Origin: Escherichia phage Esco_phi_B-01
Reading direction: 5' to 3' (one strand)
Sequence record: OP292222.1
DNA: 64,000 nt
The notes under the pieces were generated by a model. The model was not told the DNA's origin. It ran no database searches and was given only the letters and a program-made list of their open reading frames with translations. Positions 1-64,000 of the stretch are shown here, in pieces. Both the position numbers and the translations under genes were made by a program. Numbering within the stretch: position 1 is the stretch's first letter; each line of letters starts with the position of its first letter.

Positions 1-18
1 TATTCTTGGATGAACTAA
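1..18 (+). CDS. 3' tip of upstream gene (frd/dihydrofolate reductase by T4 synteny), partial
   Basis: Frame ends ..Y S W M N * with TAA at 16-18 overlapping td ATG (TAATG); identity inferred from T4 gene order only. Confidence 0.3.
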   Translation, partial: YSWMN

Positions 19-878
19 TGAAACAATACCAATTTTTAATTAAAGATATCCTGGAAAATGGCTACGAAACCGACGACCGTACCGGCACCGGTACAATTGC
101 ACTGTTCGGTACTAAATTACGTTTCGATTTAACTAAAGGCTTTCCTGCAGTAACAACTAAAAAATTAGCATGGAAAGCCTGTATTGCTGAGCTCCTTTGG
201 TTCCTTTCGGGTTCAACTAACGTTAATGACCTTCGTTTCCGTACTCACGGTTCATTAATTGGTGGTAAAACTATTTGGGACGAGAACTACGAAAATCAGG
301 CCAAAGACCTAGGTTATCATAGTGGTGAACTGGGTCCGGTATACGGGAAACAATGGCGAGATTTTGGTGGTGTTGACCAGGTTGTAGAAATCATCGACCG
401 TATTAAAAAGATGCCTAATGACCGACGTCAAATCGTATCTGCATGGAACCCGGCTGAAATCAACCAGATGGCTCTTCCACCGTGTCATTGTTTTTACCAG
501 TTCAACGTTCGTAATGGGCATCTTGACCTCCAGTGGTACCAACGTTCTGTTGACGTGTTCTTAGGATTGCCATTTAATATCGCCTCTTACGCCGCTCTTG
601 TGCATATTGTAGCTAAGATGTGTAATCTTATTCCGGGCGATTTAGTGTTCTCAGGCGGCAATACGCACATCTATTCTAACCACGTTGAACAATGCCAAGA
701 AGTTCTTCGTCGTGAGCCTAAAGAGCTTTGTGAACTGGAAATTAATTGGCCTGAAGGATTCTCTGATTGGAGCACGACATTACAGCTTCATTGGGTGACA
801 GAGCATATGGTCCATGAAGATTTTAAACTCATTGGTTACGAATCGCACCCTACTATTAAGGCTAAGATGGCTGTATGA
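18..878 (+). CDS. td: thymidylate synthase
   Basis: 286 aa from ATG at 18 (track start at 6 is TTG); near-collinear with T4 Td (YETDDRTGTGT, LPPCH, DLQWYQRSVD); continuous ORF, no intron. Confidence 0.93.
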   Translation: MKQYQFLIKDILENGYETDDRTGTGTIALFGTKLRFDLTKGFPAVTTKKLAWKACIAELLWFLSGSTNVNDLRFRTHGSLIGGKTIWDENYENQAKDLGYHSGELGPVYGKQWRDFGGVDQVVEIIDRIKKMPNDRRQIVSAWNPAEINQMALPPCHCFYQFNVRNGHLDLQWYQRSVDVFLGLPFNIASYAALVHIVAKMCNLIPGDLVFSGGNTHIYSNHVEQCQEVLRREPKELCELEINWPEGFSDWSTTLQLHWVTEHMVHEDFKLIGYESHPTIKAKMAV

Positions 879-949
879 AAATTCAAATTGCCGGTACCTT
901 ATTTTTGGTTATTATGATTGGACTGAATTTCATTCTATAAATATCAGTC

Positions 950-976
950 CATGCTTAACAGGTTCTATGTTATTAT
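950..976 (+). promoter_or_regulatory. T4 middle-type promoter upstream of nrdA
   Basis: MotA-box-like TGCTTAA (952-958) 12 bp upstream of extended -10 TGTTATTAT (968-976). Confidence 0.45.
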
Positions 977-1006
977 AGATGTAGAACCTAACATATTGAG
1001 GAAATT

Positions 1007-3262
1007 ATGCAAGTACAAAAGAGTAGTGGTGTATCCCAAGATTTTGACGCACAAAAAATTATTAAAGTTCTGACTTGGGGCTGTGAAGGAACCCAAATCG
1101 ACCCCTATGAATTATACGAAGAAATCAAAACCCACCTTCGTGATGGTATGACCACCAAAGATATCCAAAATCTGACTGTTAAGGTAGCGGCCAACCTTAT
1201 CTCGGTCGAAGAGCCTGATTACCAATATGTTGCTGCAAAGCAATTGATGTTTGCACTGCGTAAAGAAGTTTACGGTCAGTTTGAACCACGCAGTTTTATC
1301 GACCATATTTCCTATTGTGTTAACGAAGGTAAATATGACCCCGAATTGTTGTCTCGATATTCTGCAGAAGAAATTACTTTCTTAGAATCCCATATCAAGC
1401 ATGAACGCGATTTCGAATTAACCTATGCTGGTGCAATGCAGCTGAAAGAGAAATATCTGGTTAAAGATAAAACAACCGGTAAAATCTACGAAACTCCTCA
1501 GTTCGCTATCATGTGTATTGGTATGGCCTTACACCAAGACGAGCCGGGCAACCGTTTAGCACATATTATTCGTTTTTATGACGCTGTAAGTACTCGTCAG
1601 GTTTCGTTGCCTACTCCTATTATGGCCGGCGCACGTACACCAACCCGTCAATTTAGTTCTTGTGTGGTTATTGAAGCAGGCGACTCACTGAAATCTATTA
1701 ACAAAACTGCTAACTCAATAATTGAATACATTTCTAAACGTGCAGGTATTGGTATTAACGTTGGTATGATTCGTGCTGAAGGTTCTCGTATTGGCATGGG
1801 TGAAGTCAAACATACCGGTGTTATTCCATTCTGGAAACATTTCCAGACTGCTGTTAAATCATGTTCACAAGGTGGAATCCGTGGCGGCGCTGCTACTGCT
1901 TATTATCCTATTTGGCATTTGGAAGTTGAAAATCTGCTCGTTCTGAAAAACAACAAAGGTGTCGATGAGAACCGTATTCGTCATATGGACTACGGAATTC
2001 AGTTGAATGACCTTATGATGGAACGTTTCGGTAAAAATGATTACATCACGCTGTTTAGTCCTCATGAAATGGGTGGCGAGCTTTATTATTCTTATTTTGA
2101 AGACCAAGAACGTTTCCGTGAATTGTATGAAGCGGCTGAAAAAGACTCTAGTATTCGTAAGAAACGTATTAAAGCCCGCGACCTCTTCGAATTGTTTATG
2201 ACCGAACGTTCAGGCACTGCACGAATTTATCCTCAGTTTGTTGATAACACTAACAACTTCACGCCATTTATTCGTGAAAAGGCTCCTATTCGCCAGAGTA
2301 ACCTGTGTTGTGAAATTGCTATCCCAACCACTGATGTGAATAGTCCTGATGCTGAAATCGGGTTGTGTACTCTGTCTGCATTCGTATTGGATAACTTTGA
2401 TTGGCAGGACCAAGACAAAATCAACGAACTTGCTGAAGTACAGGTACGTGCACTTGATAACTTGTTAGACTACCAAGATTATCCTGTTCCTGAAGCTCTG
2501 AAGGCTAAGAAACGTCGTAACCTTGGCGTGGGTGTTACTAACTACGCAGCATGGCTGGCAAGCAACTTTGCTTCTTATGAAGACGCAAACGATTTAACTC
2601 ACGAACTGTTTGAGAGATTACAGTATGGACTTATCAGAGCATCAATCAAGTTGGCCGAAGAAAAAGGACCTTGCGAGTATTATTCAGACACTAAATGGTC
2701 TCGAGGCGAGCTTCCTATCGACTGGTACAATAAAAAGATTGACCAAATCGCAGCCCCAAACTATGTTTGTGACTGGTCGTCGTTGCGGGAAGACTTGGCT
2801 AAACATGGCATCCGTAATAGCACATTATCAGCACTTATGCCATGCGAGTCAAGCAGCCAAGTTTCCAACTCTACCAATGGTATCGAACCTCCGCGCGGCC
2901 CGGTAAGTATTAAAGAATCTAAAGAAGGTAACTTCCGACAGGTAGTTCCTAATGTAGAACATAACCAAGGCCTTTATGATTACGCTTGGAGCCTCGCTAA
3001 GAAAGGTAATAAACCTTATCTTACCCAAGTAGCAATTATGTTGAAATGGGTTTGCCAATCAGCATCAGCGAATACGTATTACGACCCTCAGAATTATGAG
3101 AAAGGAAAAGTTCCTATGTCAGTAATGCTTGATGACCTGTTATATTTCTGGTACTTTGGTGGTAAGAACCTTTACTATCATAACACCCGTGATGGCTCTG
3201 GTACTGACGATTATGAAATCGAAACTCCTAAAGCCGATGATTGCGCAGCTTGTAAGCTTTAA
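1007..3262 (+). CDS. nrdA: aerobic ribonucleotide reductase large subunit
   Basis: 751 aa; strong match to T4 NrdA along whole length; SD GAGGAA upstream. Confidence 0.93.
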   Translation: MQVQKSSGVSQDFDAQKIIKVLTWGCEGTQIDPYELYEEIKTHLRDGMTTKDIQNLTVKVAANLISVEEPDYQYVAAKQLMFALRKEVYGQFEPRSFIDHISYCVNEGKYDPELLSRYSAEEITFLESHIKHERDFELTYAGAMQLKEKYLVKDKTTGKIYETPQFAIMCIGMALHQDEPGNRLAHIIRFYDAVSTRQVSLPTPIMAGARTPTRQFSSCVVIEAGDSLKSINKTANSIIEYISKRAGIGINVGMIRAEGSRIGMGEVKHTGVIPFWKHFQTAVKSCSQGGIRGGAATAYYPIWHLEVENLLVLKNNKGVDENRIRHMDYGIQLNDLMMERFGKNDYITLFSPHEMGGELYYSYFEDQERFRELYEAAEKDSSIRKKRIKARDLFELFMTERSGTARIYPQFVDNTNNFTPFIREKAPIRQSNLCCEIAIPTTDVNSPDAEIGLCTLSAFVLDNFDWQDQDKINELAEVQVRALDNLLDYQDYPVPEALKAKKRRNLGVGVTNYAAWLASNFASYEDANDLTHELFERLQYGLIRASIKLAEEKGPCEYYSDTKWSRGELPIDWYNKKIDQIAAPNYVCDWSSLREDLAKHGIRNSTLSALMPCESSSQVSNSTNGIEPPRGPVSIKESKEGNFRQVVPNVEHNQGLYDYAWSLAKKGNKPYLTQVAIMLKWVCQSASANTYYDPQNYEKGKVPMSVMLDDLLYFWYFGGKNLYYHNTRDGSGTDDYEIETPKADDCAACKL

Positions 3263-3315
3263 TAAAATCTGATTATAATTGACTCATGGATGAGTCACTA
3301 ACAAATGAGAATAAC

Positions 3316-4494
3316 ATGTCTACAGTTTTTAATACTACCCCAGTTGATGTTTTAGTCGAACCGATGTTCTTTGGTTCAGGATTGGGTATTGCTCGTTACG
3401 ATATCCAACGCCATAAAGTATTCGAAGAGCTTTGTGAAAAGCAGTTGAGTTTCTTCTGGCGCCCAGAGGAAGTTAACTTGATGATGGATGCTGCCCAGTT
3501 TAATAAGCTTCCTCAATTCCAACAAAATATTTTTACCAATAACCTGAAGTATCAATCACTTCTGGATAGTATCCAAGGGCGTGCGCCGACTGCTGCACTC
3601 CAAGCATTGATTTCAGACCCTAGCCTTGATACTTGGGTGGCTACATGGACCTTTAGTGAAACCATTCACTCTCGTTCTTATACCCATATCATGCGTAACC
3701 TCTATACAGACCCATCTAAGGTATTTGATGAAATTCTGTTAGATGATGCTATCATGAAACGCGCTGAATCCATTGGTCGTTATTATGATGATGTTATTGA
3801 GAAAACTAGATATTGGCAGAATGCTAAAGCTGATATTGAGTACCAAAAAGAAATTAACGCAGACGAAGATGATATTAAAGATGCCATAGAGCATGAAATG
3901 TATTGGAAACGCGAACTAATGCGCTCTCTTTACCTCTGCCTGCACGTAATCAACGCATTGGAAGCTATTCGTTTTTACGTATCTTTCGCATGCACCTTTA
4001 ACTTCCATAAGAATATGGAAATCATGGAAGGTAATGCTAAGATTATGAAGTTCATTGCACGTGATGAACAGCTTCACCTTAAAGGCACCCAATATATTAT
4101 TCGTCAACTCCAGCTTGGTACGGATGGTGATGAATGGGTTAAAATTGCCCAAGAGTGTGAACAAGAAGCAGTTGATATTTTCATGGAAGTTAACCGACAA
4201 GAAAAAGAGTGGGCTGCCCACCTGTTCAAAGATGGTACTTGCCCTGGATTAAATACTCAGAACATGGGTGCTTTTGTCGATTACCTGACAGTTTCTCGTA
4301 TGAAGCAATGCGGCTTACCATGTCCTATTACTGATGCCCCTACTCGCCATCCATATCCTTGGATTCGCGAATACCTGAACTCTGATGCTGTACAGGCTGC
4401 TCCTCAGGAAGTGGAAATCAGTTCTTACCTTGTAGCACAAATTGATAATGATGTCGATGAAAAAGTAATGGCGTCATACAAGAAATATTTTTAA
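3316..4494 (+). CDS. nrdB: aerobic ribonucleotide reductase small subunit
   Basis: 392 aa from ATG 3316 (MSTVFNT.. as in T4 NrdB); track start 3286 lies inside an 18-bp palindrome; continuous, no intron. Confidence 0.9.
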   Translation: MSTVFNTTPVDVLVEPMFFGSGLGIARYDIQRHKVFEELCEKQLSFFWRPEEVNLMMDAAQFNKLPQFQQNIFTNNLKYQSLLDSIQGRAPTAALQALISDPSLDTWVATWTFSETIHSRSYTHIMRNLYTDPSKVFDEILLDDAIMKRAESIGRYYDDVIEKTRYWQNAKADIEYQKEINADEDDIKDAIEHEMYWKRELMRSLYLCLHVINALEAIRFYVSFACTFNFHKNMEIMEGNAKIMKFIARDEQLHLKGTQYIIRQLQLGTDGDEWVKIAQECEQEAVDIFMEVNRQEKEWAAHLFKDGTCPGLNTQNMGAFVDYLTVSRMKQCGLPCPITDAPTRHPYPWIREYLNSDAVQAAPQEVEISSYLVAQIDNDVDEKVMASYKKYF

Positions 4495-4499
4495 GGAAT

Positions 4500-4520
4500 G
4501 GGGCTTCGGCCCCTTATTGC
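4500..4520 (+). terminator. intrinsic terminator after nrdB
   Basis: GGGGC-TTCG-GCCCC hairpin followed by TTATTGCT. Confidence 0.6.
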
Positions 4521-4521
4521 T

Positions 4522-4935
4522 ATGAAAGAAATCGCAGATGAATTTAGCTTTATCAAGTACGTTACACTGGAGCTCCAAACAGATGCTACTATAGCCCCTA
4601 TCACGGTTCCAAACAAACAAAATGTCATATATGCTATAGCGGTTGATGATATACTAGTCTACATCGGGAAGACTAAAAATCTTCGTAAGCGCATCAACTA
4701 CTACCGAACAGCTATTAATCGTAAAGACCAAACGTCGGATTCGACCAAGTCCATTCTGATTCATGAAGCATTAATGGCCGGTAAAAAGGTAGAGTTCTAT
4801 GCTAGACAGTGCTTTAATCTGTCGATGACTAACGAACTTGGAACTATGTCAGTTGAGACCATGTCTCTTGAAGAGCCAATGTTCATAAAGAAATTTAATC
4901 CACCTTGGAATACCCAACATAGGATAAAGCAATGA
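4522..4935 (+). CDS. denA: endonuclease II (GIY-YIG nuclease)
   Basis: 137 aa from ATG 4522; GIY-YIG motif (VIYAI..VYIGKT..R..NYY); matches T4 DenA and its position after nrdB. Confidence 0.85.
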   Translation: MKEIADEFSFIKYVTLELQTDATIAPITVPNKQNVIYAIAVDDILVYIGKTKNLRKRINYYRTAINRKDQTSDSTKSILIHEALMAGKKVEFYARQCFNLSMTNELGTMSVETMSLEEPMFIKKFNPPWNTQHRIKQ

Positions 4936-6080
4936 TTGAATTATATGATAACTTGATGACTTTGGTTAAAAACTCGACTAAATCTAAGTTCTTCTTTAAA
5001 GACTTCCAGAGTGCGCTAGGAGTCAACTATCGCATCTTTAGTTATAACTATGCATCGTACAGTGATTGGTTGGAAGACGGCGCACTAGAGTGCCGAGGCA
5101 TTATGTTTGAAATGGACGAGAACGGTCCTGTACGTATCGCTGCTCGTCCTATGCAAAAGTTCTTTAATCTCGATGAAAATCCGTTGACTATTGGTTTGGA
5201 TTTATCACAAGAAAATATCGACCTCGTAATGGCTAAGGAAGATGGTTCCTTGATTTCTACCTTCATGGACAGACAATATCTTTCTGTTAAATCTAAAGGC
5301 TCTATCCATTCGTCGATGGTACATGATTCTTTACGTTTCCTTCGTCTCCCTGAAAACGAGGCCTTCGCTGCTCGTTTAGAAGAAATTACTAAAGCAGGCT
5401 ATACATGTAACCTCGAGTATGTTTCGCCTACTAACCGTATTGTGCTGGCTTACCAAGAAACAAACCTTATCTTACTGAACGTTCGTAATAACGAAACGGG
5501 TGAGTATATCCCTTACGCTGAACTGTTTAAAGATGGCGCTCTGCGTAAGCATTTGGTTAAAAGCTATGAACTCTCTGAAGGTGATTTTGTTGACAATATC
5601 CGTAAACAAGAGGGTATTGAAGGCTTTATCTTTGTACTTAAAGATGGCACGTTCTTTAAACTCAAAACCGCTTGGTATAGCGCACTGCATCATACCAAAG
5701 ATTCCATTAACAACAACGAACGTTTGTTTGAAGTTGTAGTGGCTGGTGGAACCGATGACCTCCGAGGTTTGTTCAGTACGGATTCATTTGCTATCGAGAA
5801 AATCAATGCATTTGAACGTATCCATTTAGACTACTTAGAACAGTCTTTGGCTTTGTTAGAAGCAGCATATTCCCAGCTCAAAGGCCGCGACCGTAAAGAC
5901 TATGCTGTCACCGGTCAGTTAATCCTCAAAGACTTCCCAGGGCTGTTCTCTATTCTTATGCAGGCGTACGTAGACGGTATTAATTATGATACGGTCATGG
6001 ACCAGATTAACTCTGTGTTCTTGAAAAATCATAAGGCCCAAATCCCTGAAAAATATTTGAAAGAAATTGTTATAGAGTAG
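4932..6080 (+). CDS. rnlA: RNA ligase 1
   Basis: 382 aa; strong match to T4 gp63 (YRIFSYNYASYSDW, ECRGIMFE, KEDGSL motif I). Confidence 0.9.
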   Translation: MIELYDNLMTLVKNSTKSKFFFKDFQSALGVNYRIFSYNYASYSDWLEDGALECRGIMFEMDENGPVRIAARPMQKFFNLDENPLTIGLDLSQENIDLVMAKEDGSLISTFMDRQYLSVKSKGSIHSSMVHDSLRFLRLPENEAFAARLEEITKAGYTCNLEYVSPTNRIVLAYQETNLILLNVRNNETGEYIPYAELFKDGALRKHLVKSYELSEGDFVDNIRKQEGIEGFIFVLKDGTFFKLKTAWYSALHHTKDSINNNERLFEVVVAGGTDDLRGLFSTDSFAIEKINAFERIHLDYLEQSLALLEAAYSQLKGRDRKDYAVTGQLILKDFPGLFSILMQAYVDGINYDTVMDQINSVFLKNHKAQIPEKYLKEIVIE

Positions 6081-6108
6081 TTTACATCTCCTCATGATGT
6101 GTTAGTAT
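6080..6108 (+). promoter_or_regulatory. early-type promoter upstream of alc
   Basis: GTTTAC (6080-6085), 17-bp spacer, TAGTAT (6103-6108). Confidence 0.5.
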
Positions 6109-6138
6109 AGACTTACCAACTAATGAGGAGAAAACAAA

Positions 6139-6639
6139 ATGAATATGCAAATGATTACCAACGAAATGGTTGTTAAAGCTTTTGGTGACTCTACTGACGG
6201 TATCCAAGTTTTTAAAGGTTCTCGTGCAGTAGGGTACCTAACCGATCTTCGTGTTACTTTAGCTAAAAATGCTAAAAAGAAAATTAAGCAAAAAGAATAC
6301 TCTACCCGTTATGCAGAAGAAAAGCGTGAAGCCATGCCTGAAGCTGTTAACTCTATGGTTGAGTTTCTCCAAAACAACCTTTCTAAGTATGATGCTGAGG
6401 TATTCATTAATATCAGCCAACCTAATGTCAAAATCGCAGGAATCACTTTCTATTTGATTTGCGACCCATTAAGCGATAAGTTTAATCGCCTTGGCATTTC
6501 GAGTCCTTACCATACCGCTGAAGAATTGTGCGTGATGTTCGAAACGTATAAAATCCAGTGTGAAAACCCTAAAACGGTTCTTATCAACTCCCTGTCACGT
6601 GATGACATCATCGAGATTATTACCAAATGTCTAAATTAA
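6139..6639 (+). CDS. alc: Alc, inhibitor of host transcription
   Basis: 166 aa; matches T4 Alc in sequence, size and position; SD GAGGAG 8 nt upstream. Confidence 0.85.
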   Translation: MNMQMITNEMVVKAFGDSTDGIQVFKGSRAVGYLTDLRVTLAKNAKKKIKQKEYSTRYAEEKREAMPEAVNSMVEFLQNNLSKYDAEVFINISQPNVKIAGITFYLICDPLSDKFNRLGISSPYHTAEELCVMFETYKIQCENPKTVLINSLSRDDIIEIITKCLN

Positions 6640-6980
6640 GTATTTACCTTTTAGCTGGAGCCATTGCAGTAGGTGCTTACGGTTTTATTTCGTATCAATC
6701 GAGCCGTATTGATACATTAACCGAAGAACTGAAAACAACTCAGCAAACGGCTAAACAGAACGCCGAAGCTGTAGAGGACCTTCGTGGTCAATACTCGGAT
6801 ATTGAATTCCGTACTACTGAAATGAATGCCCGAATGGATAAAATTAAGGCAGAAAATGAAAAGCTCCGTAAAGATTCGAAGAAGGCGCACGTGGTGGCAA
6901 GTAAGCCAGGATTGGTCGAAAAACAAATCAACAAGTCCTTCGATTCCTTTGCCCAAGACTTCAGGAGCATCACAGAATGA
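6627..6980 (+). CDS. i-spanin (Rz-like; T4 pseT.3 equivalent)
   Basis: 117 aa; N-terminal TM helix followed by charged coiled-coil region; immediately upstream of a lipoprotein gene. Confidence 0.65.
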   Translation: MSKLSIYLLAGAIAVGAYGFISYQSSRIDTLTEELKTTQQTAKQNAEAVEDLRGQYSDIEFRTTEMNARMDKIKAENEKLRKDSKKAHVVASKPGLVEKQINKSFDSFAQDFRSITE

Positions 6981-7267
6981 TTAAATTGACTGCTGTAATG
7001 TTATCTATTGGCTTGTTAGTTGGGTGTGCCCAGGATGTTCCTGTAGCGCCTAAACAACAACTCCACCCTTCATGGCCGCAACCTATTGCCGAACATAATG
7101 TTAAATGGCAGGTTAAGGTAATCGACGGTAAGGCCTGGGTTGGTATGCCATTTGAAGACTCACAAGAACACCGAATTTGGTTGAACGACGTAAAAAGATA
7201 TGTACAAGACCAGAAATCTATGTTATGTTATTATCGTTCTGGACTAAAAGAGGAGAAGTGCAAATGA
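6977..7267 (+). CDS. o-spanin lipoprotein (Rz1-like; T4 pseT.2 equivalent)
   Basis: 96 aa; signal peptide with lipobox LLVGC; ATGA overlap with upstream i-spanin ORF. Confidence 0.65.
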   Translation: MIKLTAVMLSIGLLVGCAQDVPVAPKQQLHPSWPQPIAEHNVKWQVKVIDGKAWVGMPFEDSQEHRIWLNDVKRYVQDQKSMLCYYRSGLKEEKCK

Positions 7268-7371
7268 TTGAAGCCTGTATCGATGGATGGGATGTTTTTA
7301 AATTCGGTGCTGCATGTTTTTGCTTTGGTATCGTGTTCAGCCTGTGTATGAATGGTATTTTTGGAAAGTAG
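7264..7371 (+). CDS. small hydrophobic membrane peptide (35 aa), hypothetical
   Basis: ATG 7264 preceded by GAGGAG at 8 nt; overlaps upstream stop (ATGA); Cys/Phe-rich TM-like sequence. Confidence 0.4.
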   Translation: MIEACIDGWDVFKFGAACFCFGIVFSLCMNGIFGK

Positions 7372-7400
7372 TTTACAACCTCTTGGGAGCAGAGTATAAT
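7371..7400 (+). promoter_or_regulatory. early-type promoter
   Basis: GTTTAC (7371-7376), 18-bp spacer, TATAAT (7395-7400). Confidence 0.55.
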
Positions 7401-7434
7401 GCTCCCACGGATTATAAAATTTGAGGAAATTATT

Positions 7435-7913
7435 ATGACATTACGTGATAACAGTTTTGTGGCTAAGCCTGAATACATTTCAGGTATTAAATCTCCTATA
7501 TTACAAAAGCTCTTAAAATTAGGGTCCTGTGCAAGTACACCAATTGAAAAGAAGGCAACTTTCGATTTTGCTTGGGCTATTGTGGACGGTATTGATGTAG
7601 TAAGACAGGTAACTTTTTATGCTCCAGGGTCTATTGAGCCTTCACAGATTATTAATTTGGATGGAAGTAATTATATTACCATCCAACAGTGGTATCGTAT
7701 GATGCGTCCAGTTTGGGAATACCCTGAATTCATTGAAGAGTACAATGAAAAAGAACGTATTCGTGAGTTGGTAAAAAGTTTTGAATATGCGGCTAAGCGC
7801 CATGGTCAAATGCAAGCTGCTGCTACACTTGGCGATGTTTCTGAAAGCGCGGCTTATGAAACTGGTAAAATCCTTAAAACCTGCCGTGAAGAGCTTTATA
7901 AGGAGCTTGGTGT

Positions 7914-7917
<4 letters not shown>
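7435..7917 (+). CDS. hypothetical protein (160 aa)
   Basis: ATG 7435 with SD GAGGAA; early-type promoter upstream; no recognised domain. Confidence 0.55.
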
Positions 7918-9138
<1,221 letters not shown>

Positions 9139-9139
<1 letters not shown>

Positions 9140-9336
9140 TGAATAATATCGAAAAGATTTTTCGTACAATCGAAGAAATTGAAAAACGTAAATGCTTTTT
9201 CTTCGGCGTATGGCCTTTAACTGATGGACGTATTGGCCTGGATGTTATGGACTATAGAGATGAAGACAGGGTCGATGGTGGTATTTTTAAATCAGCGCCA
9301 GAACTCCTTGCCTTCTTGGAAAAACATTATGTATAA
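9139..9336 (+). CDS. hypothetical protein (65 aa)
   Basis: ATG 9139 overlaps pseT stop (TAATG); track start 9109 rejected. Confidence 0.5.
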
Positions 9337-9544
9337 CAAACACCATGAAGTTGAAGAAGAAGCTTATAAAGAGCTTCAGAAACTGGTAGGGCTTAATATG
9401 TCTCCTACCCTCATTAACTCACTAGCAGCTCTCCGTAACGATTTGAATGAACGTTACAAAGGTGAGTACTATGTTGAGTTCGTTCCTCTGACTGAAGTCG
9501 TTGACCGGTTTATTGTTAACGTGAAGGTCCATACAGTACACTGA
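9329..9544 (+). CDS. hypothetical protein (71 aa)
   Basis: ATG 9329 overlaps upstream stop; in-frame part of track ORF 9224..9544. Confidence 0.45.
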   Translation: MYNKHHEVEEEAYKELQKLVGLNMSPTLINSLAALRNDLNERYKGEYYVEFVPLTEVVDRFIVNVKVHTVH

Positions 9545-9551
9545 GGTAATT

Positions 9552-9830
9552 ATGTTCCCTACTTATTCTGAAATTGTTAAAGTAGTTTTTAGTCAGATTG
9601 TATCTGATTACCTATACGAACCTGTCGACACGTCGATTGAATTAAAAGTGCACGGACGTTTGTCTGCTATTCTGGAAATCATGTTCCCAGATGCAGTTGA
9701 TGCAATCACTGTCCAACTCACGACTGGTGCAGCATTTGCAATTGTTCCATTTAAAATTGATAACCACATTTTGGCTATTTCATGCAAAATGGACTTCCAG
9801 AAACAAACGGTAGTTGTCGAAGCAATTTAA
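9552..9830 (+). CDS. hypothetical protein (92 aa)
   Basis: ATG with SD GAGG upstream. Confidence 0.5.
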   Translation: MFPTYSEIVKVVFSQIVSDYLYEPVDTSIELKVHGRLSAILEIMFPDAVDAITVQLTTGAAFAIVPFKIDNHILAISCKMDFQKQTVVVEAI

Positions 9831-9832
9831 GT

Positions 9833-9862
9833 GTTTATATCATGGTAGGACTGTGGTATAGT
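9833..9862 (+). promoter_or_regulatory. early-type promoter
   Basis: GTTTAT (9833-9838), 18-bp spacer, TATAGT (9857-9862). Confidence 0.5.
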
Positions 9863-9892
9863 AGTCCTACCGAAACAAATGAGGAAATCGAA

Positions 9893-10447
9893 ATGGGTAA
9901 GTTCTTTGAAGAGCGTAAGTTTTATAAGTTCATTAGCGAATACACTAAAAACAAATTCACTAATAACGGCTCTTATGGCCTCAATACAGCTTTTGCCAAG
10001 TATGTAGGTATGAATCCGTTTGAAGTTGAAATTGATTACCATAATGGGCGTGAACGTGTAAGCCGAATTCGTGTATATGACGAGATGATGTTTGTCGACC
10101 CGAGCAAAATCACAGGTAATCCTGATGATGTAAATGCTGTTCTTTTTAATTCAACAGGCCTTTTTGGCCATGAATTCGAATACTTTATTGAAGTAGTACG
10201 TCCACTGGCCTCGGTGAGTATTTCTGAAAATGGTGGACCTAAACCGGTAAAAGCCACCGCTGATTGGAAAGTGCTTATCATTAAAAACGGTAAGATTGAA
10301 GTTCATTCTCGCCATAACACAAAGGAACAAGCCGACCGTCAAGCCGAAGAGCTTTTGACCAGTTCGTTCCAACAAGTGTGTTATATTGTTAAAGGCGACG
10401 TTACCCAAGCTACCACTACCAAACAACTTAAGTTGGAGACCATCTAA
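9893..10447 (+). CDS. hypothetical protein (184 aa)
   Basis: ATG 9893 with SD GAGGAA; early-type promoter at 9833-9862 lies inside the longer track ORF. Confidence 0.55.
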   Translation: MGKFFEERKFYKFISEYTKNKFTNNGSYGLNTAFAKYVGMNPFEVEIDYHNGRERVSRIRVYDEMMFVDPSKITGNPDDVNAVLFNSTGLFGHEFEYFIEVVRPLASVSISENGGPKPVKATADWKVLIIKNGKIEVHSRHNTKEQADRQAEELLTSSFQQVCYIVKGDVTQATTTKQLKLETI

Positions 10448-10680
10448 TGCTGAGCGAACAACCTATTACTGTAGAGCAGTTTCAAGTTAAAGTTAAAGAA
10501 TTTGCTCAGGCCCTGATTAATAAGGTTTCTGTACGTTTTCCTGATGCGACCCTGCGAGTAATCCAGGAATCACCACGTACGGTATTGGTTATCGTTAATC
10601 CTAAAAATGGCGGCCAGATTACCCAGTTAAAACTTGGTTCTGATGGTCTGGTCGAAGCGCAGCGAGTGTTCGTAGAATGA
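10447..10680 (+). CDS. hypothetical protein (77 aa)
   Basis: ORF with overlapping start/stop to neighbours. Confidence 0.5.
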   Translation: MLSEQPITVEQFQVKVKEFAQALINKVSVRFPDATLRVIQESPRTVLVIVNPKNGGQITQLKLGSDGLVEAQRVFVE

Positions 10681-11222
10681 AAGCAAGTACATATCTTCAG
10701 ATTGCCTATCTGATTTCTCAGGAATCAAAATGTTGTTCATGGAAAGTGGGCGCGGTTATTGAAAAGAATGGTCGCATTATTTCTACAGGGTATAATGGTT
10801 CGCCGTCTGGTGGTGTTAACTGTTGTGACCATGCAGTGGAACAGGACTGGACTCGTGTTGTGTATGACACGGCCCGAATGTCCCATAAATCGATTCTTCT
10901 TAAAGAACATCGTATGGCTCATGCCGCATGGTCATCCAAAAATGAAATCCATGCTGAACTGAATGCTATCCTGTTTGCAGCTCGTACAGGAAGTTCTATT
11001 GACGGCGCTACGATGTATGTGACACTGTCCCCGTGTGCAGATTGTGCTAAGTCTATTGCGCAGTCCGGAATTAAAACGCTGGTTTATGCTGAACTCTATG
11101 ACCGAAATCCTGAAGGTTGGGATGATATCCTCCGTGAATCAGGCATCGAAGTTATTCAGTATAATCGTACCGGTCTCCGTTCTCTGAACTGGGAATCAAT
11201 TCAAAACTATTGTGGTGAATAA
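10677..11222 (+). CDS. cd: dCMP deaminase
   Basis: 181 aa; zinc-binding deaminase motifs HAE...PCADC; matches T4 Cd. Confidence 0.88.
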   Translation: MKASTYLQIAYLISQESKCCSWKVGAVIEKNGRIISTGYNGSPSGGVNCCDHAVEQDWTRVVYDTARMSHKSILLKEHRMAHAAWSSKNEIHAELNAILFAARTGSSIDGATMYVTLSPCADCAKSIAQSGIKTLVYAELYDRNPEGWDDILRESGIEVIQYNRTGLRSLNWESIQNYCGE

Positions 11223-11455
11223 TGAAATTTCGTCTAGTTAAGTTTTCAGGTCTGAATTCAAAAGGTGAAAGCTTAGTAGCCTATTCAGTAGAATACAAAA
11301 AGTACTTTTTCTCTCGATGGAAATCGTACTATAAATCCGAGTGGGTTTATGCCAACATGAAATACAAAACGGTGCCTATTCTTGATAATTGCCATAGCCT
11401 ATTAAGAGCTCTAAAAGAGCGTAATGCAACCACTATTAAAACTATTCTGGAATAA
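11222..11455 (+). CDS. hypothetical protein (77 aa)
   Basis: ORF coupled to cd stop. Confidence 0.5.
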   Translation: MKFRLVKFSGLNSKGESLVAYSVEYKKYFFSRWKSYYKSEWVYANMKYKTVPILDNCHSLLRALKERNATTIKTILE

Positions 11456-11457
11456 TT

Positions 11458-11757
11458 ATGATTTTAACTGAACAAGAAACTATTCGACTCCGTGAAAAAG
11501 CCAAGACTATTCTGTCCGTGGGTACTCACGAAGTTCTGTTTGAAAAGGCGGATGGTAGCGTTCGTCGTATGACTTGTACTCGCGACCTGGACCTCCTCCC
11601 GTATAAAGAAATTCAAGCACCGGGCCCAGAAGCTAATAAAGAACCGGTTAATTATATTCGTGTATTTGATACCAAGGTTAATGACTGGCGCTCGTTCCGT
11701 TTCGATAAATTGATTTCTATTAATGGGCTTCAGACTGAAACTCTGCTTGTCCTGTAA
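11458..11757 (+). CDS. hypothetical protein (99 aa)
   Basis: ORF between cd and gene 31; no recognised domain. Confidence 0.5.
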   Translation: MILTEQETIRLREKAKTILSVGTHEVLFEKADGSVRRMTCTRDLDLLPYKEIQAPGPEANKEPVNYIRVFDTKVNDWRSFRFDKLISINGLQTETLLVL

Positions 11758-11784
11758 TATGCTTTAAGAATAGCGTGTTATTAT
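11758..11784 (+). promoter_or_regulatory. T4 middle-type promoter upstream of gene 31
   Basis: MotA box taTGCTTTA (11758-11766) 12 bp upstream of TGTTATTAT (-10 at 11779-11784). Confidence 0.55.
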
Positions 11785-11815
11785 TAATCTATCAACAAAA
11801 CAACATGGATTAAAT

Positions 11816-12139
11816 ATGGAACTTCCTATTAAAGCGGTCGGAGAATATGTTATTCTCGTTTCCGAACCAAAACAAGCTGGCGATGAAGAAACTACTGCAT
11901 CTGGTATCGTTATTGGCAAACTTCATCAAGGCGAAATCCCTGAACTTTGTGAAATTTATTCTGTGGGACCTGATGTCCCTGAAGGTTTTTGTGAAGTAGG
12001 CGATTTGACTCCACTTCCTGTTGGTAAGATTGCTAACGTGCCACATCCTTTAGTTGCATTGGGTATTAAACAGCCTAAAGAAATTAAACAGAAATTCGTT
12101 ACCTGTCACTATAAAGCTATTCCGTGTCTTTATAAGTGA
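11816..12139 (+). CDS. 31: gp31 head-assembly co-chaperonin (GroES analogue)
   Basis: 107 aa; strong match to T4 gp31 ([27 protein letters not shown]). Confidence 0.9.
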
Positions 12140-12147
12140 TATAAATA
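12140..12147 (+). promoter_or_regulatory. late promoter motif TATAAATA downstream of gene 31
   Basis: Exact TATAAATA immediately after the gene 31 stop, upstream of rIII. Confidence 0.4.
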
Positions 12148-12285
12148 ATAATATGGATTGGCTGCCGGACTAGTTAGTTAACCGGAGAATCCTAAGCGGT
12201 GGACTACAACTGAGAGACTTGCCGAAAGGAAGTGAAATTCAGAAGAACGTGTCCACCAATCTTTATCTCGAATCGAGAATTTAAA

Positions 12286-12534
12286 ATGAACAAACATCTG
12301 AATCACGCTCTTGAACTGCAACGCAACGCTTGGAACAACGGTCACGAAAACTACGGCGCATCTATTGATGTTGAAGCCGAAGCACTGGAAATCCTGCGTT
12401 ATTTCAAACATCTTAATCCTGCTCAGGCTACTCTGGCTGCTGAACTGGAAGCAAAAGATGAACTGAAATATGCTAAGCCTTTGGCTTCAGCAGCTCGTAA
12501 AGCAGTACGTCATTTTATTATTACCCTGAAGTAA
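12286..12534 (+). CDS. rIII: rIII lysis-inhibition accessory protein
   Basis: 82 aa from ATG 12286 (MNKH.NHALELQRNAWNNGHENYG); matches T4 RIII; track start 12232 rejected. Confidence 0.85.
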   Translation: MNKHLNHALELQRNAWNNGHENYGASIDVEAEALEILRYFKHLNPAQATLAAELEAKDELKYAKPLASAARKAVRHFIITLK

Positions 12535-12782
12535 AATCGAGGAGCCGTCGAACTGTCTGATTAATGATTTGCGAATCATTATAGTTTTAAGACCCCAGCA
12601 GTTTTACGGTGTACCTCTTGAATGTATTTTATAGCGGCAAGTGCATGCTACCCCGAGGTGATGGCCAATCGGGAGTACGCCTCAAGGCCTATATATCCAT
12701 CAGTATATATCTTATCCTCGAGAAATCGAACCCGGAACCTTTAAGCTAACGGTGTGCAACAGATAAGAGCTATGATGACGAG

Positions 12783-12812
12783 GTTTACGGTTATCCTGTC
12801 GTTAAATATCTA
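12783..12812 (+). promoter_or_regulatory. possible early-type promoter for the small basic ORF
   Basis: GTTTAC (12783-12788), 18-bp spacer, TATCTA; weaker -10. Confidence 0.3.
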
Positions 12813-12886
12813 AAACCTATGTTCCCCTTGAGGGCTTGCGCAGGCAACGCCAATAAGTCCTGCATCCTAATTTAAGAGATTTAAAA

Positions 12887-13048
12887 ATGGCTAAGAAAGA
12901 AGTTAAAGTAGTTGACGGAACCTCTAAACGCGCTGGTTACAAGCGTGCGTCTAACAAGCGTATCAATCAGGTAGTTGATAAGCTTCAAGCTCGTGCTCGT
13001 GCAGTATTGCGTGCAGATGCTGCTTGCTTCGGTAAAGTTATTGCATAA
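12887..13048 (+). CDS. small basic protein (53 aa), hypothetical
   Basis: Below track threshold; Lys/Arg-rich; ends 6 nt before a strong terminator hairpin. Confidence 0.4.
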   Translation: MAKKEVKVVDGTSKRAGYKRASNKRINQVVDKLQARARAVLRADAACFGKVIA

Positions 13049-13053
13049 GTTAT

Positions 13054-13080
13054 GGGACTCTTCGGAGTCCCATTTTTGTT
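13054..13080 (+). terminator. intrinsic terminator
   Basis: GGGACTC-TTCG-GAGTCCC hairpin followed by ATTTTTGTTT. Confidence 0.8.
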
Positions 13081-13099
13081 TCTAAATCTTTAAAAAAGG

Positions 13100-13128
13100 G
13101 TATACATCTCCGGTAGGCATGATACTAT
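13100..13128 (+). promoter_or_regulatory. early-type promoter, cassette copy 1
   Basis: GTATAC (13100-13105), 17-bp spacer, TACTAT (13123-13128). Confidence 0.5.
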
Positions 13129-13172
13129 AGACATGTACCAAATAATACGAAAACAAACTGGAGAATAAAATG
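13123..13172 (+). repeat. 50-bp promoter-leader cassette, copy 1
   Basis: 48/50 identical to 13529-13578; spans -10, leader, SD GGAGA and ATG. Confidence 0.9.
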
Positions 13173-13502
13173 AAAACTGTAAACCTGAATGCATCTGTTA
13201 AAGCTAAATGTTTCAACGGTGAATATCAAGAAACCATGTGGGTCCTGACTGCAGTTGAAGGTGATATCATCGAAGTTGAAACAACTGAAGGTATGGGTAC
13301 TGATTTCACATTTACCATCGAGCTTCACAACTTCTTTACAGGTTGGATTTATGAACTGAAAACTGTAATTACTGGTCGTATCGAAGAAAACAAAATTGGT
13401 GAATTCTATTACGTTAATGCCCGTACACGTGCTGAACGTCTGATTGCTCAGATGAAAAAAGTTGGTAAACTTGATATGAAAAATTGGAATGTTGTGAAAT
13501 AA
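13170..13502 (+). CDS. hypothetical early protein (110 aa)
   Basis: ATG preceded by SD GGAGA within a conserved 50-bp promoter-leader cassette. Confidence 0.6.
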   Translation: MKTVNLNASVKAKCFNGEYQETMWVLTAVEGDIIEVETTEGMGTDFTFTIELHNFFTGWIYELKTVITGRIEENKIGEFYYVNARTRAERLIAQMKKVGKLDMKNWNVVK

Positions 13503-13505
13503 ATG

Positions 13506-13534
13506 TTTTACTTTGGTACAGGTTGTGTTATTAT
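13506..13534 (+). promoter_or_regulatory. early-type promoter, cassette copy 2
   Basis: TTTTAC (13506-13511), 17-bp spacer, TATTAT (13529-13534). Confidence 0.5.
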
Positions 13535-13578
13535 AGACCTGTACCAAATAATACGAAAACAAACTGGAGAATAAAATG
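13529..13578 (+). repeat. 50-bp promoter-leader cassette, copy 2
   Basis: 48/50 identical to 13123-13172. Confidence 0.9.
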
Positions 13579-13941
13579 AACTACATCAACTTCGAACGTA
13601 AATATGTTTCTAACGGTATCGCTGGTTCTTCTGAAGTTATTTGCCTGTGGAAACACAACAACGGCACAGTGTGCGAAATCGAACAGTGCATGACTCCTAA
13701 CTACGTTTATATGCGCTTTGAAAATGGTATCACGGTTTCAATCACTATGGAAGGTTCTACTTTTAAAATCGCTTTAGATGATGATTTCCGTCAACGTGAT
13801 TTAGGTACCCATCCTTGCTGGAACGGTGATAATCGTAAGCTTCTGGTTAAAACCTGGATTCGTCACATCCTGAGCAACCGTGCTAAACCTGAACACCTGG
13901 AAGCAATCTTTGATGTAGTTCTGAATGAATTTGATATCTAA
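13576..13941 (+). CDS. hypothetical early protein (121 aa)
   Basis: Second copy of the same promoter-leader cassette directly upstream. Confidence 0.6.
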   Translation: MNYINFERKYVSNGIAGSSEVICLWKHNNGTVCEIEQCMTPNYVYMRFENGITVSITMEGSTFKIALDDDFRQRDLGTHPCWNGDNRKLLVKTWIRHILSNRAKPEHLEAIFDVVLNEFDI

Positions 13942-13951
13942 TCTTAAAAAT

Positions 13952-13970
13952 GGAGGCTTCGGCCTCCTTT
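13952..13970 (+). terminator. intrinsic terminator or RNA hairpin
   Basis: GGAGGC-TTCG-GCCTCC hairpin followed by TTT. Confidence 0.6.
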
Positions 13971-13982
13971 GAGGAAAATATT

Positions 13983-14270
13983 ATGTTTATGACCACTTAT
14001 TTCGATACTCGTAAAAATTTCTGTGAAGTTGTTTTCTCTAAGGCAGGTAAAGATGTTCCTGCTGACAAACAGCCTACTCGTGAATCCATTAAGGCCTATG
14101 CTGATGTGGTTTGTCCAGTAGAATTCCGTACAGTCAATGGTCGTGACACCCTAGCAATCACTAAGCTCAACCATGATATTAACATAGACCCTAGCGCTGC
14201 CCGCGAAGTCAATACTTCTGACATCTATGGCGGTAATGTTAAATCACATGGATTTCAGATGAGGTTCTAA
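13983..14270 (+). CDS. hypothetical protein (95 aa)
   Basis: ATG 13983 with SD GAGG; track start 13950 lies inside a terminator hairpin. Confidence 0.5.
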   Translation: MFMTTYFDTRKNFCEVVFSKAGKDVPADKQPTRESIKAYADVVCPVEFRTVNGRDTLAITKLNHDINIDPSAAREVNTSDIYGGNVKSHGFQMRF

Positions 14271-14464
14271 TGCAACTATTCTTATCACAAACTGTTCAGT
14301 TAAAAGGTGTAGGTATTCCTGGTATGATTTCAAAGGTTTTACCTGCTTTTAAATTGGGTAATGCTACTATTAAAGAAGCCTACACTGTCCTATGGGTCGA
14401 TGGCACTGAAGACGTTCGCATGGGTGGTGAGTTGTCTGTAATCAAATGTTTGAAGCGAGGATAA
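14270..14464 (+). CDS. hypothetical protein (64 aa)
   Basis: ORF coupled to upstream stop; SD GAGG. Confidence 0.45.
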   Translation: MQLFLSQTVQLKGVGIPGMISKVLPAFKLGNATIKEAYTVLWVDGTEDVRMGGELSVIKCLKRG

Positions 14465-14465
14465 T

Positions 14466-14681
14466 ATGGTCAAGAAACTGATTCAGAAATTGTTAGGTAC
14501 GGAAATGGTTGAAGTGACTTATCGTGTGACTGATGTTTCTCCTCATACAGCGGACCATTTAGAACCTTATATCATGACAATTAAAATGCCTAAACATGAC
14601 GGCGGTTTATCCATTGAAGACCGACTGCCGGGTTATGGTTATTGGGCTGATGTCGAAATTATAAGTGTCAAAGATGTCTGA
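14466..14681 (+). CDS. hypothetical protein (71 aa)
   Basis: ORF with SD GAGG upstream. Confidence 0.45.
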   Translation: MVKKLIQKLLGTEMVEVTYRVTDVSPHTADHLEPYIMTIKMPKHDGGLSIEDRLPGYGYWADVEIISVKDV

Positions 14682-15132
14682 GTTAGAAATTAGAAGTAAC
14701 TTTCCGTGGCCATCATGCGCATTAAGTAACTTTGCTAAATGGCCTTTCGTTATGGATGGTATCCAATTTGGCGGACTCGAAGGATTCCTCCAAGGGTGTA
14801 AGGTGAAAAATGTTGAACAACAAAGACGTATATTTAGGATGACCGGGTTAGACGCTCAAAAAGCTGGACGAGCTTATGCTAGAGCTCAGGACCGTGGCAC
14901 GTTATTCTGGCTTGGAACCCCGTTTTCAAGATATTCCGAAGCATGGAAAGAGCTTTACGAAAGTGCGTATTTTGAAGCAGCGCTCCAGAACAAAGGATTC
15001 CGAGATGCATTACAAGCCACTAAAGGTAAGGTTTTAAAGCATTCAATGGCAAGCCACCTCAAAGAATGTGATACAATACTAACTGAAAAAGAGTTTATCG
15101 ACATCCTAAACAAATTGAGAGATTTATTATGA
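14674..15132 (+). CDS. NADAR/YbiA-like (DUF1768) domain protein
   Basis: 152 aa from first ATG (track start 14665 is GTG); motifs LSNFAKWPF.MDG and LEGFLQGCK align with E. coli YbiA FSNFAAWPI.VDG and SEHYFQAQK. Confidence 0.6.
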   Translation: MSELEIRSNFPWPSCALSNFAKWPFVMDGIQFGGLEGFLQGCKVKNVEQQRRIFRMTGLDAQKAGRAYARAQDRGTLFWLGTPFSRYSEAWKELYESAYFEAALQNKGFRDALQATKGKVLKHSMASHLKECDTILTEKEFIDILNKLRDLL

Positions 15133-15767
15133 AACCAGTTATCTTAACAGATATCGATGGAGTATGTTTAAGTTGGCAGTCCGGCTTGCCTTATTTCGCA
15201 CAGAAATATAATTTGCCTTTAGAACATATTTTGAATATGATTCAGGACGAACGTTTCTTATCTCCAGGCGAACTGTTTAATTGTGACGACGAATTAGGCG
15301 CACGTTTAATCGAGAAATATAACCAGTCAGATTTTATTCGTTATCTGTCCCCTTACATGGACGCATTAAAACACATCAACAAGCTCAAAAAAGACTTCGA
15401 TTTTGTAGCCGTGACTGCGCTAGGCGACTCAATTGATGCTCTGCTGAATAGACAATTCAATTTGAATGCTTTGTTCCCTGGCGCATTCAAGGAGATTCTG
15501 ATGTGTGGTCATTCAGAATCAAAAGAAGACCTGTTCATAAGAGCTAAAAATACATACGGTAAACGCATTAAGTTTTATGTTGACGATTTGGCTCACCACT
15601 GTGATGCCGCATCTAATATTCTCATGGATATCCAAGTTTATTGGTTAGCCCGTGGTGAGCGCGACTTTAAACCTAATTTAGCCGTAAAGGTTAATTCATG
15701 GGACGATATTGCAGCAATCGAATCCCTTCGTAATAATGCAGCCGTTGAATGGATTGCACGAGGTTAA
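15129..15767 (+). CDS. HAD-family 5'(3')-deoxyribonucleotidase-like protein (T4 30.2-like)
   Basis: 212 aa; N-terminal HAD motif I LTDIDGV; position matches T4 30.2. Confidence 0.6.
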   Translation: MKPVILTDIDGVCLSWQSGLPYFAQKYNLPLEHILNMIQDERFLSPGELFNCDDELGARLIEKYNQSDFIRYLSPYMDALKHINKLKKDFDFVAVTALGDSIDALLNRQFNLNALFPGAFKEILMCGHSESKEDLFIRAKNTYGKRIKFYVDDLAHHCDAASNILMDIQVYWLARGERDFKPNLAVKVNSWDDIAAIESLRNNAAVEWIARG

Positions 15768-15768
15768 T

Positions 15769-16032
15769 ATGTTTGTTGTTCATACTATTACTGATGGAAT
15801 CCCTAAATCCCATGATTATGGAAACGTTAGACAATTCCTTCGATTGAACCCTGTATATTTCCAAGCCAAAGATGAAGACATCTTTATCCAATGTGTTCGG
15901 CGTGGATTTATGTATGTTACTGAATATGATATTAAAGATAAGCGTATTATATCGTATCACAAAACTTTAAATGAGCTTTTAGATGAAGTAGCTTATAATA
16001 GAAGTACACAAACTGTAAGGACGGTAAAATGA
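15769..16032 (+). CDS. hypothetical protein (87 aa)
   Basis: ATG 15769 with SD GAGG; precedes ligase. Confidence 0.5.
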   Translation: MFVVHTITDGIPKSHDYGNVRQFLRLNPVYFQAKDEDIFIQCVRRGFMYVTEYDIKDKRIISYHKTLNELLDEVAYNRSTQTVRTVK

Positions 16033-17552
16033 TTTTAGATATTTTAAACGAAATTGCTTCTATTGATTCTACTAAAGCTAAAGAAGCTATTATTGCTCGT
16101 GAAAAGGATAACGAGCTTCTGAAACGTGTATATCGTATGGCTTATACCCGTCGTTTGAACTATGGTATTAAAAAGTGGCCGGAACCTGGATTTACGTCTC
16201 AATCCTTTGGTATGATTACACTTGAAGACCTTCTTGATTTCGCTGAGTTCACATTAGCCACCCGTAAGATTACAGGTAATGCAGCTATTGAAGAACTTGC
16301 CCAAATTATTGCTGATGCCAAGGGTCCTGACGCTGAGGTATTACGTCGCGTAATGATGCGTGACCTTGAATGTGGTGCATCGATTTCTATTGCTAACAAG
16401 GTTTGGAAAGGTTTAATCCCTGAACAACCTCAAATGTTGGCTAGTTCTTATGATGAAGATTTGATTAAGAAAAATATTAAATGGCCTGCGTTCGCCCAAT
16501 TAAAAGCTGACGGCGCTCGTTGTTTTGCTGAAGTTCGTAACGATGGGGTAACATTCCTTACTCGCGGTGGTAATGAATACCAAGGGCTTAATCTTTTGGC
16601 GGCTGAATTAATGGCCATGACCGAAGAAGCTCGACAGCGCCATCCTAATGGTGTTATGATTGACGGTGAATTAGTTTACCATACTCCTAAAGTGGAGCCT
16701 AAAGCGTCTAATGATTTGTTTAGTATGTTTGATGAGGAACTTCCTGAATTAAGTAAAGCCAAGGAATTCCAAACTGTCGCCGATCGTTCTACTTCAAACG
16801 GGTTGGCTAACAAGGCTCTTCAAGGAACTATTACTCCAACCGAAGCCGCAGGTATGGTATTACAGGCATGGGATTATGTCCCATTGGATGTCGTATATTC
16901 CGAAGGTAAAATTAAAGGCGATAAGTATGATGTACGCTTTGCAGCCTTAGAACTTATGGTTGCTCATAATGTCGTATTGCATGGTACAACGCGTGTTGAA
17001 GCTATCGAAAACCAATGGGTTAATAATCTTGACGAAGCTAAAGTCGTTTATAAGAAATATGTCGACCAAGGCCTGGAAGGTATTATCCTTAAGAACATGG
17101 ACTCCTACTGGGAAAACCGCCGTTCTAAGAATCTTATCAAGTTCAAAGAAGTAATCGATATCGCTTTAGAAGTGGTAGGTTATTATGAACACTCGAAGGA
17201 CCCAAACAAACTTGGTGGTGTCGAGCTAGTATCACGTTGTCGTAGAATTACAAGTGACTGTGGCTCAGGCTTTAAAGATACCACCCATAAGAAAGATAAA
17301 TCAGGTAAAAAAGTATTGATTCCATTGGAAGACCGTCCTGATTTAGACCGTGAACTTCTTATGAAACAAGCTCGTGAAGGTAAGTTGATTGGACGTATTG
17401 CTGACTGTGAATGTAATGGTTGGGTTCATTCCAAAGGACGTACTGATACTGTAGGTATTTTCCTTCCAATTATTAAAGGTTGGCGTTTCGATAAAACAGA
17501 AGCTGATACATTTGAAGATGTATTTGGTGATTGGTCTCAAACTGGACTATAA
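16029..17552 (+). CDS. 30: ATP-dependent DNA ligase
   Basis: 507 aa; adenylation motif KADGAR; near-collinear with T4 gp30. Confidence 0.92.
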   Translation: MILDILNEIASIDSTKAKEAIIAREKDNELLKRVYRMAYTRRLNYGIKKWPEPGFTSQSFGMITLEDLLDFAEFTLATRKITGNAAIEELAQIIADAKGPDAEVLRRVMMRDLECGASISIANKVWKGLIPEQPQMLASSYDEDLIKKNIKWPAFAQLKADGARCFAEVRNDGVTFLTRGGNEYQGLNLLAAELMAMTEEARQRHPNGVMIDGELVYHTPKVEPKASNDLFSMFDEELPELSKAKEFQTVADRSTSNGLANKALQGTITPTEAAGMVLQAWDYVPLDVVYSEGKIKGDKYDVRFAALELMVAHNVVLHGTTRVEAIENQWVNNLDEAKVVYKKYVDQGLEGIILKNMDSYWENRRSKNLIKFKEVIDIALEVVGYYEHSKDPNKLGGVELVSRCRRITSDCGSGFKDTTHKKDKSGKKVLIPLEDRPDLDRELLMKQAREGKLIGRIADCECNGWVHSKGRTDTVGIFLPIIKGWRFDKTEADTFEDVFGDWSQTGL

Positions 17553-17553
17553 T

Positions 17554-17724
17554 ATGAAAGCTTATTTAGAAACAATTGTTGTAACAAATACAAATACCAC
17601 CGCGGCCTCTCAAATCATCCTAGAGTTTGAGGATGAAATAGCTTTTGCCGATTTTAAAGACGTGTTTGATGGCTATGAAAAAGGCCCGACATTCGAAGTA
17701 TATCGTACGTTGCTACCACTTTAA
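17554..17724 (+). CDS. hypothetical small protein (56 aa)
   Basis: ATG 1 nt after ligase stop; followed by terminator hairpin. Confidence 0.4.
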   Translation: MKAYLETIVVTNTNTTAASQIILEFEDEIAFADFKDVFDGYEKGPTFEVYRTLLPL

Positions 17725-17741
17725 GGCCTTCGGGCCTTTTA
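17724..17741 (+). terminator. intrinsic terminator after the ligase operon
   Basis: AGGCC-TTCG-GGCCT hairpin followed by TTTT. Confidence 0.65.
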
Positions 17742-17774
17742 TGGCATAAATACGGTTATTAAAGAGGAATTATT

Positions 17775-19859
17775 ATGACCGAACAATTAAATGAAGTGTT
17801 TGAGTCTGAAGGCACCCTGCCTACTGTAAACTTAAACCCGAAACTTAAAGTACCACAGATTTGGAAGATTGGTGATGTCGAATCCCAATTAGTTGCTCGT
17901 ATGGTATCTTATGCCTCTGAAGGCGATGCTATTAAACAGGTTAAATTAGGTGATAAATACGCCCACGTTATCCTTATGAGCCTTTCAGCTAAAGGTTCTC
18001 CAGCCGAACTTAAAGGTGGCTTAGGCCCTACTCCTATTGATGCTATTAATACCATTTTCGACGTAGTATTCGAACAAGTTAAAAAGCTTCGTATGGATGC
18101 TGTGATGTTCCGTTTTCCAACCAAGAAAATGAAAGGACAAGGACCTATCGTCCAACGGATTATCCAACGTTTGGTAACTCAAAAAACAGGTGGACGCTTC
18201 AAAGTAGTTCCGGCTATGTACCAATTTACCGGTAAACATACTTATATCCTAGTAGTTCGTAAACAAGCTGATATTGAAGATATCAAAGGTATGCCAGGAA
18301 TTAATGCCGAATTATATACTAAGGTAGATTCTGATGTTGGTGAAGTTTATATTTCTAAAAAAGAAGGTGTGCAGGTTACTAAAGAAACTGCTATTGCCGG
18401 CAGTATTGCTAAAGTTGAAGAACGTCGCACTGATAAAATGGTTATAACCAAGACTAAGATTTCTCGACGCGCTATTGCAGCAAGTCAGTCTTTAGAATCT
18501 TATCGTAATGAAAGTGAGCTGTTTAAGAAATATGAAGCTACTGCAGCAGATTTTAATAAACCGGCAACAGCTCCATTAATTCCTGAAGCACAGGAAATGG
18601 TCACCAATAACAATTCTCCTGCGGCTAAAAATAAAGTTGCTAATATAGTAGCTGAAGGCACAGCCGAAGAGTTGCATTATGAATATAAAATGTTTCCTCT
18701 TCACGGTATAGGTGAAATCCAAGAGAAAATTAAAGAGAGAATCCTTACGGCCATCAAAAACGAACCTTTGACATCTGTTAAAGCTCTAGAAAAATATGCC
18801 TCTGTTATTAATACCGTTTTCGAAGAATACAAAGGTGAATGGCTGGCTATACATAACAAAACTCGTAAAGGTCAACCTGATGACGTCTGGAATGAATTAA
18901 CCGAGTCCAAGTGGAAAGCAGCCAAGACCAAGTTCATTAAAAAACGTGTGTATAGTTTTGCTGGTGTAGGTGGTGGTATTATGGTCGATATTACTATCGC
19001 TCGTGATGGTTCTAAATACACCCCATCACAAAAGCGCGGCATCAGAGAATACTGCGGCTCAGGTTATACCGACATCAATAATCTTCTTTTAGGACGTTAT
19101 AATCCTCAGAACTATGATGTAATGAATGAAAGGTCTATTGAATCTGCTGTTAATAATCTTGATTCAGCTTTTGAAAATGGTGACCGTATACCAGAAGGCA
19201 TTACAGTTTATCGTGCTCAAAGTATGACTGCTCCTATATACGAAGCACTAGTTAAAAATAAGGTATTTTATTTTAGAAATTTTGTATCTACTTCACTGAC
19301 TCCTATCATTTTTGGACGTTTTGGTGTTACACATGCCGGGGTCGGTCTTTTAGAACCGGAAGTTCGCAACGAATTGACAGTCGATAAAAATGAAGAAGGA
19401 ATAACCATTAATCCTAATGAAATAAGAGCGTATAAAGAAAACCCTGATTACGTTAAAGTTCAAATAGGATGGGCAATTGATGGAGCCCATAAAGTTAATG
19501 TTGTATATCCAGGAAGTCTTGGAATAGCAACAGAAGCTGAAGTTATTCTACCACGCGGATTGATGGTCAAAGTTAATAAAATAACTGATGCCTCTAATAA
19601 TGACGGAACGACATCTAGTAATACAAAACTCGTTCAAGCCGAAGTTATGACGACGGATGAGCTTCAAGAATCTGTAGTGTATGATGGTGACGTACTAATG
19701 GAAACTGGTGAGTTGGTCGTATACCAAGATGACTTCGATACTTCCGAAAGCCCTGTATCTTTTGATTCATTTGTTAAATCTACGCGGTTTGACGTACTGC
19801 CTCTTTTGGCTTCATGCATAGACCTCTATGACATACCAGAAAAATTCATCCAAGGGTAA
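17775..19859 (+). CDS. alt: Alt, head-packaged ADP-ribosyltransferase
   Basis: 694 aa; collinear with T4 Alt including ART motifs (TVYRAQ, FVSTSL, EAEVILPRGL) and C-terminus CID..P.KF.QG. Confidence 0.88.
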   Translation: MTEQLNEVFESEGTLPTVNLNPKLKVPQIWKIGDVESQLVARMVSYASEGDAIKQVKLGDKYAHVILMSLSAKGSPAELKGGLGPTPIDAINTIFDVVFEQVKKLRMDAVMFRFPTKKMKGQGPIVQRIIQRLVTQKTGGRFKVVPAMYQFTGKHTYILVVRKQADIEDIKGMPGINAELYTKVDSDVGEVYISKKEGVQVTKETAIAGSIAKVEERRTDKMVITKTKISRRAIAASQSLESYRNESELFKKYEATAADFNKPATAPLIPEAQEMVTNNNSPAAKNKVANIVAEGTAEELHYEYKMFPLHGIGEIQEKIKERILTAIKNEPLTSVKALEKYASVINTVFEEYKGEWLAIHNKTRKGQPDDVWNELTESKWKAAKTKFIKKRVYSFAGVGGGIMVDITIARDGSKYTPSQKRGIREYCGSGYTDINNLLLGRYNPQNYDVMNERSIESAVNNLDSAFENGDRIPEGITVYRAQSMTAPIYEALVKNKVFYFRNFVSTSLTPIIFGRFGVTHAGVGLLEPEVRNELTVDKNEEGITINPNEIRAYKENPDYVKVQIGWAIDGAHKVNVVYPGSLGIATEAEVILPRGLMVKVNKITDASNNDGTTSSNTKLVQAEVMTTDELQESVVYDGDVLMETGELVVYQDDFDTSESPVSFDSFVKSTRFDVLPLLASCIDLYDIPEKFIQG

Positions 19860-19862
19860 ATA

Positions 19863-21986
19863 ATGGAAAATTTAAACGAAGTTTTTGATAGTGATTCCGC
19901 TAAAAACTATCCAGTAACAAATCTTAAGCCGGGCTCCGGTATCCCACAGATTTTCTCTATTAAAGCACCAGGTAACGATAACCTGGTTGCTCGTATGGTA
20001 TCTTATGCGTCTCAAGGAGACGCTATTAAAATGGTTAAGCCTGGCGACAAATACGTTCATGTTATTTTAATGAGTTTGTCGAGCAAGGGTGCTCCGGCTG
20101 AACTCAAAGGTGGCCTTGGTTCCGACCCACTTGGTACATTGAATACTATTTTCGATACGATATATGAACAAGTAAATAAACTTAAAATGGATGCGGTTTT
20201 GTTCCGTTTCCCTACCAAGAAAATGAAAGGTAAGGGCCCTACTGTTCAGCGTGTATTAGCTCGTTTGGCGATGGCACGTACCGGTGGTAAGTTTAAAGTT
20301 GTCGATAGCATGTTCCAGTTTAGTGGTAAACATACATACGTTCTTTTAGCACGTCGTGGCACTAATATCGAAGATATCAAGGGTATGCCTGAAATTGATG
20401 CAGACCTTTATACCAAGGTTGAGTCTAAAGTCGGGGAAGTTTATGTTTCTAAGAAAACTGGCCAGGCCGTAAGTAAGGTCGAAGCCGTAGCAGCATCTAT
20501 TGCGCAGGTTGAAGAGAAACGTACCGATAAGGCTGTTATTTCTCGTACTAAGATTTCCCGTCGTATGGCTGCAGCAGCGCAGTATTCTACTGCCGAACCT
20601 GAAACTTTATCACCTAAAGAATTGCAGGTTTATAACGAGTTTGAAGCTTCTGTCCCTGTTCACTCGGCCGAAGGCCCTGAGAACGAAGGTATTGAGCAGA
20701 TTAGCCAGAACTTTAAAAAAGGTGCTATTACTAAAATGCGTCAGGCCTCTCAGTTTAAATCTAAGAGTGAGGACCTTGCCAACTTTAGATACACCATTGC
20801 TCTCACGCACGCTTTAATGACTGATAGTAAATTTAAACTAAATTATGCTAATAGAGATAAACAAGGGTTTGAAATTTACTCTAATAATATGGCATTTTTT
20901 AATACAGAAGTCGATAGACTTTTAAGCGGCCTTTCTCAAATCAATACTACCAATAGTCTGGATATTATTAAGAGAATTGTTAATAACCTGAGTGCCCGTT
21001 TTCAGGGGTCTCCTTCAGAGAAAGCATCCCGAATTGCTTTCGCTATGGAAGCCGTTTATAAACTGATTAACGATTCTATTAGCGATGCATATGCTTATTC
21101 AGGCGAGCTCATTAAACCTAAGGGCTTGACCAAAGACGAAAGTAATGCCATTATTGAATATTGTGCGGCTGAATATGCTCCTATGAACTTATTCCTTTTA
21201 GGTAAACCTGAATCCGAAAACAATACAACAGCTATTAAATTGATTAAGGATTTAGACTCAGCATTTACCAAGGGTATTAAACTTCCTAAGGGTACTATTT
21301 TGTATCGTGGTCAGGATTTACCATACAAAATTCTGCGCCATAATATTGATAACAAAACATTTTACTTTAAGAACTTTGTGTCCGCTTCATTAAAGCCTAA
21401 TATCTTTGGTGAATTTGGTAAAAATTATATGGCCCTCGACAACCAAGCAGTTTTTGTTGGTGATGAAGGTTCTTTATCCTCCGCCGATGAGTTGTTTAAA
21501 TTGGCCAGTGGTAGTTCATCTGACGTAGGTGAAGTTGATGATGAAGAGGTAGAATGGGAAGAAGACGAGTTTGGTAATCCAATTGCACCTGAAGGCCCTG
21601 CAGACAGGATTGCTGAAATTGGTATGGTTATTAGAGGTGCTGAAGCAGTTAAAGTTATCGCTCCTGGTGACCTTACAGAATATGCCGAAGAAGCGGAAAT
21701 TATCCTTCCACGCGGATTATTGTTGAAGGTTGATAAAGTAGCGGCTTTTGCTATGAATGATAGAGTATCTCACAAATACCTTATGGAAGCTACAGTGACA
21801 TCTCCTTCAGAACTCAGTGAGTCCGTTTACGATGGCGACCATCTGATGGAAACCGGTGAAGTTAAATTGATGAATGGGTTTAAAGAATTCCTAGTTTCAG
21901 AATCTGTTTCAGAAAGTAACGAGGCTATGGAAATCCTTGCTGCATCTTTGGACATCTCTTCTTTACCAAATAAATTCAAAATGTAG
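19863..21986 (+). CDS. Alt-like ADP-ribosyltransferase paralog
   Basis: 707 aa; N-terminal ~230 aa closely similar to the adjacent alt product; retains YRGQ, FVSASL, EAEIILPRGL; divergent middle and C-terminus. Confidence 0.8.
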   Translation: MENLNEVFDSDSAKNYPVTNLKPGSGIPQIFSIKAPGNDNLVARMVSYASQGDAIKMVKPGDKYVHVILMSLSSKGAPAELKGGLGSDPLGTLNTIFDTIYEQVNKLKMDAVLFRFPTKKMKGKGPTVQRVLARLAMARTGGKFKVVDSMFQFSGKHTYVLLARRGTNIEDIKGMPEIDADLYTKVESKVGEVYVSKKTGQAVSKVEAVAASIAQVEEKRTDKAVISRTKISRRMAAAAQYSTAEPETLSPKELQVYNEFEASVPVHSAEGPENEGIEQISQNFKKGAITKMRQASQFKSKSEDLANFRYTIALTHALMTDSKFKLNYANRDKQGFEIYSNNMAFFNTEVDRLLSGLSQINTTNSLDIIKRIVNNLSARFQGSPSEKASRIAFAMEAVYKLINDSISDAYAYSGELIKPKGLTKDESNAIIEYCAAEYAPMNLFLLGKPESENNTTAIKLIKDLDSAFTKGIKLPKGTILYRGQDLPYKILRHNIDNKTFYFKNFVSASLKPNIFGEFGKNYMALDNQAVFVGDEGSLSSADELFKLASGSSSDVGEVDDEEVEWEEDEFGNPIAPEGPADRIAEIGMVIRGAEAVKVIAPGDLTEYAEEAEIILPRGLLLKVDKVAAFAMNDRVSHKYLMEATVTSPSELSESVYDGDHLMETGEVKLMNGFKEFLVSESVSESNEAMEILAASLDISSLPNKFKM

Positions 21987-22015
21987 TTTACAACACCACA
22001 AGGATGTGGTACTAT
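21986..22015 (+). promoter_or_regulatory. early-type promoter
   Basis: GTTTAC (21986-21991), 18-bp spacer, TACTAT (22010-22015). Confidence 0.5.
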
Positions 22016-22043
22016 TACCTTACACAAACATGAGGAGAACATT

Positions 22044-22334
22044 ATGAAATCTACATTCCGTTTTAATGGTCAAGAACTGGTAGTTGAAAACGTTATCCCT
22101 GCTTCTGAAGAGTTCGACAGTGCAGTCGGTAATGAATTACGTCGAGTTTTCGGCGAAGACAAACAGTTCGACTTACGCCCGGTTGAAAATTTTTCACAAC
22201 CCGAACAAACTGAAAATATCTTTAATGGTGTAGTAACCGGCCAGCTTGAATCTGAAGCTCCTATTTCTATCACCGTCTTTGTTAAAAAGCAGCCATTAAT
22301 GACCGCCGCAGGTTTCATTTCATTCCGTAAATAA
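22044..22334 (+). CDS. hypothetical protein (96 aa)
   Basis: SD GAGGAG; early-type promoter upstream; terminator downstream. Confidence 0.55.
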   Translation: MKSTFRFNGQELVVENVIPASEEFDSAVGNELRRVFGEDKQFDLRPVENFSQPEQTENIFNGVVTGQLESEAPISITVFVKKQPLMTAAGFISFRK

Positions 22335-22342
22335 ACCCCTAA

Positions 22343-22368
22343 AGGAGAGCGTAAGCTCTCCTTTTTTG
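22343..22368. terminator. bidirectional terminator between the alt region and gp54
   Basis: AGGAGAGC-GTAA-GCTCTCCT hairpin flanked by AAA upstream and TTTTTGTT downstream. Confidence 0.75.
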
Positions 22369-23322
22369 TTATAACAACCTGGATATTCCATTATTAATAG
22401 CACGCCCACCAAATGTATTAACCAATCCGGTCAATCCACTAGAAGCTCCTGAAAGTCGGCTTAATTTAGCTACAGAAGCACTTAATGAGTTACTCTCACT
22501 TATACCTGCTACGCCTTTAAGGACTTTATCTTCCAGCCATTCATAAGCAGCTTGTTTACCAACTGCACCCGTCTGCACACTTCTATAAGCAAATGTAACA
22601 TCAAACGAAGCAATTTGGTTATCACCATCATAGGATAATTCCGGCGATGAAACACTAACAGGAACACATCCATTAAGCATTACCACCGTATGTGGCAATC
22701 CATTACGAGAATGAAGGTTGACTTGGATGTCAGCTTCAACATCCTCCGGTAATGCTCTTAATTGTGTAATAGGGTCTTGGACACTATTGACCCAATCATT
22801 AAAAGCACGGTAGTTAGCAGCTTCAGAATCCATGCGGAAGCTTAATACCAATGGAGAATATTCTCTTCCGGTAATTTTGATATTAGGCGAGTTGTGGTTC
22901 AAATCCATTTCATAGTTCAAAGTATTATCCGGAATTTTAACTGCATGGACTAAAAGACCTGCCGTAGGATAAGCCATATTGAAAAAATCCATAAGATAAG
23001 TCCCGACTTCAAACTCACCTAGTAAGCTCTGCACAACCCTGGATGACATAGCTCCAATCAGATATTTACTTATGCCAGACTTACGAATCAACTTCTGAGT
23101 GCCCGCTGTCACTAATGTCGTAACACCTTGGGTTAAATCTCCTTGGGTAATTCCAAACAAATCAGTATTCAACGGGATATTGTTAAATAAAGCTCCACCG
23201 AACTGGTCGAGGAGCGATTGGGATTTAGAAGAAGGAACTGTAGCAAATACTACACTAAACAGGTTATTCCTTTGTAGGTCAATATTAATTGCCTGGTTTT
23301 GAAATTCTTGTAAAGTATACAT
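22369..23322 (-). CDS. 54: gp54 baseplate tail-tube initiator
   Basis: 317 aa; size and position match T4 gp54 (after gp48). Confidence 0.75.
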   Translation of the reverse strand: MYTLQEFQNQAINIDLQRNNLFSVVFATVPSSKSQSLLDQFGGALFNNIPLNTDLFGITQGDLTQGVTTLVTAGTQKLIRKSGISKYLIGAMSSRVVQSLLGEFEVGTYLMDFFNMAYPTAGLLVHAVKIPDNTLNYEMDLNHNSPNIKITGREYSPLVLSFRMDSEAANYRAFNDWVNSVQDPITQLRALPEDVEADIQVNLHSRNGLPHTVVMLNGCVPVSVSSPELSYDGDNQIASFDVTFAYRSVQTGAVGKQAAYEWLEDKVLKGVAGISESNSLSASVAKLSRLSGASSGLTGLVNTFGGRAINNGISRLL

Positions 23323-24410
23323 TAGAATCCTTCCGTATAAAGTGAGCCACGGTTCAAAGTAATGATTTCACGGAAAGTAACTTCTAAACTAAACGTGGAT
23401 GGTAAGTTAGGAGCAATAGCCAAACCATTAAAATGTCCGTCAGGAGTTTTATCAAATCGTATACTTTGGATTTGGCACGGTCCGAAAATATCTTCACGTC
23501 CGTCATATGAACTTGTATTACCAAAGTTTCGAATATACCAAATAGTTGGGTTACTTACCACAATAACATTAGAAAGGAAACTTGTGATACCTTCTCCTAA
23601 TAGCTTGCCGTCAAAGTTATCAATAGCTTCTTTTTTAAACGTGGAACGGTACCATGTATCAATCTTCTCTTTTAATTCGCCGGCGAAGGCAGAGTTGCCT
23701 GTTTCGCCATAAGAATAGTAATTAAAGATTTCGTATATTTTAATAATCTGAATAAGGTCTTGGGCGTTTCTAGGGGTCATTTCCCAAGTAAATACCTTAG
23801 TACGGTTATCTGGTCCTGCATACATACTACGAGCGGTTGTGTATATTTGCTCACCGGAATCAGCCATTACACCGTTAGTTACAGATTCCAATGCACCAAA
23901 TACAGCAGTACTGGCAACGTTACTCAAAATACCTGTAGCAGTACCACCACCTTTAGTAATTAATGATTCTCCTACATCATTAAATTTATGCGTAACCGAA
24001 TCAACATCAGATTTAGAACGTGGGAGCAAAATATTGGCTAAAGCCTGGCTATCAAATTTAACTCCTTTAGAATTGTTACTAAACAGGTTTTTAACAGCAC
24101 TGAACCCTCCAGTATTACCGGTAAGTTTACCTGCAGCTTTTGAAAACTTTTTGGTCATTTGGCTCGAGCGGTCGTTACGTAAATCAGGTGATACGCGAGA
24201 GCTAAAATTATATGCAGTAAAAAGTAATCCATTTTTATATAAATCGTTTAACACCATATCTGTAGAGGTATCATTGCCCGAGGCCCTTTCGGCTGGATAC
24301 TGGGCAGTTACCGTAGTTTGGGCCGGTTTAGCTTTAGATTGGCCCGCGGAGGTTTTTGAACCTCCTTTAAATAAGGAGGCTACGTCAATGTCAATTTCTT
24401 TTACTTTCAT
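23322..24410 (-). CDS. 48: gp48 baseplate tail-tube cap
   Basis: 362 aa from ATG at 24410 (track start 24416 is TTG); size and position match T4 gp48. Confidence 0.75.
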   Translation of the reverse strand: MKVKEIDIDVASLFKGGSKTSAGQSKAKPAQTTVTAQYPAERASGNDTSTDMVLNDLYKNGLLFTAYNFSSRVSPDLRNDRSSQMTKKFSKAAGKLTGNTGGFSAVKNLFSNNSKGVKFDSQALANILLPRSKSDVDSVTHKFNDVGESLITKGGGTATGILSNVASTAVFGALESVTNGVMADSGEQIYTTARSMYAGPDNRTKVFTWEMTPRNAQDLIQIIKIYEIFNYYSYGETGNSAFAGELKEKIDTWYRSTFKKEAIDNFDGKLLGEGITSFLSNVIVVSNPTIWYIRNFGNTSSYDGREDIFGPCQIQSIRFDKTPDGHFNGLAIAPNLPSTFSLEVTFREIITLNRGSLYTEGF

Positions 24411-24418
24411 TATCAATC

Positions 24419-26155
24419 CTAATTAACTTTAGTAGCTTGACGCATACCAGGAGCAGGAGTGGAAGACTGAGGTGGCAAATTATAACTAGTCTTACTCGTT
24501 TTCTTGATATTCGTTTGCTGATTTATTTGAGTTGGAGCTTGCTGACTATATTTAGCATTTTCCTTTGCTCTCATTTGCTCGTCAACCTTTTTAACCTGGG
24601 TATTTTCAGGAGATTCCGCTACAGAAGCAGGTTTAGGCTTTTCAGCTTCATTAAATTTCTCTAAAGATTTATTCATCTTATCAAGTAATTGCTGGATATT
24701 AAGGTCCTTAGGTGCTCCACCTTTAGCCATAATAGGGTCAGCCAATTGTTTCTCGATATCCGCTTTAAATGCCTTAGCATTTTCGATATCTTTAGAATCA
24801 GGCTTCATTATATTATCGGCGGTTTGAGTTAAACGAATAATATCAGCCTGGGCTTTATCACGTTTCTTAAAATACTCTAAACGTTCTTCTTCAGGGAGGT
24901 CACGGAAGCTTGTGTCAATTCCACCAGCGCGTAATTGGTCGGCTTGTTCTTTAGTAAGGTTACCGTATTTCTCTGCCTGGTTTATAAGCTCAGGTTTACC
25001 CTTATACTTCTTATTCATTTTCTCGGCTGTTTCTAAAGCCTCAGCTGAACGTCTATCATGGTACTTGGCTACTTTAGTTTGGTCTTCGTCATCTAAAGTG
25101 GCTCCGGTATTTTGTTGATACGACATTAAAGCGGATGCCTCTACATTTTCAGCCAAATCACCCATACCCGGTATTTTACTTAAAATAGCAGAAATCAATT
25201 TAGAAATACCGAGCATTAACAGTTGTGCCATATTTTTAGTAAGATTAACCATACCGCGAATAATAGCTTCAGCCAGACCTAGCCAATTTCTTTCGCTAAA
25301 CATAGCTTCAGCATTCTTGGCCCAGGTCATTAAGCCTTCAAGTAACGGACCCCACTCTTTAAACTTATCGTTAAATTTTTTCCATCCTTCATTAAATTGG
25401 TCCATGAAATATTGGAAGTATACACGAATAGCATCTATACCAAATATTAAAAGGGCTAGGCCTGCGGCCAGTTTAGCGGCTTCTGCGGCAGCAGTAATAG
25501 TATACTTAAAAAGCATACCTGAAATTCTATCAGCCACACCCACAGAGGCTTTAAATCCTTTTTCGGTTATTTTTGTAAGGGCTTCGATTTTATCAGAAAG
25601 AGAAGACTTGTCACCTTCTTTACCTTCATTTGAATTTTTAGGAGGCTCCGGTACAAATTCAGCGTCAGGTTTATTATCTTCAGGCGGAAGAATATCTTCA
25701 ATAACAGCAGGGACTTTAGGAGTTTCAGCCTTAGGTTCTTCCGGAATAGAGTCTTCAATAACCTTTAACGAGCTCCCTTCCGGCGGAATAGAAATACCAG
25801 AGAATTTAGCCTCTAACATATTAGAAAGCTTATTAATCTTTTCGTTTAAGGCATCCGAAAGAGCTTTAGATTGTTGGGTTTGTTCTGATATAGCTTCGGC
25901 TGTTAATTCTGTTCCGGCGACAACATCTTGAACACTTTTATCTACTCGGTCTATAGAATTAATAATCTGATTAGACTTTGTTTCAACAACTTCAGAGAGC
26001 AATTCAGACGCCGCCTGGGTTTCTGATAAAGCTTCTGTTATATTTCCTAATTCGTCGTTCTGGGTTTGGGCTAGCGCCTCAGCACGACGCTGAGGAGCCA
26101 TTTCTTCAATCAGTTTATTGCGACGAAAACTATTCTGATTAGATTCATTCTTCAT
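24419..26155 (-). CDS. 29: gp29 baseplate hub / tail length tape-measure protein
   Basis: 578 aa; position and size as T4 gp29; extended helical-type composition. Confidence 0.75.
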   Translation of the reverse strand: MKNESNQNSFRRNKLIEEMAPQRRAEALAQTQNDELGNITEALSETQAASELLSEVVETKSNQIINSIDRVDKSVQDVVAGTELTAEAISEQTQQSKALSDALNEKINKLSNMLEAKFSGISIPPEGSSLKVIEDSIPEEPKAETPKVPAVIEDILPPEDNKPDAEFVPEPPKNSNEGKEGDKSSLSDKIEALTKITEKGFKASVGVADRISGMLFKYTITAAAEAAKLAAGLALLIFGIDAIRVYFQYFMDQFNEGWKKFNDKFKEWGPLLEGLMTWAKNAEAMFSERNWLGLAEAIIRGMVNLTKNMAQLLMLGISKLISAILSKIPGMGDLAENVEASALMSYQQNTGATLDDEDQTKVAKYHDRRSAEALETAEKMNKKYKGKPELINQAEKYGNLTKEQADQLRAGGIDTSFRDLPEEERLEYFKKRDKAQADIIRLTQTADNIMKPDSKDIENAKAFKADIEKQLADPIMAKGGAPKDLNIQQLLDKMNKSLEKFNEAEKPKPASVAESPENTQVKKVDEQMRAKENAKYSQQAPTQINQQTNIKKTSKTSYNLPPQSSTPAPGMRQATKVN

Positions 26156-26666
26156 TTAAGATATCCATGATTTTAAGCAATCCTTTAATAGGACCATTAG
26201 GACCGGGGATAGCTACAGTAGAAGTTATATCGTCGGCCCATGTAGCAACAAAGGCAGGCATATCCAGAAAATCTGGTACATCGTCCCCAAGGTAAAGGGA
26301 TTGTAATACACTATCAACAGGACCAAATGTTTGGAACGGTTCATGTGATTTAAATTTAAATGTTTTACCTTGGAATTGGAATTCAAGACGTTGGCAGATA
26401 TAAAGGTCATTTAAGTTATACGTAAACCCATCCTTAGTTACCTTTTCTTTTAACCGTCCGTTGAATTCTAAAAGATGAAGAGCAGCGAAATCGGTTTCGG
26501 CTGCAGTTAAACCCTTATAAATGGAACTCATTAATATATGAAGAGCTTTATAAGGGTCTTTTTCATCTTTAACCAATTTTTGGTGTTTAAGACCCAATTT
26601 AGGAATGGAAATCTCTTTATCACCCAGCGTTATTTTCTTGATCGGGAGTATCAGTTTTAAGTTCAT
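26145..26666 (-). CDS. 28: gp28 baseplate hub distal subunit
   Basis: 173 aa from internal ATG with SD (track start 26708 lacks SD and overlaps gp27 by 89 nt); position matches T4 gp28. Confidence 0.65.
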
Positions 26667-27789
26667 TTTTAACCTTCGGTGGCTCTTCAATCTTAATAGG
26701 CTTACCATTAGTAAACATATAAAGGTTTGTAATTGATGTATTGTTACTCACTTCATGAATAACTTCGTCTACATAAAAATCGTATTGGAATTGGTTTTTA
26801 GGGTCATAGAAATTAATCTTATCACCCGGAGTTAATTCAAAGTTCCCATATACCTTGCAATGAGCGTACCCATCATACTGGGCCATTGTAACTAATCTAT
26901 CAGCTTCTTCAAATCCGTTTCGGTAGGTATAATCGGAATATCCGCCTGAACGAGAAACCAATATACTGTTTTGCCCGTCACCAAAAGTAATTCGTGTGGC
27001 GTTTTTATCTAGGAACGAATGGGCATATACTGTAGCATTTTCGTACGGTTTTCGGGTATGCTGGTTGGCTTTAGTTAACCACTCAAAATCAAATGCAATA
27101 GGAGTATCCATATCTTGGACATATTGACCTATTAAACGAGGCTCACCAACCACAAAATTGATAGGCTCTTGATTAACCATAAATTCGTAGTCCATGATAG
27201 AAATACCATCTATATCTTCCCAGACAAATACAAATTTATCGGATTCAACGGCCATACCAACTTCTCGGACAAATTCCATATATCTGTCCATTGAATCACA
27301 CCAAGGAACATTAGGAACATAAACGTTTATCCCGTTCAATGGAGGTGCAAGGAGTGGTCGGTCCTGGTAAATAACACCAATCATTTCTGTTAATGTTTCT
27401 TGAACACTAGGGAAGAACATACGTCCAAATTTAAGATTTTCTAAAAAGTGGATAGGGGCGAGTTGTATTGTTATGATATTGTCGCCCTTAGAATCCACCC
27501 CTACTGCAAAGTGCTTACTTCCGTAAATTCTTGATTGGGTACGTTCAGAGTTGGCATTCTTAACGGAAACTTGGATAATTTGTTCACCATCCATTTTAGT
27601 ATGAAGGTTTTTTGCATCATAAAACTGGAGCAATCCTTCATTATTACCGTAAAGGCCATCTCGCATTGTTAGGGTAGTAAATGTCGCGCCTAGTTCAACA
27701 AAACGATGCTCTAACCAGGCGTCATAATCTTCGTAAAGGCGTATACTAATATTAGGAAAGCCTTCACGCTGCATAGTTTTTGAACTCAT
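26620..27789 (-). CDS. 27: gp27 baseplate hub subunit
   Basis: 389 aa; size and position match T4 gp27. Confidence 0.8.
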
Positions 27790-28538
27790 TTCTTAAGGTC
27801 CTTTTCAACCAAAGACAAAGCAATACCGCGTTCGATTGGAATCATCTGCATAATGCTTTCTAATGAATAGTTGTTCTTTACCAGTAAATGGTTTATTTGG
27901 TAAAATAAAAATATCTCATCCGGATTGACTATAAGCTTAAATACTTCTAAAATGTCAGTGTATGTAATTGTTCTACGATTACAGCACCCATATTTGAGCT
28001 CGAAATGAATAGGGCTTGTTTGTTTGACTATATCCTCTAAAGTAGATAAGTCTATAGCATCTATTACGGCTAACTGGTCTTCTTCAGAAAGGTCTGTCCA
28101 GTTATAAACCCCATTTTCATCTTCTACTGTTTGGAGGGTATTCAAAATCAATTCGGATTTATCATGATATTCTATTTCAGGGAATTTGAATGTCAATTTC
28201 AAGCCAGCCACTTCAATTGTGGGGTTAACTAACTTGGTCTGCTTCAAATTGAATAAAACTTGTCTATCCTTTTCACACTTACTGCAAGTGTATCGAATAG
28301 GAATTTTGGTCTTGCCGAGAGATGACGTATACAATTCAATAAACATGTATGGGCGCCATGACACAGGGTACTCACCAAAGTATTCTTCCAGTAACTCATC
28401 TAAAATTTGTTTTTGCTCTTCAGGTGATTTATTATTCATATCATTTCGAATCAAAATAAAATCACGATAATCAGCTACTGTAAAAGGTTTAAATCGGTGG
28501 ACTCCATCAGGCATTTCGCAACGTACTATATTAGCCAT
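27786..28538 (-). CDS. 51: gp51 baseplate hub assembly catalyst
   Basis: 250 aa from ATG 28538 with SD AGAGGA (track start 28589 is TTG); size matches T4 gp51. Confidence 0.7.
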
Positions 28539-28558
28539 AGGGTATCCTCTTATTGATG

Positions 28559-28570
28559 TATTTATAAATA
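28559..28570. promoter_or_regulatory. overlapping divergent late promoters for gp51 and gp26 operons
   Basis: TATTTATAAATA: TATAAATA on plus (28563-28570) and on minus (28559-28566). Confidence 0.6.
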
Positions 28571-28588
28571 AGCTTAAAGGAGAAGACA

Positions 28589-29212
28589 ATGAATTATACT
28601 TTTGACGTAAAAATTAAAAACAAGACCATAAAATGCAGAGCATTTACCCTCAGAGAGTATAAGGACTTGCTCCAAGCTAAATTAGAAGGCAGAATAGAGT
28701 CCTTTATCAATGAACTCATTTCGAATTGCACAGATGCTCGTGATTTAAACAAGCAAGAATCTGAGCTCCTGGTGATAAACCTGTGGGCCCATTCATTAGC
28801 TGAAGTGAATATAGAACGTGAGTGGGTTTGTAGTTGTGGTCGCTCACAGGTTGTTCCTATGACACTAACTCGCGCAACATTAGGTAAAGAGCCGGATGTT
28901 ATTAAAGACTTTGGCAACTTTAAAATTGTTTTCAGATATCCTAAACTCTTTGAAGATAAAAATAGAGCTATGATGGTCGCAGGGTGTATCGATTATATTT
29001 TAACTTCTGCAGGCGAAAAGCTTTTTCTTTCTGATTTAAGTGATGCGGAACTTGATGACCTTTATTCTGTGATAACAGAAAAAGATATAAAAGAAGTTTA
29101 TGATGCTTTAGTCACCCCTAAGCCTATTTTGGCCATACCTATTTCTTGTGAATGTGGTGAACATACCGTCCATGTTATTGAGGGACTTAAAGAGTTCTTT
29201 AAGGTGATGTAA
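28589..29212 (+). CDS. 26: gp26 baseplate hub subunit
   Basis: 207 aa; SD AAGGAG; divergent from the gp51 operon as in T4. Confidence 0.75.
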   Translation: MNYTFDVKIKNKTIKCRAFTLREYKDLLQAKLEGRIESFINELISNCTDARDLNKQESELLVINLWAHSLAEVNIEREWVCSCGRSQVVPMTLTRATLGKEPDVIKDFGNFKIVFRYPKLFEDKNRAMMVAGCIDYILTSAGEKLFLSDLSDAELDDLYSVITEKDIKEVYDALVTPKPILAIPISCECGEHTVHVIEGLKEFFKVM

Positions 29213-29601
29213 TGAATATCAATAAAATGTATTCAGATTTAGACCCTGAAATGAGGACGTCTTGGAATAGAGACGTCGCTAAAGCTACAGGGGCCCGTGC
29301 AGTAAAAAACAGTTTGTTAGGCATTATTACTACCCGTAAGGGTTCTCGCCCTTTTATGCCTGAATTTGGTTGTGATATCAGTAATCAACTATTTGAAAAT
29401 ATTACTCCATTAATCACGGATACCATTAAGCGTAATATAGTTTCCGCTGTGCGGAACTTCGAACCCAGAATTTCTGCTCTTGCCGTAGGCGTTACCCCTG
29501 TTTATGATGACAACTCTATTATAGTAACCGTCCAGTTTAGTATTGTTGATGACCCGGATACATTAGAGCAAATTAGAATCCAGCTCTCGCAGAGTGGTTA
29601 A
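29212..29601 (+). CDS. 25: gp25 baseplate wedge subunit
   Basis: 129 aa; strong match to T4 gp25 (ITTRKGSRPF.PEFGCD, ENITPL). Confidence 0.88.
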   Translation: MNINKMYSDLDPEMRTSWNRDVAKATGARAVKNSLLGIITTRKGSRPFMPEFGCDISNQLFENITPLITDTIKRNIVSAVRNFEPRISALAVGVTPVYDDNSIIVTVQFSIVDDPDTLEQIRIQLSQSG

Positions 29602-29628
29602 TTGCTGTTCAAATGAATAGTGTATAAT
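29601..29628 (+). promoter_or_regulatory. possible middle promoter upstream of uvsY
   Basis: Imperfect MotA-box-like atTGCTgtt 13 bp upstream of TATAAT (29623-29628). Confidence 0.4.
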
Positions 29629-29659
29629 GGTCCTATGGTTATTACACAGGAAACATGCG

Positions 29660-30094
29660 ATGAGTAAAGAGATTGAATATAAATTAGAGTCGTTTCAGGA
29701 TGCTTTGGATGAAGATTTAAAGATTGATGGGACTCGTTTACAGTATGAAGTACAGAACAACGTTTTGCTGCACAGCAAATGGCTAAGGCTGTATACGAAT
29801 TGTAAGAAAGAGATAATGCGATTAGAAATCCAGAAAAAGACCTCTCTTAAGAAGCGTTTAGATTTCTACACGGGACGTGGAGAGCCTGGTGATGAGGTTT
29901 GTATGGACCAGTACGAGAAGTCAGAATTAAAGACTGTAATGGCCGCAGATTCTAGCGTGATTAAAATCGATACATCAATCCAGTATTGGGCTTTATTACA
30001 AGATTTTTGTAGTTCGGCACTTGATGCCATTAAGGCGCGTGGGTTTAACCTTAAGACCATGCATGAGATGAGACAATTTGAGGCAGGTAAATAA
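29660..30094 (+). CDS. uvsY: UvsY recombination mediator
   Basis: 144 aa from ATG 29660 with SD AGGA; matches T4 UvsY (YEKSE.KTV, IKARGF). Confidence 0.88.
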   Translation: MSKEIEYKLESFQDALDEDLKIDGTRLQYEVQNNVLLHSKWLRLYTNCKKEIMRLEIQKKTSLKKRLDFYTGRGEPGDEVCMDQYEKSELKTVMAADSSVIKIDTSIQYWALLQDFCSSALDAIKARGFNLKTMHEMRQFEAGK

Positions 30095-30204
30095 TGAAAA
30101 ATATTAGTGAGATTCTTGATGAGATGGTTGTTTCTGCTAACAGAATAACCGAAATTGTTAACGAATTGAAAGCAAAAGCCGCAGCAATGAAGGCTAATAA
30201 ATAG
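30094..30204 (+). CDS. small helical peptide (36 aa), hypothetical
   Basis: Below track threshold; ATG overlaps uvsY stop (TAATG). Confidence 0.35.
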   Translation: MKNISEILDEMVVSANRITEIVNELKAKAAAMKANK

Positions 30205-30232
30205 ATATGTAAGATAAACTAAGGAGACAATC

Positions 30233-30400
30233 ATGTCAGATAAGATTTGCGTTGTCTGTAAAACTCCAATCGATGCTGCATTGGTTGTTGAAACAGAAAA
30301 AGGTCCGGTTCATCCGGGTCCATGTTATAATTACGTTCAAAGCATGCCTGTTACGGAAAACACTGAAGAACAGCTGAACGAAACCCAATTATTACTTTAG
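30233..30400 (+). CDS. small Cys-rich protein (55 aa), possible zinc ribbon
   Basis: Below track threshold; SD AAGGAG 7 nt upstream; CxxC...HPGPC pattern; terminator downstream. Confidence 0.5.
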   Translation: MSDKICVVCKTPIDAALVVETEKGPVHPGPCYNYVQSMPVTENTEEQLNETQLLL

Positions 30401-30430
30401 TCTAGTGTGTATAGCCATTTTATGGTTATT

Positions 30431-30464
30431 GGCCCTTCCGAAAGGTTGGGCCCTTTTTGTTTTT
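30431..30464 (+). terminator. intrinsic terminator after the uvsY operon
   Basis: GGCCCttCC-GAAA-GGttGGGCC hairpin followed by CTTTTTGTTTTT. Confidence 0.7.
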
Positions 30465-30690
30465 AGAACTCTTCTTGCTCTTCGTCATCCATAGATTCTA
30501 ATTCAGCCCGTTTACCTGCTAAGGCATCACGAACACTGATATCATCCGAATCTCGAAGTTCAGCTTCTTTACTACGAGTTTTGTAATACTTCTCCAATTC
30601 CTTCAAACCGTCCATGGTCTGACAGGAACTAATTTTAGACATGAAGCTCTCGATAGAGGCTTCATAGATAACTTCTTTAAAGGACTTCAT
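30463..30690 (-). CDS. uvsW.1: UvsW.1 helicase accessory protein
   Basis: 75 aa ORF directly downstream of uvsW, as in T4. Confidence 0.7.
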   Translation of the reverse strand: MKSFKEVIYEASIESFMSKISSCQTMDGLKELEKYYKTRSKEAELRDSDDISVRDALAGKRAELESMDDEEQEEF

Positions 30691-32183
30691 AAATCCACCT
30701 GTTTCATTACGTAATTAAATTTCTCGTCAGCATAACGTTGAATACGTTCTAAGGCATGTTTTAATGCATAATTCAAATGAACATATTTCTTTTTGGCATT
30801 TGCTGATTTAGGCTTAACGCCCATGTCGTCTATAATGTCCCAAACTTGTGCTGTTGATTTAGAAGCATGTTTACGGAGTACACGACCGATTGTCTGGAGT
30901 ACAATGATTTTGGATTTTACCGGATGAGCAAATACAACATGGTGAAGGTTCTTAACGGAAATACCAGTAGAGAACACACCATAACTTGCCACAACAATAA
31001 TACCCTTACCATTTTCCGCCATTACTTTCAGAGCATTACGCGTTTCGGTATTAACTTCACCTGATACGTAATAAACTTCTTTATGTTGCTCTTTAACCAT
31101 TTCAAAAAGAGTTTTACCGTGTTCGATGTTTTTAAACATCAGGAATACGTTCTCTTCTTTCTTAGCGAGTTTAACAGCTAAATTAGCAACCCATTTATTA
31201 CGACGAGTAGCCTTAGTAATGACCTTTATTTCTGATTGGTAATCTTTACCTTTCATCTTAACAGTGAATTCATCCGGATAACGAAGGAAAATACTGTTTA
31301 TTTTTAAATCAGTGACCTGTCCTTCTTCCATTAACTGTGAAGTGGATACCGGCTTAAACACATCACCAAACAAACCCATATATTGCATTAAATTGGCTTT
31401 ACCGTCTTTTAAAGAACCAGACAAACCGAATTTAAACATACAATTGGTTAGGCCTTCGATGATGGTAGAAATTGATTTACCTGTTGCCAAATGGCATTCG
31501 TCGTTCATAAACATACCAAACTGAGCAAACCATTCTTTAGGTTGTTTAATAGCCGTTTGATAAGTTGAAACATAAATCATTGCATCGGAATCACGAGCAG
31601 TACCTGAACGAATACCAAGCATAGCAGCTTTAGGGAACAAACGATAATCAATGAAGTCATTAATCATCTGGTCGACAAGTGCAGTAGTAGGAACTAAGAT
31701 AAGAATTTTACCTTCATAGTTCTCAACGTAATATCGACTCAGGAGCGCCTGAATCAATGATTTACCTGCAGATGTAGGTAAATTCAGAATTGCACGACGT
31801 TTTGTCAGACCGTTGTATACGGCTTCATTCTGATACCAATGTGGCTCAATCTTGGTAGAACCTGAATAAATCTCTTGTGAAGCTACCCATGAGTCAAAAT
31901 CTTCGCGAGAAATATCTTCTTGTTCAAGAATTCGTGGGTCTATCCAAAGAGAGTATTCAAACTGGTCAGCGAATTTTTTAATTTGTGGGACTAGACCATA
32001 CGGAAGTTTACGGTTATAATCTAGAAGACGAATTCTCCCATCCCATTGCCCGTAACGGTATTTAGGGTTAAATTTATATCCATCAGCTTCAAAGCTGAAA
32101 TAGTCTCTGAGTTCGTAGAAGGTGGATTCATCACACTCAACACGAACATGACTAAAATTATCAAAATGTACTTGAATTTGCAT
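30687..32183 (-). CDS. uvsW: UvsW SF2 DNA helicase
   Basis: 498 aa; Walker A NLPTSAGKS and helicase motifs; size as T4 UvsW. Confidence 0.88.
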   Translation of the reverse strand: MQIQVHFDNFSHVRVECDESTFYELRDYFSFEADGYKFNPKYRYGQWDGRIRLLDYNRKLPYGLVPQIKKFADQFEYSLWIDPRILEQEDISREDFDSWVASQEIYSGSTKIEPHWYQNEAVYNGLTKRRAILNLPTSAGKSLIQALLSRYYVENYEGKILILVPTTALVDQMINDFIDYRLFPKAAMLGIRSGTARDSDAMIYVSTYQTAIKQPKEWFAQFGMFMNDECHLATGKSISTIIEGLTNCMFKFGLSGSLKDGKANLMQYMGLFGDVFKPVSTSQLMEEGQVTDLKINSIFLRYPDEFTVKMKGKDYQSEIKVITKATRRNKWVANLAVKLAKKEENVFLMFKNIEHGKTLFEMVKEQHKEVYYVSGEVNTETRNALKVMAENGKGIIVVASYGVFSTGISVKNLHHVVFAHPVKSKIIVLQTIGRVLRKHASKSTAQVWDIIDDMGVKPKSANAKKKYVHLNYALKHALERIQRYADEKFNYVMKQVDL

Positions 32184-32197
32184 GTCTAATTCTCAGT

Positions 32198-32219
32198 TAT
32201 AAATATAATTATATTTATA
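32198..32219. promoter_or_regulatory. divergent late promoters for inh-hoc (+) and uvsW (-)
   Basis: TATAAATA on plus at 32198-32205 and on minus at 32212-32219 in the 55-bp intergenic region. Confidence 0.6.
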
Positions 32220-32238
32220 CACCAACAAGAGACTAATT

Positions 32239-32910
32239 ATGGATACTCAATATATTGAAGAGCTTCGTGCACTCGAAGATAAAAAAGAAGCTAAAGCTAA
32301 GTTAATCGAATACGGCGAACAATTCGGTTTAAAACTTAAGAAAACCCGTTCGTTTGATAATTTGATTATCGATATCTCTGAAGGCCTTAAAGCCTTGGCT
32401 GATGAACCACTTCCAGAAACCGAAGGTTTGTCTATTTCCGATTTGATTGATGCTGCTGACGAACTCACAGGTGCTAATGAATTTGTTGATGGCGCGGAAC
32501 CTGCCAAAGAAGAGGCTACCCTATTATTTGATGCCCCTGAAGCGGTAGTTGAAGTTATTGAGGTAGCCGAACTTCCTAAGGTAGAGATTATTGAAGAAGA
32601 CGTCCCGTTTGTCGAAGAGAAATTCAAAGAGGCTGTAACCAAGGTTATTGAATCGGAAAAACCTGTATTCTCTTTGCCTGAAAACTTTAGCCCTAATCTT
32701 TTACTCATTGGTAAAAACCCAGGGTATTGTACTGTGCCTTGGTGGATTTATCAATGGATTACCGAAACCCCTGATTGGAAAGAGCGTCCTAAAGATTTCC
32801 AACACCCATCTGCCCACCAAACACTATTCAGTCTGATTTATTACATTAATCGTAATGGTTCAGTATTAGTACGTGAAACGCGTAATTCATCTTTCGTAAC
32901 TTTAAAATAA
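32239..32910 (+). CDS. inh: Inh-like protein (inhibitor of prohead protease), by position
   Basis: 223 aa acidic protein directly upstream of hoc, as T4 inh; sequence not confidently recalled. Confidence 0.5.
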   Translation: MDTQYIEELRALEDKKEAKAKLIEYGEQFGLKLKKTRSFDNLIIDISEGLKALADEPLPETEGLSISDLIDAADELTGANEFVDGAEPAKEEATLLFDAPEAVVEVIEVAELPKVEIIEEDVPFVEEKFKEAVTKVIESEKPVFSLPENFSPNLLLIGKNPGYCTVPWWIYQWITETPDWKERPKDFQHPSAHQTLFSLIYYINRNGSVLVRETRNSSFVTLK

Positions 32911-32919
32911 GGGTAAAAT

Positions 32920-34329
32920 ATGGCTTTTACTGTAAGTATAGCCGGCGCTGCGTCTATTAAAATAGGCGAAAGCGCCAACTACACTGCTACCGCAACAGGT
33001 GCAGCTGTAGAAGGAACCGTTACATATGTATGGACCATTGACGGTGCTTCTAATCCGGAGGCAACCAATGTTTTGAAATATACCGGTGTGGCTCCAGCTG
33101 GTAAGAAAGTTTTAAAAGTAGTAGCAACTTCTACTCCAGCCGAAGGCGAACCTGAGGTAGCTGAAAAAACTTTTGAAGTTACCGTAGCTAATAAGACCAT
33201 TGGGGCTCTTTCTTTGACCTTAGACCCTACTTCTGTTTCTAAAGAAATTGGTCAATCCCAAGTTGTTACTGCTAACGTATCGGGTGTCCCTGCTGGCGCT
33301 ACAATTACTTATGTTTGGAAACGTAATACAACTGTAATTTCAGGTCAAACTGGTAAAACTATTACCATAACCGAAGCAGCGGCAGCGAATTACACTTTGA
33401 ACTGTGAAGTTACTGTTACCGCCCCTGAATATGACCCGGCTACAGCTACTAAAGGTATTGCGGTAACTTTTGTTAAGAAAACTATATCAGGCGCTTCCGT
33501 TACTTTAACACCGGCCTCAATTAGTACAGAGAAAGGCTCATCTGCACAGTTTAAAGCGGATGTAGTTGGCGCTCCTTCCGGCGTAAATGCAACTTATTCT
33601 TGGAAGAAAAATGGTTCTATTATTCCGGGCGAAAGCAGTAATACCCTTGCTGTCGATACATCTACAGTAGGTTCTTACACTATTGAAGTTTCGGTAGTCC
33701 TAAAAGGTGCGGATTATAATGATTTAACCGTTACCAAAACCGGAAGTGTAACAATTACTAAAAAGACCATGACAGGTGTTTCTGTTACTTTAGCGCCGGC
33801 CTCTATTAATACTCCGGAAGGAACTCCAGCTTCTTTTAAAGCTACCGTAGCTGGCGCCCCTGCTGGTGCTACTTTTGCATATTCTTGGAAGAAAGATGGT
33901 TCGCCAGTCGCCGGTACCACAGATACTTTAGTAGTCGATACAAGTGCTGAAGGTTCACAGGTTATTGAAGTTTCTGTTGTGGTTTCGGCTACCGACTATA
34001 ATCCTGTGACTGTCAAAAAATCTGGTAATGTAACAATTACGCCTAAAGTCGCTCCTGAACCTGAAGGCGAACTACCTTACGTCCACCCGCTGCCGGTTCG
34101 TAATTCAGCGTATATTTGGGCCGGTTGGTGGGTTATGGATGAAATCCAGAAAATGACACTTGAAGGTAAAGATTGGAAAACTGATGACCCTGATAGCAAT
34201 TATTATCTCCATCGCTATACTCTTCAAAAAATGGTTGCCGATTATCCAGAGGTTGATGTACAAGAATCACGAAATGGAAGAATTATCCATCGTTCGGCTC
34301 TTGACACAGGTATAATTTATTTTTACTAA
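32920..34329 (+). CDS. hoc: Hoc, highly immunogenic outer capsid protein
   Basis: 469 aa; four Ig-like repeats plus C-terminal capsid-binding domain (PEPEGELPYVHPLP...WWVMDEIQKMT.EGKDWKTDDPDS.YYLHRYTLQKM) matching T4 Hoc. Confidence 0.88.
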   Translation: MAFTVSIAGAASIKIGESANYTATATGAAVEGTVTYVWTIDGASNPEATNVLKYTGVAPAGKKVLKVVATSTPAEGEPEVAEKTFEVTVANKTIGALSLTLDPTSVSKEIGQSQVVTANVSGVPAGATITYVWKRNTTVISGQTGKTITITEAAAANYTLNCEVTVTAPEYDPATATKGIAVTFVKKTISGASVTLTPASISTEKGSSAQFKADVVGAPSGVNATYSWKKNGSIIPGESSNTLAVDTSTVGSYTIEVSVVLKGADYNDLTVTKTGSVTITKKTMTGVSVTLAPASINTPEGTPASFKATVAGAPAGATFAYSWKKDGSPVAGTTDTLVVDTSAEGSQVIEVSVVVSATDYNPVTVKKSGNVTITPKVAPEPEGELPYVHPLPVRNSAYIWAGWWVMDEIQKMTLEGKDWKTDDPDSNYYLHRYTLQKMVADYPEVDVQESRNGRIIHRSALDTGIIYFY

Positions 34330-34341
34330 TTTTGGCTAAAT

Positions 34342-34375
34342 AAAAACGGGAGAGCGAAAGCTCTCCCGTTTTGTT
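34342..34375. terminator. bidirectional terminator between convergent hoc genes
   Basis: AAAAA-CGGGAGAGC-GAAA-GCTCTCCCG-TTTTGTT. Confidence 0.85.
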
Positions 34376-35234
34376 ATATGACATTTAATGTCAGGTGCTT
34401 CCTATTCAAAATATACCCATTTCTTGATTCCTGTATTTCTACATCAGGATATCGTGACAAAAGTTCTGCCACTTTTGCGAGCTCACACTTATACCTAAAA
34501 TTGCTATCTTCTATATTGATAGCCCAATCCTGGTTTTTATCAAGGGCACCTTTTATCTCATCCAACACCCACCAGCCTATCCACATGTGGGCCCTATTTC
34601 GGCCACCTGGATAAGACAAATACTGATTTAAATCATGTGAGTATATAAATGGACACACTTCAGGTTCAGGTAAATCACCATCCATAGGCATAATATCTAC
34701 CGTAACTATATCATGATACGGATTATAAGCACCTTCGGCTGTGGCAGAGACATTAAGAGAATATGTCCCATACATAGAAGGCTTTATATCAACATCTAAA
34801 TCCTTTACATTTGAAACCATTTTATCATATTTCCACCATTCACACTCTACTTCGGCCCAGGGTGTGGTACCCATAGAAATTAAAGGTTGTAAAGAAACTT
34901 TTTGACCTATTTCAGCCTTTATGATAGCATCTAAATTTTCTATGGAAATAACTATATCTCTAGGCTCTATCCCGATTTCCAAAACAAAATCTTCGCTTTG
35001 AAAAGTCTCTTGTGTTAGCTTATCAGTGGCTATCGCATAATAAGTCCCTGCTGCAGGAAACCCTACATCCCAAAGATTTAGATACATCGGGTCTTCTTTA
35101 TCTAATAATGGAACGTTTACACCGTTTTTGTACCATTTTATATCGACATCGGTTAAAGATTCAGATAAAACAGCCCTAAGAGTTACCGTTCTCCCAACCA
35201 ATTCATAATGAGGTCCATTTACTTGTATAGACAT
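34374..35234 (-). CDS. Hoc-like paralog
   Basis: 286 aa; C-terminal domain shares the Hoc capsid-binding signature (WIGWWVLDEI, YPDVEIQESRNGYI); SD GGAGG. Confidence 0.75.
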   Translation of the reverse strand: MSIQVNGPHYELVGRTVTLRAVLSESLTDVDIKWYKNGVNVPLLDKEDPMYLNLWDVGFPAAGTYYAIATDKLTQETFQSEDFVLEIGIEPRDIVISIENLDAIIKAEIGQKVSLQPLISMGTTPWAEVECEWWKYDKMVSNVKDLDVDIKPSMYGTYSLNVSATAEGAYNPYHDIVTVDIMPMDGDLPEPEVCPFIYSHDLNQYLSYPGGRNRAHMWIGWWVLDEIKGALDKNQDWAINIEDSNFRYKCELAKVAELLSRYPDVEIQESRNGYILNRKHLTLNVI

Positions 35235-35245
35235 GCTACCTCCAA

Positions 35246-36253
35246 TTAATAAGGGAAACTAACCATTTTAACCAATATAGGTTTATTAGAATCTACACTG
35301 CGCCCGTGTTGAAATACCGTTATTTCTGAAATTGTTTTAGAACCCCATTCCTTTAAGGTTATATTAATAGGACGTAGCCCGTTATATGCCGCACTTACTA
35401 TAACAAATGAGCCTGTAGGAGACAAAGTCTTAGTTCCGCCACCGGTAGTAACCGTTCCACCCGAAACACTAGGAGCAACAAAGTGATAATCACAATATCG
35501 GGTAGTCCCACCTTTACTTAAAATGCTGTATTCTATTTGGTTGTTAACCAATCTAACTCTAAGAACCGTATTGGCGACCCCAGGTATTTTTATTTCGCCG
35601 TACCCAGCAGCAACGTTGGTATACTTATGGAATGAAAACAAATCTGTACCATCTTTACCAGGTTCGCCTTGAGGACCCTGAGGACCTAGAGGGCCAGTAG
35701 CTCCGTCAAGTCCATCAATCCCATCCACCCCAGGAGGACCTTGAACACCTTGCGGACCCTGCTCACCATCTTTACCCGGGATACCCTGTTCGCCTTGTGC
35801 ACCCTGAGAAGCCAATAAGGCCCAGTAAAGGCTGTTTTCTTCAGCAGGATTATTACCGGTAGAATCCTGAACGCAAAAATAAGAAGCCCCATTGTACCCT
35901 ACTGCATCATCCTTAACATAGGCTGTTGCAGCACTCCATGTTCCTTTCCAATTTAGACCCACAGGGCCTACAGGACCAGCCGGGCCTCTCGGTCCTACAA
36001 TGCTTTCACCTTTAGGGCCAGGGATACCAGGGGATAACATTTCTTCGGATATCCCCAAATGAGCCAGAACTTCAGCTCTTCCGGATTTACTAACCAAGCC
36101 TAAGCCATACGAATTACTCCCTACCAATCTTGCCGGGTTTATAAGACTTTCTTTAGTAAGAATTTTTTCAAAAGGGATAACAGTATCCGATTCCTTTAAA
36201 GCAATACCGGAAAAGGTCCCTCGACCGTCATGACCAAAAATAGAATCTGCCAT
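35246..36253 (-). CDS. collagen-like repeat protein with CBM5/12-like motif
   Basis: 335 aa; uninterrupted 17-triplet Gly-X-Y run and a shorter run; between them WKGTWSAATAYVKDDAVGYNGASYFC..YWALL resembles a chitin/carbohydrate-binding module. Confidence 0.75.
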   Translation of the reverse strand: MADSIFGHDGRGTFSGIALKESDTVIPFEKILTKESLINPARLVGSNSYGLGLVSKSGRAEVLAHLGISEEMLSPGIPGPKGESIVGPRGPAGPVGPVGLNWKGTWSAATAYVKDDAVGYNGASYFCVQDSTGNNPAEENSLYWALLASQGAQGEQGIPGKDGEQGPQGVQGPPGVDGIDGLDGATGPLGPQGPQGEPGKDGTDLFSFHKYTNVAAGYGEIKIPGVANTVLRVRLVNNQIEYSILSKGGTTRYCDYHFVAPSVSGGTVTTGGGTKTLSPTGSFVIVSAAYNGLRPINITLKEWGSKTISEITVFQHGRSVDSNKPILVKMVSFPY

Positions 36254-36264
36254 TTAATACTCCT

Positions 36265-36294
36265 GTTTACAAGTTAAAAATCCTATGTTAAGAT
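36265..36294 (+). promoter_or_regulatory. possible early-type promoter
   Basis: GTTTAC (36265-36270), 18-bp spacer, TAAGAT; weaker -10. Confidence 0.35.
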
Positions 36295-36325
36295 GGCTTT
36301 ACCAAACTCAACAAGAGAATTTGTT

Positions 36326-36535
36326 ATGGATAAGGTTAAAGTACATTTTTTACATGAATCTGGACTTAATTTTATAGAAATTGCTAAAAAATTAGGTGGT
36401 ACTGCTAAAGACATGGCTAAAGCATGGGTTGATGTGGAACAGGCCAAGGCCAAATTTAAGTCAAAAGAGAAAGTAGTATATCGCAAACGTCTAATCAATA
36501 AGGTTCGGCGCAAAGCGCGTTCTAGTTCAAAGTAA
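36326..36535 (+). CDS. small basic protein with HTH-like segment (69 aa)
   Basis: ATG 36326 (track start 36293 lies in the promoter -10); early-type promoter upstream; Lys/Arg-rich tail. Confidence 0.45.
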   Translation: MDKVKVHFLHESGLNFIEIAKKLGGTAKDMAKAWVDVEQAKAKFKSKEKVVYRKRLINKVRRKARSSSK

Positions 36536-36563
36536 TATGCTTTAAATTTAGGTGTGTTATAAT
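36536..36563 (+). promoter_or_regulatory. T4 middle-type promoter upstream of rnlB
   Basis: MotA box taTGCTTTA (36536-36544) 13 bp upstream of extended -10 TGTTATAAT (hexamer 36558-36563). Confidence 0.55.
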
Positions 36564-36649
36564 GGGTCTAGGTCCTTCCGTTAAACCATTTGGCTTGGTG
36601 ACAGAAGATTACTAGCTCTTCTATTTAATTATATTTATTATGGTGATTT

Positions 36650-37657
36650 ATGTTCAAGAAATATAGCAGTCTGGAAAACCACTACAACAGTAAGTTTATC
36701 GAAAAACTCCGTACCAATGGTTTGACTGGTGGCGAATGGGTAGCACGTGAGAAGATTCATGGAACCAACTTTAGTTTAATCATAGAACGTGACGCAGTCA
36801 CATGCGCCAAGCGCACGGGTCCAATTCTCCCTGCTGAAGATTTCTATGGTTATGAAATTGTACTTAAGAACTATGCTGATTCTATTAAATCCGTACAAGA
36901 TATTATGGAAACTTCGGCAGCCGTATCTTATCAAGTTTTCGGTGAATTCGCTGGAACAGGCATTCAGAAGAACGTTGATTACGGTGATAAAGATTTTTAT
37001 GTATTTGACATTATTGTTACAACCGAAAGTGGCGATGTGACTTATGTCGACGATTATATGATGGAATCATTTTGTAAGACGTTCAAATTTAAAACGGCGC
37101 CACTTTTAGGTCGTGGTAAATTTGAAGACCTTATTAAATTGCCAAATGATTTGGATTCCGTCCTTCCTGATTATAATTTTACAGTAGATAATGTCGGGCT
37201 AGCCGAAGCTAATGCTCATGTGTGGAATGCTGAAGCAAAAGGCGAAGTATTTACCGCTGAAGGGTACGTATTAAAACCTTGTTATCCACTTTGGCTCCCT
37301 AATGGAAATCGTGTAGCGATTAAATGTAAGAACTCTAAATTCAGCGAGAAGAAAAAGTCTGATAAGCCTATTAAAGTTGCAGTAGTATTATCTCAAGACG
37401 ATTTAGATTTATTACAACAATTCACTGATTATGTGACTGTTAACCGTATTAACAACGTTATCAGTAAGATTGGTGAAGTATCACCTAAAGATTTCGGAAA
37501 GGTAATGGGACTGACGGTCCAAGATATTTTGGAAGAGGCAGCCCGTGAAGAATTAGAATTAACCGATGCAGAAAACCCTGTTGAAGTTAAAAAGCAGCTC
37601 GTTGAGTGTGTAAAAGATACGCTACGGGCCGTGTGGATTGAATTAGTATCCAAATAA
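36650..37657 (+). CDS. rnlB: RNA ligase 2
   Basis: 335 aa; N-terminus near-identical to T4 Rnl2 including motif I KIHGTN. Confidence 0.92.
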
Positions 37658-37662
37658 ACAGT

Positions 37663-37690
37663 AAAGGGACCTTACGGTCCCTTTTATTTT
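37663..37690. terminator. bidirectional terminator between rnlB and the gene 24 operon
   Basis: GGGACC-TTAC-GGTCCC hairpin flanked by AAA and TTTTATTTTT. Confidence 0.8.
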
Positions 37691-38964
37691 TCTAGTGGTG
37701 GAAGTTTAACACCAAGATAAGAACTCAACTGGCTTTGGTTAGCCATTTTGTCCATATCAGAGCCATCAATAATGCGGGCTTCTTTATCGTCCTTAGCGAC
37801 GGTATAAGGGTTTGCAGTCAATGCATAACGAGCAAGCAATGCTACTGTAGGTTGTAAGCTTTCCGGGTCAACAATAACCTTAAATTCACCTACTGAAGTA
37901 TCACCTTCTTCATCAACCACATCCAAACCTTCCGTATAAGGCGCATAATATAAAGATGCGACCGTCTGTCCTTCACCCATCTGGGCATTTACACCAACAA
38001 TAACATAATCACATGGACTATTCATATCAGCATAAAGAGGCAGACCATTCTTTAATACACCATAGGCCAATTCGTCTTGGTCTTCCTTTTTCTCAACCCA
38101 ACCGGAAGCGGCGAGAATAGCAGCACAACGAGAACTAGCTACTGCATAAGTCCCAGCGAAAGAAGTTTGACGTTGGACGGCAGAGTTCATCTCACACATG
38201 TAATAATATAATGTACGAGCACGGTCCTGGGCGTTATCGTAACGTGGGTTGGTAAGGTCTAATACACCTTTTTCAGAAACACCTTGGACTTTAAAACGAG
38301 AACTCACCGTAATTAATGACTGTAATACATCCTTATTAATTTCTTCTGCCATTTGGATGCCTAGCAGATTTTCAACGAAATTAGGAGCATTAAACCCGTT
38401 TGATTCTAGGTCCTGGGCTAATTCGACTGTCAATGAAGTTTTCAGTTTACGTGATTTAACTTCAGATTGCCATTTATCAATACGGAAGCCTGCTTCAGCA
38501 ATTTCAGGATGGCCTTGTTCGAATTTAGAAGTAATAGCAGCATCCGATACCATACGAATATGTCCGGCTGCCACTGCTTCAGAAATAACTTCACCGAGGT
38601 CGGTTTCTGTGGTTCCAGCGAAAGGAGATGCTTCTAGAACTTTAAACACCACACTTTCAAACTGGAACATATCGCCGGCTGCATAAGCTGTAGACGAATC
38701 GGCAAATTCAGGAATATTTTCACGTTCCGACATACCAATCTGGCCCGCAAATGTAGCACCACCAAGATAAGTCATTTTGTCGTCAGGGTTAAGTACACGA
38801 ACCCCGTACAGAGCAGCAACAGGTTGGCTTGTTTTTTGTTCAGCAACTAGGGCTTTAAAGATTCGTTTATTAGTTGCTTGGGTGTATGAAAGAAGAGCAG
38901 GACGGCCAACCGAGTTGGCAGCCGTCAATGTGGATTCTTTAATTAGGTCTATAATCTTAGACAT
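37684..38964 (-). CDS. gp24-like capsid vertex protein paralog
   Basis: 426 aa; roughly half identical by eye to the adjacent gp24 (shared blocks RKLKT.LTVELAQD.ESNGF, INKDVLQSLITVS, ANPYTVAKDDKEAR); overlaps gp24 stop. Confidence 0.8.
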   Translation of the reverse strand: MSKIIDLIKESTLTAANSVGRPALLSYTQATNKRIFKALVAEQKTSQPVAALYGVRVLNPDDKMTYLGGATFAGQIGMSERENIPEFADSSTAYAAGDMFQFESVVFKVLEASPFAGTTETDLGEVISEAVAAGHIRMVSDAAITSKFEQGHPEIAEAGFRIDKWQSEVKSRKLKTSLTVELAQDLESNGFNAPNFVENLLGIQMAEEINKDVLQSLITVSSRFKVQGVSEKGVLDLTNPRYDNAQDRARTLYYYMCEMNSAVQRQTSFAGTYAVASSRCAAILAASGWVEKKEDQDELAYGVLKNGLPLYADMNSPCDYVIVGVNAQMGEGQTVASLYYAPYTEGLDVVDEEGDTSVGEFKVIVDPESLQPTVALLARYALTANPYTVAKDDKEARIIDGSDMDKMANQSQLSSYLGVKLPPLEK

Positions 38965-40247
38965 TAATCAGCCTCGTAAATAATTGCTGGAAGTTTAACA
39001 CCAAGCAGATAAGACATATTACTCTGTCCGGCCATTAAATCCATATTGGTGGCATCGATAACACGAGCTTCTTTATCGTCTTTAGCTACGGTGTACGGGT
39101 TAGCGGACAGTGCATAACGAACCATCAGAGAAATAGAAGGCTGTAATGAATCCGGGTCGACAATAACCTTATAAGCACCAACGTGTTCTGGGTCGTCTAA
39201 ATCCAGGCCTTCTGTATACGGGGCATAGAAAATAGAACCGACAACTTCATTACCGCCATAGTTCTCTTTAACACCTACGATAACATAATCCAATGGGCTG
39301 TTAACGTCACAGAACAATGGTAATCCATTCAACAAATAACCATAGGCAGTTTCTGGGAGCCAATTATTATCTTCAGGTCTATGTTTTAACCAGCCAGAAC
39401 CTGCAAGCATTGCAGCCACACGACTTGAAGCCACAACAAACGTACCGGAATAAGAAGTAGTTTTCTGGATTTCAGAATTCATCTCACAAACAATTTCATA
39501 AAGTTTACGTGCAGATTCTGGAGCACTATCATAAGTCAAATCGATGATGCCATTATCAGATACACCCGTAACTTTATAGCGTTTAGATACGGTTATCAGA
39601 GATTGCAGAACGTCTTTATTAATTTCATCTGCCATTACTGTAGCCAGGAGGTCTTCTAAGAATGCAGGGGCGTCGAAGCCATTTGATTCCATATCCTGGG
39701 CCAATTCTACAGTCAAAGCAGTCTTCAATTTACGGGTCTTAACAGGAGCATTCCATTTATTAACCTGGAATACAGCATCAGAGATTTCTACATTACTCGC
39801 TTCGAATTTAGTGGTATGGGCTGCATCAGGAACCAGACGACATGTTAATGACACCAAACCTTCTTGAAGGGCATCAGCCAATCCTGTAGCGCTAGTGGAT
39901 GCGAGTGGGCTTGCTTGAAGAGCCTTATAAACCACATTCTGATACTTAAAGTAGTCACCCTTGGCAATCGCCTGGGCTTTATCTGTGAGTTCTGGGATAG
40001 TTTCACGGTCTTTAGAACCAACTTCACCACCATAAACAGCACCAGTTTGGAAACTGAATTCATTATCAGGGGTAAGATATTTGACACCGTACAATGCAGC
40101 AATAGGCTGACTAGTACGTTGTTCAGCGATGATATCGCGATAAATTAGTTTAGTGGTAGCACGGGTCAAAGCAACAAGATTAGGGCGACCCAATGAGTTG
40201 CTGGTAGTAGTTGTTGACTCGCGCAGTAATTCGTTAATCTTTGCCAT
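38964..40247 (-). CDS. 24: gp24 capsid vertex protein
   Basis: 427 aa; N-terminus matches T4 gp24 (MAKINELLRESTTT.SNS.GRPNLVALTRATTKLIY). Confidence 0.9.
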   Translation of the reverse strand: MAKINELLRESTTTTSNSLGRPNLVALTRATTKLIYRDIIAEQRTSQPIAALYGVKYLTPDNEFSFQTGAVYGGEVGSKDRETIPELTDKAQAIAKGDYFKYQNVVYKALQASPLASTSATGLADALQEGLVSLTCRLVPDAAHTTKFEASNVEISDAVFQVNKWNAPVKTRKLKTALTVELAQDMESNGFDAPAFLEDLLATVMADEINKDVLQSLITVSKRYKVTGVSDNGIIDLTYDSAPESARKLYEIVCEMNSEIQKTTSYSGTFVVASSRVAAMLAGSGWLKHRPEDNNWLPETAYGYLLNGLPLFCDVNSPLDYVIVGVKENYGGNEVVGSIFYAPYTEGLDLDDPEHVGAYKVIVDPDSLQPSISLMVRYALSANPYTVAKDDKEARVIDATNMDLMAGQSNMSYLLGVKLPAIIYEAD

Positions 40248-40275
40248 TGCGCTTTCCTTATTGAGGGTATATGTT

Positions 40276-40283
40276 TATTTATA
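40276..40283 (-). promoter_or_regulatory. late promoter for gene 24
   Basis: Minus-strand TATAAATA about 30 nt upstream of gp24 ATG. Confidence 0.6.
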
Positions 40284-40288
40284 AAGTT

Positions 40289-40318
40289 GTTTACAGCAAG
40301 GTTCTCACGTGTTACTAT
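40289..40318 (+). promoter_or_regulatory. early-type promoter
   Basis: GTTTAC (40289-40294), 18-bp spacer, TACTAT (40313-40318). Confidence 0.5.
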
Positions 40319-40347
40319 AGTCCTATCAAAACACGAGGAGATTAAAA

Positions 40348-40614
40348 ATGAACAAATTAAACTTTATCCGTACCACGCTTTCTAACCTTGACAAAGACAT
40401 CAAAGCTCTGGTAGAAAAATTTGGTACCAATCCTAACGGTAATGCAGTTAATGCATTGGTTAAGAAATACGAAGCTCTGGCTTATGAAACCGACTTCTGG
40501 TGGAACGGCGAATACTCTACCCATACCAAAGACAAATATGGTAACTGGCTGAAAATCCAAGAAAATCGTATTGACTTCCGTGATATCATCAACCGTCGAG
40601 TTAAGATTGCATAG
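40348..40614 (+). CDS. hypothetical protein (88 aa)
   Basis: SD GAGGAG; early-type promoter upstream; terminator hairpin downstream. Confidence 0.55.
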   Translation: MNKLNFIRTTLSNLDKDIKALVEKFGTNPNGNAVNALVKKYEALAYETDFWWNGEYSTHTKDKYGNWLKIQENRIDFRDIINRRVKIA

Positions 40615-40627
40615 TACAGAAACAAGA

Positions 40628-40649
40628 ATGGGAGACCGAAGTCTCCCAT
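40628..40649 (-). terminator. hairpin/terminator downstream of gene 23
   Basis: ATGGGAGAC-CGAA-GTCTCCCAT perfect 9-bp stem; U-tract weak. Confidence 0.55.
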
Positions 40650-40663
40650 AATAAGGTTAGGTA

Positions 40664-42223
40664 TTAGATACCTTTAACATAAACGCGACGGAAGTAACCA
40701 TTCAGACCGAGGCTGTTAACGATGTCAGGCATACCGCTCTGAATACGTTTGGTAGGAGCCTGTGCAGACGGGTCAGCGAACGGGTTAATACCGATACCGT
40801 AACGAGTTTTGAAGCCCATTACCGGCTGGAAGTTCTTCGGATCGGAACCGCGCAGTGGGGTAAGTGCAACGTAAGGAGCGTAGTAGATACCTGCGTCCAT
40901 TTCGTTGGAACCTTTATAACCGATGGTGAAGTAATCAGCACGGGCATACTGGTCGATGTAAACGCGATATTTACCACCAAGAACACCGGCAAATACTGCT
41001 TTAGTGGTGTCAACGTTGAAACCTTGACCCAGACCTTGAGCTGCATAACTTACAGAAGTATCAACTGCAGCCAGTACGTTAACTACGTTACGGGAAGCGA
41101 TGATGAAGTTACCAGCACCACGACCGGTCTGACGAGCGATTTCGGCTGCTTCTTTATCAATCTGGAACAGAAGGGCTTTAAAGCTCTCACCGGCCCAACG
41201 AGCACCACGGATATCAATCGGGTCCTGGAAGTCAAACACACCAGCTTTAGCGCCAACGGTGTTGGTCATACCAGATTTACCAACCTGTGCAGAGTAGTTA
41301 ATCCAATCGATAACTTCACGGTTGATTTCGAGCATAATTTCGGTAGCAAGGATACCGGACAGTTCAGCATCTGCATCCATACCGTGTACTGCACGAAGGT
41401 CCTGTGCCAGTTCGATGGAATAGCTTGCTTTCAGCTGACGGGATTTAGCTTCGATAACTTGTTTATCGATACGGAAGCCCATTTCGTTCCACGGGTTATC
41501 CTGAGAACCGTTAAAGCCTTCCTGAAGTTCAGCGATAGAAGTAGCCATACCTTCAGCCAATTCAGCCAGCTGACCAGCTTCCAACAGAGCAGTTACGGCA
41601 ACATCCAGTTTAGCGGCATCAGTAGCAGCAGCATCAACGGTTACGGCTTCAACAGCCTGGAAGTGTGCAGCACCGGTAGCTTCGAAGAAGTGAGAATAAA
41701 TTTTACCAACTTCCAGAACTTTACCTGCAGCCAGTGCTTCAAAAGTCTGAGCAGCGCCCTGACCAGAGAACATAGCGTTCGGAGCATACATCGGGTGGAA
41801 AGCTTCTTTAGCGCCAGCAGCGATAGGGTCTTTACCGTATACTGCACGCAGTGCAAATACCTGGCCGGTAGGGTTATTCAGAGGCTGAACACCACAAATA
41901 TCAAAAGCAATCAGATGAGGAATAGCACGACGAACCATACCCATTACTGCCGGCCCAATCTGAGTTACAGCACCAGAGGTCTGGCCAGCTGCGATATTGG
42001 TAGCATCATAACCGTGGTCACCACCGATTTCAGCTTCGGTCAGGAAAGAACCAAATGCTTCAGAGATTTTTTCGTCACGATATTCAGGAGCGGTCAGAAT
42101 ATCTTGTTCCTGGTTTTCGAAAATTTTAGCGATGATAGCTTGTTTAGAAGCACCAACGATTTCAGGAAGAGCTTCGTTTTCCAGCAGAGCGGACCATTTT
42201 TGAACTAATGCATTCTTTTTCAT
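40664..42223 (-). CDS. 23: gp23 major capsid protein
   Basis: 519 aa; size, position and N-terminal region consistent with T4 gp23. Confidence 0.92.
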   Translation of the reverse strand: MKKNALVQKWSALLENEALPEIVGASKQAIIAKIFENQEQDILTAPEYRDEKISEAFGSFLTEAEIGGDHGYDATNIAAGQTSGAVTQIGPAVMGMVRRAIPHLIAFDICGVQPLNNPTGQVFALRAVYGKDPIAAGAKEAFHPMYAPNAMFSGQGAAQTFEALAAGKVLEVGKIYSHFFEATGAAHFQAVEAVTVDAAATDAAKLDVAVTALLEAGQLAELAEGMATSIAELQEGFNGSQDNPWNEMGFRIDKQVIEAKSRQLKASYSIELAQDLRAVHGMDADAELSGILATEIMLEINREVIDWINYSAQVGKSGMTNTVGAKAGVFDFQDPIDIRGARWAGESFKALLFQIDKEAAEIARQTGRGAGNFIIASRNVVNVLAAVDTSVSYAAQGLGQGFNVDTTKAVFAGVLGGKYRVYIDQYARADYFTIGYKGSNEMDAGIYYAPYVALTPLRGSDPKNFQPVMGFKTRYGIGINPFADPSAQAPTKRIQSGMPDIVNSLGLNGYFRRVYVKGI

Positions 42224-42244
42224 GTGTTGTATAACCTTATTAAA

Positions 42245-43060
42245 TTAAGAAATTCGAGATGCTGCGATTGCAGACAGGTCCGCGAAGGACAGGGTAGGCT
42301 TAGCGCCTTTTTCTTCAACTGCTTCCGAAATATAATTCAGTGCTGCAGCATCGTCTTCAGTTTTATTTATAGCGGCTTCGGTGATTGGTTTTTCAACGTC
42401 AGTCTGGCCTTTAACCATTTCAACGATAGCGCCAATTTTTTTACCAAATGCATCGGAATAATCCATGCCTTCTACCAGAGAACTAACTTTTTCTTTCTGA
42501 GATTCAGTCAGGTCTTTAGTTGCTTCAGTCAACGCAACTTCACGCTGTACGTAATTAATATATGCGTCACGCTTACCAACTTCTTCGAACAGACGAGCGG
42601 TTTCATCTTTCTGCTCTTGGAGTTCTTCTTCCATTTCAGCAACAACATCCACTGCTTCTTCTGGAACAACCACATTGTGTTCAACAAACAGTTCTTTCAT
42701 ACCCATCAACATGGATTCGAACAGTTCGGCTTTAATACCTTTATCAACAGCCAGCTGGTTTTCAGCCATCCATTCTTTAGCGACGTGGTCAAGGAAACGA
42801 CCGGCAGCTTCTTGGATTTTCTTATCAGCTTTTTCTTCAGCTTCTTCTTTATTTTTCTCAACTTCTTCTTCCGCTTTTTCAGCGATTTTAGCGATGTGAG
42901 ATTCAGCCAGTTTAACGGCGTGTTGCTTGACGGTAGCTTCGAATACAGTGCCGAAAGTTTCTTTTGCTTCCGGAGAAATATTAACTGATTCGAAAATACT
43001 GTCAAGAGCAACGGAAGCATCAATATTCTGTGCTTCGGCAATCAGTTGTTCTTTAAGCAT
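42245..43060 (-). CDS. 22: gp22 prohead core scaffold protein
   Basis: 271 aa; charged helical composition; position and size as T4 gp22. Confidence 0.8.
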   Translation of the reverse strand: MLKEQLIAEAQNIDASVALDSIFESVNISPEAKETFGTVFEATVKQHAVKLAESHIAKIAEKAEEEVEKNKEEAEEKADKKIQEAAGRFLDHVAKEWMAENQLAVDKGIKAELFESMLMGMKELFVEHNVVVPEEAVDVVAEMEEELQEQKDETARLFEEVGKRDAYINYVQREVALTEATKDLTESQKEKVSSLVEGMDYSDAFGKKIGAIVEMVKGQTDVEKPITEAAINKTEDDAAALNYISEAVEEKGAKPTLSFADLSAIAASRIS

Positions 43061-43087
43061 TTTGTAGTCCTGTTGTTTAGATAATAA

Positions 43088-43095
43088 TATTTATA
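43088..43095 (-). promoter_or_regulatory. late promoter for gene 22
   Basis: Minus-strand TATAAATA overlapping the gp21 stop. Confidence 0.6.
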
Positions 43096-43726
43096 ACGCT
43101 TTTTTCATGGCCTCTGCGAGAGCCATAAAGGCGTCATCGGCACTGGTATCGGTATCTACCGTTTGTGATTCTGTAATTTGTTTAGGAGTTACATAAGCAT
43201 CAGGAGCAGATGGACCCCATACTGCATCAACACCGACGGTTAATTTATAACCTTCGTTTACACGCTTATATCCTTTATTGGTTTCGGTTAAAGAACCTAG
43301 ACCACGAGAACTAACACCAGGCACCCAACCAGCTCTAATATTAGCAGCTAGTTTATCACCAGGACCATGGTCGCCTTCAATAATACGAGCACGTCCATAA
43401 ACGTCATTACCTTTCCACCACATATCTTCAATAATAATAGCGGCTTGCATAGGGTCGACGTTAGCACGAGGCGGATGATTTAATTCTCCTAAAGCTTGTT
43501 TAGTAGCAACCTGTTCTGCCATATAATCGGCAACAGCTTTTTCCAAAATAGGTTTTGGATAAAGGCGTTTATTACGGTTAACCACTTCGGCTTGCATGAA
43601 TATGCCTTCTATATAAAGGCCCGGGGCAAGTCCAGAATCTTTTCCATCATGAGATTCCAACATCGGAACCCCATCGATAATTTCACCTGGTTGTCCCCAA
43701 TGTTCGATGAGCAATTCAGGTTTCAT
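43091..43726 (-). CDS. 21: gp21 prohead core protease
   Basis: 211 aa; size and position as T4 gp21. Confidence 0.8.
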   Translation of the reverse strand: MKPELLIEHWGQPGEIIDGVPMLESHDGKDSGLAPGLYIEGIFMQAEVVNRNKRLYPKPILEKAVADYMAEQVATKQALGELNHPPRANVDPMQAAIIIEDMWWKGNDVYGRARIIEGDHGPGDKLAANIRAGWVPGVSSRGLGSLTETNKGYKRVNEGYKLTVGVDAVWGPSAPDAYVTPKQITESQTVDTDTSADDAFMALAEAMKKAL

Positions 43727-44154
43727 TAGTTAAGTCCAAAGGCTTTACGTTTAGAACGAGCTTTCTTACGCTTACGTTCAGCACGTACTTGAGTAGACGG
43801 GTTAGCACGTTTGGTTTTAGACGCTTTGCGAGCGATCTGACGGCGTTTTGCTTTAGACAACCCAGTCGTTTGATAAGCGTTGCGTTGACGGGTTTTAATA
43901 TCTTTAGTACGAGTAAGCTCACCTTTAGAAGAGACGTGCTTAACGATAAATTCGTTAAGAGCCATATTTTCATTCAAAGAGGCAATGGCAATAGCTGTAT
44001 CGATATCACCATCAGCAATCATGTTCTCTACAAGATTATTTATATCGCTTTTCTCGAGGGCTTCAGAAAGAGTAGCAAAACGTCCCTGTGCTTCTGGAAT
44101 TTTGGCCTCTACGCTTTCTAGAGTTAATTCGTAATCATCAGGGATAAGGAACAT
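43726..44154 (-). CDS. 68: gp68 prohead core protein
   Basis: 142 aa; N-terminus [21 protein letters not shown] as T4 gp68. Confidence 0.75.
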
Positions 44155-44429
44155 TATTCGTCGTCCTCGTCGTCTTCATCGTCGTCATCACCTTCATCCG
44201 CATCGTCAGATTCTTTTTTGTCTTTCTTATCTGCTTTATCGGATTTTTCGTCTTTATCTTCGTCTTCGTCATCTTTATCAGCTTCTTCGCCTTCAATCAT
44301 AACGGAGCGAGCAATTTCTGCTTTACGGGCTTCAATCAAAGCGGCTACTCGAGATTCGATAAGCGGGCCTGCTGCTTTACGAACTGCTACGAGGTCGTTT
44401 GATTTAATAGCTTCGATTAAATCTTCCAT
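44154..44429 (-). CDS. 67: gp67 prohead core protein
   Basis: 91 aa; highly acidic C-terminal tail; position as T4 gp67. Confidence 0.7.
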
Positions 44430-46003
44430 TAGAAATCCTCTTCTTCTTCATCTGGGTTTTGGAAACGAGCCTCTTTAGACTCTTCTTCAATTTGCTTAGC
44501 TTCTTGATTAATTTCTTCGTCAGTCATCTGAAGGAAATCTTTCATAGCCGTTTGATGTGAAATATACTTACCAATAAATGGTTCAGCCATCGTTAGCATA
44601 TTGATTCTGCGTTCCATGATTTCCGCATCTTTCATTTCACTGAAATAGCTATCACGGTTGAACGTAACTTTAATATTATTTATTTCTCTTTCCCACTCAT
44701 CTTCTGTAATAATCTTTTTAAGAATGAGGTTTGTTTTTAATGGGTCTAAGAAAATTTCTTCAAATTTATTTTGGAGCTGGCGAATCCATTTAGCAAATTT
44801 CAACTCATCGCGAGTGATTGCTGTACCGGCATCAAACATAACGCCTGAATTAGATTCACTAGGGATACGTGACTCTGGAATACGCAGTGCACGATAAAGT
44901 GCTGTGCGGAAATAAAGAACATCATCCATATCACTCATACCAGTAGCACCTGGCATTGTATCAACTTCTGTTACCGCTTTACCGTCACGACGTTGCAACC
45001 AATAGTCTTCAGTCATGGACATATTGTGTTGTTGGTTTTTAATTTTACCGGTCGAAGCATCATACACCACACGGTTTTTCATCGTGTTCATGATATGTTG
45101 CATTTGTGCTGCAGCCTTACGTGAAGGCATATTACCTGTATCGATATAAAACACACGACGGTCAGGAGCACGTGTAATACGGTAGATGACCATTGCATCT
45201 TCCATCAATTTAAGCTGGTTTGCAGGCTTAATAGCACGTTGCAAATAGCCAATGATGTTTTTACCACAACAATCTAATAATCCAGAATGTGCATAAACTA
45301 CGGCAGCACGAGGAATTTTAACTTTAGTCCCGGCTGAATAAATGCGTCCATCAGCACAATAACTTTCATGACCAGTATCGTAAACGAAAAACTCGCGGTA
45401 CCCATCTACAATTTTAACACCATCTTCCATACGTGTAACAATTTCACGAATATATTGGACTTGGCGCGGGTCTAAGCGTCGAAGCTCTTGTACGCCATCT
45501 TTCATTTTTTTAGGGTTTATAATTTTATGAAAGAATATTCTCGAGTCCACATACCAACGTTGGAAATGGTCAGTGCCTTTACGTTGGAAATTTAAAAGAT
45601 TCAAAACTTCACTAAATTCAGCCAAAATTTTATCTTTAATTGATTGACTGAAATCTGTCCCGTCTAAATTTAATGCAACTACTTCTTTATCATCCTCGTA
45701 GACAATAGCGTCAGACACAATTTCTTGAACTGCGTTATCGACTTCATAGTTGTTCATCAAATTACGGTAGGTATCAATGAGTTCCCTGGTGTTTTTAACT
45801 TCAGGCTCATTACTACCAAACATTTGTTGCATAAGAGCGTTATAAGGAATATTTTGCTCTTGGGTTTCAATTTCGCGAGCGCCATCATCAAGCTTAGGTG
45901 CAGTGACAGACTCTAAATTGTTATTAATTTGTTGTTTATATTCTTTTTCGTCTTCATTAGCCCATGGCTTAAGAAAACTTAATATTGTATTAAAGTTTGC
46001 CAT
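44429..46003 (-). CDS. 20: gp20 portal vertex protein
   Basis: 524 aa, same length as T4 gp20; SD GGAG. Confidence 0.88.
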
Positions 46004-46051
46004 TAGAGTCTCCGATGAATGGGATAAGGAGCCGAAGCTCCTTTATAATTC

Positions 46052-46059
46052 TATTTATA
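46052..46059 (-). promoter_or_regulatory. late promoter for gene 20
   Basis: Minus-strand TATAAATA between gp19 stop and gp20 start. Confidence 0.6.
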
Positions 46060-46060
46060 C

Positions 46061-46564
46061 TCATTCCCACCAATCGATAGCGAACGTAGATTCGAAAGTT
46101 TCTACCTCGTTGTTTGAATCCCAATCCATCTGGACTTCACCAACGTTAGTAGGCCATAAGCCATAAATTGTAACTTCTTTAGTCACAGTCTTACCGTCAC
46201 GATGGAACTGACGAACAACTGCTTGTTTCTTATATTCTGCAGGTGCTGCACCCGTAATTTCATTGGTCATACCATGGCAGAGGTTTTGCCAATCAACAAT
46301 TGCCTGACGGGTGTCATGGGCATCATCGTTATAAATGGTAATGGTCCAATCATCAAACGTACGGTCGCCAGCTACGTTAATTTTACGGTTCATGTAGCCA
46401 ACCGGTACTTTTTCTACAATGCCTGCCGGCATAGGTGCTGCTTTACATTTAAAGCTAAAGTTTTTACCAAGAAATGGAATTTCCACTTCGAAAAGGTTAG
46501 GGCGTGCAAAGTCACCTGACTCAAACGCACGAGTGATATCTGTCAACTCCATGGGATGCCTCAT
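46061..46564 (-). CDS. 19: gp19 tail tube protein
   Basis: 167 aa; size and position as T4 gp19. Confidence 0.85.
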   Translation of the reverse strand: MRHPMELTDITRAFESGDFARPNLFEVEIPFLGKNFSFKCKAAPMPAGIVEKVPVGYMNRKINVAGDRTFDDWTITIYNDDAHDTRQAIVDWQNLCHGMTNEITGAAPAEYKKQAVVRQFHRDGKTVTKEVTIYGLWPTNVGEVQMDWDSNNEVETFESTFAIDWWE

Positions 46565-46604
46565 AAGTCAGTTCCTGGCCACACCAGGAACGTTCTGATT
46601 AATT

Positions 46605-46612
46605 TATTTATA
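46605..46612 (-). promoter_or_regulatory. late promoter for gene 19
   Basis: Minus-strand TATAAATA about 40 nt upstream of gp19 ATG. Confidence 0.55.
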
Positions 46613-46737
46613 ACAGTTGATAAATCATATTCCTGATAGTAAATCACTCCCAGGCGCAATTCTACGTGATGTACGCTGTAACCAAACACATGGTATAATG
46701 GTTTTAGGTTCTTTATATTACAGCCTGGGATAATAGA

Positions 46738-48720
46738 TTATACTAAAGGTCCAATCAATTCATCAAAATCAGCACCAGTGCTCGTTGCAACGAAGTTCAA
46801 CGTGATGTAGTTAATAGAACGAGCAGGTTTAACATAGATATTAGCAATAAACTCATTACGGTCGATAACCGCAGGGGTGTTCACTGTAGTATCACAAACC
46901 ACACGTCCTTCATAAATCCCACCAAGTGCCTTAATACCATCTAAGTACTGAGAAACTTCCATACGGAAGCTTGAACGAGTGAAGTTATCGTTCAATTCAA
47001 ACAGTTTATATTTAGAGGCATCACCGATATTTTTCTTAAGCATGTTGAACAGACGGCGAACGTTAATATGGTCCATCGGAGATGGAACTTTAGTTGCAGT
47101 CTTATCACCAAACAATACGAAACCATCACCACCAGCAAAACCAACAACTGGGTTAATAGCTTCCTGGTACATGCGGTCACGTTGTGCTTGACGTGGTTCA
47201 ATTGCCAATTTCAGAACGTTAAGAATCTGACCACGGTTATAACCGGCAGGAGACATCCAAGGCTGAGACACATCATCAGTACGTGCACACAAACCAGCCA
47301 AATCGGCAGCCAGTGGTACCCAACGGTTTACGTCGTTATATTTGTCGTATTGATATTTATAGTTACCATCAATAGCGGCATAAGTGGTACTGATGTTCAT
47401 GTTGTTGGCATCGAAATTACCGGCACCGGTACGCCAGTCGATAAGGTTATCTACTGCACGAGTTAGTGGAACGTTAACCAACAGACCTTTAGGAGGAGAA
47501 ATAAATGCTAAGCAATCCTGACGTTCATCAGCAATACTCACAACGTGTTTCTGAACAGTAGAAGCCACTTCATCGCCTTCACCAGCAACAGCACCAGCAA
47601 TAAGCAGGTTAATATGGAGTGCTTCACGGTCGGCAAACAAATCCCAACCCTGCATCAAATCACCTGCAGTAACTTTATCGTTAGCGGAAATACCACCAGA
47701 CAGATTAATGATACCGCTAAATCCTTTCGGCCAGTTCAGAGAAGTCGCATAGATGTAATTAGAAGTACCTTTAGCGAAATAGTCGTCAAGATAAATGTTA
47801 TTACCGTAAACGTCTTTTTCACCTTCTTTGGTAGAAAGTACGACGGATTCTACGATAGCGCCATCGCGACGAACGATAATGGCATATTGGTCATCTGTTT
47901 GTGGGCCGTAATTAAATACTGCCTTGGCAATAGAAGCACGGGTACCGCCACCAGGATAAACATCCAACATTTTAGAAGAACCAGCTTCATAAGCTGCTTT
48001 AGAAACGATTTCTACTTCCAGAGTAGAACCAATTTCACCAGGATAAAGAGCCACTACGCCTGGCATAGCAAATTTCTTAAGGGCCGCTTGGAATTCAAGA
48101 GAAGTAATAGCTTCTTCACTATTCTCGGCTTCGGTCAAAAGAATACCGGAATCGGTAACAATTCGGCCAACGGTAATAGTACCGGAAACACCCGAAGAGG
48201 CGGAAGTAACTTCAGCAGTCCAAGCCGGGCCTAGGGTAGGATACTGGTTTAAAGAACGTGCGTAAGCAATAATTTTTGCTGACGGAATAAACACAGAAAG
48301 AATTTTACCGTCTGTATCTACAGAAGTCACACGACCTTCAGATTCGACTACAGTTTGGTTATATTTAATATTAATTTTATCGCCTACAGCATAGTTGGAA
48401 CCAGCCGTAGTAATAGTGGTTTCGATATTACCAGCGATAGGAGATGCGTTTTTAGCAAATTCGCGACTAACGACACGAACTGTACGAAGGTCATTACCAT
48501 ACTGGAGGAAGTTCATACCAGACATAAAGTAATCTGCTACTTCGTTATTAGGACCTCCAAACAAATCAACCAGTTCAACTTCATTGGTAATCTGAGTTAC
48601 CTGGAAAGCAGGGCCCCACTGGAATTTACCAACCAGCGCTGCACGACCCGTTGCGTTACGAACGACAGTACTCTGTACGGACGTTTCTTTGAGCTCAATG
48701 CCCGGTGATAATAAAGCCAT
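46738..48720 (-). CDS. 18: gp18 contractile tail sheath protein
   Basis: 660 aa; size and position as T4 gp18; SD AGAGGA. Confidence 0.9.
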   Translation of the reverse strand: MALLSPGIELKETSVQSTVVRNATGRAALVGKFQWGPAFQVTQITNEVELVDLFGGPNNEVADYFMSGMNFLQYGNDLRTVRVVSREFAKNASPIAGNIETTITTAGSNYAVGDKINIKYNQTVVESEGRVTSVDTDGKILSVFIPSAKIIAYARSLNQYPTLGPAWTAEVTSASSGVSGTITVGRIVTDSGILLTEAENSEEAITSLEFQAALKKFAMPGVVALYPGEIGSTLEVEIVSKAAYEAGSSKMLDVYPGGGTRASIAKAVFNYGPQTDDQYAIIVRRDGAIVESVVLSTKEGEKDVYGNNIYLDDYFAKGTSNYIYATSLNWPKGFSGIINLSGGISANDKVTAGDLMQGWDLFADREALHINLLIAGAVAGEGDEVASTVQKHVVSIADERQDCLAFISPPKGLLVNVPLTRAVDNLIDWRTGAGNFDANNMNISTTYAAIDGNYKYQYDKYNDVNRWVPLAADLAGLCARTDDVSQPWMSPAGYNRGQILNVLKLAIEPRQAQRDRMYQEAINPVVGFAGGDGFVLFGDKTATKVPSPMDHINVRRLFNMLKKNIGDASKYKLFELNDNFTRSSFRMEVSQYLDGIKALGGIYEGRVVCDTTVNTPAVIDRNEFIANIYVKPARSINYITLNFVATSTGADFDELIGPLV

Positions 48721-48749
48721 TTTGAATCCTCTTGGTTATGCTTTATTGT

Positions 48750-51059
<2,310 letters not shown>

Positions 51060-51063
<4 letters not shown>

Positions 51064-51926
51064 GGGTTTCTCCTTGGTGCTGGAGGTTCTGGTTCAACAG
51101 GCACCGGAATATCTTGTGAATATGTTTGAATGGATTTACCGTCCCATTCTTTTTCTTCTACACCTCTAGGAACTACTTCGCTATCAACCGATTCAAAATT
51201 ACCCTCAGGAGCGAGTTCTTTAGAGTTGGCAAAGAAATCAAGATAAATGGTTTTGATTTCGCCTTCCATTTCTTTAACAGGAGGATATAGCCATCCGTTA
51301 ACCTCAAACATCATAGACCATTCCAAGCGACGACGTGAAGTGGTATCGCCTTCTAATTGTTCATCCATTGCTATAGATTGGAACACAATACGAATATCAC
51401 GGTCAAATTTAATTTCGTTTGTATAGAGTTCGGTAATTGTTGTATTAAAGTGAGGTTGGAAATACGGCATAATTTGTTCCACAATCTGGAACATATCATC
51501 TTGAGTTCTAGTGTAAATACCCAGTTCAAAAATCATTTTTACTGGAGTAGGAGAATATTGGCTGACTCGTTTACGAGGGTCTCCATTCTCAAATTGAATT
51601 TGTGTTCTATTTTGAAGAGCTGTTTTGTATTGTGAGTTATAAAGCATGTCAACCATTTGGAGGTTCATACGTGGAAGAACAGTTTCAACCTTAGCTTTTT
51701 GTTCAGCCCTTTCTTTTGGCGTCATATTAGGATTTGGGATATTCTGTACTGCTGTCCACTTACCTAAATTAGCCATAAATCTTTCTTTAGAAGCATACGT
51801 AATAGGAACCTTAATAAATTTAAGCCCTGTATCTTCTCTTTGACGTGCTACTTGAACATGGGAAAATAAATCACCCATCAAAACAATATAGCGACGTAGC
51901 GAACTATTATACCAATGTCCAAACAT
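51060..51926 (-). CDS. 15: gp15 tail sheath stabiliser / tail completion protein
   Basis: 288 aa from ATG 51926 (track start is TTG); SD AGGAGG; matches T4 gp15 blocks ([25 protein letters not shown]). Confidence 0.8.
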
Positions 51927-51939
51927 CAAACCTCCTAAA

Positions 51940-51958
51940 ATGGCGCGGGATGCGCCAT
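51940..51958 (-). terminator. hairpin (terminator/attenuator) between gp14 and gp15
   Basis: ATGGCGC-gggat-GCGCCAT hairpin; on minus strand followed by TTTT then SD AGGAGG of gp15. Confidence 0.5.
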
Positions 51959-51965
51959 GTATTAT

Positions 51966-52739
51966 TTAATCATCTAAAAAAGCATCATCAAATGCTGTAG
52001 GAGGAGCATCTTCTCCTCTACCGTTAATCACTACATAAGGGTGTACGAATTCCGCTGCTTCAGCATTAATCTCATTAACCTCTTCATATTGGATATCAGA
52101 GATATCAGCCAACCCATCAATATTCTTAACAGGCATTAAATCAAGCTCACTGAATTCAGGAATATTAATGCCTTCATTTCTCTGTAATTCAGGACGAAGT
52201 TCTTCACCATTATAAATGAACTTGGTAGCAGTAATGCGACGCTGGACGTTTGTACCGACTTGATAGAACGGGTCGTAAGGTTGAACCCAGTTAATTTCAA
52301 ATAGGCTGTTGTCCATTGGGAAATAAATCAAATCACCCGAAACAGGTTCAGTACCGTTGCATTGATGTTTAAAAAGGTTAGGGTTAATTGTGATTGTTAC
52401 TTCATCATTAACCATCATACCGAACTTACTGAAATAAGTATTGTCACCGGAATAACCTTCAAAGGAATCCAAATAACCCGCAAACTTCCAGGCTTTAGTA
52501 AATTTGTTCTGAAGGTCTTCGCCAAATAGCTGGTCAGGATTAACGTATTCGCGTGGTATATAATAAAGCTCGATACCACGCATTTGAATAGACTCAGCAA
52601 CTAAAGCATCAGCCAATGTTTGAGTGTTCTCATGGCGATAAAAGTTGACGAAAGGGTTCATTATTTCAGTTTCGTTCGTGTTAGCATAGCCGGTGTTATT
52701 TTCCAGCTTAGCAAATAAACTCGAATCGAAAGTAGCCAT
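51966..52739 (-). CDS. 14: gp14 neck protein
   Basis: 257 aa; size and position as T4 gp14. Confidence 0.8.
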
Positions 52740-52741
52740 AA

Positions 52742-53677
52742 TTATCCAATTAAAATAGGTGTTGGTGGGTCGAGCAAATCTAATTCTTCGCGAAGACGTT
52801 CTTTTTCTAAACGAGCTTCTTCAATCAATCGAATGCCGTCTACAGTGGTTCCGCCGGCTAATTGCATACCTTGGTGTTTGGCTAAAATATTACCATTGAC
52901 CTCTTTAACTAATGCCGTAGCGTAATCTTTGACCCAACGGTTATTATACGCGCCATCTTGTAGTCCAAGGTCCTCACCAGCTCTCATTCCAGAAATTCGA
53001 CGCGCAGGATTGTCCCAAATAGCCCCAGGACTCCATTCATTTTCGTCACAGCCACCAGAAGCATATCCATATCCTGCTGTATTCCCAACCATGGAATCAA
53101 CGCCATTAAATGAACGGGTATAAACTTCAATTACAATAAAGTCGCCTTTAACAAAGTTGCCCATTACCTTCAATTGTTCAGTGGCATCATTATACCAATA
53201 ATCAGGCAGCGGAACCAAAAGGTCCTGCATCATAGAACGATATTGCATTAATTGTGTAAAATAGCCAAGGTCGGCGCCGAAGGCATTAGGTCCAAAACTA
53301 TTACATGAAGACCCAAGACCACCATTAATACCTGCCAAACCTAGTACAAAATCTGTAAACCATGGATAAGTTGCTTGCCCGTCCATAGATGTTAAAGAGC
53401 CAACGTTAGTTCTCAAAATTTGTGTTACTGCAAATATATTACGTCCTTTAAGGTCGAATACGCCATTACGGAATTTTTCTTCATCGTCATGGCCAATATA
53501 AAAAGCCTGATAACCTTTGTTATACCCGTTATAATGGTATTCGCCGTAGAGCTCCAGGGCGCGCTGGATGCAATCGTATACTTGGTCAGTAGTTACTTCA
53601 ATATTTGTAATCGGTGCACCCAGGCGGCGCAGAATAGCGTCCTTGAGTTGCTTAGGGTTATATGATTCACTTGCCAT
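52742..53677 (-). CDS. 13: gp13 neck protein
   Basis: 311 aa; size and position as T4 gp13. Confidence 0.8.
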
Positions 53678-53698
53678 GTTTTATTCCTCTAATAACCG

Positions 53699-53706
53699 TA
53701 TTTATA
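53699..53706 (-). promoter_or_regulatory. late promoter for gene 13
   Basis: Minus-strand TATAAATA just downstream of the wac terminator. Confidence 0.6.
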
Positions 53707-53710
53707 GCAA

Positions 53711-53731
53711 AAAAAGGGCCGAAGCCCTTTT
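53711..53731 (-). terminator. terminator after wac
   Basis: AGGGC-CGAA-GCCCT hairpin flanked by AAAAA and TTTTATT, right after the wac stop. Confidence 0.75.
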
Positions 53732-53732
53732 A

Positions 53733-56216
53733 TTATGGTGCTGAGTTTAAAGTCACAAAATCAGACAATAATACCCATGCGTTATCAACCAGAACATACG
53801 GAAGTCCATCTGCGGCAGGAGCCACCGGTGGACGTTTAGATAATTCTGTTTCTAAGGCTGTAATTTTACCTTCGGCAGCGGTTAAACGGGTTCCTAAGTC
53901 AGCAACTTTATCAGATTCAACTTTAACATCATCCAAACCTGTTTCAAGAGTACCAACTTTACCTTCGACCGTGCCTAAACGGGTATTAATACCTGCTACC
54001 TTATCGGATTCGACTTTAACAGCAGCTAAACCTGTTTCAAGAGTACCAACTTCACCTTCAACAGCGGTTAAACCAGACTCAAGGGTAGTTATTTTACCTT
54101 CTGCCGTAGTTATTTTACCTTCAGCCGTACCTAAACGGGTATTGATTCCTGCCACTTTGTCAGATTCAACTTTAACTGCTGCTAAACCAGACTCAAGGGT
54201 AGTTATTTTGCCTTCAGCTGTACCTAATCGAGTATCAATTCCTTCTACTTTATCGGATTCAACTTTAACATCATCCAAACCTGTTTCAAGGGTAGTTACA
54301 CGAGTTGTTAAAGGAGCTATTTTAGCAGTATCAACTTTAACTGCAGCCAAATCAGACTGAAGGGTAGTTATTTTACCTTCAGCTGTGGTCACACGAGTTG
54401 TTAAAGGAGCTATTTTAGCGGTATCTAATTTAATATCAGTAATTTCGCCTTCATTAGCTGCTACTCGCCCGGTTAAAGTAACGATATCACCTTTATTCTT
54501 GGTTATATCGGCTTTAATAGGGGTTAATTGTGATTCTATAGAACTCACATCTAAAGCCAAAGCCGTAACATCAGAATCGGTTGTATCCGTCTTGGTTTCC
54601 AATGCGGTTATTTTGCCATTAATAGTTACGTCACTTTCTTCCAAAGCAGTAATACGATTATCTTGCTCGGTGTCTTTGGATTTTAGCAAAACGACATCTG
54701 CTTTAATTTCTCCTACCGAAGTGTTTAAAGCACCAGTTCTAGTATCAAGAGAAGAAATGGAGGCGTCATTAGTATCGACTCTGGAAGTTAAAGCGGTCAC
54801 TTTACCATTGGTAACAACCAAATCGGCTTTAACAGTTTCTATTTCTGTGGAATTATTAACAACTTCGGCCCATGCCGCATTTCGACGTGCATAGAGTTTA
54901 CCATCAGAAGGCGCGTCACCTAATTTACCTTGCATCTGGGTTTCTAAAGAAGTAACCGCATTAATAAGACCACGTTCTTCTACGGTAGCTCCGTTAGGGT
55001 TCGTTCCGTCAACCTTATTTGTGAGCTTAAGCAAAGTACCTTTTATACCGGATTGGTTGTTACCAATTTCTACCTGAATATCCTGGATGGACGAGGTAGA
55101 TTGGTTTGCTTGAATAATAACATCATTCAAACGCTTATTAATTGTGCCAGCAGCAGGAGACACTTCACTACCAAGGCGTCGATTAATATCGGAAACCTGG
55201 AAACGAAGCCCTTCACTAGAACTATTACCAACAACGGTTTTTAAATCATTTACATCAGTACGAAGCCCACTTAAACGTCCATTAATAGATGCTGGTGCAG
55301 ACTCAGAACCGATTTGAGTTTCTATAGAAGTTACTCTAGGTTTTAAATCATCATTAACCGAATTTTCTAAGGTAAAGGTTTTGCTTTCTAAAGTAGTTAC
55401 TCGGTCCTTTATAGGCATACCAGAGAAATCAATATTATCCTTAATTTCGTCAATAGCTGTATTAAAATTAACTGCAGCCGTTTCTAATACTGAAATTCGG
55501 GTATATGCAGGTTGTTTACCTACCGTATCAGAATGTGGTCCTAATTCGGCGCGAATTTCATTTAATTTAATACCCAATTGTCCAACATCAGAATCTTCAT
55601 AGTTTCTTTCAAGGGTATCAATACGAAGACGATGGTCCACCAATTCAGTGGTATTATCCATGATGCGGCGTTTTATACCAGTGGCTTCGCTAGTTTCACC
55701 CGGAGGTAAAGGATTGCCGTTTATATCCTGGTCCTCATAGTGACCAATTTCATTTTTAAGAAGAACAATATTTTCACGTACAGTTAAATATGGGCCGTCT
55801 TGTAAAGGGTCATGATATCCAACATCTTCACGCAAGAAATCAAAATTGGTTGTTAAGGTGTCCAATTTTTCTGTTGTATCTTCGGTGACTTTTTTAAGGT
55901 CTACAATATCAACACGGTTTTTCTCTATTTGTTGAATGATGGAAATATCTGTTGACATTTCTAAAGCGTCATTGATATTATTAACGTTTTCTATAAGCTC
56001 ATTAACTTTATCAGCAGTTTTTAAATCGTTGGCATCAAGAGCTTCTACGTTTTTCTGAACTCCTAAAGCAGCAGCGTTCAAATTACCTTCATTGCCGTAT
56101 TTTGTTTTTGCTGCAGACATACAATCACCCTCGCGTATCCATTGGATACGCTTTTGAGGAGCATCAGGTACGCCGTCAACAAATGGTAACTCACTAAGTT
56201 CCAATTTGTTAATCAT
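53733..56216 (-). CDS. wac: fibritin (whisker antigen control), repeat-expanded
   Basis: 827 aa; heptad coiled-coil repeats; C-terminal foldon-like sequence DGLPYVLVDNAWVLLSDFV as in T4 fibritin. Confidence 0.85.
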   Translation of the reverse strand: MINKLELSELPFVDGVPDAPQKRIQWIREGDCMSAAKTKYGNEGNLNAAALGVQKNVEALDANDLKTADKVNELIENVNNINDALEMSTDISIIQQIEKNRVDIVDLKKVTEDTTEKLDTLTTNFDFLREDVGYHDPLQDGPYLTVRENIVLLKNEIGHYEDQDINGNPLPPGETSEATGIKRRIMDNTTELVDHRLRIDTLERNYEDSDVGQLGIKLNEIRAELGPHSDTVGKQPAYTRISVLETAAVNFNTAIDEIKDNIDFSGMPIKDRVTTLESKTFTLENSVNDDLKPRVTSIETQIGSESAPASINGRLSGLRTDVNDLKTVVGNSSSEGLRFQVSDINRRLGSEVSPAAGTINKRLNDVIIQANQSTSSIQDIQVEIGNNQSGIKGTLLKLTNKVDGTNPNGATVEERGLINAVTSLETQMQGKLGDAPSDGKLYARRNAAWAEVVNNSTEIETVKADLVVTNGKVTALTSRVDTNDASISSLDTRTGALNTSVGEIKADVVLLKSKDTEQDNRITALEESDVTINGKITALETKTDTTDSDVTALALDVSSIESQLTPIKADITKNKGDIVTLTGRVAANEGEITDIKLDTAKIAPLTTRVTTAEGKITTLQSDLAAVKVDTAKIAPLTTRVTTLETGLDDVKVESDKVEGIDTRLGTAEGKITTLESGLAAVKVESDKVAGINTRLGTAEGKITTAEGKITTLESGLTAVEGEVGTLETGLAAVKVESDKVAGINTRLGTVEGKVGTLETGLDDVKVESDKVADLGTRLTAAEGKITALETELSKRPPVAPAADGLPYVLVDNAWVLLSDFVTLNSAP
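53830..54500 (-). repeat. intragenic tandem repeats in wac (coiled-coil expansion)
   Basis: Imperfect tandem repeats visible in DNA and protein (repeated KVESDKVAGINTRLGTAEGKITTLE-like units); boundaries approximate. Confidence 0.6.
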
Positions 56217-56225
56217 TTTTTACCC

Positions 56226-57752
56226 TTATTCTACTTTAATAATAAAAAGAACGGACATTGTCCAAGGACGTGTTTCATTTGCAATAAGTCCTTCACTATT
56301 CAGTGTGGTATGGCCGTCACGGTTCCAAGGTTCAGTGGTCTCAAAACCTTCGTTAGTATAATAACTACGGTTATCCCAGTCAAGTCCTTTACGAGTACCG
56401 ACATATCCAGAGTTAGCAGTGTTACCAAAAGCGCCATAGTTATCATGTTCACCAAAACCACCAGCATGTTTATGATAACGTAATGCTTGGGCTTGAACAG
56501 AAGATTGCGGGAACGAACCTACACCGTTACCTAAACGGGCTTTACCTTTACCGTCTTCTCCTCGGTTACCTGCAATATGTGGGTTAACTTCACCTTCAGA
56601 ATATCCACCAACCATGTTAGCACCACGAGGATATAATCCACGGAAATCTGGAATAGCACCCCACCATCCCCAACGTCCACCGACAGCATTTAAATATGCA
56701 CCACCGGTATAAGTTCCACCTACACAAGCTCGCCATTTGCCTGGGATATTACCTTCATGTCCACCCCACATACAAATAGTACCTACAGGAACGCTATCTG
56801 ATAATTGGTCATGGGTAACAACATCAACACCATTACGACGTAATGCGCCATTAACGTTTAAAGTACCCCATATTTCACCGCCCGAAGTAGAAATAACGTT
56901 AGCATTATAAGCCAGGGCCGTATTACCATCGCCTTGACCTACTGTAGTAGTTAAACGCACTAAGCCAATTCGTCCTGTATTACCTGTACGAGCTAGCAAA
57001 GATGCCGGAGTAACAGCGGCAGTATGGTCAGTACCATTAGATACCATATCCCAACCTGCGAGTTTAATAATACCGCTTCGTTCTTCGGTGGAAGTTAATG
57101 TGGCCAATCCCGCTGGAGAAATAGCAATACCTATAGAAAGATTTCCATTACCAACTTCAGCATTAGTCGCTAAACGAACTAAACCTTCATTTGTAGTCGT
57201 TGCCGTAGAATAAACCGGTAACGCCGCTGTCGCTGCACCAATTGCTTGCGATACTTTAAGTGGGGTCATCGCCGTGGTATCGTCGGTACCAGCTAATGCA
57301 GCAGGTGTAGTTGAAATCTTGATAACGCCTGTAGTGTTCTCTGTTGATAAACGGTTCTCAAATGTATAATCCATTACCGCTTTCAAAGAGGTTGCTACGA
57401 TTGCAGCCTGGGGCTCTGTGCCTGCTATAGCTTCAGCGTTAGTAGCATAACGGGTAATACCTACATAAGTTTCTGTTGCCTGAGTAGGAATATCTAAACG
57501 TGCTTTTAAAGTTGCAGGGGTCACTGCACTATAGGCATCCAACCCATCCATTACTTCTTGTGTTGTGGCAAGACGAATAATACCTTGGGATGTTTCTGTG
57601 GCTGAAGGAACATTACCTGTGACACCGATTAATGAAATAGCCGCCAATGCTTCTTGAACATTAGTAATATCAGGTGGGAAATTCGACCCAGTAGGGTCGA
57701 ATGATTTGAATTCCGATTTATCACTAATGTGTTTTAGTGTGTTTGTTGACAT
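56226..57752 (-). CDS. 12: gp12 short tail fiber
   Basis: 508 aa; position between wac and gp11 as in T4. Confidence 0.8.
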   Translation of the reverse strand: MSTNTLKHISDKSEFKSFDPTGSNFPPDITNVQEALAAISLIGVTGNVPSATETSQGIIRLATTQEVMDGLDAYSAVTPATLKARLDIPTQATETYVGITRYATNAEAIAGTEPQAAIVATSLKAVMDYTFENRLSTENTTGVIKISTTPAALAGTDDTTAMTPLKVSQAIGAATAALPVYSTATTTNEGLVRLATNAEVGNGNLSIGIAISPAGLATLTSTEERSGIIKLAGWDMVSNGTDHTAAVTPASLLARTGNTGRIGLVRLTTTVGQGDGNTALAYNANVISTSGGEIWGTLNVNGALRRNGVDVVTHDQLSDSVPVGTICMWGGHEGNIPGKWRACVGGTYTGGAYLNAVGGRWGWWGAIPDFRGLYPRGANMVGGYSEGEVNPHIAGNRGEDGKGKARLGNGVGSFPQSSVQAQALRYHKHAGGFGEHDNYGAFGNTANSGYVGTRKGLDWDNRSYYTNEGFETTEPWNRDGHTTLNSEGLIANETRPWTMSVLFIIKVE

Positions 57753-58417
57753 TAATATAATCTCTTATAGTAATATAAAGGAATCGTGCCGTTAACTGTA
57801 CCACCTGCTAACGATTGGGTAGAGTTACCTAAGTATTCCCACTTACCATATCCGGCCCTTGGCTGCTGGACTATAGTATGGGAAATTGTACAACCCGATT
57901 GTTTATATGGTGAAAAAATATGATTCTGATAGTCATTGTATTTAATATTCAAGGTAGATTGGTCTAAGGCGTCAATAGACGTTTCGGCTAAAATATAGCT
58001 ATTAGCAATGGCGTCTAAAAATACATCATTTACTTTAGATGCAACCAATACAGATGAATCACCAACTAAGACCTCTACAGGAAGTCCAAACACTTTAATA
58101 ATAACCGGGTCGCCAAGTTCGCCGCCTGAAGAAATAGAACCGGTAAATGTAATTTTATCAGATTGTTGGATAAATCCGGGTGCTCTGTTTTCTGTGGTAA
58201 TAATAACAGAGTTCACAGGAAGCTCTGTTCTAAATGCAATATCATCTATTGCACTTTGGACTGTAGGAAAATAAACGCCCTTCTGGGTTTGGTTTGCAGA
58301 AGGGCCACCGATAGGTCGTTGGTCAGCAACAGCAGTAGGCTTGTCACTGGTGTAAGATAATTCCAAATAGTCAGCTAAGCGGGATTTTAACCCGCTTTTC
58401 ATTTCAGTTAAAGTCAT
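57752..58417 (-). CDS. 11: gp11 baseplate wedge subunit / tail pin
   Basis: 221 aa; size and position as T4 gp11. Confidence 0.8.
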   Translation of the reverse strand: MTLTEMKSGLKSRLADYLELSYTSDKPTAVADQRPIGGPSANQTQKGVYFPTVQSAIDDIAFRTELPVNSVIITTENRAPGFIQQSDKITFTGSISSGGELGDPVIIKVFGLPVEVLVGDSSVLVASKVNDVFLDAIANSYILAETSIDALDQSTLNIKYNDYQNHIFSPYKQSGCTISHTIVQQPRAGYGKWEYLGNSTQSLAGGTVNGTIPLYYYKRLY

Positions 58418-60228
58418 TATGCAATCCTCATCCAGCGATGAACAGTTAAGTATGGTGGTAGAGTATTAACCGGGATAGGAGTGGTCCCTTGAGCCTTATT
58501 AATACTGGCTTTATCTTCACGATATTTTGTATAAGCCGGTCCTTGTGAATCAGGGTCAACTAAACATCCACCTACAAAAATAGGGCCATCATTATCAGCA
58601 ATAAGGACTTTATCATCTGTATTAAGTTCTGGGATATTCTCATATTTCAAATTAGCCACATGAGCACCACCAGTCCCGCCTGCAGTTGATTGTGGAACAC
58701 CCGCTGAATCCAGGTCGTTATTATTTGCATTAAACAAAGAACTAGCGTCAGGAGACCAACCTACCAAGAACACATCAGATAAACGCTTCCATGAACCAAA
58801 GCCCATATAAGTTTTAGGGTTATTAGGGTTCACCGTGTTCTCATAGATGGTTCCTACAGGGTAAATTAAATCAAAAAATGTCGATGCCGTATCTATTGTA
58901 ATATTAGATGGGGCGACAGGTTCAACGTTAGGTGCAAAAGGATTATCTACATCAGTGATACGAACCTGGCCTGATATATCAATAGAAGGGCCTTTAGAAA
59001 TATAGATGTTATTGGTATAATCCAAAATCTCATCAATTTCCATGGTAGTGCCGATATCGTTATTGTACCAAATTACCGTAAGAATATCGCCATGTTCAAA
59101 GTCACGTCCAAATTCGATGGATTCAATCTTATCTTCAGGGGTCAAATTAAAAATATAGTCTGATTTAGATTGAGTCCATTGCCCACCTGCATTAAAACAC
59201 TCGGTAGCAGTACGTCCGTCGGCACCTTCACAATAAAACGAAGGAAGGCCAGCAGTACCAGCTTGATGAAGTAATGTGCTATTAAGCATGACTTGGCAAG
59301 CATTTGGGTTGATAGGACTGTTAACGGAAATATTCAAATCAGCTGCTGATATAACATGTGAAGTACTCAAATCGCCCACGAAAGAAGAACCAGGAACAGA
59401 AACGTCTTTAGTCAATTCTGAACTTTTGATTGTTATATCACGGCGGTTATAAGAACTGCGCCATTGGGCAAGTCCGTCATTATACGATTTGATAATAACA
59501 GTATCACCTGCTTCGCATGGATATTTTAAACGGATGTCCTTACCATTCAAGGCAACCAATTCACCTGGTTGAGCACCCGGAGAACCAAACTCTGCGGTAG
59601 CTGCATCAAAAATATCATCAACACCATAGAACAAATTGTTACCACGTTGTGAAACGCTTAAACTTGCTACGTTGTAAGAAAGGCCAGGGAAAACATCTAG
59701 AAAATCTGTTTGACCTTCAGTGGCAATAAACTGCTTAGTTGCTACAGTAGCAAGGTCGTTATTTGGGATACGGTTTACTTGCTTATTTTCAACATATTCC
59801 CAACGACCAGGTGCACAATAAACTAATTCAAGGTCAGAGAAGTTGCGAGCAATTTCAACTGGAGTAGCTGAACCTTTAATGGTATCACCTGTGGCAGGGA
59901 TTAAGGTTACCGGGTTAGCTTGCCATGAAGAATACACGTCACGTACACGGATGACAAAGTTATATTCTTCAGGAGAGCCTTTAGGAAGCTGGACGTTAAT
60001 ACGCCCACCCTGGGTATTAAGGGTGTAGCTATGACCCATTACGGCATTCAACAAAGCACCGTCTTCAGTAGAATGTTGTTTCCAAGCGCCTGCGGCATGT
60101 GGGTTATTGCCGTCGCCTAATTGGTAATAAAGCTCATTGAAGTTGTTATTAATTTTAAGACCACCTGCGCGCAGGTAATCACCGGACCCGTCATCAACAG
60201 CGGAACCTACTTTTAAGTCTTGTTTCAT
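58417..60228 (-). CDS. 10: gp10 baseplate wedge subunit / tail pin
   Basis: 603 aa; size and position as T4 gp10. Confidence 0.8.
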   Translation of the reverse strand: MKQDLKVGSAVDDGSGDYLRAGGLKINNNFNELYYQLGDGNNPHAAGAWKQHSTEDGALLNAVMGHSYTLNTQGGRINVQLPKGSPEEYNFVIRVRDVYSSWQANPVTLIPATGDTIKGSATPVEIARNFSDLELVYCAPGRWEYVENKQVNRIPNNDLATVATKQFIATEGQTDFLDVFPGLSYNVASLSVSQRGNNLFYGVDDIFDAATAEFGSPGAQPGELVALNGKDIRLKYPCEAGDTVIIKSYNDGLAQWRSSYNRRDITIKSSELTKDVSVPGSSFVGDLSTSHVISAADLNISVNSPINPNACQVMLNSTLLHQAGTAGLPSFYCEGADGRTATECFNAGGQWTQSKSDYIFNLTPEDKIESIEFGRDFEHGDILTVIWYNNDIGTTMEIDEILDYTNNIYISKGPSIDISGQVRITDVDNPFAPNVEPVAPSNITIDTASTFFDLIYPVGTIYENTVNPNNPKTYMGFGSWKRLSDVFLVGWSPDASSLFNANNNDLDSAGVPQSTAGGTGGAHVANLKYENIPELNTDDKVLIADNDGPIFVGGCLVDPDSQGPAYTKYREDKASINKAQGTTPIPVNTLPPYLTVHRWMRIA

Positions 60229-61088
60229 TATACTGGAACTCCAATAGTTTGGGTTTCTACGACCTTAATTGCAAGCCTCATAGGATTGACAGAAGAAGCG
60301 GTCGCGATAATATAGTTTGATGTATCGAATTTAAAATCTAGAGAATAAATTTCGTCATCATCTGAAGTTTGTCCACGTTTAATAACTGCATATTCAGTGG
60401 AATAAATCTTTTTAGCTTGGTTGTCGATAAACACAAGATATTCTGAAGCTTTGTAAATGGTTTCGTTGGCATTCACTGCAGTAACTAAAAGTTTGACCAA
60501 TGAATACTGACCTGAATAAACCAGCGGGATATCACGAGCGACAGAAGATATATTATATGTCTTATTTAATGGAACTCGTTTATCACCAAACATGCTTTCA
60601 ATTGAATAATCCCATACCGCAACACCGTTTGTATCTGATACACACCATAAAAGAACTCGGGTATAAGGTGTTACAATACGTAGGGTTGAAGTAGGATGAC
60701 TTGCAAAAGTATCTAATATACGGATTTCAAGATAGTTGGTAGACGAAATACTTCCGTTAGAGTTGATAATCTCAATTCCTTCACCAACTGCACCCTTTAC
60801 AGTGGTTAATACGATAGAACCGCTAGAAGCATCGATATCCACCAAAGAGCCTAAATCAACCGAGCTTGCTTGGTCCATATCACCAAATTTTTGATAATAC
60901 CCTGTAGCGTGTAATTTCTGGCCGGTCAATTCGCCGGTTAAAGCGGTTTTACGTTGGTCGCCGAAAGTATTATAGATGTTGTTTAAGTCAGTGTTCAGTT
61001 TAACACCGCCGTCATAAAGAATGTCGCCGGTGCTGGCATTACCAATTTCACCGACGTCAATTAGTTCTTTACCAGTTTGCTTAATCAT
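60228..61088 (-). CDS. 9: gp9 baseplate wedge, long-tail-fiber socket
   Basis: 286 aa; size and position as T4 gp9. Confidence 0.8.
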   Translation of the reverse strand: MIKQTGKELIDVGEIGNASTGDILYDGGVKLNTDLNNIYNTFGDQRKTALTGELTGQKLHATGYYQKFGDMDQASSVDLGSLVDIDASSGSIVLTTVKGAVGEGIEIINSNGSISSTNYLEIRILDTFASHPTSTLRIVTPYTRVLLWCVSDTNGVAVWDYSIESMFGDKRVPLNKTYNISSVARDIPLVYSGQYSLVKLLVTAVNANETIYKASEYLVFIDNQAKKIYSTEYAVIKRGQTSDDDEIYSLDFKFDTSNYIIATASSVNPMRLAIKVVETQTIGVPV

Positions 61089-61131
61089 AGGTATGCCTCA
61101 TTATTGATATACTGTATTTATTAAACCCGAA

Positions 61132-61147
61132 AGGGCCTTGCGGCCCT
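61132..61147 (-). terminator. hairpin between gp8 and gp9
   Basis: AGGGCC-TTGC-GGCCCT hairpin just downstream of the gp8 stop. Confidence 0.5.
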
Positions 61148-61149
61148 TA

Positions 61150-62154
61150 TTAGAATTCGAAGACAATGTTAATTTCTTCTGTTTGGTCCATGGAACGAAT
61201 AACCGGAGGACGGTTTTCCATATAAATCATTTCACCGGAGTGGCGGGAGAGGTCTATAACATCATAGTACTCTTTTTCGGCTTTAATGATCGGATCGGAT
61301 GGGTAGGCTTTAGCTTCTAACGGGTTAGAAATTATCGAAAGCTGTCTAAAACCTTTGTTTCCCGGCAAACTAAATTCAGGGAAATAAACCGAATCTAAGA
61401 ATGCTTTAAAGCGAATAGTATTGGCTTTAATACGGTAAATTAATCCATAATCGTCTTGTTGCCAAGTGAGGTTATTCTCGTATCCCCAACGTTCAGGGTC
61501 CTCAGCAATTTCTTCTGGCCATGGAACTACAATATATTCATTAGTGCATCGGTTAATACTTACATCAGGTGGAATCTCATACAAATATTCCCAGAGATAT
61601 CCATCACCAGTATCCACCATACCTTCCGTATCACCCTGTCCTGCCGGGGCTTTAACTGATTGCACATTTGAAGTCCATTTGCCACCAAGTTTAATACACT
61701 CAGTTTTATTATCAAGGGACAAGATAGAACATGTACCTGATTCAGGAATATCTACACAACGATAAACCATCCACCCGGCACCTACATCAGTACGGTTTTG
61801 TGGCTGGCTATTCGCTACTACAATTTCACCGATCTGGAAAGTAAATGGGTTAGGATAAGTTGTGTCACCCCAGTCTTTGCGTGGGACAACACAATCCAGC
61901 ATACTCTTATAAACCTTAACACAACCCATCATGTTGGTCCAGACGTCTTCTACGCCTTCAGAATCATCTACAGGATAGGGTGGTGCAAAACCAGGGTCAT
62001 TTTCGTTATCGGCCCACGGTCGGGCCCTTCCGAAAGATACATACATAGTGTTCTGGTCTTCGCCATCACCTATTGTTCTGTAAAAGTTGTACATTTTTTC
62101 CGTTCTAAATTTTGAAGTAACAATAGAACGATAAACTACTGTAGAATTAATCAT
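61150..62154 (-). CDS. 8: gp8 baseplate wedge subunit
   Basis: 334 aa, same length as T4 gp8. Confidence 0.8.
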   Translation of the reverse strand: MINSTVVYRSIVTSKFRTEKMYNFYRTIGDGEDQNTMYVSFGRARPWADNENDPGFAPPYPVDDSEGVEDVWTNMMGCVKVYKSMLDCVVPRKDWGDTTYPNPFTFQIGEIVVANSQPQNRTDVGAGWMVYRCVDIPESGTCSILSLDNKTECIKLGGKWTSNVQSVKAPAGQGDTEGMVDTGDGYLWEYLYEIPPDVSINRCTNEYIVVPWPEEIAEDPERWGYENNLTWQQDDYGLIYRIKANTIRFKAFLDSVYFPEFSLPGNKGFRQLSIISNPLEAKAYPSDPIIKAEKEYYDVIDLSRHSGEMIYMENRPPVIRSMDQTEEINIVFEF

Positions 62155-64000
62155 TAATTTTTACCTGAGTTGGAACTTTAGGGTCTCTAGGATTTCCAAT
62201 ATCGTCTTTAAGACGCTTATCAACCAGTGCACGCCAATTGGCAAAAGTCACAGCACTTTGGTCAAACAATGGACTATGCTTTTTAATACGTTCGTGTGGT
62301 AATTGACCTTGGAATACAGAGAAATCATTTTCTGCATCATAATCGGCAGGAATATCAAACGGTTCACCCGCTTTAGGTCCAACGTTGTACATCGGAGCAC
62401 CTGTACGAGGGTCTCGTTCTATATTACCATCAAAACCTATTACAGCAACTCTATCATACCATTCAGATGGCAAACCTGAGTCCCATTTATAGTTCTTAAG
62501 GATATTAATAATGGTTTCTGTATGTTTTAGTGTTAAACCAACGTTAACAAACATAGAAAGCAAAGTTATACCTATAAAGCCGAAACCTACCGGGTGAACA
62601 AATCTCAAAACGTCGTTGCGATAACGAGAGGTTGGGAGATTAGACTTAATAGTCATCACATAGTAAGAACGGTTACGGTTGATATAATCGATATTGTTAC
62701 TCAAAAGCTCTTTACCGCGAACGCCTTGAACAATCATACCCTTAAATGAAGTACGTTCAGATTTGATTTCCTGACCGACTATAAAACGACCTAAAAGATT
62801 ATGAATGGTTAAACGCCATTGCAATTTACCATCTTTGTAATTTCGTTCTATATAAGTAACATTACTTCTTCCTGTAGGAGTATAAATCGTTTGGCCTACG
62901 ATATCTTCACTGATATTGTCGGATTCTACGATGATATCATATTCGATAGAGTTCTTGGACTCGATATCAATTTCGACATCTTCATTATAAAGCAATTTAA
63001 ACAGGAATTTATATGAAGCTTCAGTACCTTTAGTTGACCAAAAATCAGACTGACGAGCTTGGAAAAATCTAACAACTTCGTCGCGTTTTTCTTTTGACAA
63101 ATAGATATTACGTTTATAAATTTCAGACCATAGGTATTCCCATGAGTCTTCTTCACGAGGATACTGATTTCGAATAAGGTTTAACAAATTATTATAATGA
63201 GTGCCAGAACCATCACTAATAAACTGTAGATAATATTCGCAGAATTTTTCAAAATTGGAATCTTGGAGTAAATAACTATCCGGGACCATTTTGACCAATA
63301 ATGGTTTCAAATCAGGGTCTTGTTCGCCGGTCTCTTCTTTAGGGGCCCATGGAATTTCATGTTCTTGGTTTTGGAGCTCTGCCGTAAACATAATTTCTTT
63401 AGGCTTCCAAATAACACGGACTTCATCACGCACACGATAGTCGAATTCAAAATAACCAACTAATTCACCGGTAGATTTGTGAATCATCATACCAGAGGAA
63501 TATTTTTTAAAGCCATTAAATTCGATATTAGGGGATGTAACTTTGCAAAATCCTTTATTCCAAATCTCATGAACAATACGTTCTGGCGATGAACCACTAT
63601 TAAGGTCGATTACTTTCTGATACAAAGCATCGTTATAAACAACCATCGCATGGTCACCTGTAGTAATCCAAGAACGGGTTCCATCACGACGTGACCAACT
63701 GAAGAATGGTTCAGCATAATAAGCCATACGACCTGGTTTAAATTCTTTAAAATCTGATTTAGAGTTAGACCTAAAGCTCATCATCAAATAATGTTTATTA
63801 TGAATCCACTGTTCGTCTTTAACGTATTTAACGGCCGAAGTAACAATTTCAGGATATTTCCAAGGAAGTTCAGAATCAACCTCTACTTCATATCTAAAGT
63901 TGCTTGAACTGAAAAATAACTCTTCGCCATCTGTAGACATGCTAGTATATCCATGCTCTATACGACGACGTTCTTCTTCAGTATTTCCGAATACACGAGT
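62147..64000 (-). CDS. 7: gp7 baseplate wedge initiator, C-terminal part (5' end beyond window)
   Basis: Frame stays open to the window edge upstream of the track's first Met at 63940; position matches T4 gene 7. Confidence 0.7.
   Translation of the reverse strand, partial: TRVFGNTEEERRRIEHGYTSMSTDGEELFFSSSNFRYEVEVDSELPWKYPEIVTSAVKYVKDEQWIHNKHYLMMSFRSNSKSDFKEFKPGRMAYYAEPFFSWSRRDGTRSWITTGDHAMVVYNDALYQKVIDLNSGSSPERIVHEIWNKGFCKVTSPNIEFNGFKKYSSGMMIHKSTGELVGYFEFDYRVRDEVRVIWKPKEIMFTAELQNQEHEIPWAPKEETGEQDPDLKPLLVKMVPDSYLLQDSNFEKFCEYYLQFISDGSGTHYNNLLNLIRNQYPREEDSWEYLWSEIYKRNIYLSKEKRDEVVRFFQARQSDFWSTKGTEASYKFLFKLLYNEDVEIDIESKNSIEYDIIVESDNISEDIVGQTIYTPTGRSNVTYIERNYKDGKLQWRLTIHNLLGRFIVGQEIKSERTSFKGMIVQGVRGKELLSNNIDYINRNRSYYVMTIKSNLPTSRYRNDVLRFVHPVGFGFIGITLLSMFVNVGLTLKHTETIINILKNYKWDSGLPSEWYDRVAVIGFDGNIERDPRTGAPMYNVGPKAGEPFDIPADYDAENDFSVFQGQLPHERIKKHSPLFDQSAVTFANWRALVDKRLKDDIGNPRDPKVPTQVKIND

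Follow-up and report, generated by a model that had tools for sequence, protein, structure and literature searches.

The analysed window, a stretch of 64,000 nucleotides from Escherichia phage Esco_phi_B-01 (OP292222.1), carries the wac gene for fibritin (neck whisker or collar fibre) at 53733..56216 on the minus strand. An earlier sequence-only reading had given exactly these coordinates, and the ORF list showed an ORF of 827 aa plus stop codon. The product matched PHROG 1056 "fibritin neck whisker" with an E-value of 1.7e-198 and Pfam Fibritin_C with an E-value of 1e-28 (profile positions 2-92 of 93, the match ending at aa 454). A single phmmer alignment showed that residues 4-430 of T4 fibritin (2bsg) were colinear with residues 5-428 of the window protein (E 5.7e-73). 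wac lies between genes 12 and 13 and is flanked by homologues of gp11, gp12, gp13 and gp14 on the same strand, and the order gene 12, wac, gene 13 is likewise annotated in phages JS98, JS10, UP19 and QL01. Going by the gene order of T4, the long-tail-fibre genes 34-37 presumably fall outside the window. As had been noted, the protein exceeds T4 fibritin (487 aa) by about 340 aa. It is built of two modules, the first comprising aa 1-455 and the second a C-terminal add-on of 372 aa (aa 456-827).

Module 1 begins with an N-terminal neck-attachment domain (about aa 1-50; 56067..56216, minus strand), which was identified from T4 fragment matches and invariant residues. The N-terminal fragments 1ox3 and 2ibl of T4 fibritin matched aa 6-68 (E 2e-13), and P11, P17, Q21, R23, I24, W26, T38, G41, G44 and N47 were among the residues invariant in 37 aligned fibritins. 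The neck-binding role of the fibritin N-terminus is taken from the T4 literature (PMC3797505). The domain is followed by a segmented coiled-coil shaft (aa 51-429; 54930..56066, minus strand), colinear with the shaft of T4 fibritin, for which AlphaFold2 predicted a series of helices with short loop breaks, from helix 46-89 through helix 417-431.

The signature of the T4 foldon comprises (E/D)-A-P, D-G, the equivalents of Tyr469, Arg471 and Trp476, and a beta-hairpin. An internal foldon-like motif, foldon 1, was located at aa 430-455 (GKLGDAPSDGKLYARRNAAWAEVVNN; 54852..54929, minus strand) from the end of the profile match, the similarity to the T4 foldon and the alignment. Comparison with the T4 foldon gave a z of 9.2, with a score reached by 0 of 2000 shuffles. 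Foldon 1 holds all tested signature residues (D434, A435, P436, D438, G439, Y442, R444 and W449), of which A435, P436, D438, Y442, R444 and W449 were invariant in 37/37 sequences. A beta-hairpin was predicted at 442-445/448-451 with low pLDDT; the AlphaFold2 model was a full-length monomer with a pTM of 0.20 and a pLDDT of 50-60 at foldon 1, and only its secondary structure was used. Fibritins of 455-459 aa terminate exactly at this motif, and MAFFT placed the terminal foldons of T4-type proteins on it. Judged from these alignments, foldon 1 is the ancestral fibritin end, and the positional homologue of the T4 foldon is internal here.

Module 2 starts with a non-repeated part of the coiled-coil spacer (aa 456-595, 140 aa; 54432..54851, minus strand), recognised from a hydrophobic period of 3.50 in constant phase and from helices predicted by AlphaFold2 at 457-541 and 557-592, with helical prediction over 457-792 overall. 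This part measured 140 aa in the window and in 12 of 12 retrieved relatives of 718-799 aa. The rest of the spacer is a tandem array of a 31-aa (93-nt) unit with the consensus KVESDKVAGINTRLGTAEGKITTLETGLAAV (aa 596-795, 200 aa; 53832..54431, minus strand), which was defined with Tandem Repeats Finder, repeat families and the protein layout. The array is made up of six units of 31, 24, 31, 52, 31 and 31 aa, with 62-86% nucleotide identity to one another. Tandem Repeats Finder reported a period of 93 at 53868-54073 and 54106-54298, and a second repeat search produced 5-copy families with a spacing of 93/156 nt (families D1-D4), in agreement with this period. Self-identity of the array at lag 93 was 0.607, compared with a best lag in 1000 codon shuffles of 0.383 on average (sd 0.011, maximum 0.427). 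No DNA periodicity was found in the rest of wac outside the array, where the best lags (0.35-0.38) were within the shuffle range. In addition, unit 4 contains a micro-duplication of 21 nt (7 aa, AEGKITT; protein TAEGKITTAEGKITT) at 54085..54129 on the minus strand, reported by Tandem Repeats Finder with a period of 21, 2.1 copies and 95% matches. The 31-residue unit equals four heptads plus three residues, and the hydrophobic period of the array was 3.45, matching 31/9 (3.44), compared with 3.50 in the non-repeated spacer. A 31/9 periodicity would make the array a natural coiled coil with one stammer per repeat. Imperfect tandem coiled-coil repeats had been claimed at 53830-54500, which is close to the array found here, but the array covers only 200 of the 372 aa of the add-on. 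Three features had been missed in that reading, namely that only 200 aa are tandem, that a second foldon-like motif lies at aa 430-455, and that close relatives are also long.

The protein ends with a terminal foldon-like motif, foldon 2 (796-822), and a tail (together aa 796-827, PPVAPAADGLPYVLVDNAWVLLSDFVTLNSAP; 53736..53831, minus strand). The foldon-like C-terminus, already pointed out from the sequence, was confirmed by similarity to the T4 foldon with a z of 11.8 and a score reached by 0 of 2000 shuffles. The last helix with foldon 2 aligned with T4 residues 430-487 (z 12.6) and with the protein's own helix and foldon 1 (z 6.1; a score reached by 1 of 2000 shuffles). AlphaFold2 predicted a beta-hairpin at 807-810/813-816, so that the model has two predicted hairpins with about 340 helical residues between them. 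Both foldon motifs were found by regular expression in 16/16 closest relatives, and in the window at aa 435-449 and 800-814; foldon 2 was almost invariant across JS98-type relatives. In the T4 foldon trimer, the intersubunit pair Glu461-Arg471 is important. Equivalents of this pair were absent from foldon 2, where V798 and L809 occupy the sites aligned with T4 E461 and R471, and therefore the trimer interface must differ in detail. Foldon 2 also has a one-residue insertion before D-G, while AP, DG, Y, W and VLLS-F are retained. With the pair absent, one residue inserted and the remaining motif kept, foldon 2 is classed as a divergent form of the foldon and not as a canonical one.

Two long plus-strand ORFs, 53662-54360 (232 aa) and 54385-54894 (169 aa), lie antisense at 53662..54894 in the ORF list. 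Both occupy one antisense frame, which is poor in stops along the whole of wac (12 stops compared with 43 and 71). The observed stop-free antisense run was 208 codons; codon-shuffled wac gave 170 ± 53, and 19% of the shuffles reached 208. Among the relatives examined, the stop-free run in this frame ranged from 142 to 358 codons. That the two are real overlapping genes is scarcely credible: they are long and the frame is open in UP19, JS98 and JS10 (293-358 codons), but a Pfam search of both products returned no match, the RefSeq annotation showed no gene there, the whole-gene stop-poor frame and the run length agree with the shuffles, and the run varies between relatives. The antisense ORFs were judged to be by-products of the codon composition of wac. 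Such ORFs had been attributed to the repeats; they exist, but the repeats are not their cause, as the frame is stop-poor gene-wide and codon shuffles reproduce the runs. Finally, an intrinsic-terminator-like hairpin, AAAAGGGC-TTCG-GCCCTTTT followed by a T run, was found at 53709..53731 on the minus strand, where it overlaps the wac stop codon by its final base (1 site in the terminator scan compared with 0.1 expected). A candidate late promoter, TATAAATA, lies at 53699..53706 on the minus strand, with the start codon of gene 13 following 21 nt downstream, and fits the T4 late-promoter consensus.

An add-on after residue 455 was found in most of the retrieved Dhakavirus relatives, with protein lengths of 652-827 aa. 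The other long forms retrieved were of 652-799 aa and were exceeded by the window protein by 28-175 aa. In the forms of 718-827 aa, all length differences were inside the array (e.g. 720, 734, 751, 768 and 799 aa). Overall, fibritin sizes in the relatives formed a series of 509, 515, 529, 541-567, 652 and 718-827 aa, and the module after foldon 1 ranged from 60 to 372 aa. The 827-aa allele was the longest retrieved and also occurs in the unannotated record PQ561418, which has an identical 827-aa layout and 84 nucleotide differences, scattered over the length of the gene. Global alignment of wac from the window and from phage UP19 showed 98.3% identity and one gap, a segment of 279 nt (3 × 93) at 54102..54380 on the minus strand that is present in the window and absent from UP19. 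The borders of this indel are a 21-nt exact direct repeat (54081-54101 = 54360-54380). The expectation that gain or loss of repeats alters protein length was borne out between relatives, both by the UP19 indel and by the forms of 720-799 aa, which differ only in the array. A length typical of close relatives, or a lack of internal repetition, had been named as evidence that would count against the sequence-only reading; long forms are indeed typical (JS98, 751 aa), while the internal repetition is real. A neighbour-joining tree of aa 1-428 placed two short forms, Bp7 (529 aa) and fDHCT2 (515 aa), among the long forms, which points to lability of module 2; the tree carried no support values, and intragenic recombination could produce the same picture as repeated loss. 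The short form of QL01 was compared by protein layout, as its terminal module was misplaced in the MAFFT global DNA alignment.

With a probability of about 0.88, the ORF encodes a JS98-type fibritin of a Dhakavirus, a T4-like coliphage, in which a complete fibritin module is followed by a second coiled coil/foldon module and the length variation is driven by the array. By analogy, the 827-aa protein would form a trimeric collar or whisker fibre. The expansion had originally been described as internal, which corresponds to a T4-like fibritin with a shaft lengthened by tandem coiled-coil duplication before a single C-terminal foldon. In its favour, the terminal foldon is directly preceded by the 31-aa repeats, in numbers that differ from one relative to another. 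However, the T4 shaft (4-430) matches 5-428 one-to-one with no inserted repeats, the foldon at 430-455, with its invariant residues, represents the ancestral terminus, where the fibritins of 455-459 aa finish, and 140 aa of the extra sequence are non-repeated. All of the extra length lies after the foldon at 430-455, and internal lengthening is very unlikely.

It is improbable that module 2 is a separate appendage derived from fusion with another trimeric fibre gene of a tail-needle-like kind, rather than from self-duplication. Residues 499-668 match P22-family gp26 (4lin, E 5e-8; PHROG 1219, E 2e-15) and Pfam DUF7310, but these matches are limited to low-complexity trimeric coiled coil, for which tropomyosin, sigma-1 and crescentin score too. 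The similarity of the last helix and foldon 2 to the protein's own helix and foldon 1 and to T4 430-487 fits an internal duplication, and the graded size series from 509 to 827 aa also argues against a fusion. Internal duplication was proposed as the origin of the JS98-type fibritin in PMC3797505. As for the sequence itself, short reads can mis-assemble tandem arrays, and UP19, the nearest relative with full annotation, lacks exactly three units, which would favour an artefactual repeat number and a true gene like the alleles of 720-751 aa. However, with only 62-86% identity between units most of the 93-nt units are unique, the reading frame is intact, and PQ561418 is an independent GenBank record with identical layout and 84 nucleotide differences. 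The 827-aa length is therefore probably no assembly artefact, and we regard an artefact as a highly improbable explanation.

T4 fibritin forms trimeric whiskers and a collar on the virion and aids long-tail-fibre attachment and retraction. By analogy with T4, the terminal foldon of the two-module fibritin would nucleate and register trimerisation, with the coiled coil zipping towards the N-terminus. The conserved foldon 1 is probably a second registration clamp; alternatives are a relic hinge or a fibre that folds back on itself. Provided that module 2 forms a straight coiled coil, the whisker would gain about 50 nm and become roughly twice as long, with about 4.6 nm contributed by each 31-aa unit. 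Comparison with relatives shows that whole or partial units are gained or lost in frame, by homology-driven unequal recombination or replication slippage, because the units are of 93 nt (3 × 31 codons) and have identical runs of about 20 nt in common. Bigger deletions between the related motifs may remove most of module 2 and produce the forms of 515-529 aa. From homology, the protein presumably retains T4-like roles in helping the attachment of long tail fibres and holding the fibres retracted. A more far-reaching proposal, that the 93-nt array acts as a contingency-like length ruler in which frequent in-frame gain and loss of units tunes the reach of the distal foldon in Dhakavirus populations, is doubtful. 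If true, long-tail-fibre retraction or sensing could change, or the distal half of the whisker could have a function absent in T4, with ancestral fibre binding left to the internal foldon.

The finding is of little importance beyond annotation. It indicates that a gene for a fibritin of about 720-830 aa in a JS98-like phage is intact, neither a fusion nor an error, and that isolates differ in length by 31-residue units, whole or partial. The series of 515-827 aa offers a natural test set for the effect of whisker length on tail-fibre deployment, and users of foldon trimerisation tags might be interested in foldon 2, which has Val/Leu where the T4 foldon has the Glu/Arg pair.

Among known systems, the P22-family tail needle gp26 (4lin, 3c9i, 2poh) and the reovirus sigma-1 tail match aa 499-668 with E-values of 5e-8 to 6e-3. 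They resemble the window protein as trimeric parallel coiled-coil fibres with heptads rich in Thr, Ala, Val, Glu and Lys, and differ from fibritin in virion location and in both terminal domains. Only the coiled coil is similar, probably through its composition, and the window protein is not assigned to these families. Homology to gp26, DUF7310, tropomyosin and sigma-1 was rejected, and these matches were treated as compositional coiled-coil similarity. The single-foldon fibritins of 455-459 aa (e.g. Pectobacterium phage PM2, P0028) showed 47-49% identity over aa 1-455; their terminal foldon is exactly at the position of foldon 1, with nothing after residue 455. T4 fibritin (487 aa; PDB 2bsg, 3j2o, 1aa0, 1avy, 1ox3) has a homologous colinear N-terminus and shaft, a foldon and the same neighbourhood of 11, 12, wac, 13 and 14. 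However, T4 fibritin has a single foldon, which follows one additional helix (430-457), and lacks module 2, whereas the window protein has a foldon at 430-455, then a 340-aa coiled coil and a second foldon.

The JS98-type fibritin (gpwac of Escherichia phage JS98 / JS98C3) is reportedly the subject of Latypov et al. 2007. JS98 is of the same genus and its fibritin gene has the same position, with 92% nucleotide identity over aligned columns and 91% protein identity to the window. Both proteins have the N-terminal domain, the shaft, two foldon-like motifs and a length-variable coiled-coil spacer. The window protein (827 aa) differs from that of JS98 (751 aa) by two extra array stretches of 72 and 156 nt, and aa 456-595 represent a different allele, with 77.6% nucleotide identity compared with 98.5% for aa 1-455. 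No literature on Dhakavirus fibritin was found, and nothing on JS98 wac or fibritin tandem repeats beyond PMC3797505, which makes no mention of a tandem-repeat basis for the variation in spacer length and in which the word "repeat" does not appear. The same source reports that JS98 fibritin trimerises on its own, and describes the JS98-type fibritin as a protein with a pair of foldon-like motifs and a coiled-coil spacer that varies in length (Letarov & Krisch 2013). The two-foldon, variable-spacer architecture is already known for JS98-type fibritin, and the observation in the window is real but ordinary because this architecture was previously described for the JS98-like phage group.

The wac gene was found in the ORF list on the minus strand at 53733–56216, and its 827-aa product gave an E-value of 1.7e-198 with PHROG 1056 ('fibritin neck whisker') and of 1e-28 with Pfam Fibritin_C, in agreement with the sequence-only reading. 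Upstream lie homologues of T4 gp11 and gp12 and downstream those of gp13 and gp14, each encoded on the strand that carries wac. Megablast assigned wac to the JS98 group, genus Dhakavirus, with nucleotide identities of 96.6% to PQ561418 (phage Ec2-ASingh, a record without annotation), 97.7% to UP19 and ~93% to JS98, in which the counterpart is annotated as wac. The gene 12 stop and the wac ATG are only 9 nt apart (56217–56225), and AAGGGTAAAAAATG, which spans the gene 12 stop (TAA), is a putative ribosome-binding site for wac; gene 12 and wac are probably co-transcribed. Directly after the wac stop codon lies a UUCG-looped hairpin that resembles a terminator, with its T run (53709–53731, minus strand), followed before gene 13 by TATAAATA (53699–53706, minus strand), a match to the T4 late-promoter consensus, and by a Shine-Dalgarno-like AGAGGA ahead of the gene 13 ATG at 53677. 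In the short-tail-fibre protein (gene 12 homologue, 56226–57752), the N-terminal half matched tail-fibre PHROGs repeatedly, three stretches with phrog_972 and three with phrog_15547; this indicates a motif repeated within the protein, as is the case for T4 gp12 and gp34.

The 827-aa protein is a complete fibritin (aa 1–455) with a C-terminal add-on of coiled coil and a second foldon. Residues 5–428 were colinear with residues 4–430 of T4 fibritin (E = 6e-73), and the Fibritin_C profile was exhausted at residue 454, not at the protein C-terminus. Residues 430–455 (GKLGDAPSDGKLYARRNAAWAEVVNN) form a foldon-like motif, foldon 1, which the sequence-only reading had overlooked, with a z-score of 9.2 against the T4 foldon and a score reached by none of 2000 shuffles. 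Fibritins of 455–459 aa, such as that of Pectobacterium phage PM2, terminate exactly at this position, and an alignment of 37 sequences put the T4-type proteins' terminal foldons onto the internal foldon 1, with A435, P436, D438, Y442, R444 and W449 invariant. The real C-terminus carries the foldon-like sequence already noticed (foldon 2, aa 796–822, PPVAPAADGLPYVLVDNAWVLLSDF; z 11.8 against the T4 foldon), which together with its preceding helix aligned with the protein's own helix-plus-foldon-1 segment (z 6.1). AlphaFold2 was run on the monomer and, with a pTM of 0.20, only the secondary structure was usable; it predicted segmented helices to residue 431, a hairpin at 442–451, helices over most of 457–792 with short breaks near 541–556, 592–598 and 624–630, and a second hairpin at 807–816. 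An internal expansion of the T4 shaft, as had been proposed, is contradicted by this order, since foldon 1 stands at the shaft end and the coiled coil and foldon 2 come after it.

The E461–R471 pair is important for trimerisation of the T4 foldon. Foldon 2 carries V798 and L809 at these positions and is thus a divergent foldon; the change looks like a paired swap of a salt bridge for a hydrophobic contact. This variant was nearly invariant in dozens of Escherichia and Yersinia phage fibritins, and a one-residue insertion ahead of Asp-Gly was also seen in this region (aa 796–827, 53736–53831). A distant 1016-aa metagenomic fibritin homologue, P0058, had at least four foldon-like (DUF2793-like) motifs of the pattern D/E-A-P-x-D-G-x-x-Y-x-R-x-x-G-x-W scattered along a long non-coiled C-terminal region, and foldon 1 gave a weak match to PDB entry 8rk3, a DUF2793 protein (E = 0.08). 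Phage fibres seem to reuse the foldon motif widely as a module.

Within the add-on, the imperfect tandem repeats noticed earlier were recovered at aa 596–795 (nt 53832–54431) as six units of 31, 24, 31, 52, 31 and 31 aa with the consensus KVESDKVAGINTRLGTAEGKITTLETGLAAV and 62–86% nucleotide identity between units. Tandem Repeats Finder gave a 93-nt period at 53868–54298 and a 21-nt micro-duplication at 54085–54129, and a second repeat search found families of up to five copies inside the array at 93/156-nt spacing. The lag-93 self-identity was 0.607, above the best lags of all 1000 codon shuffles (mean 0.383, sd 0.011, max 0.427), and other 600-nt stretches of wac gave best lags of only 0.35–0.38; this establishes a genuine repeat, well beyond chance expectation and limited to these 600 nt. 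The hydrophobic period of the array was 3.45 (31/9), or four heptads plus three residues per unit, while that of aa 456–595 was exactly 3.50 with constant phase. The long plus-strand ORFs had also been put down to the repeats, and this was rejected. Both ORFs, for which no Pfam match was found, fall in a single antisense frame with few stops over the entire gene (12, against 43 and 71 for the remaining frames), and codon-shuffled wac gave stop-free runs of 170 ± 53 codons, with 19% of shuffles reaching the observed 208. The ORFs are by-products of wac codon composition.

Relatives from a large protein database and a phage collection showed long forms of 652, 718, 720 (IME540, dhabil), 734 (UP19), 737, 749, 751 (JS98, NC-G), 768 (VR5, EcWhh-1) and 799 aa (JS10), and short forms of 515 (fDHCT2) and 529 aa (Bp7, QL01, WG01). 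The suggestion of an unusual length for the group did not hold given the 652–799-aa forms, although 827 aa was the greatest length retrieved, found otherwise in PQ561418 only. An assembly artefact is made less likely by PQ561418, whose unit layout was identical although the two genes differ at 84 nt and 19 aa. All 718–827-aa forms had the 140-aa non-repeated segment in common and differed within the array only, in steps of 31 aa or of smaller, heptad-related sizes (7, 14, 17 and 24 aa), so length polymorphism by repeats was borne out. The wac genes of the window and UP19 were 98.3% identical and differed by one 279-nt (3 × 93) gap at 54102–54380, flanked by an exact direct repeat of 21 nt (54081–54101 and 54360–54380), the signature expected when units are gained or lost through homology. 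In a neighbour-joining tree of aa 1–428, built without support values, short Dhakavirus forms were nested among long ones, and in other clades single-foldon (455–459 aa) and double-foldon (509–567 aa) proteins were interleaved; the add-on was thus gained, lost or exchanged repeatedly, with the caveat of recombination. A mosaic was also seen, with 98.5% nucleotide identity to JS98 over aa 1–455 (54852–56216) vs only 77.6% over aa 456–595 (54432–54851), where UP19 was 100% identical to the window; differences from PQ561418 clustered at CDS nt 1400–1600. This pattern suggests that recombination, breaking close to foldon 1, has exchanged two spacer alleles.

The domain order, the array with its periodicity and the copy-number differences at repeat homologies are direct observations. 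By analogy with T4 (PMC3797505), the fibre would be a parallel trimer anchored at the neck by its N-terminus, with trimerisation nucleated by a foldon, and its distal part would touch the long tail fibre near its knee, where contact would aid fibre attachment and keep the fibres retracted. With a rise of ~0.15 nm for each residue, the fibre would gain ~50 nm from the 340-aa coiled coil, or ~4.6 nm from every unit. Foldon 1 is conserved, which suggests that it still folds; it may serve as a registration clamp or as the ancestral fibre-binding site.

Overall, the observation of a repeat-bearing fibritin was confirmed and its interpretation partly supported: the repeats and length polymorphism stood, while internal expansion, unusual length and the antisense cause did not. 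The 31-aa/93-nt unit with 31/9 periodicity, the exact indel junction against UP19 and the longest allele retrieved are new in a descriptive sense, and the repeat unit may already be covered in Latypov 2007. The feature itself was known, as Letarov & Krisch 2013 (PMC3797505) defined the 'JS98-type' fibritin with two foldon-like motifs and a coiled-coil spacer that varies in length, reported that JS98 fibritin trimerises unaided and proposed that one deletion or duplication links the T4 and JS98 types; architecture and length polymorphism are therefore not new. The two-foldon architecture is common to the JS98-type and the window fibritin.
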